Virus record (IMG/VR): IMGVR_UViG_3300007812_000019 | Coordinates: 1-10,434 of that record | Strand: one strand, 5' to 3' | DNA: 10,434 nucleotides | Shown here: in pieces, positions 1-10,434 of the stretch | Numbering within the stretch: position 1 is the stretch's first letter | How the letters are laid out: each line of letters starts with the position of its first letter | Notes under the pieces: generated by a model | The model's input: the letters and a program-made list of their open reading frames with translations, nothing else | Database searches by the model: none | Told to the model about the DNA's origin: nothing | Position numbers and translations under genes: made by a program

Positions 1-885
1 GAAAACTATTACATCATTTTTTTCGAGATGGATTACACGTTCATTGCCTGTAAGGGATTGCGAATAGTCTCCTTTTGGTAACAATATTGCAGGATAAGAA
101 CCATATGTACCAACGACAGCTTCTGCAATAACATCAAGCGGTAACTTTTCAAGGAATTTTTGCAACTCAGGACTCTCAACATTTTCATTAGGTACAAATT
201 CCGCTGGTGGTATGGTAACGTTGCCATAAGTTTGTTCGTATTGAGATAGCAGGAAATCAGAAATATCATTTACAATTCCTTTGGGGATGAGTATAATGTG
301 CGGGTATAAGTCCTGTGAGGAAGAAGTGTAAATCGTATACGTGATATAGAAATTTTCTCGGATTGCAGGGTTAGATTCTAACGTTTGAATTAAAGTATTT
401 ACTTTTGCCTCAGCTGATTTCTTTTCTTCTTCTGATTTGCTGTTACCAAATGGGACGCGTGGATATAGCCTGACCACGTCAAAAATAAAATCTTTACTTG
501 TAGCATTTTGAATTACATTAACATTGATTCTCTTCTCATGGAGACTAAAACCGTATCCATTAATTGCCCTGCTGACATTACCTAAATTAAGGTGTATAGT
601 CTTTTCTTTACCCTTTTCGCCATATTTCACTTCTATGTCCTCTGGGTTCTTGATACTGTTTTTCCCATACGTAGTACTTATCTCCAGTACAAATGGCAAA
701 TATCCTTCCGAGTTCTCAAAAGTAAATGTTGCCATAGGCTTGTAGTTAACTAATGTTAACGATCCGTCGAACGTTTTTGACATTTGACTGTCAAATGCAA
801 AATCTTTAGATGAAATGAACTTATTAAAAACCTTGAAGAGATATTCATCTAACGGGATCAGCGATGAAGCATTGTTACTACTCAT
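1..885 (-). CDS. Hypothetical viral protein, 3'-truncated by the window edge (>=295 aa, MSSNNASSLIPLDEYLFKVF...); missing from the ORF track
   Basis: Manual translation gives ATG at 885 and a frame open to position 1. A minus-strand TATA-like TTTTTAATAA lies at ~920-929, with the palindromic motif at 900-911 between TATA and start. Confidence 0.85.
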   Translation of the reverse strand, partial: MSSNNASSLIPLDEYLFKVFNKFISSKDFAFDSQMSKTFDGSLTLVNYKPMATFTFENSEGYLPFVLEISTTYGKNSIKNPEDIEVKYGEKGKEKTIHLNLGNVSRAINGYGFSLHEKRINVNVIQNATSKDFIFDVVRLYPRVPFGNSKSEEEKKSAEAKVNTLIQTLESNPAIRENFYITYTIYTSSSQDLYPHIILIPKGIVNDISDFLLSQYEQTYGNVTIPPAEFVPNENVESPELQKFLEKLPLDVIAEAVVGTYGSYPAILLPKGDYSQSLTGNERVIHLEKNDVIVF

Positions 886-898
886 TTTTTACATCACT

Positions 899-912
899 CA
901 AACATATGTTTG
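899..912. promoter_or_regulatory. Palindromic operator-like site CAAACATATGTTTG between TATA box and start codon
   Basis: Perfect 14-bp palindrome; member of the AAACA-NN-TGTTT family. Confidence 0.7.
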
Positions 913-974
913 CTTGTAGTTATTAAAAAGTTTGCTTAAAAACGGACGAGGCAGACGCAAAAAAATGGAATCAC

Positions 975-1814
975 TTAAATTATGTGAAGACCGAACAGTA
1001 CTGCTAACATCATCATAGCCACTATACCGATCACGAAGTATAGCATTATCCTACCCATTGCTTGCACACGCTTACTCTCATTCTGCAACTTCAATAACTT
1101 CACTAAGTTTGCATTCATCTCCTTAACCGTCGTGGGTATCGTACTCAATATCTCCAACTCTTGCGATAACCTACGGCTAAGTAATAATTTAGGGTCAACA
1201 GCAATAGCGAGCTTTGTGGTAGGGGATAACGTTATAGAACCAGTAATCATTTTTTTAACCTTAGCCAACTGTGCTAATAATTCTGGTTCCGCTGTATCAT
1301 ACTCAGACACAGGTATTGACGTTTCTAACGTCTCTAACCTTATCGCATACGGCATTGTGTTGTTTTTTCTGATCGTGATCAGCAACGGTCTGTGAATTTT
1401 CCCGTATTGTATCATCCCTACCATTGATTCCGAGGTGACTGGGACAATTAGCTCTTCGCCCGTCACTGGGTCGTGGACTGTGTACAACGACGGCGATAAT
1501 TTTTCACCTATGTATAGTTGGGCAGACCTAGTTGATATGTCGACGTTCACCACTACAACGTCACTATTCTTAGAGCGACGGATTTGCCTTATCAGTCCTC
1601 CTCTTATTGGGTCTTTCATGTACGACCTTCTGAACGCTAAGTATACGACAATAAATACTATAAATAGTATACCTAGAGCGATGAAAATGTAAATAATTGG
1701 TGGGGATAATAGTGTTTGGAATAACGATAAAGCTGTAACATGTTGGGTTACATGTTGGTGTGGGGCTACCGTATTTGTTATTGTTACGTTTGAAGACGGT
1801 GGTTTCAGTGCCAT
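975..1814 (-). CDS. Membrane protein (279 aa) with N-terminal and C-terminal TM segments; probable virion or morphogenesis protein
   Basis: Hydrophobic stretches IIYIFIALGILFIVFIVVYLAF and IMLYFVIGIVAMMMLAVLFGL. TATA-like TTTAAAT ~25 nt upstream of the ATG (leaderless) and a T-run at 959-965 after the stop. Lies directly downstream of the MCP gene. Confidence 0.8.
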   Translation of the reverse strand: MALKPPSSNVTITNTVAPHQHVTQHVTALSLFQTLLSPPIIYIFIALGILFIVFIVVYLAFRRSYMKDPIRGGLIRQIRRSKNSDVVVVNVDISTRSAQLYIGEKLSPSLYTVHDPVTGEELIVPVTSESMVGMIQYGKIHRPLLITIRKNNTMPYAIRLETLETSIPVSEYDTAEPELLAQLAKVKKMITGSITLSPTTKLAIAVDPKLLLSRRLSQELEILSTIPTTVKEMNANLVKLLKLQNESKRVQAMGRIMLYFVIGIVAMMMLAVLFGLHII

Positions 1815-1862
1815 GTTAATATCTTAACAGAAAAGATTTAAAAGAAGAAGAAAGTCGCGAAA

Positions 1863-1874
1863 AAACACGTGTTT
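1863..1874. promoter_or_regulatory. Palindrome AAACACGTGTTT, 11 nt after the MCP stop and overlapping a minus-strand T6 run (possible terminator)
   Basis: Perfect palindrome; motif family member. Confidence 0.6.
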
Positions 1875-1885
1875 GACTTAGAGTT

Positions 1886-2356
1886 TTAACCAGTTTTGAA
1901 TTTTTGCATTATTATGGATATAATACCTGCCGCGATAAGAACTATTCCTGTTACTCCTAGCAGTACATATAGCGTTGGGAAGAAGCTGAAGAACGACACC
2001 ATACCGTTTACTAGTGGGTGTGTTAGGTTATACGCTAATGTTCCTGGTGACGGATTGCTTATTGCTGAGGCAGTAGCGGTAGCGAAGATAGATAGAATGA
2101 GACCAGATAGTCCTATTATCACACCGACAATCAGTAAGGCTATTGCTATTGTTGGTACGTCGAAATCGCCTGACCCAAACGTTACTTTGACTAACAACCC
2201 TACTCCTGGATCATGAATTCTAGTAGCTTTTTTTGTTTCTGGTACATCAACACCGTCTACATCTGGCATGTGGGCGTTAATTACCTTGAACATTTTTGCT
2301 TTTTTACCACCTGTTCCTGTTGCTTTTGCTGATGGAACGACTACTGAAACTGACAT
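1886..2356 (-). CDS. Major capsid protein of a large spindle-shaped virus (SMV1/ATV-like, Bicaudaviridae)
   Basis: Basic N-terminal region followed by two long hydrophobic helices (GDFDVPTIAIALLIVGVIIGLSGLILSIF...; FFPTLYVLLGVTGIVLIAAGIISII) with an N-L-T sequon in the loop. Closely resembles the SMV1 MCP as I recall it; not searched. Confidence 0.85.
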   Translation of the reverse strand: MSVSVVVPSAKATGTGGKKAKMFKVINAHMPDVDGVDVPETKKATRIHDPGVGLLVKVTFGSGDFDVPTIAIALLIVGVIIGLSGLILSIFATATASAISNPSPGTLAYNLTHPLVNGMVSFFSFFPTLYVLLGVTGIVLIAAGIISIIMQKFKTG

Positions 2357-2369
2357 TTTTCTTCATCTA

Positions 2370-2396
2370 AAACATCTGTTTGAGGCGTTAATAAAC
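2370..2396 (-). promoter_or_regulatory. MCP promoter: TATA (TTTATTAA, ~2388-2395) with AAACATCTGTTT (2370-2381) near the expected transcription start
   Basis: Same layout as the promoters at ~900-930 and ~5050-5078. Confidence 0.65.
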
Positions 2397-2470
2397 TTTT
2401 CGCTTCGCTGTTTCTGATATGGAAAGTGAATAGGGACAGTTTCAGCCCAACCAGTTAGACAGAAATAAGC

Positions 2471-2486
2471 GTAAAACTTATAATTT
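2471..2486 (+). promoter_or_regulatory. BRE/TATA (GTAAAACTTATAATTT), probable promoter of the hairpin-RNA plus mini-CRISPR transcript
   Basis: Purine-rich BRE followed by TTATAA. The expected TSS (~2505-2510) coincides with the start of the GC-rich hairpin, and no sizeable + strand gene follows. Confidence 0.6.
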
Positions 2487-2508
2487 AGAACATCCCAGAA
2501 CAGAAATT

Positions 2509-2581
2509 GGGTACCCCCGTAGCGGGGTATCCTATATATGGGGCGCCCCGCGGGGGTGTGGCGTAGCTTGCCTGCCCCCGT
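2509..2581 (+). ncRNA. Putative structured RNA (two GC-rich hairpins and a central palindrome) forming the 5' part of the mini-CRISPR transcript
   Basis: 51/73 GC. Hairpin 1 at 2509-2532 has a 9-bp stem and loop CGTAGC. GGGGCGCCCC lies at 2540-2549. Hairpin 2 at 2550-2581 also has CGTAGC at its apex and ends on the base before repeat 1. Confidence 0.55.
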
Positions 2582-2662
2582 GTTGAAATAAGGAAGAACT
2601 GAAAGTTTTCTATATGTCTCTTTAACGTCTCTACCTCAGTTGAAATAAGGAAGAACTGAAAT
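2582..2662 (+). CRISPR. Virus-borne mini-CRISPR array: 2 x 24-bp repeat GTTGAAATAAGGAAGAACTGAAA(G/T), one 33-bp spacer, no cas genes in the window
   Basis: Repeats at 2582-2605 and 2639-2662 are 23/24 identical. Length and the ACTGAAAG 3' end match Sulfolobales-type repeats (8-nt Cas6 handle). Spacer 2606-2638 is TTTTCTATATGTCTCTTTAACGTCTCTACCTCA. Confidence 0.85.
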
Positions 2663-2796
2663 TGATTCTCGTTAATTTAGTTCTAACCTTCTTTCATCCT
2701 CAATTAACAAGGTTAAGGTGGTATTCGTATATAGCTAGCGTAGCATCGAAAAGGCTTAAAGAGTTTTAGAGGAAGTTAACAAAAGTCCACTTTCCT

Positions 2797-3267
2797 TCAT
2801 ATTCGTTCCTGCAACCTACCTAAAACCTTATCTCTAATTAGTGAATAACCCCAGTATTCTGGGTATTTCTTATAGACGTAGTTTAGAATCTCGTCTTTAC
2901 TCTTCCTAACCCATTCCCTGAAAAACGTCTCAATCTCCTTTTCCTCTTCCTCAGGTTTAAATTCGCTATTTAAAACGTATTTCCTTATGTATCCTATTAT
3001 TGCTTCGCTCAGCGGATCTCTTACTTCCTCTTCCTCCTCCACGCAAACCTCTCCTAATTCGATCAATTTGTCAATATAATCCTGTAATTTCGACGAATAA
3101 GCACCGAAGAACCAAGGCTTAAAATCCAGCCCTAGTTGTACTCCTTTCTCCTTCTCAAGTAAAAAGAAGATCTTCTGCAGTTTAGTCGGAGTGACCTCTG
3201 TATTCTCCTCTTTAGCGGTATAAAGCAACAGTTTGATTAAGCGGTAAATTCTGTCCTCGGTTAACAT
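2797..3267 (-). CDS. Panacea/SocA (DUF4065, YwgA-like) antitoxin-domain protein, orphan
   Basis: Motifs TKLQKIFFLL, FKPWFFGAYS and C-terminal LNYVYKKYPEY. Start moved from 3285 to the ATG at 3267 because the TATA (TTTATA, 3300-3305) is too close to 3285. Confidence 0.75.
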   Translation of the reverse strand: MLTEDRIYRLIKLLLYTAKEENTEVTPTKLQKIFFLLEKEKGVQLGLDFKPWFFGAYSSKLQDYIDKLIELGEVCVEEEEEVRDPLSEAIIGYIRKYVLNSEFKPEEEEKEIETFFREWVRKSKDEILNYVYKKYPEYWGYSLIRDKVLGRLQERI

Positions 3268-3334
3268 AACCAACCCTAATATCATACACAGAGAATGAAT
3301 ATAAATTTGGTAGGGGTTTGAGCTTCATTGCCTA

Positions 3335-3346
3335 AAACAGCTGTTT
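3335..3346. promoter_or_regulatory. Palindrome AAACAGCTGTTT in a divergent promoter region
   Basis: Perfect palindrome between two divergent TATA boxes (~3302 on minus, ~3358 on plus). Confidence 0.65.
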
Positions 3347-3394
3347 ATGAAAGACTTATATTACGGACACAGGAATTTTGTACTGGGAATAAAA

Positions 3395-4027
3395 ATGGAG
3401 CAAAGTGAGATAGCCAAAATTATATTCGATAGAGTAGTGGATTATTGTACAAGGCACAATGACGAACCGCTTGCGTGCATGGCAGATCATGAACCAGACC
3501 AATTATCAGTGTTCATAGATTCGTATCTTAAAGACGAAGAAGACGAAGCGATAGAAAATTCAGACGAAAAGTTCTGGAGAGCGATAGAAAAAGAGTACAA
3601 GAAGTTGTGGAAAGAATGGTGGAGTGAAGAACTAGCCTATAATCTAGGTCATCTAATACTGGAGTCGAAAGTAGAACGTATAATGCAAGATGATGAGCTT
3701 GATAATGCAACTAAAGTTAGATACCTAAAAGCTTACGAAGAGGTATTAAATAAGTTCGCCGATGCGATCAAGCGTGAATTACAAGATAGGGATTCATTGC
3801 CCTCTGTGGAATTGTATAAGTGGTTCAAGAGGCTGGCTGAAGCTACCTCATCCTTTAACTCAGATTATCGCGAAGAAGTAAAATATCTTCTGGACTTTTA
3901 TGATATGTGGGACGTTGATCAACAACAGGTGTTAAGCCTTTTGCTAGATTATATAGATAGGACATTATACAAAATAGAACATAAGTATCTGCCTGAATTA
4001 GAGGGTTTAACAAATAATAATAGTTAA
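3395..4027 (+). CDS. Hypothetical acidic alpha-helical protein (~210 aa)
   Basis: Long D/E-rich ORF. TATA CTTATATT at ~3355-3362 favours the ATG at 3395 over 3347, and a T-run follows the stop. Confidence 0.8.
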   Translation: MEQSEIAKIIFDRVVDYCTRHNDEPLACMADHEPDQLSVFIDSYLKDEEDEAIENSDEKFWRAIEKEYKKLWKEWWSEELAYNLGHLILESKVERIMQDDELDNATKVRYLKAYEEVLNKFADAIKRELQDRDSLPSVELYKWFKRLAEATSSFNSDYREEVKYLLDFYDMWDVDQQQVLSLLLDYIDRTLYKIEHKYLPELEGLTNNNS

Positions 4028-4049
4028 ACTTTTTTAAATCTAGATGCAT

Positions 4050-4445
4050 TTAGTAGTTAAGTAATATATTGTTGTTGCCCTCTTCTTTCTCTTTTGATTT
4101 TTCCATTTTTTCTAAGGCTTTTATAGCTTCTCTAAACGGATTAGTGCATTCGCCTTCTCCTTCTCCGTAACAGCCATATTCCTCTATTGCTCTGTCCCAG
4201 TTCCTTTCCGCGTCTTCGAGTGCGTCAAGTGGGAAGCGTCCTACACCGTATACATATTCCTTAACCCAGGATTTGTATACTGCAATGTAAAAATCATGGA
4301 ATGGTAATTTGTTGCCATCATTCTCTACTCGATATACTACGACAGCACTAGGCTCCTTACTTTCCTCATCCCTAAACCAGAGTACTTCTTGTATGAGTGC
4401 TTTCCAAGTTTTACCATCCCAAGATAGGTCTTTTACCTCCATCAT
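4050..4445 (-). CDS. Small acidic protein, paralogue of 8853-9191; HicB-N-like motif; anti-defence candidate
   Basis: Shares DFYIA, GVG...ALE.AER.W, NPFREA and C-terminal NILxNY with its paralogue. Start could be GTG 4454, ATG 4445 or ATG 4442. Confidence 0.8.
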   Translation of the reverse strand: MMEVKDLSWDGKTWKALIQEVLWFRDEESKEPSAVVVYRVENDGNKLPFHDFYIAVYKSWVKEYVYGVGRFPLDALEDAERNWDRAIEEYGCYGEGEGECTNPFREAIKALEKMEKSKEKEEGNNNILLNY

Positions 4446-4477
4446 TTTTATCACTGAGTAACATGTTTGTAAAACAG

Positions 4478-4515
4478 ATATTTAAACACATATGTTTGAG
4501 GGATTTGTTAAGCAT
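4478..4515 (-). repeat. Duplicated promoter block, copy 1 (TATA TTTAAATA plus motif ACACATATGTTT)
   Basis: 35/38 identical to 9225-9262. Confidence 0.85.
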
Positions 4516-4523
4516 TCTCTGTG

Positions 4524-4579
4524 TTGACTTCCTCTCCACCCTGGAAGAGTGAGGCTTTCCACCTCTTAACCCTCAATTT
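4524..4579 (-). mobile_element. 56-bp IS200/IS605-family end remnant (fused left and right end with one hairpin; PATE/MITE-like)
   Basis: Minus strand reads TTTAA|AAATTGAGGGTTAAGAGGTGGAAAGCCTCACTCTTCCAGGGTGGAGAGGAAGTCAA. It resembles Sulfolobales IS605 termini as I recall them, has a 5' TTTAA target motif and a 3' TCAA end, and contains an imperfect hairpin. Confidence 0.6.
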
Positions 4580-4617
4580 TTAAAAAGGAGTTAGCAGATA
4601 AAACAATAGTGAGCAAC

Positions 4618-4779
4618 ATGGGTATAGGGATATTATTCTTAATAGCGATAGCGTTGTCTGTATTTGAAATAATTTTAGGTATCTTAATCCATATTACAAC
4701 TAAAGAAGATGCGGATTTAATTGTAATACTTGCAGGCATTTTAGGATTAATAGGAATATTTCTAATATCTGCGTTTTAA
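4618..4779 (+). CDS. Small two-TM membrane protein (53 aa, MGIGILFLIAIALSVFEIILGILIHITTKEDADLIVILAGILGLIGIFLISAF); missing from the ORF track
   Basis: Clean ATG to TAA, hydrophobic hairpin pattern, TATA-like TTTTTAAA at 4577-4584. Confidence 0.65.
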   Translation: MGIGILFLIAIALSVFEIILGILIHITTKEDADLIVILAGILGLIGIFLISAF

Positions 4780-4818
4780 TTTTCCTCTTTATTTAGGCTT
4801 ATCGTCCGTTTTGTCGGC

Positions 4819-5037
4819 TTAGGTATATTTCCTATATATTATCATGACTGCAACTAAAGCTATTGCCAAAATTACGAATGCCCACAACATATAGTTTACG
4901 ATATTCGCAACTGGAGTAAATGAACTCCCGTCTATCGTGTAAAATATTCCAGTAAAGTCGTTTGCCAAAACGATGATAAACAGTAGGAACGGTATTAGGA
5001 CAAAAACTGCAATAAAGAATACTGCAAACGGGTTCAA
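4819..5037 (-). CDS. Small two-TM membrane protein (72 aa)
   Basis: Two hydrophobic helices and a basic C-terminal tail. TTG start, TATA at ~5070-5078 and motif at 5050-5061. Confidence 0.7.
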   Translation of the reverse strand: MNPFAVFFIAVFVLIPFLLFIIVLANDFTGIFYTIDGSSFTPVANIVNYMLWAFVILAIALVAVMIIYRKYT

Positions 5038-5049
5038 CTTGTATCACTT

Positions 5050-5061
5050 AAACATATGTTT
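5050..5061. promoter_or_regulatory. Palindrome AAACATATGTTT between TATA and start
   Basis: Perfect motif copy. Confidence 0.65.
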
Positions 5062-5091
5062 GGACAGTGTTTAAAAAAAGTTTACTGGGGT

Positions 5092-5415
5092 TTAACGCTG
5101 ACCTCCTTCTTTCAGGAGGTGTTTCCATATTGCGATTCTTATGAGTTCGCTCATATGAATCTGGTTCTGTTCGGCAATTCGTTTTAGCCCGTCTAACATC
5201 TCTTCATTGATTTTAACACTTGTTCTCGTCTTCTCGTCTACTGGGATGGATAGGGCTACTGCTATTATATCATCCTTTGTTATACCTTCATGGATAAGGT
5301 TATTTATAGCGTCCCTCATCACTAAAGATCTGTTCTTACTCTTAGAATCAATAATTTCAATTGCTCTATGCTCTATTCTAAACGAAACAATTCTTTTTTT
5401 CGCGGGATTCCCCAT
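5092..5415 (-). CDS. Tandem ribbon-helix-helix (CopG/Arc-like) DNA-binding protein, 107 aa
   Basis: Two RHH patterns: RIVSFRIEHRAIEIID...NRSLVMRDAI and RTSVKINEEMLDGLKRIAEQNQIHMSELIRIAI. Confidence 0.8.
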   Translation of the reverse strand: MGNPAKKRIVSFRIEHRAIEIIDSKSKNRSLVMRDAINNLIHEGITKDDIIAVALSIPVDEKTRTSVKINEEMLDGLKRIAEQNQIHMSELIRIAIWKHLLKEGGQR

Positions 5416-5573
5416 GATTATGTTCTTGCTTGTCAGATTATTTTTAAAATAGCAGGAATTAAGGAGTGAGAGTGTTTACCCGTGGCGTAACTTATCTTTA
5501 GTTTGAAGGCATTCATTACTTGACCATTTACTCTCATAGTTGTCTCCTCCCTCCGTGAGGACAAGTAGTTCAT

Positions 5574-5585
5574 AAACAACTGTTT
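5574..5585. promoter_or_regulatory. AAACAACTGTTT upstream of the methyltransferase TATA (TTTTTTAAG, ~5592-5600)
   Basis: Motif copy. Confidence 0.6.
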
Positions 5586-5624
5586 GACCACTTTTTTAAG
5601 TGTAACATACACAAGATAAAGATC

Positions 5625-6362
5625 ATGAATTTCAAAATGCTTAAGGCGTATATGTCCACATATGATAACCCGTTACATGTCATGTTTAGGACTGCATTAA
5701 ACAGGTTCCCTTTCACAGCGAACTTAAGGAACGGGTTGGAAGTGGAAATAAAGTCTAAAAGGCACGCCTGGTTTTTTTCGACGTTACACGACCTTGACAT
5801 CATTTTTGCCAATGATATATTTATACAATTTAGGTACAAGGACAGGATACTAAAATTCTATTTCGATATAAATAATTTCGTAGCTTTCGGGGAAATTTTC
5901 AGAGACGATATATATAATGTTGATGTGAAAGGAAGGACAGTAGTTGATGTCGGTGCGGGGATAGGCGATTCGTCAATTTATTTTGCGTTGAACGGTGCAA
6001 AGAAAGTCTATGCATTTGACGTTAATGTGTCGTACTTAGAGAAGAACATAAAGGAAAACAATCTAAAAGACGTCGTTGAGCCGATTCGTTGTGAGTGTGG
6101 ACTTTCGAATAATTTAGATATTATAACTCTGAAATACAATATTCCTTATGGGTCTGTACTTAAAGTCGATTGTGAGGGGTGTGAATACGGTTTCTTTGGT
6201 GTGGCTCCGCCACGTTTGATTAGTAGATATCATGCAATTATTATAGAATATCATAACGGCGTTCAACATCTTGCGGATCTACTTAGAGCATCAGGGTTTA
6301 ACGTTGTAATTCGAGGGAACAAGAAGAAGATCGGCTTGATATATGCAAGGCGACTAAGATGA
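5625..6362 (+). CDS. FkbM-family SAM-dependent methyltransferase
   Basis: VVDVGAGIGDSSIYFA (SAM-binding motif I), KKVYAFD, LKVDCEGCEY, IIIEYH. Confidence 0.9.
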   Translation: MNFKMLKAYMSTYDNPLHVMFRTALNRFPFTANLRNGLEVEIKSKRHAWFFSTLHDLDIIFANDIFIQFRYKDRILKFYFDINNFVAFGEIFRDDIYNVDVKGRTVVDVGAGIGDSSIYFALNGAKKVYAFDVNVSYLEKNIKENNLKDVVEPIRCECGLSNNLDIITLKYNIPYGSVLKVDCEGCEYGFFGVAPPRLISRYHAIIIEYHNGVQHLADLLRASGFNVVIRGNKKKIGLIYARRLR

Positions 6363-7354
6363 AGTATGACCCGCGAATAGCCCAATTACGTTTCTTCGCG
6401 TCTTTGTCAGTTGCTTTATATCATCTGTGGACTCTTCAGATAGTCCCCCTTGCGTTTTTCCGTCCTGGTTGGCTAGGTGTTCCGTTGTTTTTCGAGTTAT
6501 CGATATTTCTCCTCATGAGCAGACTAGATGAAAACCCCTCGCTCTCCCGTTATTTCAAAAGAAGGGTGAGGAGGATATGGCCACTTTATTTCCTCGTCGT
6601 CGTCGTAGTATTCTTAGCCGACAGATATATGTTCAATCTGAGGGTGACATATTACGACTTGTTACTCCATTTTGTGTTCGTTTCCTTCGTTCTTACACCG
6701 TTTTCCTTTCATTACCTCTTCTGGTCTCTTCAGCTGGAAGAATGGATGTACTTAGCTATCCCCTTCATTCATGCAATGGATGATAAAGCAAAGTTTCAAA
6801 CAGCTGTTTTGTTGGTTTTTATATCGTTTTCCTATAGTCTCTTTATCGTCCTCCTCCCCTACAACGAGTTCCACTTACTTTACCTTATGCCACCCTTCTG
6901 GTTAGGGGCATATGGGTGGGGGATAATTGCTTACCTTTTGAAGAAGAAACAGAAAGATGAACAAACCAACAAAAAAGCCAAATATTTCATACTAATACTT
7001 TACGCTCAATATGTTTTTACTGCATTGGTATTTTCCTCTAATAATGAATTTGTATATGAGCTCTTCACAAGGTTCTTGATTTACAACCTGGCGTTACCCG
7101 CTTTCGCCCTCCTTATTCTGAACCCACCTAAAGTACTTAATCGTATAACGGTCTTCCTTGGAGAGGTAAGCTACGGGGTCTATCTGTGGACTTTACTATT
7201 TCAGGAACTTTTCGGAGTAGCTGGAATACTTTACGGCATCCTGACAGCTATCGCTACGGAGTTCCCATTAAGAAGAGGAGAAATAATAAGTAGGTTGAGT
7301 TACTCCTCAGTCCCGTCTGGGAAAAAAGTTTCACATTTTCGCAATAATGTATAG
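6359..7354 (+). CDS. Acyltransferase family 3 (OafA/YrhL-like) integral membrane O-acyltransferase
   Basis: LRFFASLSVALYH, GVPLFFELS, YFKRRVRRIWPLY, FWSLQLEEWMY, LGEVSYGVYLW. ATGA overlap with the methyltransferase indicates translational coupling. Confidence 0.92.
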   Translation: MKYDPRIAQLRFFASLSVALYHLWTLQIVPLAFFRPGWLGVPLFFELSIFLLMSRLDENPSLSRYFKRRVRRIWPLYFLVVVVVFLADRYMFNLRVTYYDLLLHFVFVSFVLTPFSFHYLFWSLQLEEWMYLAIPFIHAMDDKAKFQTAVLLVFISFSYSLFIVLLPYNEFHLLYLMPPFWLGAYGWGIIAYLLKKKQKDEQTNKKAKYFILILYAQYVFTALVFSSNNEFVYELFTRFLIYNLALPAFALLILNPPKVLNRITVFLGEVSYGVYLWTLLFQELFGVAGILYGILTAIATEFPLRRGEIISRLSYSSVPSGKKVSHFRNNV

Positions 7355-8251
7355 GTAGTCTTCTCTGAGTTGCTTATATTTCACGTAAGCTTCGTCTGGT
7401 AGTAACCTTGGTGTATACACTACATGTGAATACTTCTTTTTTAGCTCGTTCTTAAGTATAAGCCCGACGTTAACACTGTTATAATCTCTAAGCGGGTATT
7501 TAGTTTTTAGTAATTTCCCAGCAATATTCACAACGTTCTTGTACACGTGTGCCTCAGATGTAGTCATCGTCCGTGGTACTACTGTTATAGCATACGACGA
7601 TGGCATAGCTTTCATCAATACACCAGACAGTCTCGTTTCCGACGGTATAGTCAAAAGCACGTTACTGAACTTTATCGCCCATGTCTGTGCGTATTTATGT
7701 ATCTTTTCTAGTCTCAGTCTATCCATTTTACCTACCTGCTTCCCGAAACCTATTCCAGCGTCGTCTATAATTATCATCGGGATCTTATTTATTCCGTAAT
7801 TTTTCATTGCCTCAATTAGGTCGTCGAGTTGCAGAGGGTCGATAATTATGTGGGCGATGGCGACGTCCCAGTCGCCGTACAGTGCATAGGCGAGCCACAA
7901 CGCTAATGAGGATTTCCCTCCCCTAGCCTCCCCACTGATGATCGTAGTTTGACCAGTATCTATTGGTACAGGTCTAATTTTCATGAACTTGTGTTCCTTT
8001 CTGTCTATCGCTATTTGGTATATTGTATGCATCATGAGAACCGTTAAATCGGCAATACCTTCCATGTAATATTTTCTGGACAAGTCAATATACTGCTTCT
8101 CCATGTAGGGAAAATCAATGAACTTTACATTGCCCTCATACACCTGTGTGTAGTATTTATCGAACATGGGCAATAACGTATTGTAATCTACTTTCAACAG
8201 TGCCTTCTCTGGGTCTGTGTCGTTCAATTTTATATAATCATTTATTCGCAT
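7331..8251 (-). CDS. P-loop ATPase (ASCE group; possible genome packaging or extrusion ATPase)
   Basis: Walker A GEARGGKS and Walker B IIIDD. The ATG at 8251 follows an SD-like GGGTGG and overlaps the end of the upstream gene (track start 8269). Confidence 0.8.
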   Translation of the reverse strand: MRINDYIKLNDTDPEKALLKVDYNTLLPMFDKYYTQVYEGNVKFIDFPYMEKQYIDLSRKYYMEGIADLTVLMMHTIYQIAIDRKEHKFMKIRPVPIDTGQTTIISGEARGGKSSLALWLAYALYGDWDVAIAHIIIDPLQLDDLIEAMKNYGINKIPMIIIDDAGIGFGKQVGKMDRLRLEKIHKYAQTWAIKFSNVLLTIPSETRLSGVLMKAMPSSYAITVVPRTMTTSEAHVYKNVVNIAGKLLKTKYPLRDYNSVNVGLILKNELKKKYSHVVYTPRLLPDEAYVKYKQLREDYLYIIAKM

Positions 8252-8756
8252 CAACTTCCACCCTTTCAAGAATTTCTTTTTTAAGAACCTGGTAATCTTC
8301 AGGCTTCCAGAACTTCAATATACTGTATTTGTCTCTTTGGTCTCTCTCAAACACAACTGGTTTGAGTAATTTGATCTTCACAGTGCTTACTTTTTGCCCC
8401 GAAGGATATACATATTTTATAATAAGGTTCTGGTCGTCAAATTGCAGATCATAGACCTTCCTGGGGAGAAATAGTAAACTAGTAACATTGTATCTATGAT
8501 CTTCTTTCGCTAATTTTACAACTATTTTCTCTGGAAATAATAAAACGTTGTATATACCCCTCTTTTTCACGTTTATTGTTACTGAAGTCTTGGATTTCCT
8601 TTTAGCTTCTGGGTCGTTACAATCTGCTTGTAATAGCTCATACACATCATCGCTTATTTCCCTGACCTTGTAACACTCCCAAGGGAACGAAAATATAGGT
8701 AGGTCGTGGTTGCGTGTCTTTATTCTCCTTATTTTTTTCCTGTACCCTCTCCTCAT
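8238..8756 (-). CDS. Hypothetical basic protein (172 aa), coupled to the ATPase
   Basis: Arg/Lys-rich N-terminus, TATA at ~8779-8786, stop overlaps the ATPase start. Confidence 0.75.
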   Translation of the reverse strand: MRRGYRKKIRRIKTRNHDLPIFSFPWECYKVREISDDVYELLQADCNDPEAKRKSKTSVTINVKKRGIYNVLLFPEKIVVKLAKEDHRYNVTSLLFLPRKVYDLQFDDQNLIIKYVYPSGQKVSTVKIKLLKPVVFERDQRDKYSILKFWKPEDYQVLKKEILERVEVDANK

Positions 8757-8829
8757 GTCTATAACTTAACATATTTGCTTTAAAAATAATGGATGAGTAA
8801 GGGGTCAGGGCTTGTCGTTCGCTTCGTTA

Positions 8830-8843
8830 AAAACACCTGTTTT
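8830..8843. promoter_or_regulatory. AAAACACCTGTTTT, ~10 nt after the stop of the 8853-9191 gene
   Basis: Motif copy in the same post-stop position as 1863-1874. Confidence 0.55.
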
Positions 8844-8852
8844 GGTCTATAT

Positions 8853-9191
8853 TTAGTAGTTATTCAATATGTTGTCATCTTTATTTGATAACTCAAAAGC
8901 CTCTCTAACTTTTAATTTTTCTAAAGCCTCTCTGAATGGATTTGGATACTCGTCACCTTTTTCTCTTTTCCATTCCCTTTCCGCGTTTTCAAGTGCGGAT
9001 TCGATATCCGATCCTACTCCCCACACTGCTTCATATGATTTGTTATAAAACGTCGCAATGTAGAAATCTCCGAAATATATGTCGTTATTGTCGTCATTAT
9101 TCTCTATTTTGTACACAAAGACACCACCACCGTCCACACGCTCAAAGAATACTTCTTTTACGGTTACTTTCCCAACTATTTTATCCAGCAT
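8853..9191 (-). CDS. Small acidic protein (112 aa), paralogue of 4050-4445; HicB-N-like motif
   Basis: GVGSDIESALENAEREW, NPFREAL, DDNILNNY. The track start (9236) lies upstream of the TATA, so the ATG at 9191 is preferred. Confidence 0.8.
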   Translation of the reverse strand: MLDKIVGKVTVKEVFFERVDGGGVFVYKIENNDDNNDIYFGDFYIATFYNKSYEAVWGVGSDIESALENAEREWKREKGDEYPNPFREALEKLKVREAFELSNKDDNILNNY

Positions 9192-9224
9192 TCTAATCCC
9201 CAAGTATACGTGTTTGCCAAGCAA

Positions 9225-9262
9225 ATATTTAAACACATATGTTTGATGGATTTGCTAAGTAT
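9225..9262 (-). repeat. Duplicated promoter block, copy 2
   Basis: 35/38 identical to 4478-4515. Confidence 0.85.
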
Positions 9263-9410
9263 GATAACCCATTTACAAACGGCTTAGCAACTTGTTGGGG
9301 ATATTAATGCTGTTTGTAGCATTAAAGATATGAATAAGGCTTTACGGTTGAAAAATCAAGAACCGATGCAAAGTTAAATATACTATTCTACTATATTAGT
9401 TTTGGTAACT

Positions 9411-10031
9411 ATGTTAGCTAACCTTTCTCTCCTTTTAGAAGAATATTTCCCTGTCCGCTTAGAGGAGATGTGGGATTATTTAGCCAAACAGTATGAGTAT
9501 GAGGGTATGCTAATGTTAATCCTAAATGAAGATAAAGACAGGTCAAAAATACTCTCAAAAGAAGCTGAAAAAATAAAGAAAGATTTTGGATTTATGTTTG
9601 GCAGTAACGTAACCATAGAAGAATACGTTAATATGGTAATGAACGGGTTACAAAAACTTATTGACGGGTTGAAGAAAAATGAAGATGAGTTCTACAAAGA
9701 GGTATTAAATTCTGATAACCCTAATTTCCTAATAACCACTTATTATTCGTTGTATTTACGCTTCGTAACAAAAGTATACTTAAAACTACACAAGGTTGAC
9801 GCGAAAACAAAAGATTCTAGGATTAAAGATATATTCAACATCGCTAATTTCTTAGTAGGATTTTTCGGGATGCCTATACTACTATATATAAAGAAAAAAG
9901 AAGTATTCCCTTATATATCTGAGCTAAGCGGAGCATTATTACACGCACTAGTTGCCGATAGGACGCCTATACCCTCAAATGACTCCTTAGGATATTACCT
10001 ATTTTTCAGGATCCACGCTGATAACTCATAA
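9411..10031 (+). CDS. Hypothetical alpha-helical protein (~206 aa)
   Basis: Long ORF with TATA TTAAATATA at ~9374-9382. Start is ATG 9411 or TTG 9402. Confidence 0.78.
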   Translation: MLANLSLLLEEYFPVRLEEMWDYLAKQYEYEGMLMLILNEDKDRSKILSKEAEKIKKDFGFMFGSNVTIEEYVNMVMNGLQKLIDGLKKNEDEFYKEVLNSDNPNFLITTYYSLYLRFVTKVYLKLHKVDAKTKDSRIKDIFNIANFLVGFFGMPILLYIKKKEVFPYISELSGALLHALVADRTPIPSNDSLGYYLFFRIHADNS

Positions 10032-10065
10032 CTGTTAGCAGAAGGTGCTGAAGAGCCTTAGAGCT

Positions 10066-10079
10066 AAAACATATGTTTT
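10066..10079. promoter_or_regulatory. Palindrome AAAACATATGTTTT overlapping the BRE/TATA of the last gene
   Basis: Perfect 14-bp palindrome abutting TTTTTAATA. Confidence 0.68.
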
Positions 10080-10105
10080 TAATACACGAACTAAATAATC
10101 TTCTT

Positions 10106-10434
10106 ATGGGACTAATAGGTTCACTGGCAACTGTGTTTTACAGAATCAACGAAGGTATAATATACTCAACTTTTCTCGTCGATCTACTGGTAACCCTGAT
10201 TGACTTCAATGAGTATTCAACAAATCCCGCACTTGCAAATTACATATCGTTATTGTTGTCGTTCAACCTAGTACTGTACCTGGAACATATTCTAGGGAGT
10301 ATATTTCAGAATGCTGGCATAATAGCAGGAGGAGTAATAGCAGGGCTTGCTACTATTTCTGCATTATTCACTAGGAATTACCTCCTGAACTTGTCACAAC
10401 AAGAGATGAGTACTATGCAAGTAATCTTCATTTA
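10106..10434 (+). CDS. Membrane protein, 3'-truncated by the window edge (MGLIGSLATVFYRINEGIIYSTFLVDLLV...); missing from the ORF track
   Basis: ATG at 10106, ~25 nt after the TATA. Frame is open to the window end and has several hydrophobic segments. Confidence 0.75.
   Translation, partial: MGLIGSLATVFYRINEGIIYSTFLVDLLVTLIDFNEYSTNPALANYISLLLSFNLVLYLEHILGSIFQNAGIIAGGVIAGLATISALFTRNYLLNLSQQEMSTMQVIFI

What the first reader, a model, noticed from the sequence alone, without database searches (positions are those of the whole stretch)
900..10078. Window-wide palindromic motif AAACA-NN-TGTTT marks most transcription units
Perfect copies occur at 900, 1863, 2370, 3335, 5050, 5574, 6798, 8831 and 10067, and one-mismatch copies at 4486 and 9233. 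Ten of the 11 are intergenic. A rough hand estimate assuming ~64% AT gives well under 0.1 perfect copies expected per window. There are three positional classes: between TATA and start (900, 2370, 5050), at or upstream of BRE/TATA (3335, 4486, 5574, 9233, 10067), and 10-11 nt after a stop codon over a T-run (1863, 8831). Inference: one dimeric master regulator, or a genome organisation signal, controls both capsid and accessory genes. I saw no copy in the mini-CRISPR promoter itself.
Basis: partly seen in the sequence, partly recalled or inferred. Interest (0 to 1): 0.72.

Follow-up and report, generated by a model that had tools for sequence, protein, structure and literature searches.

The report
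Conserved palindromic operator in monocaudavirus promoters
A short palindromic DNA word, present at about 30 places per genome in one clade of tailed spindle viruses of Sulfolobus, sits at fixed distances from most promoters and is almost certainly the docking site of one sequence-specific regulator, which gives a direct way to study how these viruses control their genes.

Summary
AAACA-NN-TGTTT occurs 9 times perfectly in the window, against 0.01 expected.

The window is a whole 10.4-kb metagenomic contig of a Sulfolobus monocaudavirus related to SMV1, SMV3 and SMV4. Those genomes carry 28, 31 and 30 perfect copies (about 0.2 expected). 74 of the 98 copies lie in the 12-14% of DNA that is intergenic.

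The full element is an 18-bp palindrome, CTCAAACA[G/T][C/A]TGTTTGAG. Spacing is strictly 2 bp. At orthologous intergenic sites the 10 core bases are 229/230 identical, while flanks are about 80-83% identical.

Sites sit at a few fixed positions relative to the TATA box:
- between TATA and the transcription start (capsid and virion genes)
- overlapping TATA or BRE
- 25-80 bp upstream (accessory genes)

The motif is degenerate in SMV2. It is absent from ATV, and from the parts scanned of ATSV and STSV2, as well as from SIRV2 and SSV1.

Best reading: it is the operator of a clade-specific global regulator. The leading candidate, unproven, is a single-chain tandem ribbon-helix-helix protein encoded in the window (5092-5415, minus strand). 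Whether it activates or represses is not settled. I found no description of the motif in the searchable literature.

The parts
900..911 (.). Perfect site (centre TA). [quoted passage not shown]
   Evidence: identical at the orthologous promoters of SMV1, SMV3 and SMV4
1863..1874 (.). Perfect site (centre CG). Lies 11 nt after the stop of the capsid gene, about 20 nt upstream of the TATA box and 48 nt upstream of the ATG of gene 975-1814 (minus strand, homologue of SMV1 gp04).
   Evidence: orthologous sites at SMV1 1386 and SMV4 1242
2370..2381 (.). Perfect site (reads AAACAGATGTTT in the gene's direction). Lies between TATA and the start of gene 1886-2356 (minus strand), the homologue of SMV1 gp03, the major capsid protein: TATA, about 8 nt, core, 13 nt, ATG.
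   Evidence: PMC12199143 names gp03 as the major capsid protein and the most highly expressed gene
3335..3346 (.). Perfect site (centre GC) in a divergent intergenic region. It abuts the ATG of gene 3347-4027 (plus strand) and lies about 25 nt upstream of the TATA box of gene 2797-3285 (minus strand).
4484..4497 (.). Variant site AAACA-N4-TGTTT, directly abutting the TATA box (BRE position) of gene 4050-4454 (minus strand), which encodes an acidic protein. It equals the canonical site plus 2 bp.
5050..5061 (.). Perfect site (centre TA) between TATA and the start of gene 4832-5047 (minus strand), the homologue of SMV1 gp51, a small hydrophobic (probably membrane) protein.
5092..5415 (-). Candidate cognate regulator: a 107-aa single-chain tandem ribbon-helix-helix protein, homologous to SMV1 gp50.
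   Evidence: Pfam RHH_1 E=1.8e-8. PHROG 876 'transcriptional repressor'. Two RHH repeats in the alignment. AlphaFold2 model pLDDT 90.8 with strand-helix-helix, a linker helix, then strand-helix-helix. Best solved-structure matches are ~110-residue chains of the F-plasmid relaxosome, TM about 0.65, which I take from memory to be TraY. The family has only 21 members, all in SMV-like contigs.
5574..5585 (.). Perfect site (centre AC), 6 nt upstream of the TATA box (BRE position) of the methyltransferase-acyltransferase operon that starts at 5625 (plus strand). It is 158 nt upstream of the ATG of the ribbon-helix-helix gene.
   Evidence: SMV4 has the same AC-centred site at 50978
6798..6809 (.). 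Perfect site inside the acyltransferase gene 6359-7354 (frame 1, peptide QTAVLL), conserved in SMV1 at 47058.
8831..8842 (.). Perfect site (centre CC). Lies 10 nt after the stop of gene 8853-9236, about 40 nt upstream of the TATA box and 74 nt upstream of the ATG of the operon containing the SMV1 gp46 homologue and the DnaA-like gene (8756, minus strand).
9231..9244 (.). Variant site AAACA-N4-TGTTT abutting the TATA box of gene 8853-9236 (minus strand), the paralogue of 4050-4454.
   Evidence: a canonical N2 form lies at SMV3 58535, upstream of a family member
10067..10078 (.). Perfect site (centre TA) whose right half runs into the TATA box (TGTTTTTAATA) of the SMV1 gp45 homologue that starts at 10106 (plus strand).
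   Evidence: conserved in SMV1, SMV3 and SMV4

Best explanation
The motif is the core of an 18-bp palindromic operator, CTCAAACA[G/T][C/A]TGTTTGAG. One sequence-specific DNA-binding protein, peculiar to the SMV1/3/4-type monocaudaviruses, recognises it as a dimer or pseudo-dimer.

Binding at about 30 sites per genome ties most viral promoters into a single regulon. The expected effect depends on where the site sits:
- Between TATA and the transcription start (capsid and virion genes), or overlapping TATA or BRE: bound protein should compete with RNA polymerase or with TBP/TFB, and so repress.
- 25-80 bp upstream (accessory and putative anti-defence genes): it could recruit the basal factors, or start protein spreading along the DNA.

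The most likely protein is the virus's own 107-aa single-chain tandem ribbon-helix-helix protein (window 5092-5415, minus strand; SMV1 gp50).

Shown: the element's reality, its extent, its spacing specificity, its phasing to promoters, purifying selection on it, and its clade restriction.

Inferred: that a protein binds it, which protein that is, and the sign of regulation.
For: Over-representation:
- Window: 9 copies against 0.01 expected.
- SMV1, SMV4 and SMV3: 28, 30 and 31 against about 0.2 expected.
- Nine further SMV-like metagenomic contigs carry 0.4-0.8 copies per kb.

Specificity: only the 2-bp spacer is enriched. In SMV1, AACA-N2-TGTT occurs 37 times against 1.7 expected, while N0, N1 and N3 are at expectation.

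Extent: symmetric flanks extend the element to 18 bp. At -3 to -1 the frequencies are C 0.55, T 0.71, C 0.52.

Location: 74 of 98 copies are intergenic against 12-14% intergenic DNA, binomial P about 7e-44.

Selection: at orthologous intergenic sites of SMV1 compared with SMV3 and SMV4, core identity is 229/230 and flank identity 0.80-0.83.

Phasing:
- TATA, 8-10 nt, core, 9-14 nt, ATG.
- TTTTT abutting the core, so that TATA overlaps the left half-site.
- Core abutting or overlapping BRE/TATA.
- Core 25-80 nt upstream of TATA.

SSV1's mapped promoters put the transcription start 22-26 nt after box A. By that measure the first class covers roughly -14 to -2.

Clade restriction:
- SMV2 keeps only 3 perfect copies, and 8 of 10 alignable orthologous positions are degenerate.
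- ATV has 0 copies. ATSV has 1 and STSV2 has 0 in the 50 kb scanned of each.
- SIRV2 and SSV1, viruses of the same host genus, have 0.
- None of the 80 listed matches (of 88) to the 18-mer in 185,579 species genomes is a Sulfolobales genome.

Candidate protein:
- It is the only conserved protein with a recognisable DNA-binding domain among those tested against Pfam and PHROGs.
- It is confidently modelled as a tandem ribbon-helix-helix.
- Its family is confined to SMV-like contigs.
- By my manual register against the RHH_1 consensus, the DNA-facing strand residues are S11/R13 and S66/K68. These four are invariant in all 22 sequences and pseudo-symmetric, which fits a palindromic target.
Against: No binding data exist.

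The tandem ribbon-helix-helix gene is also intact in SMV2, with the same strand residues, yet the motif has largely decayed there. Its phyletic match to the motif is therefore imperfect, and it is confounded with phylogeny.

Its own promoter has no nearby operator in the window; the nearest is 158 nt from the ATG. In SMV4 the nearest is 79 nt from the ATG. So the classical autoregulation signature is weak.

The capsid gene gp03 carries a perfect site between TATA and the start, yet it is the most highly expressed SMV1a gene at all times. Other genes with the same architecture are 'early' (gp05, gp06) or 'full-time/late' (gp11), and gp09, with the TATA-overlapping form, is also early (PMC12199143). 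Simple tight repression at these sites is therefore not supported, and positional class does not map simply onto timing.

Copies inside genes are about 100 times over chance and partly conserved. A pure promoter-operator model does not explain this.
Confidence: 0.65

Rival explanations
1. Positive promoter-identity element. The palindrome is recognised by a viral, or virus-modified, factor that directs the host transcription machinery to viral promoters and raises their output, rather than repressing them. At the sites between TATA and the start it would also serve as the AT-rich region that melts first.
For: The genes with the site between TATA and the start include the most abundantly and earliest expressed virion genes (PMC12199143). 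In this class the centre is almost always TA (CATATG). It is GC where the site overlaps TATA or lies upstream. This would fit a melting constraint at about -7 to -4.
Against: From general knowledge of archaeal transcription, no archaeal activator is known to act from between TATA and the start. The same word also occurs overlapping TATA or BRE, up to 80 nt upstream of TATA, and inside genes. That spread does not fit a core-promoter element with a fixed geometry.
Confidence: 0.2
2. Host-encoded transcription factor site that this virus clade has adopted.
For: No viral protein's presence tracks the motif cleanly except an acidic family that is unlikely to bind DNA. The decay in SMV2 could reflect a different host. 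The half-sites resemble the host Ara-box AACATGTT, which is bound by XylR (PMC7264815).
Against: Other viruses of the same hosts have no copies: STSV2 in the 50 kb scanned, SIRV2 and SSV1. The Ara-box spacing (N0) is not enriched, 2 observed against 1.5 expected. None of the listed matches to the 18-mer is in a Sulfolobales genome. I could not count the bare 12-mer in a host genome.
Confidence: 0.12
3. Genome-architecture signal. The sites are binding points for a protein that condenses, packages, partitions or replicates the genome, and their closeness to promoters is secondary.
For: Copies inside genes are far over chance, partly conserved, and frequent in the 6-kb gene gp09. A DnaA-like gene lies in the window (7331-8269).
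Against: The tight phasing to TATA boxes and start codons, and the roughly sixfold intergenic enrichment, are not expected for packaging or origin sites. Gaps of up to 4.8 kb exist, for example across SMV1 gp10. Conservation is much stronger at intergenic sites than at coding sites, 0.996 against 0.92.
Confidence: 0.08
4. RNA-level element: a hairpin that acts as a terminator or as a 5' untranslated-region structure.
For: Two window sites follow stop codons and run into T-runs. The longest version, in SMV1 at 44068-44093, can form a hairpin of -16 kcal/mol.
Against: Typical sites fold at only -0.4 to -5 kcal/mol at 37 C, with z-scores near 0 for three of four window sites. That is negligible at the roughly 75-80 C at which these hosts grow. 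In the commonest class the transcription start falls at or after the 3' end of the core, so the palindrome is not transcribed whole.
Confidence: 0.03
5. Shared microhomology that serves as a recombination junction between gene modules, maintained by mosaic exchange.
For: Several blocks of homology between genomes end exactly at the motif edge (the partial hits). Similarity to SMV4 ends at window position 4497, the edge of a variant site.
Against: Intergenic homology-block ends within 10 nt of a site are only 1.6-1.9 times over an intergenic null, and the ends are not independent of each other. This would in any case be a by-product of a conserved operator, not an explanation for why it is conserved.
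Confidence: 0.05

Closest known systems
Archaeal regulators whose effect depends on site position (Thermococcales TrmBL1/Tgr with the TGM palindrome; SurR). From my own knowledge, not tested here.
   Same: One palindromic motif is found downstream of TATA at some promoters, where it represses, and upstream of BRE/TATA at others, where it activates. One protein thereby switches two gene sets in opposite directions.
   Different: Those are cellular winged-helix regulons of central metabolism. Here the regulon is a whole viral genome, the motif is different, the protein is unidentified, and the sign of regulation is untested.
Ribbon-helix-helix regulators of crenarchaeal viruses: SSV1 F55, SIRV1 SvtR, AFV6 AvtR (review PMC5569661)
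   Same: Small virus-encoded ribbon-helix-helix proteins bind repeats at or near viral promoters. F55 sites overlap the transcription start and BRE. SvtR and AvtR act from sites up to about 80 bp from TATA, probably by spreading. From memory of the primary AvtR paper, AvtR is also a single-chain double ribbon-helix-helix.
   Different: Their reported motifs are different and degenerate, with few sites per genome: SvtR binds its own promoter and three other sites (PMC5569661); from memory AvtR has about eight candidate targets. The consensus sequences are ATnnTTCAAnAnnnnnAAAATG, ATnnTnnTAnnACnTT and ATAGATAGAGT. Here a perfect 10/10 core occurs about 30 times. The window protein has no significant sequence relation to AvtR (hhalign probability 9.9%).
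Stoperators of cluster A mycobacteriophages such as L5. From my own knowledge.
   Same: Two to three dozen copies of one short repressor-binding word are scattered through a viral genome, mainly in short intergenic gaps, and give genome-wide control by one protein.
   Different: Stoperators are asymmetric, oriented with transcription, and block elongation. This element is a palindrome phased to TATA boxes in an archaeal virus.
SMV2 regulatory sequence with inverted repeats overlapping BRE, and the proposed leucine-zipper protein gp37 (PMC11065993)
   Same: Same virus group. That paper predicts that an inverted repeat at BRE is a repressor site for putative anti-defence genes. Some of the SMV3 and SMV4 genes it lists (SMV3 gp46, gp69, gp71; SMV4 gp02, gp61) have the present palindrome upstream.
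   Different: That paper treats single-gene promoters with strong BRE/TATA. Its text does not describe this palindrome, its genome-wide spread or its presence at virion-gene promoters. SMV2 is the one relative in which this palindrome is nearly lost. The sequence logos are figures that I could not read.
Sulfolobales Ara-box AACATGTT and its activator XylR (PMC7264815)
   Same: A palindrome with the same AACA/TGTT half-sites, located upstream of BRE, and essential for activation.
   Different: The half-sites abut in the Ara-box. Here they are separated by exactly 2 bp, and the abutting form is not enriched.
aCcr1-box and the viral aCcr1 homologues of bicaudaviruses (PMC9976878)
   Same: A small ribbon-helix-helix protein, with homologues in ATV and SMV3, binds a short palindromic box between TATA and the start codon and represses.
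   Different: The box is a different 9-bp sequence, A(T/G)G(A)TA(G)A(T/G)TACN, in host cell-division promoters. The protein is a single-repeat ribbon-helix-helix, not the tandem protein of this window.
F-plasmid TraY (the ~110-residue E, F and G chains of the relaxosome structures 9f0x-9f12; chain identity from my own knowledge)
   Same: It is the best structural match to the modelled window protein (TM about 0.65, rmsd 2.6-2.9 A over 100 residues). Both are single polypeptides with two ribbon-helix-helix repeats that form one DNA-binding unit.
   Different: Sequence identity is 11% and the Foldseek E-value about 3e-3. TraY is a conjugation accessory protein that binds asymmetric sites at oriT.

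Membership tests
Transcription-factor operator or regulon motif | Statistical over-representation of a defined word | tested here: met
   9 against 0.01 in the window; 28-31 against about 0.2 in SMV1, SMV3 and SMV4
Transcription-factor operator or regulon motif | Dyad symmetry with a fixed half-site spacing | tested here: met
   Only the N2 spacer is enriched; symmetric flanks extend the element to 18 bp
Transcription-factor operator or regulon motif | Enrichment in non-coding DNA and fixed phasing to core promoter elements | tested here: met
   74 of 98 copies are intergenic against about 13% intergenic DNA; distances to TATA and ATG fall into discrete classes
Transcription-factor operator or regulon motif | Conservation above the neutral flanks in related genomes | tested here: met
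   Core 229/230 identical against flanks 0.80-0.83 at intergenic sites
Transcription-factor operator or regulon motif | Specific binding by a protein, and an effect on transcription | not testable with these tools
   Needs gel-shift, footprinting, chromatin immunoprecipitation or in vitro transcription
Stoperator-type genome-wide repressor sites | Asymmetric site oriented with the direction of transcription | tested here: not met
   The site is a perfect palindrome
Sulfolobales Ara-box (XylR) | Motif AACATGTT with abutting half-sites | tested here: not met
   The N0 form is at expectation, 2 against 1.5 in SMV1, while N2 is 37 against 1.7
aCcr1-box | 9-bp box A(T/G)G(A)TA(G)A(T/G)TACN | tested here: not met
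   The sequence differs from the motif (one search compared)
Intrinsic terminator or RNA hairpin | A stable stem-loop followed by a T-run | tested here: not met
   Window sites fold at -0.4 to -5 kcal/mol; no terminator-like call falls on any site; only two sites have a T-run
Ribbon-helix-helix superfamily (candidate protein 5092-5415) | Strand-helix-helix repeat with a match to the family model | tested here: met
   Pfam RHH_1 at 34.5 bits against a cut-off of 20.5; the model has two strand-helix-helix units, pLDDT 90.8
AvtR family (AFV6 gp29) | Detectable sequence homology to AvtR | tested here: not met
   hhalign probability 9.9% over 30 columns; not found in the search of solved-structure sequences
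TraY-like single-chain tandem ribbon-helix-helix | Two ribbon-helix-helix repeats in one chain that superpose on TraY | tested here: inconclusive
   TM about 0.65, rmsd 2.6-2.9 A, 11% identity, E about 3e-3. The architecture is shared; common descent is not shown.

The most novel reading that the evidence does not exclude
The palindrome is the address label of a genome-wide switch peculiar to chronic monocaudaviruses. A single-chain tandem ribbon-helix-helix protein occupies about 30 operators, including ones inside genes. It thereby sets the whole viral transcription programme: holding virion genes at a sustainable level while turning on accessory and anti-defence genes. Possibly it also marks viral promoters as distinct from host promoters, given that relatives of this virus encode homologues of the ATV RNA-polymerase inhibitor. 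That would be the first whole-genome operator network described for an archaeal virus.
Probability: 0.2. Interest if true: 0.8.

Novelty: new member of a known kind. Interest (0 to 1): 0.55.

Why it matters
Gene regulation in archaeal viruses is known from a handful of regulators, each with a few degenerate sites. Here one nearly invariant 18-bp word sits at a perfect copy for 37-45% of the transcription units of a well-studied model virus group; SMV1 and SMV1a grow in laboratory strains of S. islandicus.

This offers three things:
- a ready-made probe for fishing out the regulator
- a set of natural promoter architectures (site downstream of TATA, over TATA, over BRE, and far upstream) for testing how position sets the sign of regulation in the archaeal transcription system
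- a possible explanation for the 'complicated' temporal pattern reported for SMV1a.

The motif is also a simple diagnostic for assigning metagenomic contigs to this clade.

Tried and rejected
1. Bacterial-type promoter and terminator scan. Not informative for an archaeal virus, and no terminator call falls on a site.
2. RNA hairpin idea. The stems are too weak.
3. Pattern scan of viral contigs with 14 specified bases. Fetching loci through the DnaA-like protein and by exact protein look-up worked better.
4. 18-mer scan of 185,579 species genomes. There were 88 scattered hits, none Sulfolobales among the 80 listed, so it revealed no proviruses and no host regulon.
5. Phyletic profiling of SMV1 proteins. 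Only the gp01/gp02 acidic family matches the motif's distribution. Its members are strongly acidic and often tandem-fused, so I rejected it as the DNA binder without modelling it. gp44 is also present in ATSV, which lacks the motif, so it was rejected too.
6. Pfam and PHROG searches of about 20 conserved small SMV1 proteins and 16 window proteins. No second DNA-binding candidate emerged.
7. Sequence search of the candidate against solved structures. Only a weak hit to the pRN1 ORF56 ribbon-helix-helix protein.
8. Mosaic-breakpoint test. The excess is weak and the data points are not independent.
9. Literature. No paper in the library contains the motif or describes it. The original SMV1 genome paper (Erdmann et al. 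2014) did not turn up in the library searches and I could not read it, so prior mention there cannot be excluded.
10. Correlating positional class with SMV1a temporal class. Only the few genes named in the text could be used, because no supplementary tables are held.

Full report
**What the window is.** The window is the whole of a 10,434-bp viral contig, IMGVR_UViG_3300007812_000019. Longer versions of the same virus exist, the longest being a 23.7-kb JGI contig of which 18.5 kb was fetched as L141. By nucleotide similarity it is a monocaudavirus (Bicaudaviridae):
- positions 1-4497 match SMV4 at 89%
- positions 4816-10434 match SMV1 and SMV1a at 86%
- part of the window matches SMV3 at 82%.

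My gene map rests on ORFs, tblastn against SMV1 and family searches. Genes are given as start-end and strand, with the SMV1 homologue where there is one:
- 1-885 (-), gp05 virion protein, 5' part only
- 975-1814 (-), gp04
- 1886-2356 (-), gp03, which PMC12199143 calls the major capsid protein
- 2797-3285 (-)
- 3347-4027 (+)
- 4050-4454 (-), acidic protein
- 4618-4779 (+), small membrane protein
- 4832-5047 (-), gp51
- 5092-5415 (-), gp50, ribbon-helix-helix protein
- 5625-6362 (+), methyltransferase
- 6359-7354 (+), acyltransferase
- 7331-8269 (-), DnaA-like protein
- 8238-8756 (-), gp46
- 8853-9236 (-), acidic paralogue of 4050-4454
- 9411-10031 (+)
- 10106 onward (+), gp45

**Checking the observation.** The two 'one-mismatch' copies are real. 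They are better described as the canonical word with a 4-bp instead of a 2-bp centre, at 4484-4497 and 9231-9244. A related SMV3 promoter has the normal form (SMV3 58535). Ten of the eleven sites are intergenic.

**The motif is a property of a clade, not of this contig.**
- SMV1 has 28 perfect copies, SMV4 has 30 and SMV3 has 31, each against about 0.2 expected.
- Nine further SMV-like metagenomic contigs have 0.4-0.8 copies per kb.
- An unbiased count of all 5+5 palindromes with gaps of 0-6 puts this word, and its sub-words, far ahead of anything else in SMV1 and in the window.
- Only the 2-bp spacing is enriched.
- Aligning all 98 sites shows symmetric extensions, C-T-C on the left and G-A-G on the right, and a centre that is almost always GC, TA, GA or TC. 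The full element is therefore the 18-bp palindrome CTCAAACA[G/T][C/A]TGTTTGAG. Beyond that the flanks carry no information, so the copies are not duplicated promoter cassettes.

**Where the sites lie.** 74 of 98 copies lie in the 12-14% of these genomes that is intergenic (binomial P about 7e-44). When the sites are sorted by distance to the nearest start codon, a small number of architectures appear:

1. TATA, 8-10 nt, core, 9-14 nt, ATG. This is used by the homologues of gp03, gp05, gp06, gp11, gp13, gp14 and gp51. The centre is almost always TA.
2. A T-run abutting the core, so that the TATA box (TTTTTAAA) overlaps the left half-site and the ATG follows at leaderless distance. This is used by gp09, gp16 and several accessory genes. 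The centre is GC.
3. The core abutting or overlapping BRE/TATA on the upstream side. Examples are window sites 5574 and 10067 and the two N4 variants.
4. The core 25-30 nt upstream of TATA, for example at gp38 and gp46.
5. The core about 75-80 nt upstream of the strong BRE/TATA of several SMV3 and SMV4 genes that PMC11065993 lists as putative anti-defence genes.

In SSV1, where promoters and transcription starts were mapped experimentally, the start lies 22-26 nt after the end of the box A hexamer. Applied to architecture 1, this puts the 12-bp core at about -14 to -2. That is the region occupied by RNA polymerase and melted at initiation. This last step is an inference, because no start-site data exist for these viruses.

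Genome-wide the figures are 37-45% and 49-58%.

**Evidence of selection.** For every SMV1 site I located the orthologous position in SMV3 and SMV4.

| Site type | Core positions identical | Flank identity |
|---|---|---|
| Intergenic | 229/230 | 0.80-0.83 |
| Coding | 175/190 | 0.84 |

The promoter alignments show the same thing directly: an invariant core in variable surroundings.

SMV2 shares nearly all core genes but has only three perfect copies. At the ten orthologous positions that could be aligned, eight are degenerate. A second virus of the SMV2 lineage (L145, 80% identical to SMV2) is intermediate, with five perfect and four one-mismatch copies in 14.5 kb.

The motif is absent or at chance level elsewhere:
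- ATV, whole genome: 0 copies
- ATSV, first 50 kb: 1 copy
- STSV2, first 50 kb: 0 copies
- SIRV2 and SSV1: 0 copies.

Among the matches listed for the 18-mer in one genome per species, none is from Sulfolobales.

**What it is.** The following features together are the signature of an operator bound by a dimeric or pseudo-dimeric sequence-specific protein:
- dyad symmetry
- strict spacing
- an 18-bp extent
- phasing to TATA boxes
- purifying selection strongest between genes
- restriction to one clade.

Other viruses of the same hosts lack the motif, and the extended word is missing from the listed Sulfolobales genomes, so a virus-encoded protein is more likely than a host one. I could not count the bare 12-mer in a host genome, so the host alternative stays open at low probability.

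**Which protein.** I searched the window proteins and about twenty conserved small SMV1 proteins against Pfam and PHROGs. Only one has a recognisable DNA-binding domain: the 107-aa product of 5092-5415 (-), homologous to SMV1 gp50.
- Its sequence contains two ribbon-helix-helix repeats.
- With a 22-sequence alignment, AlphaFold2 gives a confident model, pLDDT 90.8 and pTM 0.83, with the order strand-helix-helix, linker helix, strand-helix-helix.
- The best solved-structure matches are ~110-residue chains of the F-plasmid relaxosome, which I identify from memory as the naturally tandem ribbon-helix-helix protein TraY (TM about 0.65).
- It is not detectably related in sequence to AvtR, the tandem ribbon-helix-helix regulator of AFV6.
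- The family is tiny, 21 clusters, all at least 59% identical and all from SMV-like contigs.
- By my manual register against the RHH_1 consensus, the DNA-facing strand residues are S11/R13 and S66/K68. They are invariant in all 22 sequences and similar between the two repeats. That is what one would expect of a pseudo-symmetric sheet reading a palindrome. This is an inference.

Against this candidate:
- SMV2 keeps the gene with the same strand residues although its sites have decayed.
- The gene's own promoter has no close operator.

I therefore rate the candidate at roughly one in three to two in five.

The only protein family whose presence or absence mirrors the motif exactly is that of the window paralogues 4050-4454 and 8853-9236. 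It is strongly acidic and often tandem-fused. It looks like an anti-defence or DNA-mimic protein rather than a DNA binder.

**How it most likely works.** Established archaeal precedent comes from my own knowledge and from the review PMC5569661:
- A protein bound between TATA and the start blocks polymerase recruitment.
- One bound over BRE/TATA blocks TFB/TBP.
- One bound upstream can recruit TBP/TFB, or can seed spreading towards the promoter.

One protein acting on these different architectures would couple virion and accessory genes in a single switch. For a chronic, non-lytic virus, that could set a sustainable level of virion production.

The published SMV1a time course (PMC12199143) tempers this picture.
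- gp03 is the most highly expressed gene at every time point.
- gp05, gp06 and gp09 are early.
- gp11 is 'full-time/late'.
- All except gp09 carry architecture 1; gp09 carries architecture 2.

So repression at these sites is at most partial or conditional. A positive role, a promoter-identity or melting element, remains a live rival. The split in centres, TA in architecture 1 and GC elsewhere, would fit a melting constraint at about -7 to -4.

**What the model does not explain.** Copies inside genes are about 100 times more frequent than chance. They are mostly placed in the reading frame that encodes K-[Q/H]-[L/M]-F, and several are conserved across genomes. They could be internal promoters, decoys or roadblocks, or points of an architectural function. 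I could not tell which.

**Known or new.** Searches for the word itself and for the virus names together with promoter or motif terms found no description of the motif. PMC11065993 comes closest. It reports virus-specific regulatory sequences around strong promoters of putative anti-defence genes in SMV2, SMV3 and SMV4, and an inverted repeat over BRE in SMV2 with a proposed leucine-zipper repressor. Its text does not mention this palindrome, its genome-wide spread or its presence at virion-gene promoters. I could not see its logos.

The motif is distinct from the aCcr1-box, from the Ara-box and from the SvtR, AvtR and F55 sites.

I class it as a new member of a known kind: a viral global operator. 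It is notable for its copy number and its near-perfect conservation.

**Verdict.** Confidence that this is a protein operator is about 0.65-0.7. The identity of the protein and the sign of regulation are open, and both can be tested directly in laboratory strains.

Noticed in passing
window 2582-2604 and 2639-2661: Two identical 23-nt direct repeats with a 57-nt period, that is one spacer of about 34 nt, as in a mini-CRISPR. A GC-rich block lies just upstream at 2509-2580. No tRNA gene is present.
   Followed up: partly
window 4050-4454 (-) and 8853-9236 (-); also L137 4443-5090, L132 265-912 and SMV3 gp80: A family of very acidic small proteins (PHROG 21073), duplicated in the window and tandem-fused in relatives. 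It is present in SMV1/3/4-type viruses and was not found in SMV2, ATV, or the scanned parts of ATSV and STSV2, the same distribution as the palindrome. It is probably an anti-defence or DNA-mimic protein. In the window its promoters carry the 4-bp-spacer variant of the site.
   Followed up: partly
window 4625-4772: This 148-bp stretch is 93% identical to Acidianus tailed spindle virus, far above the rest of the window. It covers a 53-aa membrane ORF (4618-4779, plus strand) and suggests recent transfer between distant bicaudaviruses.
   Followed up: no
ATV (L006 and L010), e.g. 7457, 7535, 39421, 40402, 50686: ATV lacks the motif but has AACAGCTGTT nine times against 0.10 expected, with R...Y rather than A...T flanks. 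Most copies lie inside genes and two lie in a repeated gene. This may be a diverged relative of the same system, or something else.
   Followed up: partly
SMV1 7278, 9003, 9657, 23880, 27904, 34638, 37656; window 6798: Copies of the palindrome inside genes are about 100 times over chance. Most lie in the frame encoding K-[Q/H]-[L/M]-F and several are conserved across genomes. This is unexplained.
   Followed up: partly
all sites, SMV1/3/4 and the window: The centre dinucleotide tracks the promoter architecture. It is TA when the site lies 8-10 nt after TATA. It is GC when TATA overlaps the left half-site or when the site is upstream.
   Followed up: partly
SMV1 (L001) 16772-17233, gene gp11: The RefSeq start of gp11 is probably too far upstream. 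A TATA box, the palindrome at 16864 and an ATG at 16886 match the shorter gene annotated in SMV1a, SMV3 and SMV4.
   Followed up: partly
L141 14968-15354 (the same virus, beyond the window): The homologue of SMV1 gp06 ('major head protein') hits Pfam RIP_P131-like, the family of the ATV RNA-polymerase inhibitor ORF145. Its promoter carries a site between TATA and the start.
   Followed up: no
window 5433-5573: About 140 nt lie between the ribbon-helix-helix gene and site 5574 that SMV4 lacks. SMV1 has a MITE, and SMV3 a transposase, at the same place. This looks like a hot spot for insertions next to the operator.
   Followed up: no

Follow-up and report, generated by a model that had tools for sequence, protein, structure and literature searches.

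A probable virus-borne mini-CRISPR locus with a GC-rich, putatively structured leader in an SMV-like bicaudavirus and its relatives

We analyzed a stretch of 10,434 nucleotides (here referred to as the window), which is the IMG/VR contig 3300007812_000019. Between two genes it carries a promoter-like block, a GC-rich segment and two CRISPR repeats enclosing a single spacer. The repeats match those of a Stygiolobus strain nearly completely. The same arrangement was found in related viruses, including a case in which a different repeat family stands behind the same promoter. We give about even chances to the reading that this is a virus-borne mini-CRISPR without cas genes, in which the promoter would drive a structured leader RNA, the repeats would mimic those of the host and the spacer would be fixed.

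Anatomy of the locus and its host match

The source virus was an SMV-like bicaudavirus, since megablast matched SMV1, SMV3 and SMV4 as well as a short piece of ATSV with 82-93% identity (82-89% for the three SMVs). The mini-CRISPR feature is intergenic and lies between the minus-strand genes 1886-2356 and 2797-3285. Neither has an assigned function, the former being a conserved membrane protein. According to the ORF list of the window, no ORF of at least 40 aa overlapped the feature. When the ten largest ORFs in these 10.4 kb were examined, none belonged to a Cas family, and no known anti-CRISPR family was detected among the neighbouring genes. The neighbours at 5092-5415, 5625-6362, 6359-7354 and 7331-8269 include a ribbon-helix-helix regulator, a SAM methyltransferase, an O-acetyltransferase and a DnaA-like ATPase. 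Short A/G-rich repeats (GGGAGAAAAAC-like and GAGAGAAGTGAA-like) of variable copy number were observed upstream of a conserved anchor in the related loci L049, L054 and L065. They sit between the divergent promoter and the promoter of the putative RNA gene; the equivalent position in the window is about 2410-2440. The features of the locus are listed in Table 1.

Table 1. Features of the mini-CRISPR locus in window coordinates
Feature	Position	Strand	Basis
Putative promoter: conserved 26-nt block 2457-2482, including part of the BRE/TATA-like stretch 2471-2486	2457..2486	+	read directly
Predicted transcription start, about 24-27 nt past the TATA	2506..2510	+	known archaeal promoter spacing
5' GC box GGGTACCCC with palindrome GGGTACCC	2509..2517	+	palindrome kept in relatives
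Hairpin 1: 9-bp stem, loop CGUAGC; lineage-specific	2509..2532	+	folding
Speculative 17-codon GC-rich mini-ORF, stop inside repeat 1	2538..2591	+	own reading
Second GC palindrome GGGGCGCCCC	2540..2549	+	read directly
Hairpin 2 (conserved 'S' hairpin): loop UAGCU, 13 bp with one bulge	2550..2581	+	MFE and centroid
CRISPR repeat 1, 24 nt, predicted Cas6 cut after 2597	2582..2605	+	sequence; host match
Spacer Y, 33 nt	2606..2638	+	between repeats 1 and 2
CRISPR repeat 2, terminal, ends in T, predicted Cas6 cut after 2654	2639..2662	+	sequence

A first-pass annotation of this DNA had claimed a BRE/TATA element at 2471-2486. The element is present at this position and belongs to a block that is conserved in SMV4 and ATV. 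The 26-nt block occurred a single time in the window, with one mismatch in SMV4 and four mismatches (22/26) in the promoter of the ATV mini-array, each being the sole site in the sequence scanned. This similarity was significant when local alignments were compared with 500 shuffles (p<0.002). On the basis of the Sulfolobales BRE/TATA consensus the segment is probably a promoter. In archaea the spacing of promoters puts the transcription start at a known distance after the TATA. The distance from the TATA to the GC block was 20-24 nt in the three promoter-bearing variants (window, SMV4 and L056). A shared early or anti-defence promoter regulon was rejected, since the promoter had no second copy in the window or in any other locus scanned.

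The 73 nt at 70% GC that had been noted in the first reading were measured at 69.9% over 2509-2581. This was the maximum of the window, where 73-nt segments averaged 38.0% (sd 6.2), and the only large non-coding GC block within it. Folding of the whole block was modestly better than that of shuffled sequences (z -1.9 to -2.4). The palindrome of the 5' GC box was kept in relatives, where the changes within it were symmetric (GAGTACTC in L056 and GGGTACTCC in L064), and GC palindromes were also contained in the leaders of ATV and SMV1. The box is a candidate for an RNA 5' clamp or a DNA operator. The second palindrome aligned with the GGGTACCCC box of the relatives (MAFFT).

A double hairpin presenting CGTAGC at both apexes had been proposed, and this held in part. 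The motif is found at both sites (2518-2523 and 2562-2567) and hairpin 2 was robust, as it appeared in both the MFE and the centroid fold. It also closes on the base directly 5' of repeat 1, as had been claimed. Hairpin 1 alone reached -15.3 kcal/mol (z -2.5), but it competes with another fold in the MFE structure of the 73 nt, so that the double hairpin is one of several folds. A segment of ~32 nt gives rise to hairpin 1 and the second CGTAGC. SMV4, L065, L041 and L056 lack this segment, and neither hairpin 1 nor the pair of CGTAGC apexes is seen outside the lineage of the window. A third CGTAGC is located at 2739-2744 in an AT-rich context downstream of the array. In total the window holds six copies of this motif versus 2.1 expected, and three of them lie within 227 nt.

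Of the two hairpins, hairpin 2 alone is conserved in relatives. In five variants 95% of the cells were paired, mainly through sequence conservation. Covariation, named in the first-pass annotation as a check of the structure, was not significant: the five variants held one compensatory pair (A-U to G-C), and this was reached in 210 of 500 shuffles. The result neither supports nor refutes an RNA structure, and the conserved thing could therefore be the DNA sequence. The stability of hairpin 2 differed between variants. It was strong in SMV4 (-23.2 kcal/mol, z -3.0), where promoter and repeat are kept, and weak in L056 (z -0.3), which is without the repeat, and in L041 (z 0), which is without the promoter. 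L065 (-25.7 kcal/mol, z -2.85) is a partial exception, since its repeat is decayed. This pattern provides indirect support for a constraint on the hairpin. However, the repeat of L065 has decayed next to a perfect hairpin and promoter, and the hairpin of L056 has no repeat beside it, so that a repeat may not be needed for the hairpin to work.

Over their shared part repeats 1 and 2 were identical (23/23), with a final T in repeat 2 versus a G in repeat 1. The terminal ...GAAAT variant was also present in SMV4, L064 and L012. Within viral arrays 1-3 positions varied between the repeats, a pattern of arrays that are old or in decay. To find a host, 185,579 genomes were scanned for a two-repeat pattern. 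The only organism returned was Stygiolobus sp. CP850M, whose repeat was identical to the viral one in 23 of 24 positions. The arrays of this organism are long (~110 units), a weak Cas6-like ORF is located near them, and their spacers measure 32-38 nt, a range into which the 33-nt viral spacer fits. Comparison of these host spacers with the viruses studied here gave only chance matches of 14-18 nt.

Decayed repeats at one end fix the polarity of the Stygiolobus array. The leader beside its repeat 1 is AT-rich save for the last 21 nt, which are moderately GC-rich. The GC block of the virus showed no similarity to this leader, the one host leader available (p 0.2-0.9). As the viral leader is unlike that of the host, spacer uptake is unlikely. 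In Sulfolobales the crRNA carries an 8-nt handle, with Cas6 cutting 8 nt before the end of the repeat. The 3' end of the viral repeat, ACTGAAAG, is a variant of this handle, which makes the plus strand the sense strand and puts the promoter on the correct side.

Spacer Y recurred with one or two changes in the SMV-like locus L060 and in the ATSV-like loci L012 and L019. A spacer X was shared in diverged form between ATSV and L060, and a spacer Z was found in L012. The unit of repeat 1, spacer Y and repeat 2 was 94-95% identical between viruses whose flanks were 86-89% identical or not alignable. SMV-like and ATSV-like viruses thus share spacers that carry point mutations (window 2606-2638, L060, L012/L019 and L002). 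The viral spacers are fixed sequences without turnover. For the spacers Y, X and Z no target was found in isolate phages, plasmids (PLSDB), IMG/VR and the fetched loci; the IMG/VR protospacer search used an exact 21-nt core, with no mismatches allowed in metagenomes. A match of 11 nt at window 1326-1336 was at chance level. Furthermore, spacer Y had no PAM-plus-seed match to its own promoter or elsewhere in the window.

The same site in related viruses

Syntenic loci were fetched via a neighbouring protein from IMG/VR and JGI metagenomes and comprised ~29 distinct versions of the site. About 12 of these were empty, lacking the TATA, the GC block and the repeat. Every TATA-bearing variant had a GC-rich segment directly after the TATA, and each variant with a full repeat had a GC hairpin just upstream of it. 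Filled and empty sites differed by a replacement that left neither a target-site duplication nor terminal inverted repeats.

Besides the empty versions and three with a hairpin of type B, the remaining ones had GC-rich sequence behind the same promoter. The GC-rich segments were of different types. Type S consists of the GGGTACCCC box and the conserved hairpin behind the same promoter. Its repeats were found in several states: none in L056, one in SMV4, a decayed one in L065 and L041 (the promoter of L041 was lost as well), and two with a spacer in the window and in L006 and L059, which are nearly identical to it. In IMG/VR, the core of the S hairpin was present at the mini-CRISPR locus only. 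An origin from a MITE or IS end was rejected on account of this distribution and the lack of a target-site duplication.

In type A (L060 and L064) the same promoter and box are followed by a partial repeat, a GC block of 70-89 nt and then repeats. The type-A block was also present in ATSV and in the ATSV-like loci L012 and L019, with one to three repeats after the block. L064 carried exactly one repeat after promoter and GC block, as did SMV4. No significant sequence similarity was found between the S and A blocks, yet these dissimilar blocks follow the same promoter at equivalent positions (L060 and L064 versus SMV4 and the window). The terminal hairpin of type A showed compensatory changes in four variants. 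In the type-A blocks of L002 (2430-2505), L012, L060 and L064 a 5' helix competes with the terminal hairpin for a C-rich segment. In the truncated RNA of the four variants this helix was predicted at -14 to -20 kcal/mol, and a G-to-A change in the C-rich segment was matched in both partners. The type-A block may be a two-state RNA.

Three versions of the site carried a different small GC hairpin (type B), which was also found elsewhere in these genomes. This hairpin of ~30 nt (CCCCGTCCGTKAGGGCGGGGTAGTTYAC) was observed at the syntenic site in L049/L061/L063/L068 and at other places in L052/L067 and L012. It was present or absent between otherwise similar contigs, and its arms resemble those of the type-A terminal hairpin. 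From its distribution it looks like a small mobile element.

Behind its promoter, which was unique in the ATV genome, the ATV mini-array has a GC-rich leader followed by repeats of a family different from that of the window. In ATV, ATV2 and SMV1, homologous GC hairpins of 46-50 nt hold the 'spacer' position between ATV-type repeats, and this GC 'spacer' was conserved between viruses from Italy and Yellowstone. The unit of repeat, GC-hairpin spacer and repeat lies at about 440-590 of L118 (SMV1, NC_023585 about 38.5-38.65 kb), at about 400-500 of L119 (ATV2) and at 37450-37620 of L101 (ATV). The hairpin spacer contains a TATA-like TTTATATG. In ATV2 repeat 1 directly follows a gene stop, without an upstream promoter, and in SMV1 the annotated ORF gp35 overlaps repeat 2. 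Searches of IMG/VR by promoter pattern or ATV-type repeat gave no homologues other than ATV, SMV1, SMV4, L056 and the copies of the window.

The promoter that ATV has in common with the window and the GC-hairpin 'spacer' shared by ATV, ATV2 and SMV1 indicate a family-wide design, with a host-type repeat behind a promoter and a GC clamp or hairpin, in which the repeat family differs between lineages. Since the layout recurs in SMV4, in several Yellowstone contigs, in ATSV-like viruses and in ATV, ATV2 and SMV1, it represents a conserved design and not a chance juxtaposition. The first-pass claim of a promoter and a GC-rich structured leader joined to a mini-CRISPR array is borne out, and the repeats are of host type.

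Comparison with known systems

The initial description of the locus as an unrecognised architecture and a candidate for a new system was too strong, as mini-arrays of viruses without cas genes, including that of ATV, and solitary-repeat RNA anti-CRISPRs have been published. Solitary repeat units (SRUs) were reportedly treated by Faure et al. 2019. Virus-borne mini-CRISPR arrays were described for the Sulfolobales viruses SPV1 and SPV2, together with a one-spacer array in ATV (Medvedeva et al. 2019; PMC6858448). The window locus resembles these arrays, which lack cas genes, carry one or two spacers between host-like repeats and are located in intergenic regions behind a promoter. It has two host-like repeats, one 33-nt spacer of host-like length and no Cas family among the ten largest ORFs. 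With respect to the leader, a conserved BRE/TATA-like promoter is present, with no similarity to the one host leader compared. With a promoter block identical at 22 of 26 positions, the ATV array is a true homologue of the window locus. The window locus differs from the described mini-arrays in its leader, a GC-rich predicted hairpin RNA unlike the host leader, and in its spacers, which in loci of this type are conserved between viruses and do not turn over. Whereas the spacers of such mini-arrays are expected to target closely related viruses or other mobile elements, no target was found for the spacer of the window in the databases searched. In the ATSV-like viruses, ATV, ATV2 and SMV1 the 'spacer' position itself is a conserved GC hairpin.

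Promoter-driven solitary repeat units act as RNA anti-CRISPRs (Racr), and the bacterial ones were shown to be dead-end ligands for Cas proteins (Camara-Wilpert et al. 2023; PMC10651486). Like these, the locus is a viral repeat mimic behind its own predicted promoter and is matched to the CRISPR type of the host. SMV4 and L064 hold exactly one repeat and in this respect correspond to SRUs, which are defined by a single intergenic repeat without a second one inside 100 bp. The window, however, carries two repeats 57 nt apart and a spacer, and SRUFinder's own rules would therefore class it as a mini-array. A further difference is the GC-rich structured segment of 40-90 nt between promoter and repeat (73 nt in the window). 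Moreover, the hosts here are archaea with unstructured 24-nt repeats.

The CRISPR-repressed toxin-antitoxin RNA pairs of haloarchaea (CreTA) likewise join a small structured RNA to a unit that resembles repeat-spacer-repeat. In contrast to CreTA, the window locus is not placed beside cas genes, its spacer lacks a partial match to a neighbouring promoter, and its mini-ORF has neither a conserved start codon nor a ribosome-binding site.

In the GenBank record of ATSV a 'possible viral CRISPR locus' is annotated (NC_029316, 11703-11992). It shares the repeat family with the window and one further spacer with the SMV-like L060; spacer Y is found in the ATSV-like L012 and L019. It differs in that a type-A GC block lies between two of its repeats, and both the promoter context and the genome position are others. 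About 1.5 kb upstream of this CRISPR-like locus a repeat region is annotated (L002 1-802, ATSV 9232-10146), and ATSV is cited in the TIGR-Tas paper as having an array of this type. As far as we searched the literature, the GC-rich structured leader or pseudo-spacer in its two or three forms, two of them without significant similarity, appears to be undescribed. The same applies to a shared promoter with exchanged repeat families and to the conservation of spacers across genera.

Proposed mechanism and competing explanations

Transcription of the locus, processing by Cas6, loading and every functional role, including those of a decoy or a stabiliser, we infer from the features described above. 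The promoter would start transcription at ~2509, that is at the GC box. The transcript would comprise the GC-rich structured leader, two repeats that mimic those of a Stygiolobus- or Acidianus-like host and one fixed spacer. Judged by the 8-nt crRNA handle, host Cas6 would cut 8 nt before the end of each repeat, after 2597 and 2654. One product would be an ordinary crRNA with spacer Y for loading into host effector complexes; it would most likely be directed at a rival mobile element. The other would be a leader RNA of ~89 nt that ends in 16 nt of the repeat, directly next to hairpin 2. The hairpin of the leader would most likely stabilise this short RNA at high temperature by blocking exonucleases, and would insulate the repeat. 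The leader RNA may also be a dead-end ligand for Cas6 or for Cas7-type or other backbone Cas proteins, in the manner of an RNA anti-CRISPR. In loci of the A and ATV types the hairpin RNA would bear a genuine 5' handle and might be taken up as a blind pseudo-crRNA.

A rather unlikely alternative is that the GC block has no RNA role and acts at the DNA level, as an operator palindrome or as a barrier or terminator of convergent transcription, or that it is a passenger, namely an inserted GC element. The small palindromes (GGGTACCC, GAGTACTC and GGGGCGCCCC, as well as those of ATV and SMV1) keep their twofold symmetry better than the geometry of an RNA hairpin, and the covariation of hairpin 2 was not significant. 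By our own reading, the hairpin is followed by T-rich sequence on the minus strand of SMV4 and L056; in L056 it adjoins the end of the next gene and has no repeat beside it. For a passenger speaks the type-B hairpin, which is dispersed, looks mobile and resembles the type-A terminal hairpin in its arms. Against this stand the restriction of the S hairpin to the mini-CRISPR locus in IMG/VR and the replacement of empty by filled sites without target-site duplications or terminal inverted repeats. A function at the DNA level also agrees poorly with a block that begins at the expected start of the promoter in three variants at a spacing of 20-24 nt, with two dissimilar GC blocks occupying the same interval between promoter and repeat, and with a hairpin that erodes upon loss of the promoter or the repeat. 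That the locus is a decaying relic seems quite improbable to us. Recombination would then have brought in a fragment of a host array a single time; this fragment would have passed between co-infecting bicaudaviruses and would now be on its way to being lost, with spacer and GC block being functionless. The many empty syntenic sites, the intermediates with one, a decayed or no repeat, the mutual differences of repeats within a viral array, the missing spacer targets in the databases searched and the lack of spacer turnover would all be expected of such a relic. However, the repeat-spacer Y-repeat unit is more conserved than its flanks and common to different genera. Furthermore, the dedicated promoter is conserved in ATV from another continent, the repeat family behind it differs between virus lineages, and the GC 'spacer' of the ATV type is conserved between Italy and Yellowstone.

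The first-pass annotation had also considered a CreT-like toxin RNA. The GC block would then be a toxic or addictive small RNA with a short ORF, whose GC-rich codons are rare in the AT-rich host, and would be restrained by the crRNA-like unit. The 17-codon ORF ending inside repeat 1 fits this idea, as do its in-frame ATG in the SMV4 version and, by our own reading, the GC blocks of ATSV and L012, which open with an ATG immediately 3' of the repeat handle and are distinguished by a 3-nt indel. Yet the start is ATG in the window and SMV4, GTG in L065, ATA in L056 and GCG in L060 and L064, no ribosome-binding site was found for the mini-ORF, and substitutions fit the pairing of the stem at least as well as a coding function. 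In addition, the PAM-plus-seed match that CreTA would lead one to expect was found neither at the own promoter nor elsewhere in the window, and the locus is viral and not beside a cas operon. We therefore regard this explanation as very improbable. Equally hard to credit is that the GC block is an ordinary host sequence such as a CRISPR leader, a tRNA/att fragment or an IS end. The moderately GC-rich final 21 nt of the Stygiolobus leader could be cited in its favour, and CGUAGC is presumably reminiscent of the 5' part of tRNAs, which we count as a lead only. A match to a host leader, a tRNA/att fragment or an IS end, which the first reading had named as evidence against its proposal, was looked for with the Stygiolobus leader, ARAGORN, Rfam and IMG/VR, and none was found. 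A host leader was rejected because the GC block is unlike that of Stygiolobus (p 0.2-0.9). ARAGORN found 0 tRNA or tmRNA genes. At E values up to 10, cmscan gave nothing over the block and only chance hits outside of it; this permissive search covered the window and four related loci, and no form of the block matched an Rfam family. All IMG/VR copies were placed at the mini-CRISPR locus.

The preferred reading of a mini-CRISPR with a structured leader RNA can be extended to the bicaudavirus family as a whole, which is doubtful at present. In this extension the family would encode GC-hairpin pseudo-crRNAs or leader RNAs that are processed by Cas6 from a module of promoter, 5' GC clamp, stable hairpin and one or more host-matched, exchangeable repeats. 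The RNA would load or trap Cas6 or backbone proteins of the host in blind complexes and would thus be a structured RNA anti-CRISPR. SMV1 is reported to be tolerant to CRISPR immunity, and a family-wide RNA anti-CRISPR, if true, might bear on this tolerance. As SMV1, ATV and ATV2 are cultured according to database records, it is directly testable whether such RNAs are made and processed.

To our knowledge, RNA anti-CRISPRs have been tested only in bacteria, and both these and virus-borne mini-arrays are recent discoveries. The module described here is compact and recurs across the Bicaudaviridae (SMV-like and ATSV-like viruses, ATV, ATV2 and SMV1). It stands out by a conserved promoter followed by a GC-rich hairpin that is joined to host-matched repeats, by the change of the repeat family and by conserved spacers. 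If the locus is inert, it documents the capture of host array fragments, their sharing between viruses and their decay. Should the RNAs prove to be produced and processed, hyperthermophilic archaea would have their first described case of structured RNA decoys or of fixed viral crRNAs. Since relatives share its layout, the locus is a candidate source of a viral RNA by which the CRISPR immunity of the host is exploited or jammed.

What the first reader, a model, noticed from the sequence alone, without database searches (positions are those of the whole stretch)
2582..2662. Cas-less single-spacer CRISPR array beside the capsid gene
Seen: 24-bp repeats ending ACTGAAAG and ACTGAAAT, a 33-bp spacer (short for Sulfolobales), and no cas gene in the window. 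The spacer's reverse complement reads as plausible coding sequence (GAG GTA GAG ACG TTA AAG AGA CAT ATA GAA = EVETLKRHIE), so the crRNA would be antisense to an mRNA, as type III targeting needs. Established: portogloboviruses SPV1/SPV2 carry mini-arrays that target competing viruses. Inference: this array borrows host Cas for superinfection exclusion or for silencing a host gene.
Basis: partly seen in the sequence, partly recalled or inferred. Interest (0 to 1): 0.82.

Follow-up and report, generated by a model that had tools for sequence, protein, structure and literature searches.

The report
Viral mini-CRISPR array targeting a rival virus
A tailed spindle-shaped archaeal virus carries a two-repeat, one-spacer copy of its host's CRISPR array, without any cas genes, and the spacer exactly matches a small gene of a different spindle virus family from hot-spring metagenomes, so it most likely borrows host immunity to attack a competitor.

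Summary
There are two 24-nt repeats at 2582-2605 and 2639-2662 (23/24 identical) around a 33-nt spacer at 2606-2638. They lie 226 nt upstream of the major capsid protein gene of an SMV-like bicaudavirus.

- **The repeat is a real host CRISPR repeat.** It differs at one base from 108 repeats in Stygiolobus sp. CP850M arrays, which sit beside Cas2 and a Cas6-like gene and have 31-37 nt spacers.
- **The spacer has a target.** It matches 33/33 on one SSV-related metagenome contig, and 31/33 or 30/33 on clearly fusellovirus contigs.
- **The guide would be antisense.** The crRNA would pair with that mRNA, and the expected PAM side lacks TCN, so type III targeting fits best.
- **The spacer is conserved.** It sits at the trailer end of mini-arrays in several SMV-like and ATSV-like lineages. 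SMV4 keeps only a solitary repeat.

This kind of array is already known: the ATSV GenBank record notes a "possible viral CRISPR locus", and Medvedeva 2019 described mini-arrays in SPV1, SPV2 and ATV. I therefore call this a new member of a known kind. Cross-family targeting is the new point.

One thing is unexplained: a GC-rich hairpin element is homologous between the array's upstream flank and the protospacer's upstream flank. Expression and interference were not tested.

The parts
2582..2605 (+). Repeat 1 of the mini-array. Its 3' end, ACTGAAAG, would become the 8-nt 5' handle of the crRNA.
   Evidence: Exact 23-nt duplicate. It matches the Stygiolobus sp. CP850M repeat GTCGAAATAAGGAAGAACTGAAAG at 23/24 positions. 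Sense orientation is set by the host arrays, whose degenerate repeats lie at the distal end.
2606..2638 (+). 33-nt spacer (called S_A in the report).
   Evidence: Matches 33/33 in L020, 31/33 in L012, L015 and L019, and 30/33 in L013, with no flanking repeats at those sites. Target differences fall at spacer positions 12, 18, 21 and 30, all third-codon and synonymous. The same spacer, with 0-2 differences, occurs in ATSV-like and other SMV-like mini-arrays.
2639..2662 (+). Repeat 2, the terminal repeat, whose last base is T instead of G.
   Evidence: In four of the five multi-repeat array types (window, L014, L008-type, L018/L024), and in SMV4's solitary repeat, the last repeat has lost the final G and ends in GAAAT or GAATT. 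The exception is ATSV isolate 1, where the first repeat ends GAAAT and the last ends GAAAG.
2508..2581 (+). GC-rich hairpin element directly upstream of repeat 1. Hairpins lie at about 2509-2532 and 2549-2582, and it contains the motif CGTAGCGGGG.
   Evidence: Folded with its array (2500-2665): -55.9 kcal/mol, z=-2.6. The counterparts in ATSV, L008 and L018 are homologous to the GC-rich inverted-repeat element directly upstream of the fusellovirus protospacer (z 7-8.5). For the window's own element the similarity is weaker (z 2-3.5). CGTAGCGGG occurs once per locus and only at these two kinds of site.
2497..2507 (+). Possible remnant of the 3' half of an older, degenerate repeat (AGAACAGAAAT), which would put the GC element in a spacer-like position.
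   Evidence: family D3: 2497-2509 is 92% identical to 2652-2664. In ATSV-like loci a fuller degenerate repeat occupies this position. Weak evidence for the window itself.
2531..2541 (+). TATA-like box (CCTATATATGG), a candidate archaeal promoter for the array. A second candidate, TTATAATT, lies at 2478-2485.
   Evidence: Read directly from the sequence. This is inference only. SMV4 lacks the first box, and the upstream region shows no similarity to the host leader.
1886..2356 (-). Major capsid protein gene (context), transcribed away from the array.
   Evidence: PDB 7ro2 major capsid protein, E=1e-76. phrog_28873.
2797..3285 (-). Neighbouring 162-aa ORF (context).
   Evidence: phrog_14939, function unknown. 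Weak PADLOC hits to PDC-M19A (4.6e-13) and DarG (4e-6).

Best explanation
This is a virus-borne, cas-less mini-CRISPR array. It has two host-type 24-nt repeats and one 33-nt spacer, and sits in the intergenic region upstream of the capsid gene of an SMV-like bicaudavirus.

Inferred mechanism:
1. The array is transcribed on the + strand from a viral promoter.
2. The host Cas6 cuts each repeat 8 nt from its 3' end.
3. This yields a crRNA with the handle ACUGAAAG followed by the spacer.
4. Host effector complexes load that crRNA.

The guide is complementary to the mRNA of a 35-36 aa ORF found in co-occurring fuselloviruses (SSV7/ASV1-like). The flank where a type I PAM should lie reads AAT and not TCN. 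I therefore think the most likely effector is a transcription-dependent, PAM-independent type III complex. The result would be to exclude or suppress a competing virus in the same cell.

Shown here: the anatomy of the array, the host-repeat identity, the target match, the coding strand of the target, and the conservation of the spacer across virus lineages. Inferred: transcription, Cas6 processing, effector type, and biological effect.
For: - **Host repeat.** The repeat matches 108 repeats of Stygiolobus sp. CP850M arrays at 23/24 positions. Those arrays have spacers of 31-37 nt and degenerate distal repeats that fix the orientation. Cas2 scores above its NCBIfam cut-off and a Cas6-like ORF lies on the same contig.
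- **Target match.** The spacer matches 33/33 in L020. The 11 positions left free in the search pattern all match. L012, L015 and L019 match 31/33, and L013 matches 30/33.
- **Target identity.** L015 is fusellovirus-like (66-68% nucleotide identity to SSV7, SSV12 and ASV1), and L013 shares SSV genes. L020 is only SSV-related over short stretches.
- **Target is coding.** Variation within the protospacer is confined to synonymous third-codon positions. The ORF has a conserved GTG/ATG start 23 nt downstream of a TTTTAAAA box, and it carries an in-frame 3-nt indel. A gene caller independently called the 35-aa gene (L042 3442-3549).
- **Conserved across lineages.** S_A is kept with 0-2 differences in three other array types from ATSV-like and SMV-like viruses, while the flanks diverge. 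Spacers at the upstream (GC-element) end vary between lineages, as expected for a polarised array.
- **Stable over samples.** The array is identical in seven further contigs of this virus, from seven JGI and ENA samples.
- **Co-occurrence.** The fusellovirus target appears under neighbouring ENA accession numbers.
- **No self-target.** The window contains no second copy of the spacer. The IMG/VR scans hit it only at 2606-2638, and the exact-match search of the fetched loci found only the array copy.
- **PAM.** Three of four matched host spacers have a TCN 5' flank. The viral spacer's target has AAT there. The handle and the flank are identical at only 3-4 of 8 positions, so type III self-protection should not apply.
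- **Precedent.** Medvedeva 2019 (PMC6858448).
Against: - No expression or processing data exist.
- The upstream region shows no similarity to the host leader, with alignment scores equal to shuffled controls. This differs from the SPV1 and SPV2 arrays.
- The only genome found with this repeat is a Stygiolobus species representative that may come from a different site. The actual host and its Cas repertoire are unknown.
- The Cas6-like and Cas3'-like hits are below curated cut-offs.
- Several sister arrays have mutated handles (ACTAAAAG, or a repeat ending GAAAA or GAAAT) upstream of their spacers, which may weaken loading.
- The fusellovirus found under the neighbouring ENA accessions has 2 mismatches. 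The exact match comes from another sample and from a contig that is only partly SSV-like.
- The small target ORF has no significant family hit.
- The array showed no spacer turnover across samples.
Confidence: 0.65

Rival explanations
1. Repeat-mimic RNA anti-CRISPR (Racr or solitary-repeat decoy). The viral repeats are transcribed to soak up host Cas6 and Cas7 and so blunt host immunity against the virus itself. The spacer would be incidental.
For: SMV4 carries a single repeat with no spacer at the syntenic site. That is the anatomy of the solitary repeat units described as Racr candidates, including in viruses of archaea (PMC10651486). Viral repeats carry point changes relative to the host repeat.
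Against: The window has a full repeat-spacer-repeat unit. The spacer has an exact viral target and is more conserved across lineages than its flanks. A decoy has no need for either property. The two roles could coexist.
Confidence: 0.14
2. Inactive relic. An ancestral bicaudavirus picked up a piece of a host array by recombination, and the array persists as a neutral passenger that spreads among bicaudaviruses by recombination.
For: There is no host-like leader and no spacer turnover in eight contigs of this virus. Degenerate repeats lie upstream in ATSV-like loci. Handle mutations occur in sister arrays.
Against: S_A is 94-100% identical across lineages whose flanking sequence is unalignable or about 70-85% identical. 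The match to a virus from the same kind of metagenome is exact. The spacers at the upstream end differ between lineages, which suggests continued acquisition or exchange.
Confidence: 0.13
3. Cas-independent regulatory or antisense module. The GC-rich hairpin plus the 33-nt segment would be a fragment shared with fuselloviruses (a terminator, origin or recombination site), acting as an antisense RNA or a protein-binding site. The CRISPR repeats would be secondary.
For: The GC-rich element next to the arrays is homologous to the element next to the protospacer, in the same order and orientation. The fold is stable.
Against: The 33-nt segment is bounded precisely by host-type repeats, at a unit length typical of the host array. 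No other homology links the two loci.
Confidence: 0.06
4. A simple local duplication unrelated to CRISPR.
For: None beyond the presence of two copies.
Against: The repeat occurs 108 times in a Sulfolobales CRISPR array next to cas2. It also occurs in the mini-arrays of other viruses.
Confidence: 0.01

Closest known systems
Mini-CRISPR arrays of portogloboviruses SPV1 and SPV2, and the single-spacer array of Acidianus two-tailed virus (Medvedeva et al. 2019, PMC6858448)
   Same: Cas-less arrays of 1-2 spacers in an intergenic region of a Sulfolobales virus. The repeats are of the host type and the spacers match another virus. The target lies next to sequence related to the array's own neighbourhood. 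[quoted passage not shown]
   Different: The repeat family is different (Stygiolobus-type, handle ACUGAAAG). There is no host-like leader. The target belongs to a different virus family (Fuselloviridae), not a sister strain. The same spacer is retained across distinct bicaudavirus lineages instead of turning over.
'Possible viral CRISPR locus' annotated in Acidianus tailed spindle virus (KU645528, 11703-11992)
   Same: It has the same repeat (1-2 differences), a homologous GC-rich upstream element, and the same overall anatomy. ATSV-like metagenome contigs carry the window's spacer with 2 differences.
   Different: The genomic neighbourhood differs, since it is not beside the capsid gene. ATSV isolate 1 carries another spacer and lacks S_A. 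It has extra degenerate repeats upstream. Neither a target nor a host repeat is recorded in that annotation.
Solitary repeat units / RNA anti-CRISPRs (Camara-Wilpert et al. 2023, PMC10651486)
   Same: Host-type CRISPR repeats in a viral intergenic region without cas genes. SMV4's syntenic single repeat fits this anatomy.
   Different: The window has two repeats around a spacer that has a real target. It therefore encodes a complete guide and not a lone repeat mimic.

Membership tests
Virus-borne mini-CRISPR array (Medvedeva type) | Two or more direct repeats that match the CRISPR repeat of a plausible host | tested here: met
   23/24 identity to 108 repeats in Stygiolobus sp. CP850M, order Sulfolobales.
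Virus-borne mini-CRISPR array (Medvedeva type) | Spacer and unit length within the range of the host array | tested here: met
   33-nt spacer against a host range of 31-37 nt.
Virus-borne mini-CRISPR array (Medvedeva type) | Located on a viral genome without accompanying cas genes | tested here: met
   The window is 86-89% identical to SMV4 and SMV1 and has the SMV1-type capsid gene. No Cas family was found among the ten largest ORFs. Only the 10.4-kb window was screened, not the whole genome.
Virus-borne mini-CRISPR array (Medvedeva type) | Spacer matches another virus or mobile element, with no match in the carrier itself | tested here: met
   33/33 to 30/33 matches on fusellovirus-type contigs. 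The window matches the spacer only at 2606-2638.
Virus-borne mini-CRISPR array (Medvedeva type) | Promoter-containing leader similar to host CRISPR leaders | tested here: not met
   Local alignment of 225-300 nt upstream against the Stygiolobus leader scores no better than shuffles. Only TATA-like boxes are seen. ATV's array and the stand-alone repeats in the 2019 paper are also described without leader information, so this feature is typical rather than strictly defining.
Virus-borne mini-CRISPR array (Medvedeva type) | Transcribed and processed by host Cas6, then used for interference | not testable with these tools
   No transcriptome or assay is available.
Solitary repeat unit / Racr | A single repeat not associated with other repeats or a spacer | tested here: not met
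   Two repeats flank a spacer. SMV4's syntenic locus does meet this feature.
Type III-dependent targeting | crRNA complementary to a transcript, with no complementarity between the 5' handle and the target flank | tested here: inconclusive
   The spacer is antisense to a conserved 35-36 aa ORF that has a TATA box. Handle and flank are identical at 3-4 of 8 positions. Transcription of the ORF and the presence of a type III system in the host were not established.
Type I DNA targeting | Correct PAM 5' of the protospacer in spacer sense | tested here: not met
   Three of four matched host spacers of this repeat family have TCN. The fusellovirus flank is AAT in all five variants. CCT or TCT lies on the opposite strand at the other end of the protospacer. 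The PAM inference rests on only four spacers.

The most novel reading that the evidence does not exclude
The array and its target may be linked by more than ordinary spacer capture. A GC-rich inverted-repeat element lies directly upstream of the protospacer in fuselloviruses. A homologous element lies directly upstream of the mini-array in bicaudaviruses, in the same order and orientation. In ATSV-like viruses that element sits between CRISPR repeats like an oversized spacer.

The hairpin could be both a hot spot for prespacer generation and a leader substitute that directs integration. Alternatively, the array may have been built in place of the targeted gene at a locus the two virus families once shared. 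Either reading would explain the unexplained 'spacers target regions next to the array' pattern reported for SPV1 and SPV2.
Probability: 0.2. Interest if true: 0.8.

Novelty: new member of a known kind. Interest (0 to 1): 0.55.

Why it matters
This extends virus-borne mini-CRISPR arrays to SMV-like monocaudaviruses and to a Stygiolobus-type repeat family. It is a candidate case of one virus family (Bicaudaviridae) carrying a guide against another (Fuselloviridae); the known portoglobovirus examples target sister strains. One 'anchor' spacer appears to be kept by several virus lineages.

The case comes with a concrete target, a small fusellovirus ORF beside an inverted GC-rich hairpin. It also gives a testable prediction: transcription-dependent, PAM-independent interference.

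The shared hairpin beside both array and target could explain how such arrays arise.

Tried and rejected
- **Rfam and ARAGORN on the window:** no match at E<=1. The GC-rich element is therefore not a known RNA family or a tRNA fragment that these tools detect.
- **Spacer against published phage/archaeal-virus records and plasmids:** only chance-level hits of 17-29 nt in bacterial phages and in halophile and marine plasmids.
- **Spacer against IMG/VR with two codon-wobble patterns:** only the array itself.
- **Fusellovirus module against published viruses:** nothing.
- **Other mini-array spacers (S_B, S_B', S_C, S_D):** no credible target in IMG/VR, published viruses or fetched loci. One 21/22-nt hit in L027, a GC-rich contig with no relatives, I treat as chance.
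- **Stygiolobus spacers against fetched loci:** only 15-16-nt hits.
- **Family assignment of the small target ORF:** nothing significant. I therefore dropped my first impression that it is a ribbon-helix-helix protein.
- **Wider homology between array loci and target loci by tblastx:** none.
- **Host gene as target:** not supported by the metagenome scan.
- **Hochstein 2016 (PMC4794678):** not available.

Full report
**1. Observation**

The window carries GTTGAAATAAGGAAGAACTGAAA exactly twice, at 2582-2604 and 2639-2661. With the 24th base (G in the first copy, T in the second), this gives two 24-nt repeats around a 33-nt spacer at 2606-2638. By my arithmetic, the expected number of exact 23-mer pairs in 10.4 kb is about 1e-6.

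The window is the IMG/VR contig IMGVR_UViG_3300007812_000019. It is 86-89% identical to parts of Sulfolobus monocaudaviruses SMV4 and SMV1. ORF 1886-2356 (-) is the major capsid protein (PDB 7ro2, E=1e-76). The array therefore lies in the 440-nt gap between the capsid gene and ORF 2797-3285 (-). No Cas family was detected among the ten largest window ORFs. Rfam and ARAGORN found nothing.

**2. The repeat is a genuine host CRISPR repeat**

A scan of one genome per prokaryotic species found the repeat pattern on one contig only, in Stygiolobus sp. CP850M (order Sulfolobales). That contig has 108 copies of GTCGAAATAAGGAAGAACTGAAAG in two arrays.

- The window repeat differs from it at one base, position 3.
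- Host spacers are 31-37 nt with a mode of 34, so a 33-nt spacer is normal for this family.
- Both host arrays end in degenerate repeats at one end. An AT-rich region without ORFs of 80 aa or more lies upstream of the first repeat of the array whose start was recovered. This fixes the sense strand as the one ending in CTGAAAG, as in other Sulfolobales repeats (own knowledge: the 8-nt handle is usually AUUGAAAG).
- The contig encodes Cas2 (above the NCBIfam cut-off), a Cas6-like protein, and a Cas3'-like helicase. The last two are below the cut-offs.

This removes the 'simple local duplication' reading.

**3. The same array family in other viruses**

Acidianus tailed spindle virus carries the same repeat twice around a 36-nt spacer. 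Its GenBank record annotates the region as a 'possible viral CRISPR locus'. SMV4 has a single repeat at the site syntenic to the window's array.

Metagenome and IMG/VR contigs add further types:

| Virus or contig | Lineage | Spacer content |
|---|---|---|
| Window (= L009), L007, L023 | SMV-like | S_A only |
| L014 | ATSV-like | S_A only |
| L018, L024 | SMV-like, second type | S_B' then S_A |
| L008, L010, L022 | ATSV-like | S_C then S_A |
| ATSV isolate 1 | ATSV | S_B only |
| SMV4 | SMV | none (solitary repeat) |

Wherever S_A is present it sits next to the last repeat, with 0-2 differences from the window. In four of the five multi-repeat array types the last repeat has lost the final G and ends in GAAAT or GAATT, as does SMV4's solitary repeat. 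ATSV isolate 1 is the exception: there the first repeat ends GAAAT and the last ends GAAAG. Spacers at the upstream (GC-element) end differ between lineages. A shared trailer end with a variable upstream end is the usual signature of a polarised CRISPR array.

The window's array is identical in seven further contigs of the same virus, from seven JGI and ENA samples.

**4. The target**

Published viruses and plasmids gave only chance hits, and IMG/VR returned only the array itself. A codon-wobble-tolerant scan of JGI metagenomes returned 13 loci:

- seven are viral mini-arrays;
- one is an unrelated chance match (L017);
- five carry the sequence with no repeats around it.

Of those five, L020 matches 33/33, L012, L015 and L019 match 31/33, and L013 matches 30/33.

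L015 is 66-68% identical over about 65% of its length to SSV7, SSV12 and ASV1, including the helicase block. L013 shares SSV genes. L020 has only short SSV-like stretches.

The protospacer lies between convergent genes. On the reverse strand it falls inside a 35-36 aa ORF with several marks of a real gene:

- a conserved GTG/ATG start;
- a TTTTAAAA box 23 nt upstream of the start;
- an in-frame 3-nt indel between variants.

A gene caller called this ORF independently. The four variable positions inside the protospacer (spacer positions 12, 18, 21, 30) are all synonymous third-codon positions. The ORF has no significant family match.

The fusellovirus occurs in ENA assemblies whose accession numbers neighbour those that hold the window's virus. 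That suggests the same study, but it is an inference.

**5. Which effector**

Four Stygiolobus spacers match known Sulfolobales viruses at 30-32 of 34-37 positions. Three of them have TCN directly 5' of the protospacer in spacer sense.

The fusellovirus flank at that position is AAT in all five variants. CCT or TCT lies on the opposite strand, directly next to the other end of the protospacer. The spacer therefore looks inverted relative to a PAM-directed insertion. The effect is that the crRNA is antisense to the small ORF's mRNA and lacks a type I PAM. The handle and the flank are identical at only 3-4 of 8 positions, so type III self-protection should not apply.

I conclude that type III, transcription-dependent targeting is the best fit. 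The PAM inference rests on four spacers, and the host's effector set is unknown.

**6. What does not fit the SPV1/SPV2 model**

The 225-300 nt upstream of the viral arrays shows no similarity to the Stygiolobus leader. TATA-like boxes occur at 2478-2485 and 2531-2541, but they are not conserved in SMV4 or the ATSV-like viruses.

Directly upstream of repeat 1 lies a GC-rich element (2508-2581) that forms stable hairpins.

**7. An unexplained link**

In ATSV, L008 and L018, the element upstream of the array is clearly homologous (z 7-8.5 against shuffles) to a GC-rich element directly upstream of the protospacer in the fuselloviruses. Order and orientation are the same. The window's own element shows weaker similarity (z 2-3.5).

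The motif CGTAGCGGG occurs once per locus, and only at these two kinds of site. No other homology links the loci. In ATSV-like viruses the element sits between a degenerate repeat and repeat 1, like an oversized spacer. The window has a weak remnant of a half repeat at 2497-2507.

By my rough estimate, a random protospacer in a 17-kb genome would fall this close to the element less than 1% of the time. [quoted passage not shown] This may be the same phenomenon.

In the fuselloviruses the element consists of 17-nt inverted repeats around a 43-nt core. That core is inverted between L012/L015/L019 and L013/L020 (36/43 identity only in reverse complement), and the inversion changes the C-terminus of the small ORF.

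**8. Comparison, novelty and score**

Virus-borne mini-arrays are established for SPV1, SPV2 and ATV (PMC6858448). The ATSV locus has been flagged in GenBank since 2016. Solitary viral repeats are candidate RNA anti-CRISPRs (PMC10651486). The window's array is therefore a new member of a known kind.

New points from this work:

- the host repeat family was identified;
- a concrete target was found in a different virus family;
- one spacer is retained across bicaudavirus lineages;
- the array flank and the target flank share a hairpin element.

Function remains inferred. I score interest at 0.55. I put the probability that the array serves interviral conflict through host Cas proteins at about 0.65. 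The main rivals are a repeat-decoy role and an inactive relic.

Noticed in passing
L012, L015 and L019 versus L013 and L020, the ~80 nt directly upstream of the protospacer (for example L015 ~1950-2036): Fusellovirus contigs carry a GC-rich element made of ~17-nt inverted repeats around a ~43-nt core. The core is in opposite orientation in different contigs (36/43 identity only in reverse complement). The inversion changes the C-terminus of the 35-36 aa ORF that runs into it. It looks like an invertible switch.
   Followed up: partly
L003 1649-1672 (SMV4, KP282678 ~545-568): SMV4 has a solitary CRISPR repeat (GTCGAAATAAGTAAGAACTGAAAT) at the site syntenic to the window's array. It keeps a shorter version of the GC-rich element and has no spacer. 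This makes it a candidate solitary repeat unit / RNA anti-CRISPR.
   Followed up: partly
window 2797-3285 (-): The 162-aa ORF next to the array has weak PADLOC hits to PDC-M19A (4.6e-13) and to part of DarG (4e-6), but no Pfam hit. It could be a defence or anti-defence gene.
   Followed up: no
L002 388-1302 (ATSV, KU645528 9232-10146): ATSV has a second annotated repeat region near its mini-array. The TIGR-Tas paper (PMC12045711) cites the ATSV genome paper for an array of TIGR-like structure seen in an archaeal virus. I did not check whether this is that region.
   Followed up: no
L006 751-1545 (-) and L005 4098-6395 (Stygiolobus sp. CP850M contig): The host contig with the arrays also encodes a 265-aa protein made almost wholly of ankyrin repeats (Pfam E=1e-84), which is unusual for an archaeon. 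It also carries an R.HinP1I-like endonuclease with an N6 methylase, and a MazE-like gene between the arrays.
   Followed up: no
L018 1830-1864 (-) and L002 3026-3061: The upstream-end spacers of an SMV-like array and of ATSV isolate 1 share a 20-nt core with three differences, but their boundaries are offset by 2-3 nt. This suggests independent capture from the same region of diverged, still unidentified targets.
   Followed up: partly
window 5625-8269: The rest of the window encodes a SAM-dependent methyltransferase (5625-6362), an O-acetyltransferase-family membrane protein (6359-7354) and a DnaA-like replication initiator (7331-8269, -). DnaA-like initiators are also annotated in fuselloviruses such as SSV7.
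   Followed up: no
L039 (ENA ERZ27246786), GC-rich element upstream of the array: One assembly of the same virus differs by a single G-to-A change inside the second hairpin of the GC element, and its gene content to one side of the array differs. The array itself is unchanged.
   Followed up: no
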